Shown: positions 1 to 64,000 of the stretch, piece after piece
Layout: each line of letters opens with the position of its first letter
How positions within the stretch are numbered: position 1 is the first letter of the stretch
Source: Alphaproteobacteria bacterium
GTDB lineage: Bacteria; Pseudomonadota; Alphaproteobacteria; RF32; CAG-239
Length of the DNA stretch: 64,000 nt
NCBI GenBank assembly: GCA_045632645.1
Contig: JAZQXC010000017.1
Span: forward strand, 12,434 to 76,433
Direction: 5' to 3'
Notes under the pieces: generated by a model
What the model saw: only the letters and a program-made list of their open reading frames with translations
Told to the model about the DNA's origin: nothing
The model's database searches: none
Made by a program: the position numbers and the translations under genes

Positions 1-23
1 CATACATCGCTTTCATAATTTTA

Positions 24-545
24 ATGGGGTTTGTGTTTTTTAGGCATGCGAATGACTTGAAAACTTTTATGAGTATAATAGGCACATTGAGCGTAATGAG
101 TCAGAGACTGACGTCTCCATTAAATATTTTTATAATATTATGGAGTAGTCTTTTAATTATAGTTTACACAATATGTTTATTTAAATCCATAAAAGCAATA
201 ATAAACAAAACTTTTTCTTTCTATAGGATAACCATAAAATTCTTAATTATATCTGGTTTCTTCTTACCTGAGATGTTAATTAAATCTTGTATGTGCACAG
301 GAGGGCTACAACATTTAATGTCTCTATATATCTTTCTTCTAATCCCTTTAATTATGACTATAAAAAGTTTAATTAAGAGAAGTAAGAATATAACGTCAAC
401 TTTAAAAATTATAATTAATCGATTTTTAATTGGCGCACTTTTGATAATTTCTGCATACTTTATAGCTGAAATTATTATATTAGCAAATCATGATCCACAT
501 GTTATTACTGATGTGATTACTGTTGAAACATTTGGAGATCAATAA
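24..545 (+). CDS. hypothetical multi-pass membrane protein
   Basis: 173-aa ORF with about 4 hydrophobic segments, followed by a terminator at 562-593; start uncertain near the window edge. Confidence 0.6.
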   Translation: MGFVFFRHANDLKTFMSIIGTLSVMSQRLTSPLNIFIILWSSLLIIVYTICLFKSIKAIINKTFSFYRITIKFLIISGFFLPEMLIKSCMCTGGLQHLMSLYIFLLIPLIMTIKSLIKRSKNITSTLKIIINRFLIGALLIISAYFIAEIIILANHDPHVITDVITVETFGDQ

Positions 546-561
546 TTAGTTGCTCCAACAT

Positions 562-593
562 AAAAAAGGTATCACATTTGTGATACCTTTTTT
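562..593. terminator. bidirectional intrinsic terminator
   Basis: AAAAAAGGTATCACA-T-TGTGATACCTTTTTT-type perfect inverted repeat with A and T tails between convergent ORFs. Confidence 0.85.
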
Positions 594-625
594 ATGCTAA
601 TAACATCTTAAATAATTTAAAATGG

Positions 626-877
626 TTACTTGGCTTTTTTTAATTTTTCTAAAAACTCATCATAAGAAATAGTTGCAATCTTGTCTCTTTTGGTTACCAA
701 CAACGAGCCTCTATGGTGTGAGGATCTTGCTGTATAGTGATAATAAAAAGAAACCTCACTATACTCCTTTGGAGGATGAACTAGATTAGAAATTGTGCAG
801 TGATAGATTTTGTTGCTTTTCTTTTTTCTAAATCTGTTTAGTTCAAAAACTCTCCAATCATAGAAATATTGGCACAA
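626..877 (-). pseudogene. hypothetical protein or 5'-eroded orphan gene fragment
   Basis: 83-aa ORF with TTG start and no RBS; an upstream ATG at 956 opens a short ORF in another frame, consistent with decay. Confidence 0.3.
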
Positions 878-1186
878 CTCAACGATACTTCAACTATAAT
901 TCACAAATGTTATCTAATGCGGTGGAGAACATTAGGGTATAAAATTCAATCGTCATAAAAAAGTAAGGTCGGTTAAATATTGAAGAAAATCTAATCGGGG
1001 AAATTTATAGATTATGTTTCAAAAAAAATAAAATTGTATTCGGGCAAAAGTCTTATTTTTCTTATAAATCCGTTCGGGGAAAATTGTAAAAAATCTTATA
1101 AAAGTGAATAAAGCAAAATGTGTTCTACGTCTTTAATGACGTGTAGGTCTTTCGTGTTGGTTAAAATGGGCTGAAAAAAAGGCATA

Positions 1187-1211
1187 AAAAAAAGCCCTTA
1201 ATTTAAAGGCT
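1187..1211 (-). terminator. terminator of the tRNA-Gly transcript
   Basis: minus strand AGCCTTTAAATTAAGGGCTTTTTTTT hairpin plus U tract. Confidence 0.7.
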
Positions 1212-1392
1212 GGGGAGAGAAATGGAGCAAGCGACGGGAATGAACTCTCTTCGTTCGTTCGCACTGGCGCTCATAAGCCTTTGGCTTATCGCGATACTCT
1301 CGTCTCGCTTTTGCTTGTAGTCAAACCCGCTGTTGCGTGTTCGCTTCCCTTTTTATGTGTGTGGGGAGAGAAATGGAGCAAGCGACGGGAAT
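1211..1392. repeat. 31-bp direct repeat (1211-1241 and 1362-1392) of the tRNA-Gly 3' end plus trailer
   Basis: TGGGGAGAGAAATGGAGCAAGCGACGGGAAT occurs twice, 151 bp apart. Confidence 0.95.
1223..1348 (-). ncRNA. tRNA-linked tRNA-like element (acceptor/T-stem mimic with T-loop insert)
   Basis: minus strand: GGAAGCG-11nt-GCGGG-TTTGA-[80 nt with hairpins]-TT-CCCGT-CGCTTGC-T-CCA. Confidence 0.55.
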
Positions 1393-1447
1393 CGAACCCG
1401 CATGAAAAGCTTGGGAAGCTCTCATTCTACCATTGAATTACGCTTGC
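1374..1447 (-). tRNA. tRNA-Gly (anticodon CCC)
   Basis: 74-nt cloverleaf: GCAAGCG/CGCTTGC acceptor stem, AGAGC-TTCCCAA-GCTTT anticodon arm, GCGGG-TTCGATT-CCCGT T arm, encoded CCA. Confidence 0.97.
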
Positions 1448-1592
1448 GCCATTTAGGAGTTTCATTATGAAGACAATGAACTCTTACCCTACTCTATTGC
1501 TATTATCAAACATTTTTTTTGTTATTTGTGGATAAAAATGTATCTTTTCTTTGGTAAAATGTAAAAAAATTGAACAAAATACAAAAAAAATA

Positions 1593-1621
1593 TTGACTCT
1601 TTTGATTTTATCACATATAAG
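1593..1621 (+). promoter_or_regulatory. sigma70 promoter of rplJL
   Basis: TTGACT-17nt-TATAAG. Confidence 0.6.
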
Positions 1622-1661
1622 CTCTGCTAGATTGAGCTACATTTATATGTATTGCTCATAA

Positions 1662-1752
1662 CTGTCCAAGACCGTAGGTGGTCATGTATTTGATTTTAAG
1701 TGTTTTTGTTTAACTTAACTATCATTTGATCTTAATTTCCTACGCAGACGGA
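1662..1752 (+). promoter_or_regulatory. rplJ (L10) autoregulatory leader
   Basis: CTGTCCAAGACCGTAGGTG ... TTAATTTCCTACGCAGACGG complementary halves matching the proteobacterial L10 leader, upstream of rplJ. Confidence 0.8.
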
Positions 1753-1909
1753 GTAAACAAGATTTCTAATCAATTTTCTCCCCCGGACAGATTTGGTGCC
1801 ACTTTTTGGTAAAAGGTTTCTTTTATCATTGGTGGATGTTGTAAACGATTTTGTGGTTTTTGATTATTATTAATTGAAGATGACAAAGTCATTATTTGGA
1901 GACAAGTAA

Positions 1910-2392
1910 GTGAATCGCGAAGAAAAAACTGAACTCTTAAGCGAAATGAACGAACTTATTTCTGCAGCTGAATCTATTGTGATTTCTCACTACAGAGGTT
2001 TAACTGTTCAAGAAATGGGTGAACTCAGAAATAAAGCTCGTGAACTTGGCTGTGAGTTAAGAGTTACAAAAAACCGTATTACTCGTCTTGCTCTTAAAGG
2101 AACCAAATTTGAAGGTTTAGACGAATTCTTCAAAGGTCCTACAGTTATGGCTTATTCTAGCGACCCAATTTCATCATGTAAATTATGTGTTGAATTTGCT
2201 AAAGCTAATGAAAAGTTCGTAGTTGTTGGCGGTGCTTTGAGTTCTGGTGTATTATCTATGGCTGAAATCGAAAGATTGGCAACAATTCCTTCTATGGACG
2301 AATTGCGTGCGAAAATTATCGGTTTGCTTCAAGCACCTGGTTCAGCATTGGCAAGAGTTACCAAAGCTTACAGCGAAAAAGAAGCTGCTTAA
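1910..2392 (+). CDS. rplJ: 50S ribosomal protein L10 (uL10)
   Basis: HYRGLTV...LRVTKNRITRLA motifs, GGAG RBS, GTG start. Confidence 0.98.
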   Translation: MNREEKTELLSEMNELISAAESIVISHYRGLTVQEMGELRNKARELGCELRVTKNRITRLALKGTKFEGLDEFFKGPTVMAYSSDPISSCKLCVEFAKANEKFVVVGGALSSGVLSMAEIERLATIPSMDELRAKIIGLLQAPGSALARVTKAYSEKEAA

Positions 2393-2545
2393 TATCAAAA
2401 TATTTTGCGCAAATAACTTTTCGCTACGCTTGATAAGAGCAAATTAGTTGTTTTGATATAAAAAGTTGGTTTATTTATCAGGTTTTATATCAAGCGGTAA
2501 AAAAAGTTTTAATAAAAAAGTTTAAATTTTATTTGGAGAAAAAAA

Positions 2546-2914
2546 ATGGCCGATTTAGCCAAATTAGTTGAAGAATTATCAGCATTAACAGTTATGGAAG
2601 CTGCTGATTTATCTAAAATGTTAGAAGAAAAATGGGGCGTTTCTGCTGCTGCAGCTGTAGCTGCTCCAGCTGCTGGTGCTCAAGCTGCTCAAGCTGAAGA
2701 AAAAACAGAATTCGATGTAATTCTTGCTGAAGCTGGCGCTAACAAAATTAACGTTATTAAAGAAATCCGTGGTATCACAGGTTTAGGCTTGAAAGAAGCT
2801 AAAGACTTAGTTGATGGCGCTCCTAAAACTGTTAAAGAAGGCGCTCCAAAGGCTGAAGCTGAAGAAATCAAAGCTAAACTTGAAGCTGCTGGTGCTAAAG
2901 TTGAATTAAAGTAA
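2546..2914 (+). CDS. rplL: 50S ribosomal protein L7/L12 (bL12)
   Basis: [28 protein letters not shown]. Confidence 0.99.
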
Positions 2915-2936
2915 TTTTACTTTATTCTTTCAATAT

Positions 2937-2966
2937 AAAAAAGGAGACCTTTTTAGGTCTCCTTTT
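2937..2966. terminator. intrinsic terminator after rplL
   Basis: AAAAAAGGAGACCT-TTTT-AGGTCTCCTTTT. Confidence 0.85.
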
Positions 2967-2969
2967 CTT

Positions 2970-3281
2970 TTACTTTCTTTGATATCTTCTTATTATTAAT
3001 TTTATATCAATGATAACAATTAATAAAACAACTAAGAAAGTTAGTGTTGTTGCTAAATAAAACATCTTATAGTACAACGCTAAACGTGACAGCAATAAAA
3101 TTATATACCCTTTATAAAGCATATTAAGTTCTATTGGTGCGCCAAGCAGTGATAACACTATTGATAGATGTAAAACTATCCCCATTGCCTCACCTTCTAC
3201 AAAAAATGATATAGCAAACAGAATAAAACTAACAATAAGACAAAGCCTAGAAAGCAAAAAACAAAATAATTTCTTATTCAT
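2970..3281 (-). CDS. small hypothetical membrane protein
   Basis: 103 aa, about 3 hydrophobic segments, basic C-terminus. Confidence 0.6.
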   Translation of the reverse strand: MNKKLFCFLLSRLCLIVSFILFAISFFVEGEAMGIVLHLSIVLSLLGAPIELNMLYKGYIILLLSRLALYYKMFYLATTLTFLVVLLIVIIDIKLIIRRYQRK

Positions 3282-3401
3282 ACTGATATATTTTAATAAT
3301 ACTATTCCTCTAAAAGGGATATAATAAATTTAATATATAATCAAGCACAAAAAAGCGCCAAATCATTATATTGGCGCTTTTGTCTTATTATTTATTTTAG
3401 C

Positions 3402-4256
3402 TTAGATATTGTGCTTTTTTAATACATCAATAGCATTTTGTAATTGATCATCAGTTGTAGCATACAAAGGCATACCATTTAGCACAAGTGTTGGAACACT
3501 TTTTATATTGATATTATTAGCTGTTTCTCTTGTTTTACCTAATAAATCTGTTGTTTCTTTTGAATTATAATCTTTTTGATATTTATCTAGATCTAGTTTC
3601 ATGCTTTCTGCTAGCTCTAATGCTTTTTGTTGACTGATATGTGGTTCTGCCATTAATTTTAGATACATTTCCATAAATTTACCTTGTTTTGATGCTGAAA
3701 TTGCAGCTCTTGCTGAAATTTCTGAATTTTGAGACAAGAAAGCAATTGGTTTAAATACTATCTTTATTTCAGGATTATTCTCTAGCAATCTATGTAAACG
3801 TGGGGCCATTTGCTTACAATATCCACATGAAAAGTCAAAAAATTCAACAAGGGTATATTTTGCATCTTTGTTACCTACATAGATTTCATCGCTATTTATC
3901 TCTTCTATGTATTTACTATATTCATCAGCTTGTTTTAACAATTCTTCTTGATATTTTTTATCTTCATATATTTGAAGAGCACCAACAATTAAGCTTGGAT
4001 TGTTAACAATTACTTCTTTTATTCTTTCTTCTATTTCGGTTAATCTTTGTTCTTTTCTTTCAGATATTTCATCTTTATTTTTTTGATAATCCATAACAGC
4101 ATTATATGCTATTTCTGGATTTTTCTTTAATACAGATGCAATAGCTAAAGCCATTTCCTCTTCTGATGCGTTGTTAAGTATTTGATTACTCTCTGCAACA
4201 TTATAACTTATCATAGTTGATAATATTGTTGCTGCTAATAATTTAATCTTTTTCAT
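3402..4256 (-). CDS. DsbA/ScsC (Com1-like) thiol-disulfide oxidoreductase
   Basis: signal peptide, VEFFDFSCGYCK active site, cis-Pro loop SVPT, two ScsC-like N-terminal helices. Confidence 0.88.
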   Translation of the reverse strand: MKKIKLLAATILSTMISYNVAESNQILNNASEEEMALAIASVLKKNPEIAYNAVMDYQKNKDEISERKEQRLTEIEERIKEVIVNNPSLIVGALQIYEDKKYQEELLKQADEYSKYIEEINSDEIYVGNKDAKYTLVEFFDFSCGYCKQMAPRLHRLLENNPEIKIVFKPIAFLSQNSEISARAAISASKQGKFMEMYLKLMAEPHISQQKALELAESMKLDLDKYQKDYNSKETTDLLGKTRETANNINIKSVPTLVLNGMPLYATTDDQLQNAIDVLKKHNI

Positions 4257-4275
4257 AAAAAACCTCTCTTAAATA

Positions 4276-5145
4276 TTATAAACAAGTATCTTTAGTAAAT
4301 TCGCAAGCACTTAAGTTTTTATCATTCTTATCTGTATAAAGTATGCTTAAATTAATTCCTTCATCTATAAACATTGGTTTAATTTTAGGACACATACTTT
4401 CATTTGCTTTCATGCAAGAATCATTCTTAATGCTTTCAGTTAGAAGCTTCATATCATCATCAGAAAATGTAGAAGAATCTATATCTGCTTTATATACGTA
4501 TGTTACCATTTTATCTTGATATTTTATATCAACCCACTTAGTTATTTCATCAATTTCTTTAGGAAGTGATTTTTTGATAATTGATATCATATCTTGTATT
4601 TCTTTATCTTTCTCATCTTCTTTGGTTAGTTTAGGTTCAACCCTTAATTCTTCTGTAACATTTTCAAAATCTAAAGCTTCTAGTGGAGCTATGTATTCTT
4701 CATCTATACCATCATCTTTTGTAATAACATTTAGTTTTTGAGGCATAACATCTTCTTTTGTGATACTAATATCTTCTATATTGTCTAATTCATCTTCATC
4801 TAAAGAGAAATCTACCATTGACTGCATTATATTTACGCTATCTTTCATACCTGATAAATCTTTTGGCTTATTTTCTTTGGACACCTTTGGTGTTTCTAAA
4901 TCACTATCATCTAATGAGGCATCAATACTATTTTCTTCTATTATATTTTCTCTAATTTTTTTAAACTGATGTCTTAGATATTCTTGTTCATCAACTTTAC
5001 CATCTTTATTATCATCCATACTATTAAACGAAGCTATAAAAACCTCCTTTAATGCGTACATTTGCTCGTCCTTTGTTAAAGCATTAGCCTTAATGCTTGA
5101 TAATGCGAGCATCGAGCATGTGAGCATAAGTATACTTTTTTTCAT
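4276..5145 (-). CDS. secreted EF-hand protein with C-terminal PA3611/AspS-like domain
   Basis: signal peptide MKKSILM..., canonical loop DDNKDGKVDEQE, acidic linker, C-terminal LPKEIDEIT...TYVY with 4 Cys. Confidence 0.6.
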   Translation of the reverse strand: MKKSILMLTCSMLALSSIKANALTKDEQMYALKEVFIASFNSMDDNKDGKVDEQEYLRHQFKKIRENIIEENSIDASLDDSDLETPKVSKENKPKDLSGMKDSVNIMQSMVDFSLDEDELDNIEDISITKEDVMPQKLNVITKDDGIDEEYIAPLEALDFENVTEELRVEPKLTKEDEKDKEIQDMISIIKKSLPKEIDEITKWVDIKYQDKMVTYVYKADIDSSTFSDDDMKLLTESIKNDSCMKANESMCPKIKPMFIDEGINLSILYTDKNDKNLSACEFTKDTCL

Positions 5146-5306
5146 AACATTGATACCTTTCAATAATTTATCATAATGATTTTTACCATATTCTTTATTA
5201 AATTTTCTTTAATGGCGATAATTATTTATGACTTTTGCACTTTATTATTTCATAAAAAAAAGCTCTCCTTTATGGAGAGCTTTTAGATTTAATACTTGTA
5301 GAAGTT

Positions 5307-6518
5307 TTATACAGCAAGTCTTCTATCTTCTAGTTCACTTAATAACTTATAAGTATCTTTTGCAATCATAAGTTCTTCATCTGCTGGAATAACTAATACT
5401 TTTACTTTGCTATCAGTTGATGAAATATCTAATGGTGCTGGACGAACACTATTTTTTTCTTCATCTATTGACAAACCAAGATATGCAAGTTTTTCACAAA
5501 GTTTTTGACGAACTAGATTATTATTTTCACCAATTCCTGCTGTAAAAATTAAAGCATCTAAACCACCTAAAACTGCAATATATGCACCTACAGTTTTTAG
5601 TATCGAATACACAAATGCATCAATTGCAAAAGCACAATTTTCATCACCTTCTTTTGCTCTTGATGAAATATCTCTCATATCTGAATATCCACCAGATAAA
5701 CCAAACAAACCACTTTCTTTATTCATCATTTGATTTACTTCATCTGGAGTTTTATTTTGTGTTTTCATAATATGAAGAGGAATATATGGGTCCATATCCC
5801 CTGCCCTTGTTGCCATTGGTATTCCAGCTGATGGCGTATATCCCATTGTTGTATCAACACTTAAACCATCTTTGATTGCTGTAATTGAAGCGCCACCACC
5901 TAAGTGACAACAAATAAATTTACCTTTTTTGCCTAAATATTCTTCAGCTACGATAGAAGCATATTTATGTGATGTACCATGGAACCCATAACGTCTAATA
6001 CGATCGTTTTTATAGTATTCTTGTGGAATAGCATATGTGTATGCACTTTTATCTATACTTTGATGATATGCGCTATCAAATGTTGCTACTTGCACTACAT
6101 TTGGTAGCAATTCAGTTATAGCCTCCAACCCATGAACAAATGCAGGTCCATGAAGTGGAAGGAGTGGAACTGTGTCATATATTTTTTCCATAACATCTTC
6201 ATCAATGACAACTGATTTGTCAAAATATTCCCCACCATGCCCCATACGGTGCCCCACTGCAGATATTTCTGATGGATTTTTGATAAACTTTTTAGATAAA
6301 TAATCCAAAATTGTTTTTATTGCATCTTTATGGTCATTGATTGGTGTTTCTAGTGTGAAATCATGTTCGTTATCAGTCTTTAGAACGATTTTTGAACCAT
6401 TTAAACCTATTCTATCAACAACACCTTTAGTGATTACTTCATATTTATCATCTTCAATCATAAAGAGTTGGAATTTTACAGTTGTTGAGCCAGAGTTTAT
6501 AACTAAAATTTTATCCAT
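5307..6518 (-). CDS. ackA: acetate kinase
   Basis: LVINSGSTTVK, RRYGFHGTSH, HLGGGAS, FTAGIGEN. Confidence 0.97.
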   Translation of the reverse strand: MDKILVINSGSTTVKFQLFMIEDDKYEVITKGVVDRIGLNGSKIVLKTDNEHDFTLETPINDHKDAIKTILDYLSKKFIKNPSEISAVGHRMGHGGEYFDKSVVIDEDVMEKIYDTVPLLPLHGPAFVHGLEAITELLPNVVQVATFDSAYHQSIDKSAYTYAIPQEYYKNDRIRRYGFHGTSHKYASIVAEEYLGKKGKFICCHLGGGASITAIKDGLSVDTTMGYTPSAGIPMATRAGDMDPYIPLHIMKTQNKTPDEVNQMMNKESGLFGLSGGYSDMRDISSRAKEGDENCAFAIDAFVYSILKTVGAYIAVLGGLDALIFTAGIGENNNLVRQKLCEKLAYLGLSIDEEKNSVRPAPLDISSTDSKVKVLVIPADEELMIAKDTYKLLSELEDRRLAV

Positions 6519-6671
6519 TTATTTTACTTTCCTTGGTTTACACTAGAAGTAGCGTTTATCATGTTTTTTATGTTTTGGCAATAAAAAAATTATTTTCATT
6601 AAAAAATATGCTTGAAAACATTAATTTTGGAATATAAAGTTCTAAAACAATTGACTTTTAAGGTGTTTATA

Positions 6672-7892
6672 ATGAAAGATGCAAGCAGAATTCAGGCTAT
6701 TATCGAAGTATTAGATGAGGTATTAAAAGATTTTACTCCTTCTGATGTTATTTTGGACAATTACTTTAAGCAAAGACGTTATATTGGCTCTAAAGACAGA
6801 CGCTTTATCGCTGATAATGTTTGGAAAATCATTAGAAATAGAATAAAATACTCTCAAATGCTTGAAAATAATTACAATTCTAGATTGTTAACAGCTATAA
6901 ATTTTATAGATTTAGATTTAGAAATTTTATTTAATGGAGAAGAATACGCACCTTCTTTATTAACAAGTGATGAAAAAAAGTTAATTAATAAAGCAAAAGA
7001 CTTTGAAGACTTTTCAAATGAAGCTATTTATGAGTGCCCTTTATGGTTATTTAATAAATTTGATAATCTTGATTTACTCAATTCATTAAATGAAACAGCG
7101 CCTCTTGACGTTAGAGCAAATTTAACAAGCAGAGATTTTGCAAAAGATAGATTAAAAAAAGAAGGATTATTCTTTTCTAATACACCATATAGCCCTATTG
7201 GACTTAGGAGTACAGATAGAATTAATCTAAATAACTGTATGACTTATCAAGATGGACAAATTGAAGTTATGGATGAAGCATCACAGATTATTGCTTTATT
7301 GTGCAAGGTTAAAGCTCATCATAAGACTATTGACTATTGCGCAGGTGCGGGTGGAAAATCGCTTGCTATTGGGGGACAGTTAAAAAATGAGGGACTTATT
7401 TATGCTCATGATATTAATATAGAAAGACTTTCCAGAATAAAAAAACGAGCTGAAAGGCTTGATATTATTAACATTAAAACAGTGAATACTGTTACAGATA
7501 ATGATTTTGATAGATTTATTATTGATGCTCCTTGTTCTGGCAGTGGAACGTGGCGCAGATGTCCTGACGCAAAATATAGACTAACAAAAGAAAAACTTGA
7601 TGATATTGTTAAAACGCAAAAAGAAATTTTAGAGTTTGGAGCTAAACATACTAAAGTTGGTGGTAGATTGATTTATATTACCTGCTCTGTTTTTGAAGAA
7701 GAAAATGAAGAACAGATAGAAAATTTCATTAAAAATCATCCAGAATTTTCTATTGTTGACCATAACGAGCTGTGGAAAGAGGTTTTAGATATTACTTTTT
7801 ATCCTTTTAATACAAACAAATACCTCAATTTTTCACCTTTAAAAACAAAAACTGATGGTTTCTTTTTTTGTATGATGAAAAAAATAAGCTAA
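6672..7892 (+). CDS. RsmB/NOP family SAM-dependent RNA m5C methyltransferase
   Basis: DYCAGAGGK, DAPCSGSG, YITCS motifs; start moved to ATG 6672 (AAGG upstream). Confidence 0.92.
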   Translation: MKDASRIQAIIEVLDEVLKDFTPSDVILDNYFKQRRYIGSKDRRFIADNVWKIIRNRIKYSQMLENNYNSRLLTAINFIDLDLEILFNGEEYAPSLLTSDEKKLINKAKDFEDFSNEAIYECPLWLFNKFDNLDLLNSLNETAPLDVRANLTSRDFAKDRLKKEGLFFSNTPYSPIGLRSTDRINLNNCMTYQDGQIEVMDEASQIIALLCKVKAHHKTIDYCAGAGGKSLAIGGQLKNEGLIYAHDINIERLSRIKKRAERLDIINIKTVNTVTDNDFDRFIIDAPCSGSGTWRRCPDAKYRLTKEKLDDIVKTQKEILEFGAKHTKVGGRLIYITCSVFEEENEEQIENFIKNHPEFSIVDHNELWKEVLDITFYPFNTNKYLNFSPLKTKTDGFFFCMMKKIS

Positions 7893-7986
7893 ATTGTTAT
7901 TATATTTGATTTTGTGCTTGATTTTATATGTTTTTATAATATCACTTTGATTAGAAAACAACTTAAACTAAAATTGGGCTATTGGG

Positions 7987-8571
7987 ATGATTCTATATCT
8001 TATGAGGCATGGACAAACCGACTGGAACGTGAAACATCGTTGCCAAGGATGGAATGATATTGCTCTTAACGATAAAGGACATGAACAGGCGCGTGAAGTT
8101 GCTGATAAGCTTCAAAATATTGAGATTGAAACAATTTATGCAAGCGATCTTAAAAGAGCAAAGAAAACAGCTGATATTATTAGTGCTCAATTAGATTTAC
8201 CAGTTCATTACACTAAAAGATTAAGGGAGATGAATTTTGGTAAGGCTGAAGGGATTAAAAAAACAGATTTGGAAGCAAAATTTCCTTATATTTATTCTGC
8301 ATTTAACGATGTTAAAAATCCAGAAAGATATGACATTGGCTACCCAAATGGAGAAACTATTGGTGAAGTACAACAACGTTTTATGAAGCTTGTAACTAAA
8401 CTTTTTGAAGATGGCAGAAAAAATGTTTTAATTGTAACTCATGGAATGTTAATTCGTATTTTTTGTGAAATTTGCTTAAAAAAATCAATTAAACTTGAAA
8501 ATTGTTCTGTTTTAAAAGTTACCTTTGATGAAAAATCTAAAAAATTTAAATCTCCTAAAATCATTTTTTAA
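7987..8571 (+). CDS. histidine phosphatase (phosphoglycerate mutase family)
   Basis: LMRHGQT, SDLKRA, LREMNFG, VTHG. Confidence 0.92.
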   Translation: MILYLMRHGQTDWNVKHRCQGWNDIALNDKGHEQAREVADKLQNIEIETIYASDLKRAKKTADIISAQLDLPVHYTKRLREMNFGKAEGIKKTDLEAKFPYIYSAFNDVKNPERYDIGYPNGETIGEVQQRFMKLVTKLFEDGRKNVLIVTHGMLIRIFCEICLKKSIKLENCSVLKVTFDEKSKKFKSPKIIF

Positions 8572-8665
8572 TTAATTTTGTTGTGATTTAAAGTTGTTTT
8601 GTGTTGTAAATGATAATCTTACTTATTAATATATAATTGATTTATAATTTTTTTGTGAGGGCAAT

Positions 8666-9724
8666 ATGGTTAGTAAAAAATCATCTCTTAAAGATACTCT
8701 TGTTGAGGAAAAGAAAAATTCTCCTGAAGTTAAAGCTGTTATTAAAGAAGATAGTAAAAAGAAAAAAACTATTAAAACAGAATCTACTCCTAAAGCTATT
8801 AAACCTAAAGCTGTTAAGGAGGTTACCAAAAAAACTGAAAATACTACTAACCATAACTATAATCCTATAGATGAAGTTTTAAGTATTAAAGCTAAAAATG
8901 AAGAAAAGCGTGATGTTAATGCTTCTAAAAAAGTGGTTAAAACAAAATCTAAATTAAATTCTCCTGCTGAAAAAAACGAAATTGTTAATGTTGAGAAAAA
9001 AAGCAAGGTTGTTTTAGCAACTCGCAAACGCGATGAAGTAAAAGAAAACGCTAAAAAAGCAGGTGAGAAAAAATTTAAAGCTCTTAAAGATGAGCAATAT
9101 AATAATGAGTGCAAATCAACAACTGCTTTTAGAGCTTTTATTGATGGGTATAAAAATATTTTCAAATATAATGCACGTACATCTCGTTATGAATATTGGT
9201 CATTTTTACTTTTGAACTTAATCTTTGCTAATATTTTCTCTTTAGCTATTGTATTTTGTTCTGATATTCTATCTCCTATTTCTACCATTGTTATAACAAG
9301 TATATTTAATTTGATACAAATAATTGTATATCTTGCATTGGTTGTTAGACGTATTCATGATGTTGGAGAAAAAGCATGGAAGAGTTTTTATGCTCCACTT
9401 ACATATTCAGCTATTGCTGTTTTAGCTCTTGCATTTGGTGTTAGTTATTTATCTAAAATTGTTCCAACAATGAGTGTTAGTTTGATTTTAGTTATAATTT
9501 TAATGCTTGTTGCTTTATTTATTAATCTATACTATTTGATGAAAATATTTATTGTAGCTTCATTTGTAGAAGAAGAAGCAAAGGAAAATATCTATGGATT
9601 ACAAAAACCATATGACTTAAATAAAACTATTCGTTTTATGTGTTTATATTTTCTTATTGCCATTGTGATTTTTGCTGTTTCTAATGCACTATTATTTAAT
9701 AGCATGGTAGGTATTAGATACTAA
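8666..9724 (+). CDS. DUF805 membrane protein with Lys-rich N-terminal extension
   Basis: FKYNARTSRYEYW and VRRIHDVG DUF805 motifs; about 150 aa K/E-rich low-complexity N-terminus. Confidence 0.8.
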   Translation: MVSKKSSLKDTLVEEKKNSPEVKAVIKEDSKKKKTIKTESTPKAIKPKAVKEVTKKTENTTNHNYNPIDEVLSIKAKNEEKRDVNASKKVVKTKSKLNSPAEKNEIVNVEKKSKVVLATRKRDEVKENAKKAGEKKFKALKDEQYNNECKSTTAFRAFIDGYKNIFKYNARTSRYEYWSFLLLNLIFANIFSLAIVFCSDILSPISTIVITSIFNLIQIIVYLALVVRRIHDVGEKAWKSFYAPLTYSAIAVLALAFGVSYLSKIVPTMSVSLILVIILMLVALFINLYYLMKIFIVASFVEEEAKENIYGLQKPYDLNKTIRFMCLYFLIAIVIFAVSNALLFNSMVGIRY

Positions 9725-9738
9725 ATCACACACAAGTC

Positions 9739-9775
9739 AAACACCCTCAAGCATGTGCCTGAGGGTGTTTTTTTT
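9739..9775. terminator. intrinsic terminator
   Basis: AAACACCCTCA...TGAGGGTGTTTTTTTT. Confidence 0.8.
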
Positions 9776-9814
9776 GGAGAGAGTGAAAATTTATAATAAT
9801 TATTAAAACAAATT

Positions 9815-10489
9815 TTACGCAGGTATTAATTTTATAACATCCTCTACCATACTTGCTGAGCGATTTGGTAAATCTTGCCAGAAATTATTATATTGCTCTA
9901 CTTGATTTTCCTTTCCTACAACATCACTTATTATCCTTAAAGATAAATATGGTTTATTGTTTATGAAACAAGTTTGAGCGATTGCAGCACTTTCCATATC
10001 AACTGCTAGAGCTTTAGGAAAATTTGTTTTAATTTGTTTTAGATGATTAACATCAGTTAGAAACTGGTCTCCTGTTACAGTTAGTCCAAATTTAAAACCT
10101 TTATCAACCATCAATGGTTGGAAAGCTTCATTTAACAAGTCTTCCAACTCAAAATATAAAGGCAAATCTTGAATTTGACCTTTATGATTTGGCTCTCCGC
10201 ACCATACATCATGGTAGCAAACTTTTTGAGCAAGTACTATATCCCCCTGCTCTAAGCTATCATCAATTCCACCTGCAAGACCTGTTGTTACAACCAAATC
10301 TGCCCCGTTTCTGATTGCATAATCTGCTTTTAGTGCAGCATTTACTTTACCTATACCTGATTTTAGTAATAAGATTTTTTTACCATATTGATGAGATGTC
10401 ATACCCCCATTTTCTTCTTTAAAATCATAAAGGGACTTTACAGAGTTAAATTCAACATCCATTGCTGTTATGATTGCTATTGTTTTCAT
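9815..10489 (-). CDS. mtnN: 5'-methylthioadenosine/SAH nucleosidase
   Basis: SGIGKVNAA, GLAGG, TGDQF, AVDMESAAIAQ, RIISD. Confidence 0.93.
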   Translation of the reverse strand: MKTIAIITAMDVEFNSVKSLYDFKEENGGMTSHQYGKKILLLKSGIGKVNAALKADYAIRNGADLVVTTGLAGGIDDSLEQGDIVLAQKVCYHDVWCGEPNHKGQIQDLPLYFELEDLLNEAFQPLMVDKGFKFGLTVTGDQFLTDVNHLKQIKTNFPKALAVDMESAAIAQTCFINNKPYLSLRIISDVVGKENQVEQYNNFWQDLPNRSASMVEDVIKLIPA

Positions 10490-10498
10490 ATTACCTCT

Positions 10499-11158
10499 TT
10501 AATTATATTTACGAACAATTCCATATAGAATACCTTGAATTTGAACTCTATCTGCTGTTAGTTTTATTGGCTCATAATCTTTATTACATGGCAATAACCA
10601 AACCTCATTACCAGATTTTTTATCAAGCATTTTAAGAGTTGCTTCTTCATTATCAACTAAAGCTACGACAATTTGGCCATTATCTGCTCTATTGGCTCTT
10701 CTAATAATTGCTGTATCGCCATCAAATATACCTGCTTCTATCATAGATTCACCTTCGATAGTTAAAGCATATAATTCAGACTTTGTAGAAAAACTTTTGG
10801 GAATATAGATATATTCAGATGGATTAGCTATGGCTTCAATTGGGGTTCCGGCTGCTATTTTACCATAAAGTGGTACCATTAAAGAAAAATCTGCTTCAAT
10901 ATTATCATTAGCAATTTGTTTTTTATCTTCTACAGGTGTTTCTTTTTGTGGCAACTTAATAACCTCAAGCGCCCTTGCTTTGTGAGCAAGCTTTCTGATA
11001 AAACCTCTTTCCTCTAAGGAATTTAGTAAAGCATGAATACCTGATTTTGACTTTAATCCAACTGCCTCCTTCATCTCTTCAAATGATGGGGAATGACCTG
11101 TTTGATTAATAAATGCATCTATATACATTAGAAGCTTGTGTTGTTTAGGTGTTAACAT
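10499..11158 (-). CDS. lexA: SOS repressor LexA
   Basis: PSFEEMKEAVGLKSKSGIH HTH, IAAG cleavage site, GESM Ser, ATLK Lys; AGGAGG RBS. Confidence 0.97.
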   Translation of the reverse strand: MLTPKQHKLLMYIDAFINQTGHSPSFEEMKEAVGLKSKSGIHALLNSLEERGFIRKLAHKARALEVIKLPQKETPVEDKKQIANDNIEADFSLMVPLYGKIAAGTPIEAIANPSEYIYIPKSFSTKSELYALTIEGESMIEAGIFDGDTAIIRRANRADNGQIVVALVDNEEATLKMLDKKSGNEVWLLPCNKDYEPIKLTADRVQIQGILYGIVRKYN

Positions 11159-11183
11159 ATTTCCTCCTAATATGATTAATTTT

Positions 11184-11217
11184 GTTCTACTTTAGTTCTC
11201 TTTTCTTTCATTGTCAA
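11184..11217 (-). promoter_or_regulatory. lexA promoter with alphaproteobacterial SOS box
   Basis: GTTC-TACTTTA-GTTC at 11184-11198 overlaps the -10 of a minus-strand TTGACA-17nt-TAAAGT promoter. Confidence 0.88.
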
Positions 11218-11304
11218 TATTTTTTTTATTATTTTTTCTTTAATGCTTAATTTAACTATTTATCAACCATTTATGCTGTATTAAGCTTATGTTAGGAGTA
11301 AAAA

Positions 11305-12000
11305 ATGAGCGATTTTTTATATGAAAGTATCTTAATTGGGAAAAAACCTAAAAAACTTATTGTTTTTTTGCATGGTTATAAAAGTTGTATAGACGACTTA
11401 AGACCTGCTGTTGAGGTATTAAAACAACAACTTAATGATACTCTTGTTATTATACCTTCTTCTAGTGTTGAATGCGAGAGAAATCCTCAAAAAAAACAAT
11501 GGTATGCGCTTGTTGATATTGACCCATTGAAGAAAAGAAGAAATCCTAACACGTCTGTAAAAGAAATTATCTCTATTTATAATAAGATGGGAGATAGAAT
11601 TAGTTTTGTTGCTAAAAAAATAAATCTTTTTATTTCTTCTATTCAAAGACAGTTTGGTATTACAAACAAAAACACATTCATTATGGGATTTTCTCAAGGT
11701 GCTATGCTTGCAATTTATACTGGACTTAGTCGTTCATATACAGTTGGTGGTGTTTTTTCTTTTGCAGGAGTTATTTGTGGCAAAGACATGCTTGAAAAGG
11801 AATTAAGCTCTACTCCTAATGTGTACCTTTTCCATGGAACAAGCGATTTAGCTGTTCAATATAAAACTCTAAAATATACTAAATCTTGGCTTGATAAACA
11901 TAATATTGCTTGGGAATCTGTTGAATATGATGGTATTGAACATAAAATTATAGATGATGAAATGATTGATGCAGCAATGATTATAAATAAATCTAATTAG
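11305..12000 (+). CDS. alpha/beta hydrolase (phospholipase/carboxylesterase, YpfH-like)
   Basis: VFLHGY, GFSQG nucleophile elbow, FHGTSD, terminal His. Confidence 0.88.
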   Translation: MSDFLYESILIGKKPKKLIVFLHGYKSCIDDLRPAVEVLKQQLNDTLVIIPSSSVECERNPQKKQWYALVDIDPLKKRRNPNTSVKEIISIYNKMGDRISFVAKKINLFISSIQRQFGITNKNTFIMGFSQGAMLAIYTGLSRSYTVGGVFSFAGVICGKDMLEKELSSTPNVYLFHGTSDLAVQYKTLKYTKSWLDKHNIAWESVEYDGIEHKIIDDEMIDAAMIINKSN

Positions 12001-12928
12001 TTTCTAGCCATTCTAATAATTCTATAAAACGTTTAACTGAGGCATCATGACTTAAGTTATTGATTGTTATTTGTCTTGCTTTATTGATTTTGTATTTAAC
12101 TTCATCATATTTAGCGCTATAATATTTTATCAACTCAGGAATCTCACTTAAATAATTGTAATAAATTAAATTATCTTTATATGTATTATATACTGCATCG
12201 CTCCATTTTGATATAACAAGCGTGCCAGATGCTGTGGCGTTTACTACTTCGTCTGGAATTAGTTTATTATAATAATCGTTATCAATGATAACAAACTTAG
12301 CTCCTGATAACATCTTATTTTCTTTTTTTATTATATCTTGTAATGAAGCATCATGCTCCGTATCATTACCCCAAAAACGCCCCACAAATTGAATATTGGG
12401 AAGATTAGATAAATAATCTTTTAACTCTGTTGATTGGTTTCTATTTTCATAATAAACGATACCCTTTTTAACCTCGTTAGTAGGATAATATTCTTTTGTA
12501 TTGGTGCCTAAATAAAAACGAGCTGACTTTATATTGCTACGCATATAGTGTTCATATAATTCCTGATATGGTGTTAAAACTATTGGTTTTACTTTTAGCT
12601 CTAACCAATCAAATGTATAATAGTCTTCATTATAAATAAAATTGTACTTAAATGGTGTATTTTCCATTATTTTTTTTACCATATTAGGTGATTTAAACCA
12701 TATAGCTGTTTTTTGTACAGTTTTTATATCTTTATTAACAAGCACACGATAGCCTGATTTTTTTAAACCATCTATGAAGCCAATTTCTTGTATTGTTGGA
12801 TATTGATTTTTAGTATATATGTAGATAACATCTTTTTTTACCAATAAAAACGGCAGAGTGCAAAGCACTACTGCCGTTATTGATAACAACACTATTAAAA
12901 TATTTTTATGTGCTGTTCTTAGTTTCAT
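11993..12928 (-). CDS. CgeB-like glycosyltransferase (GT-B), N-terminal TM anchor
   Basis: paralogue of the upstream gene; GRFWG, ATASGTLVIS, RQITINNLSH C-terminal pattern. Confidence 0.65.
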   Translation of the reverse strand: MKLRTAHKNILIVLLSITAVVLCTLPFLLVKKDVIYIYTKNQYPTIQEIGFIDGLKKSGYRVLVNKDIKTVQKTAIWFKSPNMVKKIMENTPFKYNFIYNEDYYTFDWLELKVKPIVLTPYQELYEHYMRSNIKSARFYLGTNTKEYYPTNEVKKGIVYYENRNQSTELKDYLSNLPNIQFVGRFWGNDTEHDASLQDIIKKENKMLSGAKFVIIDNDYYNKLIPDEVVNATASGTLVISKWSDAVYNTYKDNLIYYNYLSEIPELIKYYSAKYDEVKYKINKARQITINNLSHDASVKRFIELLEWLETN

Positions 12929-13942
12929 TTAGAGTTTTTTCTCATTAATAATGAACTCAACTAAACCATTTAGACGTTGAACTAATGCATCAACATTGTA
13001 TTCAGCAACAGCTATTTTATAAGCCTTTTCTGCTTTTTCTGCACGAGATTTCTCATCATTGATGTATTGATCATATAATGCTTTTAACTCATCTTTATTT
13101 TTGTACATTGGAATTGCATCACCAAATACTGCTTCAATTTCTTTATTGTATGGAGCAATCATAAATCCTTTTGATGCTGCAATATCATATACACGTGATG
13201 GAATAATACCAATCTCAGACTCGTGAGCTGATACATTTACTAAATTGATTTTAGCTGATGAGAAATATGATGCTAAATCATTATCGTTTATATATTCACC
13301 CTTAATGAACTCACCTTCAATATTGCCAGCCCAAAAACGTCCATATATTTCAACAGGAAGTTTTGCTTCTAATGCAGCTGAAATTGCAACGCTATGTCTA
13401 TTATTGTCACCGACATAAAGTAAATCACGCTCTAATTCTTTTTTAGGTGATGGATAAAATACTGATGGGTCTGTTGCTTCTGGCAAGTAAACAGCTGCAT
13501 AACCTGCTCCCATTACATAGTTATAAAAGTCATGTGATGATGTTGCAATTGCATCATAAGAATCCATTTCTTCTGGATATAAAGCATCAAAATCACGAAT
13601 ATAAACAATGTTTACTGCTTTTGGATTAGTCTTTAATTCAGAAAATGGAGTATATCCTCTAACATAGAAGTTTACACCTGCATCTTCTGTACCTGCTTGA
13701 TATAAATTATCTTCTGATGTTGTAACAACATTATAACCAACACGAGAAAATGCACGTTCCATAGCTGAATTTACATCTGCTCGGCTCATTGTTTTATATT
13801 GACGAAGCTCTCCAACTCGAAGTGCTATTTTATTTAAATCAACTTTACTTGAATTGCCTTTAAATACTACTAAACATACTATTAATATAAGCAAAATAGA
13901 TGTAAGTACTGAAAGAACTATTTTCATTGCTTTATCGCTCAT
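12929..13942 (-). CDS. CgeB-like glycosyltransferase (GT-B), N-terminal TM anchor
   Basis: LPEATDPSVFYP, YGRFW, SAKINL, RVYDIAASKGF; GGAG RBS before ATG 13942. Confidence 0.78.
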   Translation of the reverse strand: MSDKAMKIVLSVLTSILLILIVCLVVFKGNSSKVDLNKIALRVGELRQYKTMSRADVNSAMERAFSRVGYNVVTTSEDNLYQAGTEDAGVNFYVRGYTPFSELKTNPKAVNIVYIRDFDALYPEEMDSYDAIATSSHDFYNYVMGAGYAAVYLPEATDPSVFYPSPKKELERDLLYVGDNNRHSVAISAALEAKLPVEIYGRFWAGNIEGEFIKGEYINDNDLASYFSSAKINLVNVSAHESEIGIIPSRVYDIAASKGFMIAPYNKEIEAVFGDAIPMYKNKDELKALYDQYINDEKSRAEKAEKAYKIAVAEYNVDALVQRLNGLVEFIINEKKL

Positions 13943-14104
13943 AATTGTCTCCATGATATTTAAACAAAAAACCTCTTAAAAAATAAAAAGCTTAGAGTGA
14001 TTTTAAATCTTTCATTATTTTTAACAAGTTATTTTTTTTTATTTACACAAGTTTTCAAAAAAATAAGGCAAAATCTTAACTGTTAATGCCTTATTTTTTA
14101 TTTC

Positions 14105-14458
14105 CTATTTTTTAGGTTTAAAAGCTTTCATTTCTTTATTAAATTTTTTTATTTGCTCATCACCCCAACCCATAATATAATTATCACCTAATATAATAAA
14201 AGGTGTTCCGAGTGAGTGTGTTGGAACCTTAAAACGTCTAGCATAACGCATCATGTAATCCATATTTGAGCCTTCGCGAATATTTAGCTCTTTAATATCA
14301 TAATTCTCATAATATCTTGCCATATATTCATGTGCATTTATGCAATGTCCACACCCTGGTTGTGAAAAAACATAAACGCGATTAGTGGTTGTTTCATCAT
14401 TGCAAGAGCTAAGAATAAAACTCATACAAATTAAAAATAATGCAAATAAACGTTTCAT
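14105..14458 (-). CDS. glutaredoxin-like lipoprotein
   Basis: lipobox LSSC, FSQPGCGHC, GTP, GW. Confidence 0.8.
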   Translation of the reverse strand: MKRLFALFLICMSFILSSCNDETTTNRVYVFSQPGCGHCINAHEYMARYYENYDIKELNIREGSNMDYMMRYARRFKVPTHSLGTPFIILGDNYIMGWGDEQIKKFNKEMKAFKPKK

Positions 14459-14621
14459 ATTATAAAATCCTTTTTTCATTTTTATCTTTATACTATATAA
14501 AAGTTCATAAAAAAAACTTAAAGCTAATATTTATTTTATACACTTATATTCTTGACATGAGGCTTTTTTAGGTGTTTAATTTACCCGGTTTTAAACATTT
14601 AATAAATAAGGACATTAGGTT

Positions 14622-16145
14622 ATGGCTCTGAAAAATATTAGAGAAAGCAGTTATCCAGACTGGTATCAAAACGTTGTTGCAAGTGCTGATATGGCCGAAG
14701 TTTCTTCTTCTCCTGGTTGTATGGTTATTAAGCCATGGGGATATGGAATTTGGGAGCGTTTGCAAAAACTTTTGGATGAAAAAATTAAAGAAACAAATCA
14801 TGAAAACTGTTATTTCCCAATGTTTATCCCTTTGAGCTATTTTCAAAAAGAAGCTGAGCATGTTGAGGGATTTGCAAAAGAAATGGCTGTGGTTACTCAT
14901 TCTCGTCTTACATCTGTTGATGGAAAGTTAATACCCTCTAGCCCCCTCGATGAGCCTTTAATTGTACGTCCAACATCTGAAACTATTATTGCTGATTCTT
15001 TTTCTAAGTGGGTTCATTCATATCGTGATTTACCTATTATGATTAACCAATGGGCAAACGTTGTACGTTGGGAAATGCGCCCCCGCCTATTTCTTAGAAC
15101 TCGCGAATTTTTATGGCAAGAAGGGCATACTGCTCATAGCACATATAATGAAGCTGAAAAGGAAGCTGAAACAATGCTTAATGTATATAAAGATTTGTGC
15201 GAAAATGATATGGCAATGCCTGTATTAACTGGTAAAAAACCAGAATATGATAAATTCCCTGGTGCTGTTAATACATATTGTATTGAAGCGATGATGCAAG
15301 ATGGTAGAGCCTTACAAGCTGGTACATCTCACTTTTTGGGGCAAAATTTTGCTAAATCTGCTGACATTAAGTTTGTTAACCCAAATAATGAGCAAGAATT
15401 TGCATACACAACATCTTGGGGGGTGTCTACTCGTTTAATTGGTGGATTGATTATGACACATGGTGATGATGAAGGTATGGTTGTTCCTCCAAAACTTGCA
15501 CCTTATCAAGTTGTTATCATCCCTCTATTGAAAGACAAAGCTCGTGAAAATGAAATCATAGCTTATGCTGAAAAATTAAGAGATGCATTAAAACAACAAT
15601 CTTATGCCGGTGAAAAAATTAGAGTTAAACTTGATAACCGTCTAAAAGATGGCGTTGATAAAATGTGGGAGTGGACTAGAAAAGGCGCGCCTATCATTGT
15701 TGAAGTTGGTCCTAAAGACCTTGATAAAAATGCTTTGATGTTTAGAAACCGTATTTATATTAGTGATAAAGATGGTTGGAAAAATTTTGAAGGTTTTGAT
15801 GAGTTTGTGAATAGTATTTCAGATAAGCTTCAAAATATTCAAGGTGAAATGTTAAATAGAGCATCTAATAGATTGAAAAATAACATTGTTACCTCTATTA
15901 AAACCCCTGAAGAGTTTAATGAATATTTCAAAAACTCTAATGTTTTCTTAGAAAATAATGGAAAAACACCAACTGTTGCTTTTGTTAAAGGTAAATGGTG
16001 TGGTGATGATAATAGCGTAGAAAAACTTAAAGAGTTGCGCATTACTATTAGAGCTATACCTTTTGAACAAAGTGGAGAAGAAGGTATTTGTCTTGTTACT
16101 GGTAAAAAAGCAACAATGGATGTAATTTACGCTCGCTCTTATTAA
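14622..16145 (+). CDS. proS: proline--tRNA ligase (archaeal/eukaryotic type)
   Basis: RPTSET, NQWANVVRWE, FLRTREFLWQEGHT, QAGTSHFLGQNF, C-terminal ARSY. Confidence 0.97.
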   Translation: MALKNIRESSYPDWYQNVVASADMAEVSSSPGCMVIKPWGYGIWERLQKLLDEKIKETNHENCYFPMFIPLSYFQKEAEHVEGFAKEMAVVTHSRLTSVDGKLIPSSPLDEPLIVRPTSETIIADSFSKWVHSYRDLPIMINQWANVVRWEMRPRLFLRTREFLWQEGHTAHSTYNEAEKEAETMLNVYKDLCENDMAMPVLTGKKPEYDKFPGAVNTYCIEAMMQDGRALQAGTSHFLGQNFAKSADIKFVNPNNEQEFAYTTSWGVSTRLIGGLIMTHGDDEGMVVPPKLAPYQVVIIPLLKDKARENEIIAYAEKLRDALKQQSYAGEKIRVKLDNRLKDGVDKMWEWTRKGAPIIVEVGPKDLDKNALMFRNRIYISDKDGWKNFEGFDEFVNSISDKLQNIQGEMLNRASNRLKNNIVTSIKTPEEFNEYFKNSNVFLENNGKTPTVAFVKGKWCGDDNSVEKLKELRITIRAIPFEQSGEEGICLVTGKKATMDVIYARSY

Positions 16146-16195
16146 TCTATTTTAGAGCAAAATAAAAAAAGCACCGGTTTTTGGTGCTTTTTTTA

Positions 16196-16762
16196 TTAGA
16201 GATCCTTTATTGGATAAGGACTAATTTTTACATAGGTTTCCAAATCATGAAGCCCATCATAATGATAAACAGCCTCTTTTGCAGTGCTTTCAAGCGTGTA
16301 ACCTGTTAGTTTTGCAACCCTTGCTGACTTTGTATTATTTGCATCGCAACGAATAGTTATTCTGTGCATTCCACGCTCAAAAAGTTCTTTTTCAAGAGCT
16401 CGTACAGCTTCTGTCATATAACCTTTTGAGGTGGCTGAGCTTCTTAACCAATAACCGAGCTCGATATTTTGATTTGAGAAACTAATATTATGAGCACCGA
16501 TGCATCCGAGTAGTTTGTGAGTTTTTAATTCATAAATATCATATCCCCACTCAGTATCATCTTCCCATGCTTTTTCAAAATAATCTGTTGCTTTTACAAC
16601 ATCTTCATAGGTCTTGTTTTTATCAACCCAAAAAAGGTACTCTCTGATAACAGCTCTACTCTCTTCTAAGGCCTCCCACATTTCTTCATCATGGGCATGC
16701 TCTCTTTTTAAAAGTATTATACGCTCTGCTATAATACTTTCTTTTGGTTTAAACTTTTCCAT
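16196..16762 (-). CDS. RimJ/RimL family GNAT acetyltransferase
   Basis: ELGYWL...KGYMTEAV, NTKSARVA. Confidence 0.9.
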   Translation of the reverse strand: MEKFKPKESIIAERIILLKREHAHDEEMWEALEESRAVIREYLFWVDKNKTYEDVVKATDYFEKAWEDDTEWGYDIYELKTHKLLGCIGAHNISFSNQNIELGYWLRSSATSKGYMTEAVRALEKELFERGMHRITIRCDANNTKSARVAKLTGYTLESTAKEAVYHYDGLHDLETYVKISPYPIKDL

Positions 16763-16857
16763 AACAACTCCTTTTATTTATTATACTTTATTTTTTTAAT
16801 TTTTTTTTGCAATAAAAAACCCCAATAATGTGTAAAACATAATTGGGGTTTAGTTGT

Positions 16858-17652
16858 TTAAGGAACAATCTCTGTTGGATGAAGCTCTTGTAGCTCTGCC
16901 TTTTTCTTATCTCTAAAGGCATTCATTACTTTAGGGCGAAATCCATACTTTTCGTAATGCAACTTTGCTAAATTAAAATATCTTTCAACTAGCAAAGCCT
17001 GAGAGTTCTCAAAATAAAGTTGCTTTTGTGAGATATAATCATCAAGTTTGTCTTCTGACATATTATTGATAAGATATACCTCTTGGTTTTCATCAAAATA
17101 AGACTTTATCAAAAGATATCTAGAAGCAATGCAGTCATTTTTGAGTGCAACCACTAAGATAATGTCTGTTAAAATAGTTCTTTTGCTGTTGTCAACATAG
17201 GTCTTAAACAACTCAAGTCCTATTTGCTTTTGGCTTTGAAGCATTTTAACAACGTACATTTCTTCTGCCATTTGAGACAATCTCTTTTGGGGATCTAGAT
17301 AACCATTTGGTGCAAGATAGTTTTCTAGAAGCAAAATGTTATTCTCTCGTGATAGAAGAAGCACCTCTTGTTCATCTGTTAGCTCATATTCTAGAACTAT
17401 TTTTTGAACAAGCTCTTTTGAATGTGCGTCTTTTAAGATGTTTGTTACTTGATACGGTTTGAGTTTATATTTCCCCATATAGTCAAACAATATCTCTTTT
17501 TTTCTTTCTAGCTTTTTTGAAGTTTTCCCCTCTTTTAGGTTTTTGTCTGCTTCAATCAAGCTATCGACAACCTTATCATCTAGAGCTGACTTATCGTATG
17601 CTCTAGTACCCTTTAGCCATAGAGTTAGGCTATTAATCCAATACTTTACCAT
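16858..17652 (-). CDS. orphan hypothetical protein (helical, repeat-like)
   Basis: 264-aa ORF with own promoter (TTGACA 17728-17723, -10 TAATTT) and terminator 16814-16851; no SD. Confidence 0.75.
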   Translation of the reverse strand: MVKYWINSLTLWLKGTRAYDKSALDDKVVDSLIEADKNLKEGKTSKKLERKKEILFDYMGKYKLKPYQVTNILKDAHSKELVQKIVLEYELTDEQEVLLLSRENNILLLENYLAPNGYLDPQKRLSQMAEEMYVVKMLQSQKQIGLELFKTYVDNSKRTILTDIILVVALKNDCIASRYLLIKSYFDENQEVYLINNMSEDKLDDYISQKQLYFENSQALLVERYFNLAKLHYEKYGFRPKVMNAFRDKKKAELQELHPTEIVP

Positions 17653-17760
17653 AAACTTTATTTTTTATTTTTGACATAATCAATACTTTAATCGACATAA
17701 AATTACACCAAAACAGATATTTTGTCAACAAAAAAATAAATAATTTATGATATTTTTGAT

Positions 17761-18435
17761 TTAATTATCAATATTGACAAGCTCTATCATAGACAAAACA
17801 AGATTATTAGCCCCTTTTGCAACCTCTTTTATTGATTTTGCAAGCATGTAGGCAGGAGTTGTAACTATTTTATTTTTTGTATCTATTGAAACTTCACTTG
17901 CTTCTTTATTTTCATGAATTGCACCTGTTTTTTCTATATTTTGAGCAACTTTTTTATCATTTCCTATGGTTATTTTAATACCATATTTACCAAGAACTAA
18001 TGCTAATACTACTGGCGCAATACACATTGCACCTATTACTTTATTTTTTATAAAAGCTGTTTCTAAAATGTAACTAATTGAAGAATCTATATCGCAATTA
18101 ATACCTTTGGCATTAAAATCGCACCAGTTTGTTATGGCACCTACCCCACCTGGCAATAATATACAATCAAAATCATCTATATTTAATTCATCAATTGGCA
18201 ATATATCCCCTCTTGCTATTCTTGCTGATTCAACCAAAACATTACGGTTTTCTGGCATTGGCTCTGATGTTAGATTATTTATTACTTTTGCCTGCATAAC
18301 ATCTGGAGCAAAGCATTGATATGTACAACCACTATTATCAATCGCTAAAAGAGCTGTAACCGTTTCATGTATTTCTGAACCATCAGCTCTTCCACATCCT
18401 GATAATATGACAGCAAAACGTGGCATTTTTTTCAT
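17761..18435 (-). CDS. elbB: isoprenoid biosynthesis glyoxalase ElbB (DJ-1/PfpI family)
   Basis: AVILSGCG..DGSEIHE, RNVLVESARIARG, MCIAP, TTPAYM; start moved to 18435. Confidence 0.93.
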   Translation of the reverse strand: MKKMPRFAVILSGCGRADGSEIHETVTALLAIDNSGCTYQCFAPDVMQAKVINNLTSEPMPENRNVLVESARIARGDILPIDELNIDDFDCILLPGGVGAITNWCDFNAKGINCDIDSSISYILETAFIKNKVIGAMCIAPVVLALVLGKYGIKITIGNDKKVAQNIEKTGAIHENKEASEVSIDTKNKIVTTPAYMLAKSIKEVAKGANNLVLSMIELVNIDN

Positions 18436-18588
18436 CTTTCTTCTCCTTTTTAATAAAAAATAAGTACTTATATGTATATATATCAAAAAAAAATTAAATC
18501 AACACAAGTTGTTTCTATTGATTTATTTTTTGAATTAATATATTAGTTTTGATATTGGATTAACTTTATTGTTTGGGTTTTAATTAAA

Positions 18589-19848
18589 ATGGAAATTAGG
18601 CAGTCAACACTTAAAAATGGACTACGAGTTATTACTGCTCCACGTCCTCAAATTGAAAGTGTTTCTCTTGGAATTTGGGTAAATACTGGCTCTTCTGATG
18701 AAACTATTGAAGATAATGGTATTTCTCATTTTATTGAGCACATGGTTTTTAAGGGAACAAAAAAGAGAAATTCATTGCAAATATCTGAAGATATTGAAAA
18801 TGTTGGTGGTGGAACAAATGCCTATACATCTCGTCACTTTACTTGTTTTTATGCTAAAATGCTTAAAAATGATTTAGAATTGGCTATTGATGTTATTGCT
18901 GATTTCATTACTTCTCCTTTGTTTGAAGAATCTGAAATGGTTAAAGAAAAGGAAGTTGTAGTACAAGAAATTAAGCAATCTCTTGATGCACCTGATGATT
19001 TAGTTTTTGATTATTTTCAAGAAACATGTTTTCCTAATCAGGCAACAGGACGCTCTATTTTAGGTCCTATTGATACGGTTAGAGGTTTTACAGCTGAGCG
19101 CATGCATAACTATATGAAAAATCATTATACTGCAAATAATATGGTTGTTGTGGCAGTTGGTAATCTTGATCATGATAAGTTTGTTAAAATGGCCGAAGAA
19201 AGATTATCAATGGTTGCACCAACGGGTAACTTTATTGCTGATAAGCAAGAGTATGTTGGTGGCGCTAAAATTGAATGCAAAGACATTGAACAAACTCATT
19301 TAGTGCTTGGATTTAAAGGCGCTTCTTATCTTAATGAAGATTATTATAAATATTCTGTTTTATCTACTATTCTTGGTGGAGGAATGTCTTCTAGACTATT
19401 TCAAGAAATTAGAGAAAAACGTGGACTTGTATATACAATTAATAGCTTTAATCAATCACTCAAAAATACTGGTGTTTTTGGAATATATGCTGGCACAACT
19501 CCCAATGAGCTTAATGAGCTCATTCCTGTTGTGACTGATGAAGTTAAAAAGCTTTTAAATGATAAGGTTAGTGATGCTGAATTAAATCGTGCAAAGACAC
19601 AAATTAAAGCAAGCCTTTTAATGTCTTTAGAAAGCTCTTCTTCTACGGCTGAAATATTAGCAAGACAGCTTCTTTTGTTTAATAGAATAATTCCGATAAG
19701 CGAAACTGTTGAAAAAATTGAAGCAATAACAAAAGATGATTTACAAAGAATTTCGCAAAATATTTTTACTACAAACCCAACTTATACAATACTGGGGTGT
19801 AATGGTATGAAATATCCGGATTACGATTATATTAAAAGCTTGCTCTAG
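18589..19848 (+). CDS. M16 family zinc peptidase
   Basis: inverted HFIEH motif, GGGMSSRLFQEIREKRGL. Confidence 0.95.
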   Translation: MEIRQSTLKNGLRVITAPRPQIESVSLGIWVNTGSSDETIEDNGISHFIEHMVFKGTKKRNSLQISEDIENVGGGTNAYTSRHFTCFYAKMLKNDLELAIDVIADFITSPLFEESEMVKEKEVVVQEIKQSLDAPDDLVFDYFQETCFPNQATGRSILGPIDTVRGFTAERMHNYMKNHYTANNMVVVAVGNLDHDKFVKMAEERLSMVAPTGNFIADKQEYVGGAKIECKDIEQTHLVLGFKGASYLNEDYYKYSVLSTILGGGMSSRLFQEIREKRGLVYTINSFNQSLKNTGVFGIYAGTTPNELNELIPVVTDEVKKLLNDKVSDAELNRAKTQIKASLLMSLESSSSTAEILARQLLLFNRIIPISETVEKIEAITKDDLQRISQNIFTTNPTYTILGCNGMKYPDYDYIKSLL

Positions 19849-19889
19849 TTAAATTAAAAGCGCAAATCTTAAAATTTGCGCTTTATTTT

Positions 19890-21473
19890 TTATATATTAT
19901 ATTTTCTTTTTAGTTTTGATAACCCCTCTTCTGTTAAGATGAGGATTATTATATCGCCATCTATATAAATTGCATCATCAGATGGCCAAGCTTTAGCTCT
20001 ATTTTTGATATAATCTACACCATTTCTTGATAAATCTTCAAAACTTGCATTATTATAAAAAATATCTTCTGGATAGTAGAAGTTATATACTATTCTTGAC
20101 ATATATTGCGGTGTAAATGATGTCTCAAGTAAATCTAGTCCTATTTCCTCATTTATTTGCTTTTTATAGTAATTTTTACGCAATGATAGACTTCCTACTT
20201 GGTACAATTTATACTTTCTTTTGGCACTAAATCCCTTATAACTTTCTAGTCTTGATACTATTCTTTCATGTGCTTTCATCTCTGCATCAAAACCTAATTT
20301 CCAAGTTTTAAGAGCGTAACTATCACGAACAATTGACATAAATGTTATAATAATAACTAAAGCAATTGATGCTTTTTTTAGTTTTGCATTCTCAATTGAT
20401 AGTATAAAACTTAAGAATAATCCATATACATAGACTAAACCATAAAAATCTAATCTTGGAACAAAGGCAAAATTTTCCATCTCAGCTAAAACTTCACCTC
20501 GTTCATCTGCTATAAAATATGCAAACTTAGAAACAAATAATACCAAAACTAACAAACCTGTTGTTGGTATAAGTTTTTTTATTCCTGCTTTATAAAGAGC
20601 TATACCACCCCCAAATACGCTCATAATAAGTAGCAATACTTTATATTTATATTCCATAAATGGTAATATTGCTGTAAACTGTGTAAACATTACCTTAAAT
20701 GTTTCAGCTAGTTTTTGAGGCATAAAGTCTAATGGTATAATTTTGGTATTATAGCTAGAGGTTAGTGTTGATAAGCTAATAATTATCTTAAATATTATCA
20801 ATGCAACAATTACATCTATTGCTATTGGAATATTCTTTTTAATGATTGATAAAAAACTTTCTTTATTTGATAAATAATCTACAATTATTGCACCTAGTAC
20901 ACATATGCCTATCATGTTGATTACTGCAACATAGGAAGAAAATGCAAACACCAATAATACTATTGATAACACATTGTTGATGAGCTTGTTTTTCTTAGTT
21001 GCTATTTTAGATAACCATAATGCAGACATTACAATAAAAGGAAGGCTCAAATTAATTAAAGCATCTTTAGCATAATATAACCAGACCAATGTATATGGCA
21101 TAACTGATATAAATGTTGCAAACAATGTATAATTAAGTGTTGAACCTTTTATCTTCCAATATTTGGCTAGCATAATTGAGCTTATGCTTAAAAACGCAAA
21201 AGAAAAAAGATTATTTAGCAGTGGCAATATTTGACCTGAAAAGAGTATTGACTGCAATGCAAAATGCAATGGTCGACCTTCAAAAGTCCCCTCTTTCCAA
21301 AATGTTTGCCCCCTTACATATAGCCAATCATGATCTCCAAACATGAAGTTGGTTGTATGAAATAGAAATGCTATATTTATAAGTATAAATGATATTAAAA
21401 ATGATTTTTTCATGTATAATGGTATGTTTTTATACCAATTTACTAGCTTTTTTTCTATTTCTAGATAATTCAT
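19890..21473 (-). CDS. GtrII-like glucosyltransferase (GT-C) membrane protein
   Basis: about 11 TM segments, N-terminal GDHD...EGR loop, C-terminal soluble domain ending AWPSDDAI. Confidence 0.65.
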   Translation of the reverse strand: MNYLEIEKKLVNWYKNIPLYMKKSFLISFILINIAFLFHTTNFMFGDHDWLYVRGQTFWKEGTFEGRPLHFALQSILFSGQILPLLNNLFSFAFLSISSIMLAKYWKIKGSTLNYTLFATFISVMPYTLVWLYYAKDALINLSLPFIVMSALWLSKIATKKNKLINNVLSIVLLVFAFSSYVAVINMIGICVLGAIIVDYLSNKESFLSIIKKNIPIAIDVIVALIIFKIIISLSTLTSSYNTKIIPLDFMPQKLAETFKVMFTQFTAILPFMEYKYKVLLLIMSVFGGGIALYKAGIKKLIPTTGLLVLVLFVSKFAYFIADERGEVLAEMENFAFVPRLDFYGLVYVYGLFLSFILSIENAKLKKASIALVIIITFMSIVRDSYALKTWKLGFDAEMKAHERIVSRLESYKGFSAKRKYKLYQVGSLSLRKNYYKKQINEEIGLDLLETSFTPQYMSRIVYNFYYPEDIFYNNASFEDLSRNGVDYIKNRAKAWPSDDAIYIDGDIIILILTEEGLSKLKRKYNI

Positions 21474-21502
21474 GTATCTTTTTCCTTTCTTATAAACTAA
21501 GT

Positions 21503-22363
21503 TTATTTTAAGTCAAAGCTCTTGTTATATGTTAAAGATAAGCCAATTGTGCTGTGCGCTCTTGAGCTTCTTGCTCCTCTTGTTTCTGCTAATTCATAGT
21601 TATAGAAAGGAGCCAAATATAAATCACCAGTTAATTTTGTTTGAATACGGTTATTAAAGGCTAATTTATACTCAAAGTCTGTTGGCTCTTTTTCTGAATA
21701 ACTAAAGAAATGACGATAATAACCATCTGAAATAAATGTGGTATATGGATTTAGTGCATAATTAAATTCATAACCAATTTCAGCACCGGTTTTCATATTG
21801 TTATCATCATAAGTCATATCATTTTCTTCTACGGCTGCGATATATAATTGTTTGAAGTATTTACCTTCATATAATTTCATACCAACTTTTGCACGCAAAA
21901 TTTTTGTTCTGTAACTTTCGTCATTCAAGTCAAATGATGTAAATTCTGTTTCATAACCTAAATAAGCAAATGGACCAACAATACCTTGTTCTAATTGCCA
22001 TACTTTATGAGTATAATCTGTATAGAGCAAGATTTCGTCTTTGTCTTCGTTTTCAGTTGTTACACCAGCTTCAGTGGTTTCTGACTTTCCATATTCTGCA
22101 AAAATACCATTAACCCATACCATTGAGTCTTTTTCATATGTAACATTAGCATCAAATATGCCACCAATATTGCTTTTTTCATCTGCGTTATATGAATCTG
22201 GATAGTTTGGATCATTTTTATTAGAAACGCTGTGTTCCATATATTCTAATGCTATTCTTTTAATATTTGCATTTAACGAATAATCATCTACATTATTAGC
22301 TGAGGCTGAAAATGCAAATACTGATAAACCTAATGCTGATATACATAAATCTAATTTTCTCAT
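21503..22363 (-). CDS. outer-membrane beta-barrel protein (DUF481/DUF3078-like)
   Basis: signal peptide, amphipathic Tyr-rich beta strands, aromatic C-terminus. Confidence 0.65.
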   Translation of the reverse strand: MRKLDLCISALGLSVFAFSASANNVDDYSLNANIKRIALEYMEHSVSNKNDPNYPDSYNADEKSNIGGIFDANVTYEKDSMVWVNGIFAEYGKSETTEAGVTTENEDKDEILLYTDYTHKVWQLEQGIVGPFAYLGYETEFTSFDLNDESYRTKILRAKVGMKLYEGKYFKQLYIAAVEENDMTYDDNNMKTGAEIGYEFNYALNPYTTFISDGYYRHFFSYSEKEPTDFEYKLAFNNRIQTKLTGDLYLAPFYNYELAETRGARSSRAHSTIGLSLTYNKSFDLK

Positions 22364-22468
22364 AATATATGTCCTAGTTACTTTGTTAGTCCAAAAGTGT
22401 TTTGTATTATGAGGTTAGTTCTATCTTATTTGATTAGCAAAGATTTTTAACTACTTATCAACGGCTAA

Positions 22469-23311
22469 TTAGCCTTTTGAATGCAATAGAGCTTTGATAA
22501 ATAATCTTACTCTGTCATTTAATTTTATATTTGGCTTTGGTGAGATAATTTCCCATCCTCTGTTATCCATTAATTCAAAATATCTATGATATAAATTTAG
22601 CATATATACAATTGGTTTAGAATTTTTATTGTTGCTTTCTTCTAATAGACGATATGCTTCAACATAGGATGTTCTTGCTAAATCAGCTAAATGCTGGCGT
22701 GCCACATATAAATTTGTATGAGTTAACACCTCTTTAGATGATAAGTTAGGAGCTATCTCTGCTTTTTGTAAATATTCTTCTGGGATATATATGTGTCCAC
22801 TTAGCATATTTTCTTTTATATCTTTTAAGATGTTTGTTATTTCAACTGCTCTTCCTATTGCTCGTCCTAAAGCTTTAGTTGTATCTTCATCAAATTCAGC
22901 AATTACTTTTAAGATTAAATAACTTGGAACTTCTGCAACACCTTGACAATACTTTTCAAACTCATCTAATGATGGTCTAGTTAAAGGATTTGGGCAATCC
23001 ATTGAAAAACCATCAAGTATTGCACGAAGGCTCTCCTCTTTTACCTTAAAGCGCATACAATTTTTATATATTTTTCGCCCTATATCTGTTTCTGGAACTT
23101 TTTTATCGTAGATATTAGATATTTCTCTATTCCAGGCAGCAATAATATCTTCTTTATCCTTTTTAGATAATGAGCTTGAACATAAGTCATCAAAATGCTT
23201 AATTAATGCATACAATGTGTATACAGCTTCTCGCTTTGCCTTAGGGTAATGTCTTGTACACCAAAAAACAGCTGAATGATTTTTTCTAATTATACGTCCA
23301 ATAGAGCTCAT
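22469..23311 (-). CDS. squalene/phytoene synthase family (HpnD-like)
   Basis: KREAVYTLYA...DDL, GFSMD, YCQGVA, NILKDI, GHIYIP. Confidence 0.82.
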   Translation of the reverse strand: MSSIGRIIRKNHSAVFWCTRHYPKAKREAVYTLYALIKHFDDLCSSSLSKKDKEDIIAAWNREISNIYDKKVPETDIGRKIYKNCMRFKVKEESLRAILDGFSMDCPNPLTRPSLDEFEKYCQGVAEVPSYLILKVIAEFDEDTTKALGRAIGRAVEITNILKDIKENMLSGHIYIPEEYLQKAEIAPNLSSKEVLTHTNLYVARQHLADLARTSYVEAYRLLEESNNKNSKPIVYMLNLYHRYFELMDNRGWEIISPKPNIKLNDRVRLFIKALLHSKG

Positions 23312-23319
23312 TTTAATTC

Positions 23320-24060
23320 CTATATTATGTTTTGTTTTATTTTCATTTTTTTACTTCTTATAGTCATAATATAATGCAAACCATATAAAAATGAGTTAAC
23401 ATAATCAGATTTTTTTATTTTTTCTGATTTTTTTTCAATTATTATTTTTAACAGCCCAATATAAAATCCTAACTTTAGCTTAAACAACAAACCTTTTGAG
23501 GTAGGTAAAATATATTTTGCCTCATTAAAAAGTGTAATATTTTGTTTATCTAATTCTTTAATATTAAATAATATTTTATTGTTTTTAAATATTTTTTGTA
23601 GTTCTCTGTTTTCTTTTACGTAAAGCGAAAAATATGCTAATACCAAATTTGAAAAAGGCTGGTAAAATATTGGAGAATTATTATTTAATACTGCAATCAA
23701 TCTTGATATTGGCGATATAATTGGCATTAAAAGTGGAAATGATTTTGTATATTCTAGTTCGTATCTATTTTTTATAAACCATGAAAAACCATCTATTGGT
23801 TCTAATAATATTGATAGAGATATATTTCTTTTAATAAATTCCTTTTGTAAATTTCCTAAAAGATAATTTTCGCTCCAGTTTCTTTGAACTCCTTGATAAA
23901 TGTTGCTAAAAAATTTATAATTACACTTTTTTTGCCCTATTCCTCTTATGCTTAAGAGTTTTATCCACTTTAGATACGATAAGAAAAACTCTCTATCTTT
24001 TTTGGGAACGAGCTTTAAGTAAATGCTTAGAGGTGGTAATGTTGTGTTATAATACTGCAT
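23320..24060 (-). CDS. highly diverged squalene synthase-like (HpnC-like) protein
   Basis: position between trmFO and the HpnD-like gene; remnant IDGF...NRY...SPISRL pattern; start overlaps trmFO stop. Confidence 0.45.
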   Translation of the reverse strand: MQYYNTTLPPLSIYLKLVPKKDREFFLSYLKWIKLLSIRGIGQKKCNYKFFSNIYQGVQRNWSENYLLGNLQKEFIKRNISLSILLEPIDGFSWFIKNRYELEYTKSFPLLMPIISPISRLIAVLNNNSPIFYQPFSNLVLAYFSLYVKENRELQKIFKNNKILFNIKELDKQNITLFNEAKYILPTSKGLLFKLKLGFYIGLLKIIIEKKSEKIKKSDYVNSFLYGLHYIMTIRSKKMKIKQNII

Positions 24061-25396
24061 TTTGCCATTCCATAATTGCATTTAGTGCTCTTTGAGACTG
24101 TGCTTTCTTTTTATCACTTCCTTTTAAGTAACGCTTTTTACCCTTTTCGGTTATAAGTGGTGGAACTTCAGGAAAGAGACCAAAATTTATATTCATTGGC
24201 TGGAAGTTTTCTATATCTGTATCATCGCTTATATGAGCGAGCTGACAGCCAAATGCTGTTTCTCTTGGTGGAAGAATTGGCTCTTTATTATTAACTAAAC
24301 ATGATGCAAAATACCCGGCTAACCAGCCAATTGATGCGCTCTCTATATATCCTTCTGTTCCGGTTATTTGTCCTGCAAACATAATGTTTGGAGATTTTTT
24401 TAGGCGTAAGTATTTATCTAGCAATATTGGCGATTTTATAAAGGTATTTTTATGAATTCCACCAAGGCGTGCAAATACTGCATTTTCAAGCCCTGGTATT
24501 TTCTTAAATATGCGAACTTGTTCGCTGTGCTTTAATTTAGTTTGAAATCCAACAATATTTCTTAATGTATCTTCTTTGTTGTCTTGACGAAGTTGAACTA
24601 CGGCATAAGGTTTTGTTGTTGAGTGTGGATTTGTCAACCCAACTGGTTTTAAAGGCCCAAACATGAGGGTATCCTTTCCACGCTCTGCCATTACCTCTAT
24701 TGGCAAGCATCCATCAAAATATGTTGGCTTTTCAAACTCATGAAACTCAACCTTCTCACCTTTTAACAACTCATCAATAAAGTCATAGTATTCTTCTTTG
24801 CTCATTGGACAATTAATATAGTCATATTTATCGCCTTTATCGTAACGAGATTGGTACCATGCTTTAGTAAAATCTATGCTATCTTTATAAATAACTGGAG
24901 CTATTGCGTCATAAAATGATAATTTTTCACCTCCTATTGTTTTTGATATACTTTCAGCTAATGGTTTTGATGTTAAGGGACCTGTTGCTATTATGGTTAT
25001 TTCATCTTCATTTATTGGAAGCTCTGTTACTTCTTTTTCATATATTGTGATATTAGGGTGGGATTTAAGTTTGTCTGTAATGTATAATGCGAATCTATCC
25101 CTATCAACAGCAAGCGCTCCACCTGCTGGAACTTTGTTTACATCAGCACTTTCCATAATTAGTGATTTAACCATGCGCATTTCTTGATGCAAAAGACCAA
25201 CAGCGTTGTTATTATAATCATCTGAACGAAATGAATTAGAGCACACAAGCTCTGCAAAAGATGTGTTTTTATGCGCATCAGACATTTTGTTTGGCTTCAT
25301 ATCATATAATGAAACCTTGATTTCTCTATTAGCTAATTGCCATGCTGCTTCTGATCCTGCTAATCCTGCACCTATAACATTTACTTTAATTATCAT
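24047..25396 (-). CDS. trmFO: tRNA (uracil-54) methyltransferase TrmFO (Gid)
   Basis: GAGLAGSEAAWQ, AELVCSNSFRS, FAGQITGTEGY, FQPMNINFGL. Confidence 0.98.
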   Translation of the reverse strand: MIIKVNVIGAGLAGSEAAWQLANREIKVSLYDMKPNKMSDAHKNTSFAELVCSNSFRSDDYNNNAVGLLHQEMRMVKSLIMESADVNKVPAGGALAVDRDRFALYITDKLKSHPNITIYEKEVTELPINEDEITIIATGPLTSKPLAESISKTIGGEKLSFYDAIAPVIYKDSIDFTKAWYQSRYDKGDKYDYINCPMSKEEYYDFIDELLKGEKVEFHEFEKPTYFDGCLPIEVMAERGKDTLMFGPLKPVGLTNPHSTTKPYAVVQLRQDNKEDTLRNIVGFQTKLKHSEQVRIFKKIPGLENAVFARLGGIHKNTFIKSPILLDKYLRLKKSPNIMFAGQITGTEGYIESASIGWLAGYFASCLVNNKEPILPPRETAFGCQLAHISDDTDIENFQPMNINFGLFPEVPPLITEKGKKRYLKGSDKKKAQSQRALNAIMEWQNAVL

Positions 25397-25513
25397 TTTA
25401 CCCCCTTTTATTATATAGAAATGTTATAATTATATATCTTCGGTTTGTAAATACTAAAAATTTGATGATTTTTAAAAAAACTTTGTTATAATGGGCTGAA
25501 CAGGAAGAAAGTT

Positions 25514-26479
25514 ATGAATAAATACAAATACTTAGTTTTTATACTTGTTTTATATATTGTTTTAAATTTTACCCCGATTTGCTCTTATGCACAATCGGAG
25601 ATGGATTTATTGCTTGAAGAAAATAAAAAAAGTAATACAAAAACTGATGATGCAGATATTGATTTTATGGATATGTTATCTGCTTCAGTTGAAGAAGATA
25701 ATAGTGTTGAAGTAAAAAAAGAAGACACTTCAACTAATAATATTAGTGCAGAAAATGATGATTCAGGGACTTGGCTTGATTTCTTATTTAAAAAAGTTGC
25801 TTCTAAAGCAACAACAGATCTAAAAGAAGAAGAAATTGTTTCTGATACAAATGAGGACTTAGATGACTTTCAAATAAAATCTAATGCTGCATATTTTGAT
25901 ATTTCTAAAGTTAGATTAAGAATGAAACCTCAAGAGGTTGAAAAAATATTAAAAGAACAAGGATATAGAAAAATATCTGAAAACCTTGAAATACCTAACT
26001 TTATTGAATGGAGAGCAGAAGAACTTTGTCGAATTAATGGTGTTATTGGATTTGAAAGACTGAGGGCTTGTGCAACTAGAATCGCACAAAGCAATGGACA
26101 CCAATTTATTGAAAAGCAAACTTATAATAGGCATACCACAAGAGAAACTATTGAGGTTAATTATACATCTTCGTTTACTGATAATGTTTCGTATAGAGTT
26201 TATTATAAAAGTAACCTCCCTATGTCTGATAGCAAAAACTCTAAGCATGTTTATATCAATAATATAAAAATTTTTGATTTTTGGCGAAGAATTGATTTGA
26301 AATATGGAAAGCCTGATAATGCTTCTGAGGTTAAATGGGGATTTGGAGGTAAGAAACCTTATTTACAGGCCAAAACTGGAGAACTTGTTTTAATGGACCA
26401 ATTGCTTGTTTCTCTTGATACAACAAGAATGTATAATGAAGACTCTCAAATGTCTAATGTTCAATATTATAATTTTTAA
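25514..26479 (+). CDS. secreted hypothetical protein
   Basis: signal peptide, acidic linker, C-terminal globular domain starting FDISKVRLRMKPQEV. Confidence 0.75.
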   Translation: MNKYKYLVFILVLYIVLNFTPICSYAQSEMDLLLEENKKSNTKTDDADIDFMDMLSASVEEDNSVEVKKEDTSTNNISAENDDSGTWLDFLFKKVASKATTDLKEEEIVSDTNEDLDDFQIKSNAAYFDISKVRLRMKPQEVEKILKEQGYRKISENLEIPNFIEWRAEELCRINGVIGFERLRACATRIAQSNGHQFIEKQTYNRHTTRETIEVNYTSSFTDNVSYRVYYKSNLPMSDSKNSKHVYINNIKIFDFWRRIDLKYGKPDNASEVKWGFGGKKPYLQAKTGELVLMDQLLVSLDTTRMYNEDSQMSNVQYYNF

Positions 26480-26501
26480 TTTAATATATGGGGTTAAATA
26501 A

Positions 26502-27101
26502 ATGAGTAATACTTTTTTATCTGAAGTTATTGCAACTAGACTTTCGCACGACTTGATTGGCAACATTGGTGCTGTATCAAATGCTGTTGAGCTATTAAAT
26601 GAAGGCGATGAGCAAGATTTAGATGATGTAAAAAATATCTTAAACTTTAGTTCAAATGTATTAAATAAAAGATTGAAATTCTTTAGACTTTGTTTTGGTT
26701 TGTCAAATGCTAGTGTTAAATCTATTGATGAATTAAAGAGTATTAGTATTGATTATTTATCAACTATTGGCAATCCTAATTTTAAGATTGATTTAGAGCT
26801 TAATATTTCTACCCCAAAAATATTTAAGTTTGTGATGCCTGCAATTATGATGATGGCTGATGTTATTATTAAAGGTGGAAATATTATTGTAAAAGAAACA
26901 GAAACCGCTCTTAAGATTTGTGTTAACTCAGATGCTAATCTTAATGTATCTAAATTAAAAAATATTGATGACATTTTAAAAGGCATTGAGGTTAATGAAA
27001 ATATTTCATCTTTTGCACCTTTGTTTTATTTATTAGAATATACAAAATCTAGCAAAATAAATGTTTATCTAAACGAAAGCACTCTTGTTATTGGAGAATA
27101 A
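26502..27101 (+). CDS. chpT: histidine phosphotransferase ChpT
   Basis: RLSHDLIGNIGAVSNAVELL, RLKFFRLCFG. Confidence 0.85.
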   Translation: MSNTFLSEVIATRLSHDLIGNIGAVSNAVELLNEGDEQDLDDVKNILNFSSNVLNKRLKFFRLCFGLSNASVKSIDELKSISIDYLSTIGNPNFKIDLELNISTPKIFKFVMPAIMMMADVIIKGGNIIVKETETALKICVNSDANLNVSKLKNIDDILKGIEVNENISSFAPLFYLLEYTKSSKINVYLNESTLVIGE

Positions 27102-27107
27102 TCATTT

Positions 27108-29288
27108 ATGGCTGTTTATGGTGTTCTTCTCCCACTTGTTTTTGATGATGTATTTGACTATTCATGTGATGAATATCTTCAAGTTGGTCAATTAGTGTTG
27201 GTTCCTTTTGGCAGAGAAGAGCACATTGGTATTGTATATAAAACGGGAAAAACGGCCAATATTGATGATAAAAAAATAAAAAAAATCAAAGAAATTATTA
27301 AACTTCCTTTAATTTCCTTTAAGTTGATTTCTTTTATTGAAAAAGTGGCACAATATAACCTTGCTTCTAAAGGTCTAGTATTAAAAATGGTTTTAGGGCA
27401 AAAAACAAATCAACTTCCTAAACAAAAAATTCAACTTCTTGGTTTAAATATCAAAAATAAAAATTTAGATGGTATTAGGATTACTGAAAACCGAAAAGCT
27501 GTTTTTAGCCTTTTAGATAATAATGTAGAGCTTGACAAAGAAGCTATTATTGAAAAAACTGGCGTTAGTGATAGTGTTATTAACGCTATGATAAAAAGTG
27601 GTTTTTTATATAAAAAAGATGTTTTAATTAATGAAGAAGCGCCTCTGCAACAGGTTAACTTAAGAAAACAAGTTGAATTAACTGATGAACAGCAACTTGC
27701 TTCTGATATTTTAATAAAAAAGGTAAATAATGGATTTTCTGCCACCCTTCTTGATGGAATTACAGGTAGTGGTAAAACAGAGGTTTATTTTGAAGCTGTG
27801 GCTGAAGCATTAAAATTAAATAAGCAGGTTTTAGTTTTGGTTCCTGAGATTTCTTTAACAACACAATGGCTTAAAAGATTTGAAAAAAGATTTGGTGTAA
27901 TACCTTTTATTTGGCATTCTGAGGTTGGGGTTAGAGAAAAAGCTAAAACTTGGAAAGCTGTTAGTCAAAATAATGCAAAGGTGGTGGTTGGTGCAAGATC
28001 TGCCCTATTCTTACCTTATGCTGATTTGGGCATTATTGTTGTTGATGAAAGTCATGACCACTCTTTTAAGCAAGAGAGCCTTGTTAATTACCAAGGAAGA
28101 GACATGGCAGTTTTAAGATCTCACTTAGAACAAGTCCCTATTATTCTATCAACGGCTACTCCTGATTTAGAAACTTTAGTTAATGTTGATGAAGCTAAAT
28201 ATGATTGTGTTAAGCTTAGAAAACGCTATGCTAAAGCTACTTTGCCCGAAATAAAAATCATTGATATAAAAAAAGATAAACCTCAAAAAGGAACGTGGGG
28301 TGTTTCTTTTATTGCACCAACATTGGTTGATGAATTAAAGAAAAACCTTGAGCGTGGGGAACAATCTATGTTGTTTCTAAACAGACGTGGTTATGCTCCT
28401 TTAATGATTTGTAGAGATTGTGGACACAGGATTCAATGTCCTCATTGTACGGCTTGGCTTTCTGAGCACAGAATTACTGGTGAGCTTGTTTGTCATCATT
28501 GTGGTTATAAAATGCATACCCCAAAAAGATGTCCGCATTGTGCTTCTGAAGATGGCTTAACTGCTTGCGGTCCTGGTGTTGAGAGAATTGCCGAAGAAGT
28601 AAAAAATAGATTTCCAACAGCTAAAGTAGAGATTTTATCTAGTGATATTACCTCAAATTATAAAGAAATATCTGAGGTTATTAAGAAAACATCGAATAAA
28701 GAAGTTGATATTCTTATTGGAACACAAATTTTAGCTAAAGGGCACAACTTCCCTGACCTTACTCTTGTTGGTGTTATTGATGCTGACCTTGGTTTAATGG
28801 GAACCGATTTGCGTTCTACTGAACAAACTTTTCAACTTTTATCTCAGGTTGCTGGGCGTGCAGGGCGTGGTGAAAGAAAAGGCATTGTTTATCTACAAAC
28901 CCTCTACCCTGACAATCTGATTTTAGATGCCGTTATTAAACATGACAGAGAGGCATTTATTGATATTGAAAAAAGCTCAAGACTTATGCTAAAAATGCCT
29001 CCTTATGGAAAATTGGCAGCGGTGATTATTAGTTCAACAAACAATGAACTTGCTGAAACAACTGCTTATTTACTTGGAAAGTGTGCGCCTAGAACAGATA
29101 ATATTCAAACTTTTGGCCCTGCTCCGGCTCCTCTTAGCTTGCTTAGAGGAAAGTATAGATATAGACTTTTAATTAAAACTTCTAAAAATATTAATATTCA
29201 AGAAGTTATAAAAAAATGGATGAGTATGGTAAAAATAAAATCTAACGTTAGAGTTGATGTAGATATTAACCCATACTCATTTATGTAA
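27108..29288 (+). CDS. priA: primosomal protein N'
   Basis: GITGSGKTEVY, DESHD, NRRGY, Cys-rich zinc region, QVAGRAGR. Confidence 0.98.
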   Translation: MAVYGVLLPLVFDDVFDYSCDEYLQVGQLVLVPFGREEHIGIVYKTGKTANIDDKKIKKIKEIIKLPLISFKLISFIEKVAQYNLASKGLVLKMVLGQKTNQLPKQKIQLLGLNIKNKNLDGIRITENRKAVFSLLDNNVELDKEAIIEKTGVSDSVINAMIKSGFLYKKDVLINEEAPLQQVNLRKQVELTDEQQLASDILIKKVNNGFSATLLDGITGSGKTEVYFEAVAEALKLNKQVLVLVPEISLTTQWLKRFEKRFGVIPFIWHSEVGVREKAKTWKAVSQNNAKVVVGARSALFLPYADLGIIVVDESHDHSFKQESLVNYQGRDMAVLRSHLEQVPIILSTATPDLETLVNVDEAKYDCVKLRKRYAKATLPEIKIIDIKKDKPQKGTWGVSFIAPTLVDELKKNLERGEQSMLFLNRRGYAPLMICRDCGHRIQCPHCTAWLSEHRITGELVCHHCGYKMHTPKRCPHCASEDGLTACGPGVERIAEEVKNRFPTAKVEILSSDITSNYKEISEVIKKTSNKEVDILIGTQILAKGHNFPDLTLVGVIDADLGLMGTDLRSTEQTFQLLSQVAGRAGRGERKGIVYLQTLYPDNLILDAVIKHDREAFIDIEKSSRLMLKMPPYGKLAAVIISSTNNELAETTAYLLGKCAPRTDNIQTFGPAPAPLSLLRGKYRYRLLIKTSKNINIQEVIKKWMSMVKIKSNVRVDVDINPYSFM

Positions 29289-29292
29289 TATC

Positions 29293-29682
29293 TTATTTGT
29301 GTTTTTGCTGTAATTTTTTATTTATTTCTTCTTTTTCATATAATTCCTTTAGCCATTTATAAAACGGATTATGGAATTCTTTATCTAACTCTCTTGCCTT
29401 TTCTAAATCAATTTCTTGCTTATTAAAAGCAACTTCTGTTAAAATTGTACAAGTATTATTTTTTATATCAGCAGCTCCACCTGCAACTAGCCATTCATCT
29501 ATTACTTTATTTTCTTCATCTAGTATTTGAATTTTACCAATTTCTAAGCCAATTAGTGTTGGAGCTCTGTCTTTTAATACGGTAATTGTTTTATTATCAA
29601 AAGGTAATACCGCACGGTACACCTTTTGAACTAAAACTTGTTTTTCAGGCATATATATTTTTAATTCAATATCTTTAGCCAT
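29293..29682 (-). CDS. atpC: ATP synthase F1 epsilon (diverged)
   Basis: follows atpD; beta-sandwich pattern PEK..V..LP..VL.DRAP, GGAAD. Confidence 0.82.
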   Translation of the reverse strand: MAKDIELKIYMPEKQVLVQKVYRAVLPFDNKTITVLKDRAPTLIGLEIGKIQILDEENKVIDEWLVAGGAADIKNNTCTILTEVAFNKQEIDLEKARELDKEFHNPFYKWLKELYEKEEINKKLQQKHK

Positions 29683-31203
<1,521 letters not shown>

Positions 31204-31218
31204 TTATACTCTCCTTTT

Positions 31219-32130
31219 CTACATAGCTTCTGCGCCAGCTACTATTTCAACCAACTCAGTGGTTATGGCTGATTGTCTTAAACTATTGTACTTAAACGTT
31301 AATGAGTTTATCATATCTTCTGCATTGCGTGTTGCATTATCCATCGAATTCATTCGAGCAGCATGCTCTGATGCTTGTGAGTTAATTAAAACCTCAAACA
31401 TAGATGTACGCATATATATGCTTGATAATTCTTTGAGCAAGTCTAGCTTATTTGGCAAATAATCATAATAAGCATCGCCTACTTTGTTTAAGTTTTCATC
31501 ATTATCATCAAGTGTGATATCAAATGGTATTACTTGTTTTGATAAATATGTTCTGCTTAATCCACTTAAAAAGTCACTATACACTATTTCACATACATCT
31601 GCCTGATAGTGTAATTTTTTATCCCATACGTCACGCAAAAAATGTAGCGCTTCTATATATGTTAGGTGCTTTTTTATTACTGCTGGATAGGAAGCTTCTA
31701 CATCTGTAAATCCAAAACGCTTTAAGCCTGATAGTGCTTTTTTACCATAGCAAAATACTTTTACATCTTTGCCTTGTTTTTTTAGCTCTTCAATTCTTTG
31801 TTTTGCAGTTTTGGCTATCATTGTGTTATAGCTTCCACATAATCCCCTATCTGATGCTAAAACGAATAAAGCATAAGTTTTAGGATTTTTAACAGGAATT
31901 AGCATTTTAGGTAAAACAAATGATACTTTTTTTTCTTTTTCTATTGTTTTTAGCTCTAAGATAACTCTTTTGATGTTTTCTATCATCATTTTTTGAAAAA
32001 GTTCACTCTTTTCAAGGGTTAATTGCGCACGACGATATTTAGACGCAGCAACCATTTTCATAGCTGATGTAATCTTTTTGGTTGATTTTACACTTTCTAT
32101 TCGTGTACGCAGTTCTTTTAAACCTGCCAT
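31219..32130 (-). CDS. atpG: ATP synthase F1 gamma
   Basis: KITSAMKMVAASK, DRGLCG, RQSAITTELVEIVAGA. Confidence 0.98.
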   Translation of the reverse strand: MAGLKELRTRIESVKSTKKITSAMKMVAASKYRRAQLTLEKSELFQKMMIENIKRVILELKTIEKEKKVSFVLPKMLIPVKNPKTYALFVLASDRGLCGSYNTMIAKTAKQRIEELKKQGKDVKVFCYGKKALSGLKRFGFTDVEASYPAVIKKHLTYIEALHFLRDVWDKKLHYQADVCEIVYSDFLSGLSRTYLSKQVIPFDITLDDNDENLNKVGDAYYDYLPNKLDLLKELSSIYMRTSMFEVLINSQASEHAARMNSMDNATRNAEDMINSLTFKYNSLRQSAITTELVEIVAGAEAM

Positions 32131-32152
32131 AATCTAGCGTCCCCTTTTATTT

Positions 32153-33724
32153 TTAAGCAATCTTTTCACTTTGATTATCTTCTTTTAATGTCTCTTTAAA
32201 GTCATTTAAAAGTGATGATAATATATCTGTTAGAGTTTTTTCGAGCTCTTCTGAGATAACTTTGTTTTCTCTTATTTCTCTTAAAACGCTTAAGTGTTTA
32301 TTTTTCATCTCATTAAGAATATATGCTTCAAAACTGCCTATATCCTTAATACTTAAATCATCTAAATAACCTTTAGATCCGGCAAATAATATCACAACTT
32401 CTTCTTCTAGTGCGAGTGGATGATATACTGGTTGCTTTAGCATTTCGGTTAGTCTTGCACCACGATTTAATAGCTTTTTAGTTGCGACATCTAAATCTGA
32501 TGAAAACTGTGAGAATGCAGCCATTTCACTATATTGCGCTAAGTCTAGTTTCATTGAGCCTGACACTTGTTTCATTGCTTTTACCTGCGCTGCTGAACCC
32601 ACACGACTTACTGAAATACCAACATTTACTGCTGGTCTTATACCTTGATAGAAAAGTGATGTTTCTAAAAAGATTTGACCATCTGTAATTGAAATTACGT
32701 TTGTTGGAATATAAGCAGAAACGTCACCAGCTTGAGTTTCAATAACAGGAATAGCTGTTAGAGAACCTCCTCCATTTTTTTCATCCAATTTTGCAGCTCT
32801 TTCAAGCAATCTTGAATGCAAATAGAATACGTCACCAGGATATGCCTCACGACCAGGTGGACGACGAAGCAATAATGACATTTGACGATATGCTGTTGCT
32901 TGCTTGGTTAAGTCATCATAAAAGATGATAGCATGCATACCCCTGTCTCTAAAATATTCACCCATTGCACAACCAGAATATGGTGCTAAATATTGCAATG
33001 GAGCAGCATCTGAAGCTGTGGCTGCTACAACTATTGTATAATCCATAGCTCCTGCTTGTTTTAAACTTTCAACAACATGAGCAACTGTTGAGCGTTTTTG
33101 ACCAATTGCTACATATATACAAAATAGTTTTTCTTTATCTGATTTGGCTAAGTCATTTATTCTTTTTTGATTGATTATTGTATCAACAATAATTGATGTT
33201 TTACCAGTTTGACGATCACCAATTATGAGTTCACGTTGCCCTCTTCCAATTGGAATTAGCGAGTCAATTACTTTAATACCGGTTTGAACTGGTTCATGTA
33301 CGCCTTTGCGCTCAATAATACCTGGCGCTTTATTTTCAACATTAGAATACTCTTTGGCTTTTATTGATCCTAAGCCATCAATTGGCTCACCCAAAGCATC
33401 AACAACCCTACCTAATAATTCAGGGCCAACTGGAACACTTACGATTTTTTTAGTTCTTCTAACTAAATCGCCTTCTTTAATTTCTGCGTCTGAACCAAAT
33501 ATTACGACACCAACACTATCTTCCCCTAGGTTTAAAGCCATACCTTTGGCACCTGATGCGAACTCAACCATCTCGTTATATTCAACACCATTTAGACCAT
33601 ATACAATTGCAATACCATCACCAACAGATAGCACTCTACCCTTTTCTTCTAATTCTGCACCAAAATTGTAATCTTCAATCTTTTTTTGCAAAATTGCTGA
33701 TATTTCTTCTGCTTTAACTGACAT
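32153..33724 (-). CDS. atpA: ATP synthase F1 alpha
   Basis: [18 protein letters not shown]. Confidence 0.99.
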
Positions 33725-33767
33725 CTAAATACCTTTCCTTACTAAACAACGGAACTATAATAATATT

Positions 33768-34319
33768 TTATGCTTTCAGCATTACCTTTTTTATGTTTTC
33801 TAATTTACTCTTTAATGTATCATCTATGATAAATGAACCATAACTAATACGAAGGCCTCCTAATAAATCTTTGTTTATTATGTAGTTTATTTTCACGTCC
33901 TTTTCTAATTTATCTTTTAAGATTTTTTGGAGCTTCTTATCTTGGCTTGAACTTAACTCTGTTACCGTTTCAACATTAACTAATTCTATTGATTTTTTCT
34001 GATAATATAGTTCTTGCCAATTTTTCAATACCATTTGTATACAATTAATTTTTTGGTTTTCAACCATAAGCATTAATGTATTTTTGGTAATATCTGATAA
34101 TTTTGCTTTTTTAGATAGTATATCTATTATGCTTAGTTTTTGACTATTCTCATCTGTTGGAGCTGTAAATTTTTGCCAAACCAAAGCATTGTTATTTAAG
34201 CTTTCTTCTAGTGCTTTAACTTCTTCTAACACTTTATCTTCTAGCTTAAGTGAAAAAGCAACATCAACCCATGCTCTAGCGTATGAATTTGCTATTTTAT
34301 ATTTCGATACCTTTTGCAA
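33768..34319 (-). CDS. atpH: ATP synthase F1 delta
   Basis: IANSYARA, LLGGL..IDDTL; first gene of the F1 operon. Confidence 0.93.
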   Translation of the reverse strand: MQKVSKYKIANSYARAWVDVAFSLKLEDKVLEEVKALEESLNNNALVWQKFTAPTDENSQKLSIIDILSKKAKLSDITKNTLMLMVENQKINCIQMVLKNWQELYYQKKSIELVNVETVTELSSSQDKKLQKILKDKLEKDVKINYIINKDLLGGLRISYGSFIIDDTLKSKLENIKKVMLKA

Positions 34320-34412
34320 CTTACTTTATGCTCCGTTTTAATTAATTTTTTACATGATATTGCCATTAAACTTAAAATTCTACTAATATTCGCCTTTTTT
34401 CACAACCATTTT

Positions 34413-35126
34413 TTACTTGTAAATATATAATTGATGACCATTTTCAACTAGCCATTCTCTCCCTTTATTTGCATTTTCTTCCAAATATTCAACAAGAGCC
34501 CAAAAATATGGTGAATGATCATGATGCTTTAAGTGTGACACCTCATGCGCTACGATATATCTTATAACATATTCTGGAGCAAGAGCTAAACGCCAACTAT
34601 AATTTATATTATTTAAGCTTGAACAACTAGCCCATCTTGATTTGGTATCTTTTATAAATACGTTGTTTACTTTTTTATCTATTTTATCTGCTAGTTCATG
34701 GGAGCGCTTTGTAAACTCTTCTTGGGCTATTTTTTTGATAAAATCCTTAACCCTTCTATGCAAAAATTCTCTACCCCCTGAAACATAAAGTATCTTATCT
34801 TTTTTATCTAAATAAGTCCCTCCCCTTATATTGCTATGTATTATTTGGTAGGTTTTGCCAAATATGCTTATCTCATCTTTATCTTGAAATGTTTTTAATT
34901 CTGGTATTTTTCTTAAATTATCCAATATCCAGTCTTGATGACTTTCTACAAATGAAACAGCTTTTTTTCTAGAACAATATTTAGGAATCGAAAGAACTGC
35001 TATTCTGTCTTTTTTATCGATCCGTAATGTTAGGCGTCTTGAACGAGGAGAATTAATTACCTTTACATCAAAACCTAAATCTCTTGATATCTCAAAGGTC
35101 TTCCCATTTAACAATGTGATTTTCAT
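34413..35126 (-). CDS. YgjP/M48-like (SprT-like) zinc metallohydrolase
   Basis: KSRWASCS, YIVAHEVSHL, HSPYFW. Confidence 0.9.
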   Translation of the reverse strand: MKITLLNGKTFEISRDLGFDVKVINSPRSRRLTLRIDKKDRIAVLSIPKYCSRKKAVSFVESHQDWILDNLRKIPELKTFQDKDEISIFGKTYQIIHSNIRGGTYLDKKDKILYVSGGREFLHRRVKDFIKKIAQEEFTKRSHELADKIDKKVNNVFIKDTKSRWASCSSLNNINYSWRLALAPEYVIRYIVAHEVSHLKHHDHSPYFWALVEYLEENANKGREWLVENGHQLYIYK

Positions 35127-35598
35127 AATCAACTACCTCAGATTCATTTATTAATTCTCTATTTTGTAGAGAAACACCAGCGTCATGAACACTTGATGCC
35201 TTACCTGTTATTAGGGGATGCCATGATGGCAATGGCTTTTTTTCATCTAATAAAACATAGGCACAAGTTTTAGGAAGCCAGCGAGGCTTTTCTCTAACTG
35301 CGTTGATATCTATATCACGGCAATCGTTAACTTTTTGCAAACGATGATTATATATTTTGCATAAACAACTTTTAGTATCAAGAAAACGACAATATGTGTT
35401 TGTAAAACATATTTTTGCTTTTATCTCTAATTTATTAAGACAGCATTTACCACATCCGTCACATAAAAGCTCCCATTCTTCTTTAGATAGTTCTTCTAAA
35501 CGTTTCTTTTCCCAAAATTTTTCTTCAAATTTATCTAGGTTGTCAAAACGAGATTGTGGATCAAACTCTTCTTCAATTATATAATCTTCTTTTTTCAT
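35092..35598 (-). CDS. YcgN family cysteine-cluster protein
   Basis: EWELLCDGCGKCCLNKL, WLPKTCAY, WHPLITG. Confidence 0.92.
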   Translation of the reverse strand: MKKEDYIIEEEFDPQSRFDNLDKFEEKFWEKKRLEELSKEEWELLCDGCGKCCLNKLEIKAKICFTNTYCRFLDTKSCLCKIYNHRLQKVNDCRDIDINAVREKPRWLPKTCAYVLLDEKKPLPSWHPLITGKASSVHDAGVSLQNRELINESEVVDYENHIVKWEDL

Positions 35599-35969
35599 TA
35601 CAAATCATCCCAATCTACAATATAATCCTCTATATCATCTTGATTTATGTCTGTTTCTTTTACGCATCTTCCTTTGATGGTTGTTTTTATTGACGATGGA
35701 TTTTCTTCAAATAACTCTCTATATGCGCAAGTTTTGGGCATCCAACATATTTTATCAACGTTATTTACATCAAGTTTCAAACATTCAGGAACAAGAGTGG
35801 TTCTCTTATTATATATCGTACAACTCATTGTTTCTTCGTTGAAATATTTGCAGACAACATTTGTGTAGTAAACTTCATTTGTTTCTTCATCTTCTAGTTT
35901 TATCAAACAGCACTTACCACAATGTCTACATATATTTTCCCATTCGTCCTTGGTATATTTTTTCATCAT
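35598..35969 (-). CDS. YcgN family cysteine-cluster protein (second copy)
   Basis: EWENICRHCGKCCLIKLED, YTNVVC, WMPKTCAY. Confidence 0.9.
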   Translation of the reverse strand: MMKKYTKDEWENICRHCGKCCLIKLEDEETNEVYYTNVVCKYFNEETMSCTIYNKRTTLVPECLKLDVNNVDKICWMPKTCAYRELFEENPSSIKTTIKGRCVKETDINQDDIEDYIVDWDDL

Positions 35970-37441
35970 TAACCTCTTTGCTCTGGCAAGTACTCTTCTC
36001 GGCTTAAGTTACTAAAGCGTGCGTATTCTGCATTCCAAAATAGTTTTACAGTGCCAGTTGAACCGTGACGGTGTTTACCAATAATAACTTCACCTAAGTT
36101 TGCAGTCTCTCTATCACGTTGTTGCCACTCTTCTGTTCTTTTTAGGAAATGTTCTTCGGTTTCACCAGTATTGCGCTTTGGCTCTGCGTTATGTATATAG
36201 TAGTTTTCACGGAACACAAACATTACAATATCAGCATCTTGCTCGATTGAGCCTGATTCTCTTAAGTCAGACATTAATGGTCTTTTATCATCACGCTGTT
36301 CTAGACCACGGTTTAGTTGTGATAATGCAATAACAGGAACTTTGAGTTCTTTAGCTAAAATTTTTAAGCCTCTTGAAATTTCAGAAACTTCTTGCACACG
36401 ATTGCCCTCTCCTTTTTTACCCTCCGAACCACTAATCAATTGAATATAGTCAATAATTATTAAGCCAAGACCATGTGTTCTTTTAAGGCGTCGTGCTCTT
36501 GTTCTTATAGTGTTAATAGTTATACCTGGTGTATCATCTATATATAATGGCAACTTCTGATATGATCTAACGGCTGCAACGATACGATTAAACTCTGCTA
36601 TATCCATGTCACCATTACGAAGTTTATGACCTGAAGTATCTGTTATACTTGCTAAGATACGAGATGCCAACTGATCAGCTGACATTTCTAGCGAAAAGAT
36701 TGCAACACCTTTATCATGTGGATCAAGTGTATCTGTGTTCATCATATATTCAGCAACATTATATGCAATATTCATCGCTAAAGCTGATTTACCCATAGCT
36801 GGACGACCCGCTAATATAATTAAGTCAGAATCGTTTAAGCCACCCATTTTTTTATCTATATCATTAAGCCCTGTTGGAAGACCAGAAACTTTACCTTCCT
36901 TTTGATATGCTTTTTCAATTAATTCTAAGGCTTGGTTAAGCGAAGTACCAAAATCTTGAAAACCTTTTTGCCCATCGCCATGCATTGCTAAATCAAACAA
37001 TCTCTTTTCTGCCTTTTCCATTTGATGAGCAGTATTTTCTTCTAGATTTTCATTCATAGCTTGGCTTGCAATATCATAACCAATAGAAATAAGCTCTCGC
37101 CTTAAAAACTTATCATAAACAAATTGAGCGTAATATTCGATATTTACTGCTGGAGTTGAAGATTCTGCTAATTTTACTAAATATGCTATTCCACCTACTT
37201 CGTTTAGAGTTCCTTCTTGTTCAAAATAGTTTTTTAGTGTTATCACATCAGCAACATGGCCTTTTTGAATAAGGCGCGCCATTACATTAAATACCTTGGC
37301 GTGTATTGGATCTGAAAAATGTTCTGATTTTAGAAATTCAGATACTTTTTCATAGGCTTTATTATTAGCCAATAGCGCCCCTATTAGCACTTGCTCTGCC
37401 TCGATATTATGTGGCAAACGTGTAACGTCTAGTTCTTCCAT
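35969..37441 (-). CDS. dnaB: replicative DNA helicase
   Basis: PHNIEAEQ, AGRPAMGKS, DYIQL, LRESGSIEQDAD; no intein. Confidence 0.99.
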   Translation of the reverse strand: MEELDVTRLPHNIEAEQVLIGALLANNKAYEKVSEFLKSEHFSDPIHAKVFNVMARLIQKGHVADVITLKNYFEQEGTLNEVGGIAYLVKLAESSTPAVNIEYYAQFVYDKFLRRELISIGYDIASQAMNENLEENTAHQMEKAEKRLFDLAMHGDGQKGFQDFGTSLNQALELIEKAYQKEGKVSGLPTGLNDIDKKMGGLNDSDLIILAGRPAMGKSALAMNIAYNVAEYMMNTDTLDPHDKGVAIFSLEMSADQLASRILASITDTSGHKLRNGDMDIAEFNRIVAAVRSYQKLPLYIDDTPGITINTIRTRARRLKRTHGLGLIIIDYIQLISGSEGKKGEGNRVQEVSEISRGLKILAKELKVPVIALSQLNRGLEQRDDKRPLMSDLRESGSIEQDADIVMFVFRENYYIHNAEPKRNTGETEEHFLKRTEEWQQRDRETANLGEVIIGKHRHGSTGTVKLFWNAEYARFSNLSREEYLPEQRG

Positions 37442-37521
37442 TTTTTAGAATCCTTTTAGTAAAATATTTACTATGTTATGGCTTATTGTTTACCTACTTG
37501 TCACGAAAATAAGTTTATTCC

Positions 37522-37539
37522 TGTGGATTATGTGGATAA
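37522..37539. promoter_or_regulatory. tandem DnaA boxes upstream of dnaB
   Basis: TGTGGATTA (1 mismatch) directly followed by TGTGGATAA (perfect TTATCCACA). Confidence 0.7.
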
Positions 37540-37612
37540 CGCGGTTAATTGGTTTTAATTTTGCTTTATTTTGTGATACCAAAGGGCTACACTTGTTTAA
37601 TAGGAGTTTAAG

Positions 37613-38581
37613 ATGACTGATAGAATTTTAGTTATAGGTGGCGCTGGATATATTGGTAGCCACGTTCAAAAACAATTACTTGAAGATGGTTTTGAGGTTG
37701 TTGTTTTTGATAATCTATCTAGTGGTGATATTGTTAATGTATTTGAAGCTTCTACATTTATTAAAGGGGATATTTTAGTTGAAGAAGATATTGAAAAAGC
37801 AATGTCTATGAATATTAAAGGGGTTATTCACTTGGCCGCTCATAAGGCTGTTGGCGAATCGATGCTTTCTCCTGATAAATATGCAAAAAATAATATATGT
37901 GGTGCAATAAATGTATTAAATGCTATGGTAAAATATGGGGTTAAGCACATTGTATTTTCTTCATCTGCAGCTGTTTATGGAATACCTTTATATACTCCTA
38001 TTGATGAAAAGCATCCTATTTGCCCGATTAATTATTACGGTTATACCAAAAGAGCCATTGAGGAAAATATGGAATGGTTTTATAAGCTAGGTAAATTAAA
38101 CTTTGTTGCTTTAAGATACTTTAACGCTGTTGGTTATGCCAAAGATAAATCTATTAGAGGAAAAGAGAAAAATTCACAAAATTTAATGCCTATTGTTATG
38201 GAAGCTGCAACGGGTAGAAGAGATGGATTTAGCATTTTTGGAAATGATTATGACACTAAAGATGGTACATGTGTAAGAGATTATGTGCATGTTTCTGATT
38301 TAGCTAAAGCTCATAGTCTATCTTTAACAAAACTATTTGGGACTAATGTTTCTTATACCCTTAACCTTGGTACCGGAGTTGGTACTAGTGTGAAAGAGAT
38401 TGTGGATGCAACAGAAAAAGTTATTGGAAAAAAACTTAAATACTCTTATGCTCCTCGCAGAGATGGCGATCCTGCAATAATTATGGCTAAGTCTGATTTA
38501 GCTTATAATGTTTTAGGATGGAAGCCTAGTTATAAAAATATTGAAGATATTATTAGTACTGTTTGGAATTTAGAAATATAA
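37613..38581 (+). CDS. galE: UDP-glucose 4-epimerase
   Basis: GGAGYIGSH, KAVGES, YGYTK, DGTCVRDYVHV. Confidence 0.96.
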   Translation: MTDRILVIGGAGYIGSHVQKQLLEDGFEVVVFDNLSSGDIVNVFEASTFIKGDILVEEDIEKAMSMNIKGVIHLAAHKAVGESMLSPDKYAKNNICGAINVLNAMVKYGVKHIVFSSSAAVYGIPLYTPIDEKHPICPINYYGYTKRAIEENMEWFYKLGKLNFVALRYFNAVGYAKDKSIRGKEKNSQNLMPIVMEAATGRRDGFSIFGNDYDTKDGTCVRDYVHVSDLAKAHSLSLTKLFGTNVSYTLNLGTGVGTSVKEIVDATEKVIGKKLKYSYAPRRDGDPAIIMAKSDLAYNVLGWKPSYKNIEDIISTVWNLEI

Positions 38582-38594
38582 TTTTGAGGTAAAA

Positions 38595-39572
38595 ATGTTA
38601 GAAAAATTACAATATATGTTTACTCATCATGCTGTGATGTCTGAAGAAGTTATGTGGATTTTCTTTGGTATTGCTGTTGTTGTTTTATTGGCTTTGGACT
38701 TATTTTGCTTTAATCGCAAAAACGAAATTCCTAGCTTTACTCATACTTTATGGGTTTGTGTTGCTTATATAGGCGCCGGACTTTTATTTGGTTTGTTTGT
38801 ATGGTATGAAAAAGGTAGTAGCTCAGCTATGGATTATTACACTGGCTTTTTGATTGAAAAAAGCTTATCTATGGATAATATCTTTGTAATGTCTATCATC
38901 TTTACTTCTGTTGGTGTACCAAGAATCTATCAACATCGCGTTTTGTTCTGGGGTATTTTGGGCGCTGTTGTTATGCGTGCGCTTATGATTAGTGTTGGTG
39001 CGGCTATTATTCATGAATTCCATTGGGTTTTATACATTTTCTCTGTATTCTTAATCTATACTGGTGCAAAAATGATGAAACATGGTGATGAAGAGGAAGA
39101 AAATAGCGAGGAAAATATTAAAAATAGTAAAATTTATAAATTTGTAGAGAAATATTTACCAGTTACTCATGAGATTGACGGTGCACACTTTGTAACTAAC
39201 AAAAATGGCAAAAGATATATTACTCCATTATTATTTGCTCTTATAATTATAGAGTTAATGGACGTGGTTTTTGCTATTGATAGTATTCCTGCTATTTTTG
39301 GTATTACTCAAGATGTGTTTATTGTTTATACAAGTAATATTTTTGCAATACTTGGTCTAAGAGCATTATATTTCTTGCTTGAAGCTGCTGTTCATCGCTT
39401 CCATTATTTGAAGGCAGCCCTTGCTATTGTATTAATCTTTATTGGTGTCAAGATTTTACTTCCTGTATTTGGAATTCACTTAGAATCTTGGCACTCGCTG
39501 GTTGTTACATTTGGCTTGTTATTTGGTAGCATATTCTTGTCTATCAAGAAAGAAAAGCAAGTAAAAGCTTAA
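38595..39572 (+). CDS. TerC/Alx family membrane protein
   Basis: EKSLSMDNIF, QHRVLFWG, DVVFAIDSIPA, SNIFAILGLRALYF. Confidence 0.95.
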   Translation: MLEKLQYMFTHHAVMSEEVMWIFFGIAVVVLLALDLFCFNRKNEIPSFTHTLWVCVAYIGAGLLFGLFVWYEKGSSSAMDYYTGFLIEKSLSMDNIFVMSIIFTSVGVPRIYQHRVLFWGILGAVVMRALMISVGAAIIHEFHWVLYIFSVFLIYTGAKMMKHGDEEEENSEENIKNSKIYKFVEKYLPVTHEIDGAHFVTNKNGKRYITPLLFALIIIELMDVVFAIDSIPAIFGITQDVFIVYTSNIFAILGLRALYFLLEAAVHRFHYLKAALAIVLIFIGVKILLPVFGIHLESWHSLVVTFGLLFGSIFLSIKKEKQVKA

Positions 39573-39631
39573 ATAACCTTAAATAAGGGGGATTTACTCC
39601 CCCTTATTGTTTTAATTATAGGATATAACTT

Positions 39632-41110
39632 ATGAAAATTTCTACATTATATAGACTTACATATATATATTTATCTCTTGCTTTATTTATTTTTATTTTA
39701 TCTTGGCTAGATTTAGGTGTGGGACTAGTTTTAGGAATTTTATTTGGTACAGCTTTTTATAAAGCGTATCCTTTGAGTGATGATGAAAAGCTTAATTTAC
39801 CCCCTAAGGGCATGCTAATTATTTTAGCAATATGTTTAATTTGGTGTTTTTGCGCAGGAATTGGATATTTTTATTATCAATCATTTGACTATCATTTTAG
39901 AAATGCGGTATTTCGTGATTTGATTAATTATAAATGGCCTGTGTTTTATGATAGAGCAAACACTCCAATGGTATATTATATGGCGTTTTGGCTTGTTCCC
40001 TCTTTGTTTGGCAAATTTTTTATTGCTATTGGAATAAGCAAAAACCTTAGCTTTATGTTTGCTAATGTTATTTTATTTATATATGCGGTCTTTGGGGTTT
40101 TTCTTTTGTTTTTACATATTATAAAAGCCAGCAAAGCTAATAATATTAGAAATATTTTAATTGTAATTATTGGATTTATGTTCTTTTCAGGGCTTGACAT
40201 TATTGGACATAAGTATTTTCAAATTGTAAAACAACCTTTTGAATATCACTTGGATTGGTGGGCAACCTTTATCCAGTATTCTTCTCATACAACATCTATG
40301 TTCTGGGTGTTTAATCAATTTATACCGGTTGGCCTGCTTATTTTGCTTGTTTATAATGAAAGAAACATTAAAAATTTTGGCTTTTTGATTGTTTTATCAT
40401 TGTTTTTTGCCCCCTATCCTACTGCTAGCATTGGGTTGTTTATGATTGTATATGCTATTAGTCAGATGTTAAAGAGCAAAAATAAAAAAGACTTCTTAAT
40501 AGAAAATATTTTTTCAATTAGTAATATAATTGGTGTATTTTGGTTATTACCTGTTGTTATATTATATTTTATTACAAATAGCGAGGGAATGTATGGCTAT
40601 TATTATATTTTTAGCTATACAACACCATTTAGACTTGTTTTGTTTTATGTTTTGGAATTTTTACTATATGTTATTGTTATGTTACCAAGATATAAGAAAG
40701 ACTTATTTTTTAATTTAAGCATTGTTATGCTATTTTTAATTCCTTTTTTAAGGTTAGACCAGCAAAATAACTTTTGTATGAGAGCTTCTATTCCTGTTAT
40801 GATTATTGTTGCTCTTTATGCAGTTAAAACATTAATTGATAACAAAAAAGATATTTGTAAATACGCATTGATTATTCTTATGCTAATTGGCTCTGCAACA
40901 CCTATTGTTGAGTTTTATCGTGGTTTTCATTATGTTACTGAGGCAAAAAAAATTAATCTTGTGGCAGATGATATTTACACTTTAAATCAACGACTTGTTG
41001 TTATGCCAGTATTTTTTTGGGATGCTAATCATCAGTTTACAGCGCAAACTTATAAAACTGACTTTTTCTGGCAATTTCTTGCTAAAAAAACTAGGGGTCT
41101 CAACTATTAA
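39632..41110 (+). CDS. multi-pass membrane protein, probable GT-C fold glycan-modifying enzyme
   Basis: about 12 TM segments, DYHFRNAVFRDL loop, NNFCMRASIP. Confidence 0.6.
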   Translation: MKISTLYRLTYIYLSLALFIFILSWLDLGVGLVLGILFGTAFYKAYPLSDDEKLNLPPKGMLIILAICLIWCFCAGIGYFYYQSFDYHFRNAVFRDLINYKWPVFYDRANTPMVYYMAFWLVPSLFGKFFIAIGISKNLSFMFANVILFIYAVFGVFLLFLHIIKASKANNIRNILIVIIGFMFFSGLDIIGHKYFQIVKQPFEYHLDWWATFIQYSSHTTSMFWVFNQFIPVGLLILLVYNERNIKNFGFLIVLSLFFAPYPTASIGLFMIVYAISQMLKSKNKKDFLIENIFSISNIIGVFWLLPVVILYFITNSEGMYGYYYIFSYTTPFRLVLFYVLEFLLYVIVMLPRYKKDLFFNLSIVMLFLIPFLRLDQQNNFCMRASIPVMIIVALYAVKTLIDNKKDICKYALIILMLIGSATPIVEFYRGFHYVTEAKKINLVADDIYTLNQRLVVMPVFFWDANHQFTAQTYKTDFFWQFLAKKTRGLNY

Positions 41111-41204
41111 TAACGTTTATAAGTCTTAAAAAATATTTGACTTTGGTATATATATAATTGATATTTTAGAATAGTTTTAGACGAATTTTGCGGAGTATAT
41201 TAAA

Positions 41205-41741
41205 ATGAAATATTTGCTTATGGCAATGATGTCTTTGTTTTTAGGAGTTAAAAACGCTTTAGCAAACCCTGCTTGCGCTGTGTGTACTGTTGCAGTTGGC
41301 GCATCTTTAGAGATTGCTAGACGCATGGGGGTTGATGATGGCGTAGTTGGTGTTTGGGCTGGTGCTTTTTTGATGCTCCTTGGATATTGGACATTAAAAT
41401 GGATGGATAAGAAAGGACTAAACTTTAAGGGTAGAGATTTTATTGTTTTAGCCTCTTCTGTTTTGATGATTTTATTTGTTTATATTTCTGAGCTTGTTTA
41501 TACTCCTAAGGCTATTCTTATTTTTTGGATAGATCCATTTTTATTTGCAACAATTAGTGGAGCCCTTGTTTTACACTATTCTTCTGAATTTTATCAATGG
41601 ATGAAAAGAAAAAATGGTGGACATGCTCATTTTCCTTTTGAAAAGGTTGTTGTACCTGTTGTTGCACTTTGTTTAACAGCAAAATTGTTTTCATATGTTA
41701 AGCTTTGTGCTCTAGCTTTACCTGATTTGAGTAGTTTATAG
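41205..41741 (+). CDS. uncharacterised membrane protein with N-terminal CxxC
   Basis: signal peptide, NPACAVCT, GVDD, 4-5 TM segments, HFPFEKVV; GGAG RBS. Confidence 0.8.
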   Translation: MKYLLMAMMSLFLGVKNALANPACAVCTVAVGASLEIARRMGVDDGVVGVWAGAFLMLLGYWTLKWMDKKGLNFKGRDFIVLASSVLMILFVYISELVYTPKAILIFWIDPFLFATISGALVLHYSSEFYQWMKRKNGGHAHFPFEKVVVPVVALCLTAKLFSYVKLCALALPDLSSL

Positions 41742-41757
41742 TTTTGGGAGATTTTAT

Positions 41758-42348
41758 ATGAAAAAAGCAGAAAATGTAAAAGAATTTGTTGAAAGAATTG
41801 ATGCATCTAAAAAAGTTAATCCTAAGGATTTATCTTCTGATCAAGATTTAACTATTGCTATTATGAACTTAATCTCTATTGAAGAGCATCTTATTTTTTC
41901 AGGTGCAAAAACAGGTAAATCTTCTTTTTATGATTTAGTTGAAGAAGTTAGAGAAACAAGAAAGAAATTAATGCTTAAGGTTATTCCTTCTTATGAAGGA
42001 GAAGTTTGGTGTATTTCTAAGCACTTGCTTGCAACTTCTATGCGCTTAATGGAAGTTGGTACAAAACAGCAAAGTCTTGGTAATAAAAATGAGGCTTATG
42101 ATTTGTTTAATAAGGCGTATGATTTATATTGCTTGTTTTGGGGCTTAAATATGAATATGCTTAATATTGAAGACGTAAAATGGATTGAGGATAGCGTTGA
42201 AGATATTAAGAAAATAAGTGAAAAAATAGAAATTAACTCTCAAGATGTGCTTAAACCCGTTGCAATTGAAGAAGTAAAAGAATCACAAACTGCATTTTCT
42301 AAGATGAAAGCCTTTGTAAAGAAAGCAGTTGATTGTTGTATTGAATAA
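41758..42348 (+). CDS. uncharacterised helical protein with EEH/WCxxKH/CC motifs
   Basis: MNLISIEEH, EVWCISKHLL, C-terminal DCCIE; GGAG RBS; terminator 42355-42379. Confidence 0.8.
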   Translation: MKKAENVKEFVERIDASKKVNPKDLSSDQDLTIAIMNLISIEEHLIFSGAKTGKSSFYDLVEEVRETRKKLMLKVIPSYEGEVWCISKHLLATSMRLMEVGTKQQSLGNKNEAYDLFNKAYDLYCLFWGLNMNMLNIEDVKWIEDSVEDIKKISEKIEINSQDVLKPVAIEEVKESQTAFSKMKAFVKKAVDCCIE

Positions 42349-42591
42349 ATTTATGGCGACAAAATGTCGCCTTTTTTTTATGTTATTTTAATATAAATTT
42401 ATACTAATAGCGACGCTAATAGCGTAAATAAAAAAAAGAAAAGTAACCAAAATAAAATATATTATAATAAATTAATATATATATATTTTGTATAAAATTT
42501 TTTGTTATTTAAATTTTTAGATTTTTCTCAAAGTATTGACATTTTGGTTTGCCTTATTTATGCTTTAAGACATAAATTTAGGGGGAATATT

Positions 42592-44091
42592 ATGAATAAA
42601 ATAACTGATTTTTTAATACATAACTTTATGGTAAAAGCTGTTGGAATTATATTTCTTACAGCAATTAGTTATGTATTTTTAATCAATAATATAAATTTAT
42701 GGCCAGATGAAATATATTCTGTTTTATTAGCTAAAGATAACTTTCAAGATATGTGGGAATTATTATCAACGGAAGATTCAAAACCACCGCTTTATTACCT
42801 TTATTTAAAATTTGTACTTTTGTTTTTCCCTAAAAACTACGAAATTTTTGGCGCTCATTTTGCATCATATATTCTTTTAATTGGCGCTCAGATTTTTACC
42901 CTTAAAGCTATTAGAAAAGATTATGGCGATAAGGTATGCTTTTGGATGCTTGTTATTTTGATGATGCACCCTATTTCGCTTTGGCTTGCTTTTGAAGTTA
43001 GAACTTATATGTTTACTAACTTGTTATTGCTTGTTTCTTTGGTGTATGGTTTAAGATTAACAAGAGAACCTAAACTTATTGACTTTATAAAATTTGGTAT
43101 CATCTCTGTTTTAAGCTTATATTCCCACTATTATGCTGGAATATGGCTTATGTTTTTATATTTGATGATTTTAGTATTGTATATACATGATAAGACTTTT
43201 TCTAAATATAAAAAGCCATTTTTTATTACATCCCTTGCAGTTTTTGTATGCTTTCTTCCTTGGGTATTTGTATTTTTTGGATATCAAGCTGAAATAAGTA
43301 AGTTTTGGTATGTCAATGAGAGTTTTGTTCGTTTTAGCGCTCGTTTTTTTACCAACCCATTGCAACCTGAAATATTGCAATCTATCTTTTTTATTGCAAC
43401 AGTTTTTGGGGCAACTTCTTATAGTTTTGTTGTTTTACTTGGATGTTTTAATACAGAAATATTATCTCATAGATTAAAAAGATTGTTTTTAGTTGCTTTT
43501 CTTAGTTTTATTTTTAGCTATTTATTACTTCTTTTACTATCATATACAATAAGACCAATGGTTACAGCTAGATACCTTAAAACTTATGCCTTAATATTTT
43601 ATATGGCTGGAGCTGTTATTATCGCTAATTTACAATGCATAAAAAAAGCAATAGCCATTGTTCTTTTAGTTGCATTTTGTTTTACATATGTTGATATTAA
43701 GGCAATATCTTTTGATGGTGAATATCAAAAAGCTGTTAATGATATAAATAAATATATCTCAACAAATGATGTTATATTAACTCTTGATAATGCTAATTTA
43801 TTTTGTGAATACTATTTGCCCTCACATAAGTGTATCTTAGCAGTAAATAATCATGGGGAAATCCTTAGAAAAAAACGTCTATTGGGAAATATAGATTTAT
43901 ATTATAAAGAAGTTAATAATCAGATGTATGTTTTATCTATTTATAATAAAATTAGTGATGACTGTTTAATATATAAATCAGCATACAGAACAGGAACTCA
44001 TATTTATTTATGTAAAATACCGAAAGGCAGAGCTGAACGCTTTATCAATGATAGCTTAGAATTAAGGTTAAATAAGTATATAAATTCTTGA
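42592..44091 (+). CDS. GT-C glycosyltransferase (ArnT/GT39-like)
   Basis: LWPDE, DSKPPLYY, EVRTY, YSHYY; start moved to 42592. Confidence 0.82.
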   Translation: MNKITDFLIHNFMVKAVGIIFLTAISYVFLINNINLWPDEIYSVLLAKDNFQDMWELLSTEDSKPPLYYLYLKFVLLFFPKNYEIFGAHFASYILLIGAQIFTLKAIRKDYGDKVCFWMLVILMMHPISLWLAFEVRTYMFTNLLLLVSLVYGLRLTREPKLIDFIKFGIISVLSLYSHYYAGIWLMFLYLMILVLYIHDKTFSKYKKPFFITSLAVFVCFLPWVFVFFGYQAEISKFWYVNESFVRFSARFFTNPLQPEILQSIFFIATVFGATSYSFVVLLGCFNTEILSHRLKRLFLVAFLSFIFSYLLLLLLSYTIRPMVTARYLKTYALIFYMAGAVIIANLQCIKKAIAIVLLVAFCFTYVDIKAISFDGEYQKAVNDINKYISTNDVILTLDNANLFCEYYLPSHKCILAVNNHGEILRKKRLLGNIDLYYKEVNNQMYVLSIYNKISDDCLIYKSAYRTGTHIYLCKIPKGRAERFINDSLELRLNKYINS

Positions 44092-44161
44092 CTTATAAAA
44101 AAAAGCACTGTAATGTTTTGTTAACCTTTTATTAACAAACTTTATAAATGGTGTTTTTGGT

Positions 44162-45001
44162 ATGGGTAAATTACAAATAGCAGGAATTGGTGAGGTTGTT
44201 TATGACATCTTGCCTGATAGCAGGAAACTTGGTGGTGCTCCTGTTGATTTTTTGTATCATGCTGGTAAATTTGGAGCTAATGTTTCTCTTATTAGTGCTA
44301 TTGGTGCTGATGATTTAGGAAGAGAAGTTATTAGTGAACTTAATAAGTATGAAATTAATCCTGTTTTAGCTATTACACCATATCCAACCGGTAGAGTTTT
44401 GATTTTTAAAGGTAATGATGGTTACATTTCTCATATTTTAGAAAACTCTGCATGGGATTATATTCCTTATACAAACGAAGCAGAAGATTATATCAAAAAA
44501 GCTGATGCAATCTATTTTGGGACTCTTGCACTTAGACGTCCCTACTCTATGGGCACAATTATTGATTTGATAGATGAAGCTAAAAATGCTAAGTATAGAT
44601 TTTTTGATATTAACCTTAGGCAAAACTATTACTCTAAAGAAATTGTTTTGGATTTATTAAAGAGAGCAAATATCTTAAAAGCAAATTCTGAGGAATTAAA
44701 AGTTTTAAAAACAATGCTTGGTTTGAAAGGAAATGCTGAAGATATTAGTCTTAAAATCAAAAAATTATATAATTTAGATTATTTAATTTTAGATGATGGA
44801 GCACGTGAAAGTAAAATATTTGGGGAAAATAATCAAATAACAGCAATTAAAAACTCTAGATTGAATAATGCATTTGCGTATGGCGCAGGCAATGCGTTTG
44901 CGGGGACGTTTCTTGGGGCAATTATGAGTGGTAAAACACAACAAGAAGCTCATGAACTAGCAAATAAGGCGGCGATTAGTATTTGCAAAAATTCAAAATA
45001 G
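44162..45001 (+). CDS. PfkB family carbohydrate kinase-like protein (fructokinase-like, degenerate active site)
   Basis: GIGEVVYD, GGAP, GADDLG, FDINLR; C-terminal motif reads GAGNAF. Confidence 0.85.
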   Translation: MGKLQIAGIGEVVYDILPDSRKLGGAPVDFLYHAGKFGANVSLISAIGADDLGREVISELNKYEINPVLAITPYPTGRVLIFKGNDGYISHILENSAWDYIPYTNEAEDYIKKADAIYFGTLALRRPYSMGTIIDLIDEAKNAKYRFFDINLRQNYYSKEIVLDLLKRANILKANSEELKVLKTMLGLKGNAEDISLKIKKLYNLDYLILDDGARESKIFGENNQITAIKNSRLNNAFAYGAGNAFAGTFLGAIMSGKTQQEAHELANKAAISICKNSK

Positions 45002-45045
45002 ATGCTTTTTAATTACATATTAGTCTAAATAATAAAAGAAAAAAA

Positions 45046-46158
45046 ATGACATTTGAATTAAAAGACATAGACGAGAAACATTTTCTTTGTATTTATGATT
45101 ATTCATCAACAGATGATGATATGCTTGATGGTGCAATTGTTGAAAAATGGAAAAATTCAAATGATAAGACTATTTATGTAATATCTCTTGTAAAAAATCC
45201 ACCTTCTTTGGTTTTGGAAGCCGCTATATATTCAAAAGTAAAATATCTTAAAAGTTTTGGTTTTAATATTGATTTTAGTAAACTAGATAGCGCGATTAGA
45301 GGAAGCTTGTTACTTGCTTTTACTAAACCTAATAATATTGCTCCTATTGAAGAAGCTAAAAAAATTAATCTATTAGAAGAAATTGGCATAAAGAGCTATA
45401 ATATATATAAAAGTATATTAAGATGGCTTTTGTTTACAAAAGAGGCTTTTGCTTCTGTTATAGAATTTATTGGTGGAACCGCTATATTTAGAAAAAAAGA
45501 TTTTTGGTTTATTTTTGCTGATTGCAGTTATAAGGCTATTGGAATTATCTCTATAGTTAGCTTTTTAGTTGGACTAATTTTAGCTTTTGTTGGTGCAATA
45601 CAATTAAAAAGCTTTGGTGCTGGAATTTATGTAGCAAGCATGGTTAGTATCGGAATGACTAGGATTATGGGAGCCATTATGGTTGGTATTGTTATGGCTG
45701 GAAGAACTGGCTCATCTTTTGCTGCAACGCTTGGCACTATGCAAGTTAATGAAGAAATTGATGCACTTAAGACAATGGGCGTTAGGATATCTCATTTTCT
45801 TGTTGCTCCTAGAATTATATCTTTGGTTAGTGTTATGGTGTTTTTAACATTGCTTTCAGATGCACTTGGGATATTTGGTGGGACGATTGTTGGAGTTGGT
45901 TTCTTAAATATATCTTCAAGTTCTTATTTTGATTTTGCTTTTAAGGCGTTAAGTTTAAATAATATTCTTATCGGAATTTTTCATAGCCTTGTTTATGGAG
46001 TAATTATTTCTATTTGTGGATGCTATGAAGGTTTAAATGCTGGAAGAGATGCTGATAGTGTTGGTAAAGCTACAACAAATGCTGTTGTTAAATCAATAGT
46101 TGGAATGATTGTTGCAACAGGCATTATAACTGTTTTATTGGAGGTAATGGGTATATGA
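45046..46158 (+). CDS. mlaE: MlaE family ABC permease with N-terminal extension
   Basis: AGRTGSSFAATLGTMQVNEEIDAL, SVGKATTNAVV. Confidence 0.9.
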   Translation: MTFELKDIDEKHFLCIYDYSSTDDDMLDGAIVEKWKNSNDKTIYVISLVKNPPSLVLEAAIYSKVKYLKSFGFNIDFSKLDSAIRGSLLLAFTKPNNIAPIEEAKKINLLEEIGIKSYNIYKSILRWLLFTKEAFASVIEFIGGTAIFRKKDFWFIFADCSYKAIGIISIVSFLVGLILAFVGAIQLKSFGAGIYVASMVSIGMTRIMGAIMVGIVMAGRTGSSFAATLGTMQVNEEIDALKTMGVRISHFLVAPRIISLVSVMVFLTLLSDALGIFGGTIVGVGFLNISSSSYFDFAFKALSLNNILIGIFHSLVYGVIISICGCYEGLNAGRDADSVGKATTNAVVKSIVGMIVATGIITVLLEVMGI

Positions 46159-46904
46159 TGAACGATATTATCTCTGTAAAAAATCTTGTTGTACAATATG
46201 ATGACTTTGTTTTGTTTGATAATCTCAACTTTAATGTTAAAGAAAAAGATATATTTTTCATTATGGGTGCTAGTGGATGCGGAAAAAGTAGCTTGTTAAA
46301 AGTTTTAACAGGGCTTGTTGTTCCAACAAAAGGTGAAGTTTTAATTGATGGAAATAATTTTTCAAATGCATCTTTTGATGAAAAAAAGGAAATAATGAAA
46401 AGTTGTGGCGTTTTATACCAAAGTGGCGCCCTATTTTCTTCAATGAGCTTAAAAGAAAATGTGATGATGCCTTTAGAGTTATATAGCTCATATTCTAAAA
46501 GAGAAATTGAAGAAATTGCTAGTTATAAACTAGCGCTTGTTGGTTTAGAAGGTTTTGATGATTTTTATCCATCTGAAATTTCTGGAGGGATGACCAAAAG
46601 AGCGGCTTTAGCTCGGAGTTTAGCTCTTAACCCTAAAATTGTTTATTGTGATGAGCCTTCTGCTGGATTGGACCCTATTAGTTCTAAGCAATTAGATGAT
46701 CTAGTTTTAGAGTTAAACAACAATTTAGGTACAACATTTATTATTGTTAGCCATGAGCTTAGCTCGATATTATCAATTGGAAATAATTCTATCTTTTTGG
46801 ATAGAAATGCTAAAAACATTACCGCTTTTGGTAAACCAAGTAACCTTCTTGAAACTCCTCCAAATAAGGAGATTCGTGACTTTTTAACTAGAGGAATAAA
46901 ATAA
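46155..46904 (+). CDS. mlaF: MlaF/Mkl family ABC ATPase
   Basis: GASGCGKS, ISGGM, DEPSAGLDP. Confidence 0.9.
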   Translation: MMNDIISVKNLVVQYDDFVLFDNLNFNVKEKDIFFIMGASGCGKSSLLKVLTGLVVPTKGEVLIDGNNFSNASFDEKKEIMKSCGVLYQSGALFSSMSLKENVMMPLELYSSYSKREIEEIASYKLALVGLEGFDDFYPSEISGGMTKRAALARSLALNPKIVYCDEPSAGLDPISSKQLDDLVLELNNNLGTTFIIVSHELSSILSIGNNSIFLDRNAKNITAFGKPSNLLETPPNKEIRDFLTRGIK

Positions 46905-47725
46905 TGATAAAACAACCAAATATGAAAATGATAGGTTTATTTGTTTGCTTGAGTGCTTTGGCTGTAGTTATCACGTTTGGATATTTTTTCAAATCTAAAT
47001 TTTCAAATCGTGAAACTATGGTTGTTATGTACTTTGATGAGTCTGTTAAAGGGCTTGATGTTGGCGCTCCTGTGTTATTTAAGGGGGTTAAAATTGGTGA
47101 AGTTACTCAAATAAAACTAGAAGCTGATTTAAATACAATGAATTTTTTAATCCCTGTTTATGCTAAAATTTATAATGGACGCTCACTCATAACAGATGAA
47201 GATAACAACAAAGAAATGCTTGAAGCTTTTGTTAAACATGGTTTAAGAGCTCAGCTTGCAATTAACTCTGTTATAACAGGTCAACTTTTGATTGAGTTAG
47301 ATATGTATCCTGATAGCCCTATTATATTAACAAAAGATGATTCTGATGAAAATGAAATTCCAACAATTAGCTCTCATTTTGCTGAAATTTCTAAAACACT
47401 TAAAGTTATGCCTGTGGCTAAGATTGCACAAGATGTATATCACATCACACAAACATTAAATAAAGATCTACCACCTCTGCTTAGCAAAATGATAAGCACT
47501 CTTGATACTGTTGATGAAATTCTTGTAGAAAATAAGAATAATACAACACAAATGGTAAAAGAAGTTGGTAATGCGGCACAAGCTTTTGACGAATTAATTG
47601 TTAATAATACTGAAGGTATCGCTCAAATGATTGATAGCTTTAATGCTGCTGCTGCATCTATGAAAAATTTAACTGATTACTTACAAATGTATCCAAATGC
47701 AATTATAACAGGAAAGGAATACTAA
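46904..47725 (+). CDS. mlaD: MCE/MlaD domain protein
   Basis: FDESVKGLDVGAPVLFKGVKIGEV, GLRAQL. Confidence 0.88.
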   Translation: MIKQPNMKMIGLFVCLSALAVVITFGYFFKSKFSNRETMVVMYFDESVKGLDVGAPVLFKGVKIGEVTQIKLEADLNTMNFLIPVYAKIYNGRSLITDEDNNKEMLEAFVKHGLRAQLAINSVITGQLLIELDMYPDSPIILTKDDSDENEIPTISSHFAEISKTLKVMPVAKIAQDVYHITQTLNKDLPPLLSKMISTLDTVDEILVENKNNTTQMVKEVGNAAQAFDELIVNNTEGIAQMIDSFNAAAASMKNLTDYLQMYPNAIITGKEY

Positions 47726-47726
47726 G

Positions 47727-48293
47727 ATGAAGAAAATTGGAGTTTTTTTAATTACATTTATGCTTTTTGGTTGCTTTAGCCCGGCTTCCAAATTTTATCA
47801 ACCTATTTATATAAAAAAGCAAAATGTATCGTATAACGAATTTAAGGGAGCAGTTTTACTTTATCCTGTGTTATTACCTGCTGAGATTTCTAAACCTCAA
47901 ATTGTTACTTTAGGTAAAAAGGATTTTGAAGTAAAAATTGATGAGTTTAATAGATGGGCGTCTCAACCTGAAAAAATGGTTCAACGAATTATAAATGAAA
48001 GTTTATCTAATCTACTTCCAAATGCTAATATTTATAATCAGACTAATTTGAAAAAAGAGTTTAAGTATGCTGTTTTTGTTGAAGTTTTGGAATTAACAGG
48101 AAGACTTAATGAAAAAGCTATGCTTAAAGCGTCTTACTTTATTAAGAATAAATCTGGAAAAATTGTTAAATCTGGCAATTTCTATGAAATTGTTGCAATA
48201 GATGGAAAGTATGATGCTTATATTCCTGCAATTAGCGGAAGTTTAAGTAATTTATCAGAAGATATAGCTAAAGCATTGAATGATTTAAAATAA
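47727..48293 (+). CDS. pqiC: PqiC-like auxiliary lipoprotein
   Basis: lipobox LFGC, PQIV, NRWA motif; last gene of the MCE operon. Confidence 0.8.
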   Translation: MKKIGVFLITFMLFGCFSPASKFYQPIYIKKQNVSYNEFKGAVLLYPVLLPAEISKPQIVTLGKKDFEVKIDEFNRWASQPEKMVQRIINESLSNLLPNANIYNQTNLKKEFKYAVFVEVLELTGRLNEKAMLKASYFIKNKSGKIVKSGNFYEIVAIDGKYDAYIPAISGSLSNLSEDIAKALNDLK

Positions 48294-48435
48294 TCTTGTT
48301 TTAATTTTATTTTGAAGTGTAAGTGATGCTAAATTACTTACACTTTTTTATATAAAAAAAACTGATTGACAAAATTAAATACCCCTATTATACTTCGCTA
48401 TCTTAAACTAATTTTTGTGTAATAATTGTATATTT

Positions 48436-49092
48436 ATGGAAAAAAGTGAAATTATGACCACTTTGTGGCCTGAAACTGGGGTTATTTTTGAGAGAACCAT
48501 TTTTGGTATTTCAAAAAATTTTGGTAGCTTTAATGAGCTTATCTTCAATATTCATAAGCCTGTTGATGCTATCTATTCTCTGCTTGAGAAGGTATGTCTT
48601 AGCAACAGATTAACCAATGCTACTGAGCGCGCATTTAAGATGGAAGACTTATCATCATTTACTCCATCTATCGCAAATGCTGTTTTCGCGATCAGAAATT
48701 GTATTGAAGATTTCAATAAGAATGATACTCATCATGCAAATTGGTTTTATCTGGATAGAGCAAAGCGTGCAGCTGTTCACTTTGTCAACAAGAAAGGTTG
48801 GTATGCTGAGTTGTATATTTTAAGCAACATTGACTTATCAATTCTTTTGGTAATTGAGGATGATAACGGCAAGGTGTTCATTCCGGTTACTTTCTCTCGC
48901 GACATTTCAGAGGAATTTACCAAGGCTTCTATTGAGGGTGGTAAGTTCTTGCAGGAATACCCTCATCGAGTATTTGATGGCATTTTAGGCCGTCATGACG
49001 TAGAGGCTGTTAGAAGAAAGAATCATGATTCTCCTACTTACCCACATTCTAATCCAAGAAAAAGACGTAAGGATAATGGGGACAACTTGTAA
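48436..49092 (+). CDS. orphan hypothetical protein
   Basis: own promoter TTGACA(48366)-17-TATACT, SD-less ATG 48436, terminator 49123-49161. Confidence 0.72.
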   Translation: MEKSEIMTTLWPETGVIFERTIFGISKNFGSFNELIFNIHKPVDAIYSLLEKVCLSNRLTNATERAFKMEDLSSFTPSIANAVFAIRNCIEDFNKNDTHHANWFYLDRAKRAAVHFVNKKGWYAELYILSNIDLSILLVIEDDNGKVFIPVTFSRDISEEFTKASIEGGKFLQEYPHRVFDGILGRHDVEAVRRKNHDSPTYPHSNPRKRRKDNGDNL

Positions 49093-49234
49093 AAGTTCCT
49101 GATGTGGCTTAAGTTAGTTAGCAAAAGAAGGTGTTACTTATAAGTAATACCTTCTTTTTTTGTGGAGAGATTTATAAACATTCTTGAAATATGTTTTATC
49201 AATTATATGGTAATTATATTAAGGAGATTTTAAG

Positions 49235-50491
49235 ATGTTTTCAATGTTTGAGAGATTTGTTGCACTTAGATATTTACGAGCAAAACGAAAAGAAGGGTTT
49301 ATTTCGGTTATTACATCATTTGCAGGGATTGGTATTGCTATTGGTGTTGCTACCCTTATTATTGTTACCTCAGTTATGAATGGATTTAAAGACCAATTAT
49401 TAAGCCGTATTTTGGGAATTAATGGTCATATTAGCATAGCTAGTATTAGAAATGTGCCATTTAATAATTATAAAGATGCTATTTTATCTCTTGAGAGCAA
49501 AGTTGATGGTGTTGATATTGCAATTCCCATGATTGAAAAACAACTACTTGCAACGGCTGGAACATCTGCTGAAGGCGTTATGGTTAGAGGTGTTAATGCT
49601 AATGATTTACAAAAAAAGCAAGTACTTCGTGATGGATTTAAGGATTTTGACTTAAACTTTTTTAAGGGTGACATTGTTGTTTTAGGGTACAAACTAGCTA
49701 ATAAGCTTGGGGTTATGGAAGGTGATGAAATTACTTTACTATCCCCTCAAGGTAAAGTTACTATGTTTGGAACCGTTCCAAGGATGAAAAGTTATAGAGT
49801 TGCTGGAACATTTAATTTTGGTATGTATGAGTATGATGCTAACTTTATATTTATGCCACTTGAGGCTGTTCAAAAGTTTTTCTCTTTAGGTGATGGGGTT
49901 AGTGCTATTGATATTACATTAAGAGATAATGCAGACATTGATCGCACAAGAGAATTGATTAGAGTTGCTATTGAAAGTTCAAATAATAGAGCCTTCATTT
50001 ATGATTATAGGCAAACTAACTCTGCCTTTTTGAATGCGGTTGATGTTGAACGAAATGTTATGTTTATTGTGCTTTCGTTGATTGTTCTTGTTGCTGCATT
50101 TAATATTATCACAGGTCTAATTATGCTTGTAAAAGATAAAGGAAGGGATGTTGCGGTTCTTCGTACAATGGGAGCTTCTAAAGGGGCTATTTTAAGAATA
50201 TTCTTCTTAGATGGGGCATTTATTGGAATTGTTGGTACATTTTTTGGAGTAATTTTGGGGTTACTCTTTTGCGATAATATTGAAAATATACGCCAGTTTT
50301 TACAAACACTTGCAGGACGTGATTTATTTGCTCAAGAAATATACTTTTTATCTAAGCTTCCTGCTAAAGTTGAAACTGATGTTGTTGTAAGTATTGGGCT
50401 TATGTCTTTGTTGTTATCATTTATAGCAACACTCTACCCTGCTTATCGTGCGGCAAAAATGGACCCTGTGGAGGCACTACGCTATGAATAA
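49235..50491 (+). CDS. lolE: lipoprotein-releasing ABC permease LolC/E
   Basis: ALRYLRAKRKEGFIS, SVMNGF, ERNVMF, LYPAYRAA..DPVEALRYE. Confidence 0.95.
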   Translation: MFSMFERFVALRYLRAKRKEGFISVITSFAGIGIAIGVATLIIVTSVMNGFKDQLLSRILGINGHISIASIRNVPFNNYKDAILSLESKVDGVDIAIPMIEKQLLATAGTSAEGVMVRGVNANDLQKKQVLRDGFKDFDLNFFKGDIVVLGYKLANKLGVMEGDEITLLSPQGKVTMFGTVPRMKSYRVAGTFNFGMYEYDANFIFMPLEAVQKFFSLGDGVSAIDITLRDNADIDRTRELIRVAIESSNNRAFIYDYRQTNSAFLNAVDVERNVMFIVLSLIVLVAAFNIITGLIMLVKDKGRDVAVLRTMGASKGAILRIFFLDGAFIGIVGTFFGVILGLLFCDNIENIRQFLQTLAGRDLFAQEIYFLSKLPAKVETDVVVSIGLMSLLLSFIATLYPAYRAAKMDPVEALRYE

Positions 50492-51209
50492 TGTAAAAAA
50501 CATACTAGAACTTAAAGGTATTATAAAAAATTATCGCCAAGGAAAGCAAAACCTAGAGGTTTTATCTGGGGTTGATTTGGAGATTGCGCCAGAGGAAATT
50601 ATCGCACTTGTTGGGCAGTCTGGTAGTGGAAAATCTACCTTGCTCCAGATTGCTGGATTACTTGACACACCTACAGCCGGTAAAATCATAATTAATGGTG
50701 AAAATGTGGGTAAAATTAGTGACGATGTTAGAACATCTTTAAGACGTGATTATATTGGTTTTGTATATCAATACCATAACCTCCTTGGTGACTTTAATGC
50801 TCTTGAAAATGTTATGATGCCTATGCTTATTGCTGGCAAAAAGAAAAGTGAAGCAAAAGATAGAGCCATTATGCTATTGGAAAAAATGCACCTATCACAT
50901 AGATTAAACCATAGACCAGCTGAACTTTCTGGTGGTGAGCAACAAAGGGTTGCTATTGCAAGAGCTTTATCTAACTCTCCTAAGCTTTTGCTTGCTGATG
51001 AGCCTACCGGAAATTTAGACCCCAATACTGCTGAAGATGTATTTACTATTTTGCTTAATGTTATAAAAGAAACTGGATTATCTGCGCTTATTGCTACTCA
51101 TAATATGGAGCTTGCATCTAGAATGAATAAGCAATTTAAGCTTAGAAATGGGACATTACAAAATATTAATGAGCCTTTGCTTTCTAAAATAACAAAAAAC
51201 TTCTATTAA
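50484..51209 (+). CDS. lolD: lipoprotein-releasing ABC ATPase
   Basis: GQSGSGKS, GFVYQYHNLL (LolD motif), LSGGEQQR, DEPTGNLD. Confidence 0.95.
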   Translation: MNNVKNILELKGIIKNYRQGKQNLEVLSGVDLEIAPEEIIALVGQSGSGKSTLLQIAGLLDTPTAGKIIINGENVGKISDDVRTSLRRDYIGFVYQYHNLLGDFNALENVMMPMLIAGKKKSEAKDRAIMLLEKMHLSHRLNHRPAELSGGEQQRVAIARALSNSPKLLLADEPTGNLDPNTAEDVFTILLNVIKETGLSALIATHNMELASRMNKQFKLRNGTLQNINEPLLSKITKNFY

Positions 51210-51371
51210 TATAAAGAAAATGCTTGCAAAATAAAAAAATTGAAGTATGTTATCTCTACTTCCGAGAAAGAGGGTAGCAAATACCCCGTTTGCGTGTGCT
51301 TAAAAAAGCTTGAAAGACAAAACTATCGGGACAAAAATAAAATAAACTAAATTTAATAAGGATCTTTATAA

Positions 51372-51986
51372 ATGAAAAGTATTGTTAATGCTAAGAAAAA
51401 GAATAGCCGTCGTTATGGTCACAACCTTTGGGGTGATCCAAACAGCCCTATTTTGAAAAGAAATTATGCACCTGGTCAACATGGTCAAAGAAGAAAAAAG
51501 ACTACAGACTATGGTGAACAATTATATGCTAAACAAAGATTAAAAGTTTACTATGGTAACATTTCTGAGAAACAATTCCACAAGTATTATGAAGAAGCTA
51601 TCCGTAGACGTGGTGATGCTGCTGAAAACTTGATTGGTTTGTTAGAATCTCGTTTGGATAATATTGTTTACAAATCTAAATTTGCAGCAACTGTATTTGC
51701 TGCTCGTCAATTTGTAAACCATGGTCACGTTACTGTTAATGGTAAAAAAGTTAACATTCCTTCTTACATTGTTAAGGCTGGTGATGTTATTGAAGTTCGT
51801 GAAAAATCTAAGAACTTGGGCGTTGTATTAGCAGCTGTTCAATCACAAACTCGTGACTTCCCTTCTTATTTGGAAGTTGATGCTGGTAAATTAACATCTA
51901 AGTTTACATTTGTTCCTAAGTTTGAAGATGTTCCATATCCATGTATGATGGAACCAAACTTGGTTATCGAGTTCTACTCAAGATAA
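51372..51986 (+). CDS. rpsD: 30S ribosomal protein S4 (uS4)
   Basis: [28 protein letters not shown]. Confidence 0.99.
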
Positions 51987-52008
51987 TAGATTTTTACAAT
52001 CGTTTAAG

Positions 52009-52035
52009 AAAGCAGAGATTTATCTCTGCTTTTTT
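52009..52035 (+). terminator. terminator after rpsD
   Basis: AAAGCAGAGAT-TT-ATCTCTGCTTTTTT. Confidence 0.85.
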
Positions 52036-52108
52036 ATTTGACAAATAATAATTTAAATGTTACTTTTTTGTCACTATTTAAATTATTATAAACTAAAAAA
52101 TTATAAGT

Positions 52109-53074
52109 ATGTCTATTTCAAATTATGTTAAGTTCTTTGCGGAGAATACTTTTGATTCTACCACAAAGCTAGAGTTTTTTCAGGATGGTGGCTTTGCTAT
52201 CGTAAAAACAGGTGAAGTTACAATCTATGATAAGAATTGTAACGGGGTTATGAGGTACGGGGGGCGAAGATTTGAAGTCCTTGCTAACGGCGTTATACTG
52301 TTTATTCGCTCCAATGCTGTTTCAGCTATTTGCAATGGCACCAAACAATTTGACTTGCTTAAAATGCCGGAGCTTTACTATCATGACAACTCGAGTGTCA
52401 TAATTAGTGGCTCGATGCTTCTAATTAGAGAGTCTAACAAGTCTCAGACACATGCTGTATATGAGGTTATGGAAGATGGTACGTTTGTCGAGAGACTACG
52501 CATCCCATTTGTTGATGGCGCTATATTTTCTGCATCTACTGATAACAGCGTGTTTGCTGTTGGTAAACCATATAATTCAATGCGCGTGTTTAATCAGCAT
52601 GGTGAGATTGAGTTGAATAGTGTTGAGAAGAAAATCATCAAAGTTCTTGCCTGTGGTTCGTTTATCATCTCTGATACATATAGCGCTACACTTTTCAATA
52701 GTGAAGGCAAGCTTTTGTGTGATGGCACATCTATTGATTGTATCAACGACAACTTCCTTGTTTTTGACAAGAAGCTAATCATTTCAGCGAAGGACGCCGC
52801 CATTTTAGGCGAGTACGATGAAAACATCAGAAAAATCGCTGTAGACGGGACATTTGTTTACTCGCACAAGATTGTGAATAAACAAGGTGTGGGCTATATG
52901 CTTGGTGGCAAATTAATGCCTATAAGATCTACAGCGCGTTTTAGACCCAGCTATTCTATCATTTGGTCGCAGAATAGATTTTACCTGATTAACTTCTTTG
53001 ACCAGTTTATGTGGACTGAGAACACTCACGGTGAATACATTAGCAGACTGCATATGATGAAACCGCACAAGTAA
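52109..53074 (+). CDS. orphan beta-rich protein, paralogue 1
   Basis: 321-aa ORF, own TTGACA promoter (52038), terminator 53084-53110. Confidence 0.8.
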   Translation: MSISNYVKFFAENTFDSTTKLEFFQDGGFAIVKTGEVTIYDKNCNGVMRYGGRRFEVLANGVILFIRSNAVSAICNGTKQFDLLKMPELYYHDNSSVIISGSMLLIRESNKSQTHAVYEVMEDGTFVERLRIPFVDGAIFSASTDNSVFAVGKPYNSMRVFNQHGEIELNSVEKKIIKVLACGSFIISDTYSATLFNSEGKLLCDGTSIDCINDNFLVFDKKLIISAKDAAILGEYDENIRKIAVDGTFVYSHKIVNKQGVGYMLGGKLMPIRSTARFRPSYSIIWSQNRFYLINFFDQFMWTENTHGEYISRLHMMKPHK

Positions 53075-53186
53075 TTTTCAATTAGCCCTCTATTAATGAG
53101 GGCTTTTTTTTATTTGACAATAAAAGTTTTTATGTTATTTTAATGCCTCACATTAAAATTATTATGCACTTTAAAAATTAAAAATT

Positions 53187-54224
53187 ATGGATTTAAAAAA
53201 GTATTATGAATTTTTTGGAAACACTTCATTTGGAAGAGGCACAGAGATTTTGTTTATGCAAGATGGTAGCTTTGCTATCTGTGATAAACAGAATAAGAAG
53301 GTAACTTGCTATAATGCAGATTGTGTACCATTTATCGAGAGCAACAATCCTGAGGATGTTGTACCTTTGTCTGAGACCAACACTGTTGTGGTTAGAGATA
53401 AAGAGATTGGTGGATACCACATCTATCGCAAAGGTACTGAAGTTGGCTTTATTCTCTTTGAGAGAGCTAGCAAGTTTGGTATGTACACTAATAGCAATAG
53501 CTCTATCTTGGTTTATAACCCTGAGTATGTAAACGAATCATACATTATTAGCACTTATAACAGTGAAAAAGGGTTTGAGTTTAATTTTGTTGATTCGTAT
53601 ATCAATCCTCATACATTTATTGAGGACGGATATGGTAACGTTGTTATTCATAACGGCTCTACTCATGCTCCATCTAAGCACTTTGACAAAGATGGTATTA
53701 TGCAGATAAATGACAACATCTCTAAGGTTATATTTCTCTATGGTAAGAGAGCTATTCTCCACTTCTGCGATGGTCACACTGAGCTTGTTAGCTATGGTGA
53801 GAAGGATGATAGGCTTCCTGATTACAAATGTATTTTGCACTCGCGCAAATCTTTTGGTGTCACTAAGTTAGGCAACTATGCTGTTATCTATGAGAAGCAT
53901 CTCATCGCATCTGCAGATGATGGTACATTCTTGAATGAGGTTGATCATAACAAGGACGATGAGGATGAGGTTGTTATCACACCAATGAATACAAGAATTG
54001 CACCTTATGTTATTGAGCATGATGAGCAAAAAGGTTTTTACCCCTCTTCTTCATATCAGCTATTTGATGTTGAAGATAAGACATTGCTTGTATTCTTCTA
54101 CAATGGCAAGTTCTACCCTGTTTTTATTGACCTTGGTATTAATGAAACAGAAGTTGGTTTACTCAATGAGAACGTACCCGATGAATATGCGGATATCATT
54201 TTCCAGTGTTTCCCAGAGCATTAG
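53187..54224 (+). CDS. orphan beta-rich protein, paralogue 2
   Basis: 345-aa ORF, own promoter (53114), terminator 54230-54257; N-terminus aligns with the preceding ORF. Confidence 0.8.
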   Translation: MDLKKYYEFFGNTSFGRGTEILFMQDGSFAICDKQNKKVTCYNADCVPFIESNNPEDVVPLSETNTVVVRDKEIGGYHIYRKGTEVGFILFERASKFGMYTNSNSSILVYNPEYVNESYIISTYNSEKGFEFNFVDSYINPHTFIEDGYGNVVIHNGSTHAPSKHFDKDGIMQINDNISKVIFLYGKRAILHFCDGHTELVSYGEKDDRLPDYKCILHSRKSFGVTKLGNYAVIYEKHLIASADDGTFLNEVDHNKDDEDEVVITPMNTRIAPYVIEHDEQKGFYPSSSYQLFDVEDKTLLVFFYNGKFYPVFIDLGINETEVGLLNENVPDEYADIIFQCFPEH

Positions 54225-54337
54225 TAAGAAGACCCACTTGTTGGGTCTCTTTTTTTTGCTTATTTTACTTGACAAAAAATATATTTTGTATAATGTATAT
54301 TAGACATTTGTATTATTAACGTTAAACTTATGAATTT

Positions 54338-55507
54338 ATGGAGTTAAAATCTTTTAGCGACTTAAAGGAGAAAAAATGTCGCCTTTCGGTCCTTTGGGAG
54401 ATCTTATGTAAGATCAAATCCAAATCAGGAAGAGCGGTTCCTTTTCCTAATGATCTGTTGTTTATAGCAAATAATGGATATAAAGATATTTCTGCATTGT
54501 ATTATGCATCATCTGACAAGGCGGCTCTTGCTGGTTTGTGTTATGTTCATCCTTTGCAGAAAGGATATCTTTTTGCCGGATATTGTGAAAATGAAATCGG
54601 CCTATTCTCGCCAAAGGGAAATTTATCAAAGATTTTTATCTATGATAAAAAACTTTTCTCTGAGTGCTATGAATACTCTCAAGAAGGAGTCAAATATTGT
54701 CGAACTGGATTTAGTTTATTTACTAAATTTGCCTTTAAGTATGACACAGTAGCACTAAAGTGTGCAGATAGATGCTATATAGCAAAGGTTACTAAGTTTG
54801 ATCCAAAAACTTCTGTCTTTGTTGGAAAGTATGATGACATTCTTGAAATGAAAGATAGTGTTGATGGCAAAGTAGTCATTACATATAAGGATGGCAAGGT
54901 TAAGATGTGGGATAAAAACCTAAAGGAAATAAAACTTGAGTTTAGTCCATCTAAAATCACTTTCCTTGAAAATGGTTGCTTTATTGCATATCATCTATCT
55001 AAAGGAGCTATGATTTTTGACAAGACAGGAAAGCTTATAAAGAAGCATAACCTGATTTCTGCATCGGAGTATTCACGATTTTATAAGATACATAATGGTA
55101 GATTATATGATTGTTATACTCATGATGAGTACGATCTTAAGAAAGTTCCACTCTTAAAGAACAAGTCTATTGAGGTTTTCTATGAGAAAAACAAAGTTTA
55201 TTGTTTTAAGATTGTTGCCGGCAAGAGAACCAAGAGGTTTGTTCTTATTGAGAACTGCCCTTCTGTACCTAGAGTTATAGATGAGAAGTATCTCTATTTT
55301 GATGATAATAAATGGACCTTTGTTATTGATCCACTTGCATCAAGAGAGGAAACTGTTGAAACTATTGCTAACTATCTTATAGACCATGATAGTTATACAG
55401 ATATTTCAGATGATATGTTCTTGTACTTAAAGACATTGTGTGAGTATCTTTATGGCAAGTCAAACAGCTTAAGAGTAATGTTGTTTACCTTTGTTCACAA
55501 CCTTTAA
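54338..55507 (+). CDS. orphan beta-rich protein, probable distant paralogue 3
   Basis: 389-aa ORF, own promoter (54269), terminator 55511-55536. Confidence 0.78.
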   Translation: MELKSFSDLKEKKCRLSVLWEILCKIKSKSGRAVPFPNDLLFIANNGYKDISALYYASSDKAALAGLCYVHPLQKGYLFAGYCENEIGLFSPKGNLSKIFIYDKKLFSECYEYSQEGVKYCRTGFSLFTKFAFKYDTVALKCADRCYIAKVTKFDPKTSVFVGKYDDILEMKDSVDGKVVITYKDGKVKMWDKNLKEIKLEFSPSKITFLENGCFIAYHLSKGAMIFDKTGKLIKKHNLISASEYSRFYKIHNGRLYDCYTHDEYDLKKVPLLKNKSIEVFYEKNKVYCFKIVAGKRTKRFVLIENCPSVPRVIDEKYLYFDDNKWTFVIDPLASREETVETIANYLIDHDSYTDISDDMFLYLKTLCEYLYGKSNSLRVMLFTFVHNL

Positions 55508-55544
55508 TTAAATCCCCCTTTTTGGGGGATTTTTTTATTAGCTT

Positions 55545-56255
55545 TTATATGTTTAGGTATGTTAGAACATCATCAGGAGAATTTACACCAACAACTTCTG
55601 TGTTTTCCATATTTTTAAGCGTGGTTGCAATATTATAGTCATTTCCACCAGGCATTATTCTATCGCCAATGAATATAATTTTGGCATTGGGATAGGCTTT
55701 ACGAATTTCATGAGCCACCTGCTCTTTTCCGTAACCTTTGGTTACGATATCTATTGAAATTTTACCACCTAAGCTAAACTCGTAGTTTGGAAACTTTTCA
55801 TTTAATTCTTTTGATATTTGAGCGCGTTCTGAATTTTCTTTATCCCAGTTATGATATTTTTCACGTTCACTAAATGGACAATTGCGACCCAAGATACTAA
55901 AGTTTAACATACCAGGACGAAGCTCCATATAATTGGTATATAATTTACCATCATATTTAGTATTTTTACGAAATTGCTCAAGCGCTTTTAACATTTCCTT
56001 TTCTAAGAAAATTTCTTTTTTATAAATCTCTTTACCCTTTTTGTGAAAAACATTTCCCATTGAACTATATATTCCACTAAATGAATTAACAACATCTGGG
56101 GGAAGTTGCTCTGTTACTTTTTCATAGTTTGAGCCTGCTGCTAGATATGCAATATGTGTTTTTAACCATGGAAGAAAACTTTTATAAAAGTCTTTACTCA
56201 TTTGTTGACGACTTAAAGTTAGTGTGCCATCCATATCAAATATATATATATCCAT
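55545..56255 (-). CDS. HAD-IIB hydrolase, eukaryote-type phosphomannomutase-like
   Basis: FDMDGTLT, ELRPGMLNFSILGR, GGKISIDI, FIGDRIMPGGNDY. Confidence 0.85.
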   Translation of the reverse strand: MDIYIFDMDGTLTLSRQQMSKDFYKSFLPWLKTHIAYLAAGSNYEKVTEQLPPDVVNSFSGIYSSMGNVFHKKGKEIYKKEIFLEKEMLKALEQFRKNTKYDGKLYTNYMELRPGMLNFSILGRNCPFSEREKYHNWDKENSERAQISKELNEKFPNYEFSLGGKISIDIVTKGYGKEQVAHEIRKAYPNAKIIFIGDRIMPGGNDYNIATTLKNMENTEVVGVNSPDDVLTYLNI

Positions 56256-56283
56256 ATTACACCTCCTTTTATATTCTTAGTTG

Positions 56284-56598
56284 TTATTTATCAACAACGC
56301 ACCTATAATGCATTTTTGTTGGAATAAATAACCTACATGAAAATGCTTCTTTTTCCTTAAACTCAGCCTTTGATGCTTTATTATGTGATTTACATAACTT
56401 ATCTGCCATTATATCAACATCATTTTTATCATAAAACAATGGGTTGTAGCACAAGGTTGGAGAACCTGGTTTTGATGACCCTCTATATATATATTCAGTC
56501 CCTGGTTCACGATATCTGTCTTCAAAAGGCCTAATCTCAGAACAACCACAAATTGAGATTATGGTAAATAACAATAATGATAAATTTAATCTAGACAA
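56284..56598 (-). CDS. small Cys-containing lipoprotein
   Basis: GGAG + TTG start, lipobox ICGC, four further Cys. Confidence 0.7.
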   Translation of the reverse strand: MSRLNLSLLLFTIISICGCSEIRPFEDRYREPGTEYIYRGSSKPGSPTLCYNPLFYDKNDVDIMADKLCKSHNKASKAEFKEKEAFSCRLFIPTKMHYRCVVDK

Positions 56599-56658
56599 TT
56601 TATAAATCTCCAGTTAGTATTTATGTAATATTAACATTATATATAAAGATGAATTAAA

Positions 56659-57267
56659 ATGCAAAGTGAAAATACATACATTGGGGATGATAAATTTAAA
56701 AAATTTTTAGATCATTATAATTGCCCAACAGAACTTTTTGAAGTTAAGCTTAAATTTGCTGGAGCTATTTGCTCACCAAATACTAGTCTTAGACCAACTG
56801 ATGTTATTTCTTCTTTGTTTGAAGAGCAAAAACAGCCTAGACTTGAAACTAAAGATGAGGCAAATTTATTTTTTAAATTTTTTATGGGTTTATGGGATGA
56901 AATGTATAATTCAATTTCGGCTAATAAACTTAAACTTCCTAAAAATAATTCTAAAACTAAAGATGAGTTGATAATTCTTTGTAACCAAAGAAGCCGACAA
57001 ATTGAATGTGGTTTTGTGGAAGGTTTTTGGGGGGGACTTAATGAACTTGATATTCCTGATTTTGCAGGTGAACTTATCGAAAGTCTTTCTGATTTAGCTG
57101 AGGCATATTATATGCTTGCACAAAAAATTAACAAGATGTCTAAACTTGATGATAATATTGTTAAAGTTATTGCTAATATGGATAAGAAAGCTGAAGAAAT
57201 TTTTTCTTTTTTAATTGAGCATTTGGTTTTACCAAAGATTGATGAATTAAGAAAGACTGTTAATTAA
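56659..57267 (+). CDS. UPF0149/YecA-like hypothetical protein
   Basis: helical ORF; FAGAICSP...LRP, GFVEGF pattern. Confidence 0.55.
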   Translation: MQSENTYIGDDKFKKFLDHYNCPTELFEVKLKFAGAICSPNTSLRPTDVISSLFEEQKQPRLETKDEANLFFKFFMGLWDEMYNSISANKLKLPKNNSKTKDELIILCNQRSRQIECGFVEGFWGGLNELDIPDFAGELIESLSDLAEAYYMLAQKINKMSKLDDNIVKVIANMDKKAEEIFSFLIEHLVLPKIDELRKTVN

Positions 57268-57285
57268 ATTTAAAGGAGATATACC

Positions 57286-57816
57286 ATGGAATTATATGAT
57301 GGACTTTTAACTCGTCGTTCTATTAGAAAGTATAATCCAGAAAAGAAACTTAGTAGAGATGAAATTTATGAGCTTATTAGAGCGGCAACGTATGCGCCTT
57401 CTGCTCACAATAAACAACCTTGGCACTTTTTAGTGATTGAAAATAGAGAAACTCTTGCTAACCTTAGAACTATTCAGCCATGGACTTCTTTTGCAAAAGA
57501 TGCAGCTTGTGCTATTATTGTTTGTGCTGATGAGGTTGAGAGTTTTAATAGACCTAAAGAGGGGTGGAATTATGCTCAAATTGATGGGGCTCTTGCAGCG
57601 CAAAATTTACTTCTTGCTTGTCATGCTAAAGGATTGGGTGCTTGTTTTTGTGGTGCGGCTCCTATGCCTATGATTATTGGCAGTTTAAAAGAGAAGTTTA
57701 ATATGCCTGAAACAATGCTCCCTGTTGCGATTGTTACTATTGGATATCCTGAAGAAGAGCCTAAAATTCCTCAAGATAGATTGAACAAAGAAAAAGTATA
57801 TTGGGAAACATTTTAA
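57286..57816 (+). CDS. nitroreductase family protein
   Basis: RRSIRKY, APSAHNKQPW, AAQNLLLA..GLG, IGYP. Confidence 0.95.
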   Translation: MELYDGLLTRRSIRKYNPEKKLSRDEIYELIRAATYAPSAHNKQPWHFLVIENRETLANLRTIQPWTSFAKDAACAIIVCADEVESFNRPKEGWNYAQIDGALAAQNLLLACHAKGLGACFCGAAPMPMIIGSLKEKFNMPETMLPVAIVTIGYPEEEPKIPQDRLNKEKVYWETF

Positions 57817-57872
57817 TTTATTTTATATTAAATTTTAGCCCCCTTTTTTAAGGGGGCTTTTTTAGTTACTTT

Positions 57873-60800
57873 TTATTTTTGATATAACATATAGATATTT
57901 TTTAATATCTCTGGTATTTCTATTTCTTGTTCTGTTAGCATATATGCTATTGTATCAAGATTTAGCGCACCTATTGAGTTTATTGAGTATTTATCTTGAT
58001 TTTCTATCCACTTTGGATTGTTATAATCCACCCAATAACGTTCTCTATATGATGGAATTGTTCTAACTTCTGGCTTTTGGATATGAAGCTTTCCATCAGG
58101 TGAAAGGTAAGAAAACTTATCTAACTGTTTGTCTTTAGTATATGTTTTAAGGCTAATTTCACCATTATTATAGAAAACAATTTCTATTTTTAACTCCCCA
58201 TTATCATAGTACTCTTTTATAATATTAGAGTTTTTATCTATAACAAACTCTGATGCGAGTTTTCCATTTTTGTTATATGATTTGGCACTATCTGATAATA
58301 GTTTTTGGCTATCTTTATCCATTGATACTGGCACTTCTTTATTATTTAACAATAGCTTTTGGATTTTGTTTTCATTATCATATTCTTTTAATAATGTGTT
58401 TTGCCCTTGCTTTATATGTTCTTTTAACAGCTTGCCATCTTTATTAAATTCTTTTTCAACAAAAACTAATGGCGATGTTTGAATGGTCTCTTTTTTTAAC
58501 TTTCCGTTTGGATAAAACTCTTTGTCTTCAAACAATAATGTATCTTTATTTCTTTTTATTTCATAGCGTGGTAATCCTGTATTATAAAAATCTATTCTTG
58601 AAATAAATCCCATAATAACATTATCAGTGTATGCCTTTTGAGTTTTACGACGTATTTCTCCTGAACCATAATATTTTTCTATTAAAATACCTTCGCTGTC
58701 ATATATTGTATCAGTTAGCAATAAACCTGTTTTAGAATATTCTTTTACCTCTTCTGTTCTAGATCCTTTAGTTTTTATAGTTTTACGCAAGTTACCATTT
58801 GGATAATAAAACTTCTCAGTTCTACTTTCTAAATTTTCCTCTTTTTTATTTTCTTTTAGTTCAACGTGTTCTTTTGCAACAGCTTTTGATAAATCATTTA
58901 TATCTGGCTTTGCAATTGGACCAATATTTTTAGATGCAAGTTCCTCTTCTTTCTTTTCTTTTGCAGTTGGAATTATTGCATTTTCAACATTATAATCTTG
59001 TAATTCTTCTTTTTTATTTTGAAAAGGAACAGCGTTTAAACCTATGCTTGGAACAACTTTTTCAACCTTTGTCTCTAAAATATCTATATCGATATTTTCT
59101 TTTGAAACTTTAGGTTCAACAGGTTGCTCATTGGTTTTTACTTCTTTGTTTTCAACTTCTTTTATTGGCTCAACTGGTATAGAACTTGCTTCTTTAACTA
59201 AAGCATTGTGTTCTTGTTTTATTGCCTCTATTTCTTTTTCTAATTCTTCTAGCCCTACAATATCCATTGCATCGTTAGCTTCTTTTTCTAGTTCATCTAA
59301 TATTTTTATATCTGGAAGCTCTTCGTTTTTAGGCGATGCATTTTCTTTGATAATTAGAGCCTCTTCTCCTTTTTCTTGAGTCTCTACAGCTTCTTTGGCT
59401 TCATATTTAACTTCTTCTTTTTGTGGTGGAGTATATTCTATTAATTCTATATCTTTAGAAATTGTATCATATCCACAAATCTTTCCAGTTTTAATTAAAC
59501 GACCACCATTAAATATCAAATATTCCCCTATACTTAAATTATATTCAATAAAGTTTAGAGGATTTAATTTATTTACTTCTCTTATATTTTCTGGCTTATC
59601 TTCATAGAATTTTATATATACATCATTTTTATCTGTTGATAGATATGTTTGCTCTTTATTACCATCTTTATAGCTTAGACTATAGCTAAGGCTACCATCT
59701 TCATTATAGCTATTTATTAGCTCATATCTATCGTCATCTGATTTGGAAAGTAGGTATTTTACTAAACCACTTTCATAAAAGATACGACTTGTTTCTGACA
59801 TATTTCCATTATTATATGAAATTTCTTTTATAATATTATCTTTACTTCCATAAGCTCTTGCTATGCCTTGACGCATTTTTTGATTGTATTGAATGCTATG
59901 TGTCTTTTTGTTATTTTCATCATTAATTGTTAATACTGCAAATTTATTCTTTACGTATGCAGGTGGAAAGTAGGCTCTTATTTTATTATCTACGTAGCAG
60001 GCAAATATATTGTTTATTGGCTTATATGTACTTAAGTCTTTACACTCTTTAATTGGAGTAATATTTAACTCTTCTTTTATGCTATTTTCTTTTGACTTAA
60101 CATCAAGCATAAGCATTTCTTTGTGTTCGTTAATATTTAGGCACTGCGACTTATCATCAGAAAACAAATTTAAATATGAAACTTGTTTTCTTATTTTATT
60201 TTCTTTTGTTATTTGCTCGCCATTTTGAAATTCTACTATAGTTTCTTTGGGAGTTAATATTTTAGCATTACCATCTTTAAGACCATTTTTATATGGAATT
60301 TCGGCAGCAATTTCTCCTGTTGGAAAATAGCAATTAAGATTTCCCACAACCTTACCATTTTCATAACGTTTTCTAAATGCTAATTCTCTTGTTGGGAAAT
60401 AACCATTGGCTATACCATTTTTTGTGCCTTGTACGTATGGTATTTCAGCTGTTAGGTTGCCATTGCCATCATACTTTCTTTCTATACCATCTTTTTTACC
60501 TTGTTTATAGGTTGTGATACGTCGCAACATACCCTTTTCATCGAAGCTAAGTTTTTTATTATTCACGCCGATGATATTATTTATTTCATAAACAAATACT
60601 TCTTTATATGGTAATCCACACTTGTTATATGAAATATCCCCCTCATCTTCAAATAATTCAACTAACTCTCCTAAACTAAAATCAATAACCAAATCTCCAC
60701 AATCTTCTTTATTAATATCTGGCTTGAAACTTAATATTTCAGCATCATTAATTTCATGTATTATCTTACCATTTTCATCAAAAAACACATTTTTTCCTTT

Positions 60801-61418
60801 AGATCCTCCGCTAAATGATGCGGCGATTTTACCACTTGGGTAATATGTATTTACACGACCTTTAATTACGCTTGTTCTTTGATTTTGCTCTTTAGCCTTT
60901 TCTTTGTTTTCTTCTTCCCAAGGTATTTCTTGACGCAATACTCCATATATATCATATTTCTTTTCAATACCTATTTTATTTTGATTGTTTAAATATGTTG
61001 CAGTTGATGATTTTTTACCATTGGTATAGTATTCTTCTGCATAAAAGCCATCGGCATTTCCATATGATATAATTTTTCGAGAGATATTGCCGTTTGGATG
61101 ATATTCATATAATGTGCGCTCTTTTATTTCGTTATTGATTACTTTCTTTTCAGCAACAATTATACCATCTTTAGTTAATAGCTTTTCAATATATCCACCT
61201 GATATTTCTTCTTTTATTACATCAAAAGACTTTAATACATCTTCACTTGTAATTTGTTTTGTTTTATTAACTATTTTATTGTTATCATTTAATTTTATCT
61301 TAGCATTTTCAATAGTTGCCTCATCTAATGAGTATGTATTAGTATTAGCTTCAGAAGCTAATGCAAGGCTTGAAAGGCTTACATTTATAAGAAATGCTAA
61401 TTTTAAATATTTCATCAT
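57873..61418 (-). CDS. large secreted MORN-variant repeat (YwqK-like) protein
   Basis: signal peptide; many YYPNG/YFPTG/Y.NG.K.G repeats; central acidic low-complexity linker. Confidence 0.8.
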   Translation of the reverse strand: MMKYLKLAFLINVSLSSLALASEANTNTYSLDEATIENAKIKLNDNNKIVNKTKQITSEDVLKSFDVIKEEISGGYIEKLLTKDGIIVAEKKVINNEIKERTLYEYHPNGNISRKIISYGNADGFYAEEYYTNGKKSSTATYLNNQNKIGIEKKYDIYGVLRQEIPWEEENKEKAKEQNQRTSVIKGRVNTYYPSGKIAASFSGGSKGKNVFFDENGKIIHEINDAEILSFKPDINKEDCGDLVIDFSLGELVELFEDEGDISYNKCGLPYKEVFVYEINNIIGVNNKKLSFDEKGMLRRITTYKQGKKDGIERKYDGNGNLTAEIPYVQGTKNGIANGYFPTRELAFRKRYENGKVVGNLNCYFPTGEIAAEIPYKNGLKDGNAKILTPKETIVEFQNGEQITKENKIRKQVSYLNLFSDDKSQCLNINEHKEMLMLDVKSKENSIKEELNITPIKECKDLSTYKPINNIFACYVDNKIRAYFPPAYVKNKFAVLTINDENNKKTHSIQYNQKMRQGIARAYGSKDNIIKEISYNNGNMSETSRIFYESGLVKYLLSKSDDDRYELINSYNEDGSLSYSLSYKDGNKEQTYLSTDKNDVYIKFYEDKPENIREVNKLNPLNFIEYNLSIGEYLIFNGGRLIKTGKICGYDTISKDIELIEYTPPQKEEVKYEAKEAVETQEKGEEALIIKENASPKNEELPDIKILDELEKEANDAMDIVGLEELEKEIEAIKQEHNALVKEASSIPVEPIKEVENKEVKTNEQPVEPKVSKENIDIDILETKVEKVVPSIGLNAVPFQNKKEELQDYNVENAIIPTAKEKKEEELASKNIGPIAKPDINDLSKAVAKEHVELKENKKEENLESRTEKFYYPNGNLRKTIKTKGSRTEEVKEYSKTGLLLTDTIYDSEGILIEKYYGSGEIRRKTQKAYTDNVIMGFISRIDFYNTGLPRYEIKRNKDTLLFEDKEFYPNGKLKKETIQTSPLVFVEKEFNKDGKLLKEHIKQGQNTLLKEYDNENKIQKLLLNNKEVPVSMDKDSQKLLSDSAKSYNKNGKLASEFVIDKNSNIIKEYYDNGELKIEIVFYNNGEISLKTYTKDKQLDKFSYLSPDGKLHIQKPEVRTIPSYRERYWVDYNNPKWIENQDKYSINSIGALNLDTIAYMLTEQEIEIPEILKNIYMLYQK

Positions 61419-61500
61419 AACAACACCATAAATAATTCAAGTTAAAAAAATAAAAAACAATCTTATCTCATTTAAGCATGTTTTTATTTTTTTTAAAGAA

Positions 61501-62769
61501 CTAATTAAATTTTACTCCAAGAGTTTTTAAGTTCTCTTTTTTATCTAGTATTGATGAAATTTCTATCTCTTCTAGTTCTGTTTTAGTTATTTCTTTGTTT
61601 TGTATTTTTTGAATATAATCCATAAAATTAGGTATATATTCGCTTTTGGGATGGCTTGCTATTATAACAAGATCTTTTAAGGTTTGGCAAAAATTATCAA
61701 ACTCTTTTTCTTCTTTATCAAAATTATTTAATGCTCTCCCCATCATATCTGCTCTTAAGACAGCAATAAATCTTTCATAATAGTTGTTATTTTTATTAGC
61801 TGTAATTATTAAGGCAACTTTTACTAAATCTCTTTTTATATCTTTTAGAGGGCGATGATAAAGCATATGATTTTCAATAACAAAAGGTATAAATTCTCTA
61901 TACTTTTTTGGGGCATTAATGCGTTTTAAAATATTTTTTGCTAATTCAACTCCCAATTTTTCATGATTATGATGGGAGGGCCAATAGCTTTGGTCTGTCA
62001 TTGCTTTACCAACATCATGTAATAAGATTGCTAAGTTTACCACAGCATCACTACTTTGGCTATTTTTTAGAGCTAATAATGTATGCTCGCCTGTATTTTT
62101 TTCTGGATGATAGTCAATGCGTTCTGGCACATTCCATAGATTATCAACTTCTGGAAATAGCTCTTTTAATAAACCTATTTCTTTGGCATTTTTGATAAAT
62201 CGATAAAATTGAGGGCTTAAGAGAGCTTTTTCTAGCTCTTGGAAAATTCTTGATTTGCTTAGATGCGATATCGCACCCTCTTCTACCATTTGTTTACATA
62301 AATCAAGCGTTTCTGGAGCAATATCAAAATCTAGCGTTGCAGAAAGTCTGCATGCCCTTAAAACACGGAGAGGGTCTTCGGTAAAATGCTCAGATATATG
62401 GCGAAGTGTTTTATTTTTTATATCCTCTATTCCATTATGATAATCTATAAGCTTACCTGTTTTTATGTCTTCATAAATTGCATTACAGGTAAAATCACGA
62501 CGAATTGAATCTTCTTTTAAGGTTATACTTTTATCAAATACAAATTTAAAATCTTTATGAGATGATCCTGTTTTTATATCTTTTCGTGCAAGAGCATATT
62601 CTTCTTTGGTTTTTGGGTGCAAAAAAACAGGAAAGCTTTTACCAACTTTCTCAAAACCTAGTGATAACATTTCTTCTACGCTTGATCCAACAACAACATA
62701 ATCATTGTCGCTACATTTTTTTTGCATTAATTTATCACGAACTGCACCACCAACTTTATATATTTGCAT
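61501..62769 (-). CDS. cca: multifunctional CCA-adding enzyme with HD domain
   Basis: VGGAVRD, DNDYVVVG, RRDFTCNA, EDPLRVLR, LLHDVGK. Confidence 0.93.
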   Translation of the reverse strand: MQIYKVGGAVRDKLMQKKCSDNDYVVVGSSVEEMLSLGFEKVGKSFPVFLHPKTKEEYALARKDIKTGSSHKDFKFVFDKSITLKEDSIRRDFTCNAIYEDIKTGKLIDYHNGIEDIKNKTLRHISEHFTEDPLRVLRACRLSATLDFDIAPETLDLCKQMVEEGAISHLSKSRIFQELEKALLSPQFYRFIKNAKEIGLLKELFPEVDNLWNVPERIDYHPEKNTGEHTLLALKNSQSSDAVVNLAILLHDVGKAMTDQSYWPSHHNHEKLGVELAKNILKRINAPKKYREFIPFVIENHMLYHRPLKDIKRDLVKVALIITANKNNNYYERFIAVLRADMMGRALNNFDKEEKEFDNFCQTLKDLVIIASHPKSEYIPNFMDYIQKIQNKEITKTELEEIEISSILDKKENLKTLGVKFN

Positions 62770-62856
62770 TTACTCTCCTTTTTTATCTTTTATAGAGATA
62801 ATACTAAGTTATTTTTTTTGCAAGTTTTATATTTTTGATTTCATAATCTTACAAAA

Positions 62857-62889
62857 TAAAACCCCTCACATTTTATTGTTGTGAGGGGG
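62857..62889 (-). terminator. terminator for the two small membrane ORFs
   Basis: minus strand CCCCTCACA...TGTGAGGGGTTTT. Confidence 0.7.
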
Positions 62890-62914
62890 AGATAAATATA
62901 AGAACATTTTTACT

Positions 62915-63094
62915 TTAAATGTACTTAATTTCTTTTTCATGTTTTTTATGCAATTCTTCGAGTGTTTTTTGACACTGCTTAATAGTTTTTCTACACTTAT
63001 TGTCAACTATTAGATAATATACAACAAGCCCTAAAATAAGTAAAATTGCCGGCCCTAAAGCAATACTTAAGATAATAAAGTGATCAATGCTCAT
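62915..63094 (-). CDS. 59-aa single-pass membrane microprotein (not in ORF track)
   Basis: translated by hand: MSIDHFIILSIALGPAILLILGLVVYYLIVDNKCRKTIKQCQKTLEELHKKHEKEIKYI; lies between the 70-aa ORF and a terminator. Confidence 0.6.
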   Translation of the reverse strand: MSIDHFIILSIALGPAILLILGLVVYYLIVDNKCRKTIKQCQKTLEELHKKHEKEIKYI

Positions 63095-63115
63095 AATACA
63101 TAAGTTTTAGATATT

Positions 63116-63328
63116 TTACTCAAAAGGAAGCACTTCATGATTATCTGCTTCTAGTTTCCCAGTCTTTTTGTTGTAAACCATTTGCCCTGCATAATCTCCA
63201 CTTTCTAAGCTCTTTGCAGTACGAATTATCCGTAATAGATTAATTGTATACTTTATAATCATTATAACAGCAATCAGTGCAACAACAAAACATATCAAAA
63301 GAATTAAAATTGTTTTTAATAGTACCAT
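63116..63328 (-). CDS. 70-aa single-pass membrane protein
   Basis: N-terminal hydrophobic helix and polar tail. Confidence 0.6.
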   Translation of the reverse strand: MVLLKTILILLICFVVALIAVIMIIKYTINLLRIIRTAKSLESGDYAGQMVYNKKTGKLEADNHEVLPFE

Positions 63329-63552
63329 AGAATTATAATTTTAATAGTTTATATAATAATTTAAATTTCGATTTATCTATAAATTATAATACTAAAAAAA
63401 ATCAATATAAAAAAAACTTGACTTTATTTTTGAAATCAATTACACTCATAGACAAATTGATATATTTATGTCCAACAAGATAGCTTTGAGATAAAAATTA
63501 TTTTAGCCTTAAAGTGTGTCTTATTATTGTTTAACAAATAAAAATTAAAATT

Positions 63553-63777
63553 ATGAGCAGAAAAGATGAGTTTTGTTACAGTAAGTCTGTTGTTGATTCA
63601 GCTGGTAGAAGAAGAACTATCGTTGCCCCTCCAGGTACACATCTAGAAATTATAAACCGACGAGGTCTTCCGGATAAAATCTATGCAGTACCAAATGATA
63701 AAACGATAACGAGGTACGGTTTGGCTGAGCCCTATTTAGGGGATTATCCATGTTTGTTTAGGAGATTTTCTCGCTAA
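63553..63777 (+). CDS. small orphan hypothetical protein
   Basis: 74 aa; promoter TTGACT(63418)-17-TACACT, SD-less AAAATTATG start, terminator 63801-63823. Confidence 0.6.
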   Translation: MSRKDEFCYSKSVVDSAGRRRTIVAPPGTHLEIINRRGLPDKIYAVPNDKTITRYGLAEPYLGDYPCLFRRFSR

Positions 63778-63867
63778 GCTAAAAACTCAAAAATTTTATA
63801 GCCTCCATAATGGGGGCTTTTTTTGTTAGAGGTTAAAGTGTGTGGTGATTAGTTTAGTTTTTTATTA

Positions 63868-63932
63868 GTCACAGCAAACGAATGTGAAGCAGTCTATAAT
63901 GGATTGCCACGCGCTGACACGCTCGCAATGAC
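63868..63932. repeat. degenerate CGTC-type REP / RPE-like palindromic element
   Basis: GTCACAGC..GCAGTCT / GGATTGCCACGCG..CGCTCGCAATGAC resembles the GTCATTGCGAG...GCAATC/GATTGC...CTCGCAATGAC palindromes. Confidence 0.7.
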
Positions 63933-63943
63933 AATATAAAATT

Positions 63944-64000
63944 AGCGCATGGGGGTTGAATTTCGCTTCGCTCATTCGCACAGGCGCTCGTGAGCATATG
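63944..64000 (-). repeat. second copy of the tRNA-linked structured element (truncated by window edge)
   Basis: 63957-64000 aligns with 1241-1283 at 34 of 44 columns by hand, with compensatory stem changes. Confidence 0.7.

Follow-up and report, generated by a model that had tools for sequence, protein, structure and literature searches.

Repeat elements that are linked to tRNA genes (TLRs) were described first in 1978 (Egan and Landy, 1978; Rudd, 1999; both as cited in PMC8144298), and the overview given in PMC8144298 treats them as having no known function as of 2021. According to the sections of this source that deal with Escherichia coli K-12, 22 TLRs are present at ten loci, and the last 18–19 bp of each repeat are the same as those with which the tRNA or rRNA upstream of it ends. 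The same sections describe RrA, RrB and RrF, which are encoded behind 5S rRNA between two terminators and are made by read-through. These RNAs bind Hfq and CsrA, through GGA motifs, and it is suggested there that the repeat may direct cutting by RNase E (PMC8144298). The RtT RNA type of repeat was noticed first behind tyrT of E. coli. Rfam has a model for it (RF00391; gathering threshold 45 bits), which gives 133–137 bits on the E. coli units.

Other small elements share some of these properties. REP/REPIN, ERIC and BOX sequences are short, GC-rich, hairpin-forming and multi-copy, are often situated behind terminators, and are patchy between relatives. tRNA-like domains are found in tmRNA, YrlA and viral 3′ ends. 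Repeats of tRNA 3′ ends are also left behind by integrase-driven islands and by their small remnants (Williams, 2002, among others).

The stretch of DNA analysed here (the window) consists of 64,000 nucleotides from an alphaproteobacterial genome, labelled G000, which is 1.59 Mb in size and 98.8% complete, with about 29–35% GC per contig, and which contains 39 tRNAs and one permuted tmRNA. A tRNA-Gly(CCC) gene is present at 1374–1447 (minus strand, as are all features of the locus; ARAGORN, and 63.6 bits with the Rfam tRNA model). Its CCA is gene-encoded (1374–1376), and it is the single tRNA called at the locus by either program. A unit of 151 nt begins 12 nt past this CCA, and its end is an exact 31-nt copy of the last 19 nt of the tRNA plus the trailer, as found by a repeat search. 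Thus copy 1 of the direct repeat, from A58 of the tRNA to CCA with the 12-nt trailer, is at 1362–1392, and copy 2 is at 1211–1241, where it is divided into a tail (1223–1241, A58 to CCA, with the CCA at 1223–1225 and 19/19 identity) and a trailer (1211–1222).

Upstream of the tail, the unit has three further parts. The sequence at 1342–1361 comprises a spacer and, in inverted and decayed form, the tRNA 3′ end; within it, GGAAGCG (1342–1348) pairs with the acceptor 3′ strand at 6/7 positions. This is followed by a hairpin, P2 (1321–1344), with a left arm at 1335–1344, the loop AACA at 1331–1334 and a right arm at 1321–1330. The right arm, GCGGG-TTTGA, is a copy of tRNA positions 49–58, i.e. the T-stem 5′ strand plus TTTGA, and the hairpin is present in the predicted minimum free energy fold of the unit. 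A conserved GC-rich core, delimited by covariation and mutual information, occupies 1242–1320. It contains the junction CTACAAGCAAAAG, hairpin A (1291–1308), hairpin B (ATAAGCC-AAA-GGCTTAT, 1273–1289), the junction GAGCGCCAGTGC (1261–1272), and hairpin D (1242–1260), which adjoins the tail. An earlier note on this DNA, made from the sequence alone, had listed the elements of the locus, and a check of the sequence finds every one of them at the place given.

The tRNA-plus-unit stretch is closed by an intrinsic terminator at 1186–1211, made up of a terminator-like site at 1193–1211 and a T run; this is the sole terminator-like site within 1050–1650. The scan of this region showed no terminator-like or promoter-like site between tRNA-Gly(CCC) and the unit, which makes co-transcription of the two plausible, as judged from the sequence signals. 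Assembled contigs from two bovine-gut sequencing runs match the locus. A 220-nt contig of run X1 (word share 0.08; perhaps a DNA library) covers 1212–1351 with approximately 93% identity, and run X2 (word share 0.06) covers the tRNA part alone, at about 1372–1414. The contigs show neither strand nor ends, and are therefore uninformative on expression. Among the 4227 models of Rfam 15 searched against window positions 1–5000, those of self-cleaving ribozymes included, no family covers the unit at E ≤ 1; the other matches are to tRNA, together with sub-threshold ones that are outside the unit body or of terminator/leader type. The same search of nine other copies of the unit gave no described family, so that the expectation that the element does not belong to a described Rfam family was borne out.

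The unit is not unique in the genome. A BLAST search with the unit against its own genome gives related copies directly behind tRNA-Gly(GCC), tRNA-Pro(TGG) and tRNA-Val(TAC), and a repeat scan of all tRNA tails in this genome adds a copy at tRNA-Pro(CGG). A covariance model, R1, was built from four full own-genome copies, and finds 11 copies in the source genome, several of which are decayed or cut short. One of these is cut by the window end: the 3′ part of a unit behind tRNA-Lys(CTT) is at window positions 63939–64000 (minus strand). The whole unit, at G000:C17:76372-76504 (minus), scores 100.4 bits with R1, and its tail has decayed past the acceptor strand and is without CCA.

Several further arrangements in this genome should be pointed out. 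A partial copy, 99% identical, is outside the window and 3.6 kb downstream of the tRNA-Gly unit (G000:C17:9947-10106); it begins with the tRNA-Gly tail and trailer, stops inside hairpin B, and has no adjoining tRNA. Behind tRNA-Arg(CCT), tandem units of about 90 nt (G000:C15:20742-21080) are tRNA-Arg pseudogenes without the 5′ acceptor strand. The core is absent from them, and they represent a different kind of tRNA-linked repeat. At G000:C7:122200-122542 (minus), past tRNA-His and its terminator, the tail is present as an inverted copy and the T-arm as a direct and uninterrupted one; about 150 nt of AT-rich DNA come next, and then a repeated acceptor strand with trailer and terminator. The layout resembles that of the unit minus its conserved core. 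In addition, a Met-type unit is found 22 kb downstream of tRNA-Met (G000:C3:83173-105831), and a 551-aa reverse-transcriptase open reading frame (Pfam RVT_1, E 4e-9) adjoins this tRNA. The intervening DNA is probably an island that separated tRNA-Met from its unit.

The way in which the unit is assembled from pieces of the tRNA can be seen from copies collected across related genomes. The earlier note had advised a check of whether other matches sit downstream of tRNAs and copy their cognate 3′ ends, and this is what is found. A tail can be recognised and a tRNA is present upstream in 81 units, of which 65 have a tail identical to the last 16 nt of that tRNA; the match is 15/16 in six, 14 in three, 13 in one and 9 or fewer in six. 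The 10 nt that precede the core match tRNA positions 49–58 at 9–10 of 10 positions in 64 of 68 first copies. The possibility that a decayed half of the T-arm also precedes the tail was rejected, as the 10-nt stretch directly before the tail agrees with 49–58 at only 1–4/10, which is chance level. With the 49–58 copy in front of the core and no such match in front of the tail, the core is therefore placed precisely at the boundary of positions 58 and 59. On its left, the direct repeat has a sharp limit at 58|59, whatever the tRNA type; to the right, it extends by a median of 36 nt, with a range of 0–115.

The flank between tRNA and unit also shows regular features. A T run of five or more is present between the tRNA and the unit in 54 of the 68 first copies, and likewise after the unit in 54/68. 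The triplet TGG follows the T run in 32/68, vs 1–17 for other triplets. The inverted copy is decayed, but the flank still agrees with the reverse complement of tRNA 49–76 at 16.0 of 28 positions when the tRNA is the cognate one, and at 13.4 when it is not. The 10-nt arms of P2 are fully paired in 27 of 75 units, paired at 9/10 in another 27 and at 8/10 in 14, and the mean of 8.95 pairs compares with 7.35 for non-cognate controls. The layout is thus direct, inverted, direct. Of its two palindromes, one has its centre in the terminator, and the other is at the position-49 edge. The unit consists of four parts: a decayed inverted tRNA end, a hairpin with 49–58, a GC-rich core, and tRNA positions 59–76.

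The earlier note had proposed from these pieces that the unit folds as a tRNA mimic, i.e. an acceptor/T minihelix ending in CCA that would act as a substrate or decoy for RNase P, the CCA-adding enzyme or GlyRS. There is some basis for the proposal. The tail is faithfully copied with its discriminator and CCA, the 5′ acceptor-like strand of the tRNA-Gly copy pairs at the 6/7 positions noted above, and T-stem complementarity is retained, with 91.6% of cells paired and 5/5 pairs possible in 54/75 units. Covariation in the T stem has no independent weight here, both of its strands being tRNA copies. The acceptor stem, on the other hand, is not conserved as such. The best pairing between the acceptor 3′ strand and the 5′ flank averages 5.62 of 7 positions, which is barely above the 5.48 ± 0.07 for non-cognate controls (z about 2); the corresponding Watson–Crick-only values are 4.57 and 4.33 ± 0.09. 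When units of the source genome are compared with their orthologues in the related genome G014, the tail follows a change in the acceptor of the tRNA, but the 5′ acceptor-like strand does not. Thus, of the expectation that acceptor and T-stem pairing would be preserved in other copies, the acceptor part did not hold, and of the T-stem part it is the complementarity that is kept.

Folding predictions point in the same direction. With ViennaRNA, the T-stem 5′ strand is predicted to pair with its upstream complement in 67/75 units and with the tail in 2/75, the mean pairing probabilities being 0.88 and 0.03, respectively. The acceptor 3′ strand is predicted to be paired with the 5′ flank at p > 0.5 in 26/75 units. 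Furthermore, neither ARAGORN nor the Rfam tRNA model makes a call on the unit. The units have in common with tRNA-like domains the T-arm sequence and the acceptor 3′ strand with CCA, but they differ in having no conserved acceptor stem and in that the T-stem strand is predicted to be in another hairpin. The minihelix did not survive this comparison, and a tRNA mimic is a very improbable explanation of the unit.

The core, in contrast to the flanking pieces, does not derive from the tRNA, and it has a structure of its own. It is approximately 80–95 nt in length, with three covarying hairpins. In an alignment of 77 distinct sequences, 91.5% of cells are paired vs 78.6% in shuffled alignments, and changes on both sides of a pair are seen in 242 cells vs 77; no shuffle attains the observed values. 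Hairpin A is paired in 99.2% of cells and hairpin B in 89.1%. Mutual information, calculated from 102 sequences, recovers hairpins A, B and D. In helices 3–5, which are those not derived from tRNA, there are 111 G.U pairs and two A.C pairs, and the structure therefore belongs to the tRNA-sense strand; the same counts rule out a gene on the reverse strand. A comparison of orthologous units of the source genome and G014 shows one compensatory pair each in hairpins A and B. Matches to R1 have 45–66% GC, well apart from the 29–35% of the source genome's contigs. A hammerhead ribozyme was also considered, since one copy has the motif CUGAUGA. The third position of this motif is essential in hammerheads. 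In the units the sequence is the 3′ strand of hairpin B and the third position varies, and the candidate was rejected.

The family is large. Beyond the 11 own-genome copies, the covariance-model search advised in the earlier note gives matches in 20 of the 24 other genus members analysed and, across the order, in 137 of 151 genomes, which represent 19 of 20 genera. More than 700 matches are distributed over these 137 genomes, with up to 15 matches per genome. Within the order, 136/149 genomes of the same family have matches, compared with 0/1 for the only other family sampled; outside this family, R1 found no copy in 16 genomes, each from a different family; 15 of them belong to the same class and one to the same order. 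A scan of 185,579 species genomes with a 19-letter motif gives at least 121 loci, and among the matches listed nearly all are in gut or rumen metagenome-assembled genomes named ‘Alphaproteobacteria bacterium’. R1 was applied to 80 of these loci and matched 73; those that failed are two from Bradyrhizobium, one each from Nodosilinea and Solibacter, and three others. Viral contigs gave seven pattern matches with the motif, none of which passes R1 or has a tRNA.

A same-strand tRNA is found within 400 nt upstream of 121 of 164 motif sites in the fetched loci and the source genome, and first copies are usually 65–82 nt from the upstream tRNA, with 15 amino-acid specificities represented, both among the matches listed. 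The units are about 130–180 nt long. Identical tandem units occur, and tandem pairs are present in the genomes G020 and G022 and in others. The unit behind tRNA-Gly(CCC) is a copy of a large family of structured repeats, clearly beyond chance, and these repeats are specific to a single family of gut Alphaproteobacteria with small, low-GC genomes. A literature search found no publication on a TLR-type family in Alphaproteobacteria.

Precise empty sites exist. A close relative, G013, lacks the unit at both the Gly-CCC and the Gly-GCC locus, and these sites show exactly what the unit adds. The direct repeat of the unit copies the tRNA 3′ end from the T loop onwards, with a right extent of 36 nt in the median and of up to 115. 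This is the feature by which the unit most resembles the attachment sites of islands, and the unit could be what an integrase-driven island left behind, either an attL/attR site or a remnant that can be mobilised in cis. The evidence from the genomes is against this. The source genome has three tyrosine recombinases (PF00589), two Xer-like proteins on C5 and one island integrase (C11:95844-96335), and all three are on contigs other than that of the tRNA-Gly unit; no tyrosine recombinase is near any own-genome copy. An att remnant does not account for a unit of some 130–180 nt whose internal core is conserved and structured, nor is the inverted arm a feature of island repeats.

A real island in G020 provides a direct comparison. 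It carries an integrase, is inserted in tRNA-Lys(CTT) at an anticodon-side site, and is situated between the tRNA and the units, so that two identical units are still joined to the displaced tRNA end. The units thus remain with their original tRNA end after integration of a real island, and the island uses a different site. An origin as an att remnant is extremely unlikely, and the view of the earlier note that the unit is not a simple attL/attR scar is upheld by the exact empty site and by the location of the recombinases. The source genome itself has a classic 21.6-kb island at tRNA-Lys(TTT) (G000:C11:75450-97240), with a repeat of about 90 nt that begins in the anticodon loop; the C11 integrase mentioned above, a protein of 428 aa, is encoded at the far end of the island.

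How cores are related to each other bears on the question of mobility. Core identity is 0.66 where the anticodons of the two tRNAs agree, 0.65 where the amino acid is shared and 0.60 where it differs. For 44 cores from five genomes, the nearest core is at another tRNA of another genome in 22 cases and at another tRNA of the same genome in 18, the amino acid being shared in six of the 18; in two cases it is at the same tRNA of another genome, and two have mixed labels. Core likeness within a genome is 0.633 vs 0.618 between genomes, an earlier sample having held only five same-genome pairs. The cores are moved or exchanged among tRNA loci while the flanks stay cognate.

The earlier note had offered, as an alternative, a non-autonomous element that targets tRNA T loops. 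Perhaps, then, the unit is an element without a protein of its own, or one mobilised in trans, that inserts at the T-loop position 58|59 of copies of tRNA 3′ halves; the conserved core would then be what a transposase, an integrase or an RNA-based insertion step recognises. A relatedness of cores that tracks neither tRNA type nor genome would be expected of such an element, as would the sharp junction at 58|59 in all tRNA types, and the decayed copies and patchy presence fit as well. A partner enzyme, however, does not appear in the 98.8% complete genome: the Y1 transposase (PF01797) has no match, the IS110 transposase is absent, and TnpB has no match above cut-off. The last two results also dispose of guide-RNA ideas. 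The presence of a reverse transcriptase is inconsistent among the genomes searched, as it is found in the source genome and G020, and not in G022, G008, G014 or G011, and the few pattern matches in viral contigs fail the model. A plain insertion, moreover, leaves three separate cognate flanking pieces unexplained, and core exchange between existing units by gene conversion gives the same tree. Insertion of a mobile element is a possibility, but a rather unlikely one.

A retroelement in particular was considered, in which the TGG arm resembles a primer-binding site and is accompanied by a purine tract. Purines make up 0.66 of the sequence before the tail and 0.62 of the whole core, and four of the five further genomes have no reverse transcriptase, three of these with 10–15 units; the candidate was rejected. 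The units resemble REP/REPIN, ERIC and BOX elements in being short, GC-rich, hairpin-forming, multi-copy and patchy, but differ in that they are tied to tRNA 3′ ends and carry sequence copied from the site. The RAYT/Y1 HUH transposase (PF01797) of REP/REPIN is the same enzyme family that is absent from the source genome. In G014 (G014:C50), a ribosome-binding site and an open reading frame with ERLEFLGD, which we take to be an RNase III signature, come directly after the Gly-CCC unit; the proximity may be a coincidence.

The direct-inverted-direct layout with its two palindromes raises the question of whether the units are functionless by-products, generated by fold-back (template-switch) errors of replication at the terminator and T-arm palindromes, with the core as a passenger of gene conversion. 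The tRNA-His locus, where an inverted and a direct T-arm copy and a distant tail repeat occur without a core, would be in keeping with such errors, as would the tandem pseudo-tRNA units at tRNA-Arg(CCT). The compensatory changes in hairpins of orthologous copies are not readily reconciled with a by-product, and neither are the high GC content in an AT-rich genome, the persistence in 19/20 genera, and the occurrence of the same fine layout in E. coli. An origin of this type is judged to be unlikely.

Of major interest is the comparison with E. coli. Four RtT units of the tyrT/tyrV locus (NC_000913.3:1286700-1287630) were inspected, and their layout is as in the alphaproteobacterial units: an inverted tail piece, a hairpin of 49–58 and its complement, TTCGA, a hairpin core, ..GAGTA|ATCC, and the tail. 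In each of them, tRNA-Tyr 49–58 is present as a direct copy that pairs with an upstream complement, and the core comes right after TTCGA. The covariance model R1 gives 34.7, 13.8, 13.0 and 11.8 bits on these four units, and 4–7 bits on the two tRNAs at the locus. In the reverse direction, RF00391 shows no match at E ≤ 1 on the tRNA-Gly unit and nine other alphaproteobacterial copies, and a core-only profile built from the 102 sequences finds nothing in the E. coli tyrT/tyrV locus. The alphaproteobacterial and E. coli units thus appear, from the arrangement of their sequences, to be of a common kind and design, with cores that have no detectable sequence likeness. The likeness to the E. coli TLRs could reflect a shared way of arising.

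Both groups of units are about 130–180 nt in length, are just downstream of a tRNA on the same strand, and occur singly or in tandem; both end in a copy of 18–19 nt of the 3′ end of the upstream gene, as given for E. coli in the sections of PMC8144298 cited above. The alphaproteobacterial family differs in being far larger, with matches in 137/151 genomes, as many as 15 matches in a single genome and 15 amino-acid specificities among the tRNAs, and in having an inverted arm that originally spans positions 49–76. By the description of RrA, RrB and RrF in PMC8144298, these RNAs are similar in that they lie between two terminators and end in the 3′ end of the upstream stable RNA, but they follow 5S rRNA, whereas the alphaproteobacterial units are behind tRNAs and none was seen behind an rRNA gene.

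With its placement downstream of the tRNA in the same orientation, its identical 3′ tail, and the presence of one to several units per locus, the unit behind tRNA-Gly(CCC) is probably a tRNA-linked repeat of the E. coli RtT kind, in a new and very large alphaproteobacterial family. The earlier note, which had remarked that tRNA-linked repeats are known in other bacteria, had pointed to the right classification. Units of the family consist of pieces of their own tRNA set around the core, in the order inverted 3′ end, loop, 49–58, core and 59–76, the last often continuing through trailer and terminator.

Such a unit would be transcribed together with its tRNA. In view of the T run of five or more that precedes the unit in 54/68 first copies, transcription of most copies would depend on read-through of the first of two terminators, as is described for the E. 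coli RrA/B/F RNAs in the sections of PMC8144298 on these RNAs. The copied tail may let the tRNA 3′-end machinery cut the RNA to a defined end. Units would be lost, gained and multiplied by recombination between direct repeats. The decayed and short copies in the source genome, as well as the patchy presence among close relatives, indicate that no single copy is essential.

A further reading, offered here tentatively and with considerable doubt, is that TLRs are an old element of Alpha- and Gammaproteobacteria, consisting of a core fixed at 58|59 together with an inverted copy. If this is true, the constancy of the junction, together with flanks that are cognate at more than 20 tRNA species and with the absence of a partner enzyme, would suggest either an element that copies itself to new tRNA genes by a templated route independent of protein, or a selected RNA that presents the 3′ tail of the respective tRNA. 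The same detailed design is present in two proteobacterial classes.

For annotation, the family accounts for many ‘extra tRNA ends’ in gut alphaproteobacterial genomes, which can be mistaken for attachment sites of islands. The hundreds of diverged copies suffice to define the conserved structure and to separate the parts copied from tRNA from the others. The nature and origin of TLRs are thereby now open to comparative study, and to experimental study with a cultured member of the family.
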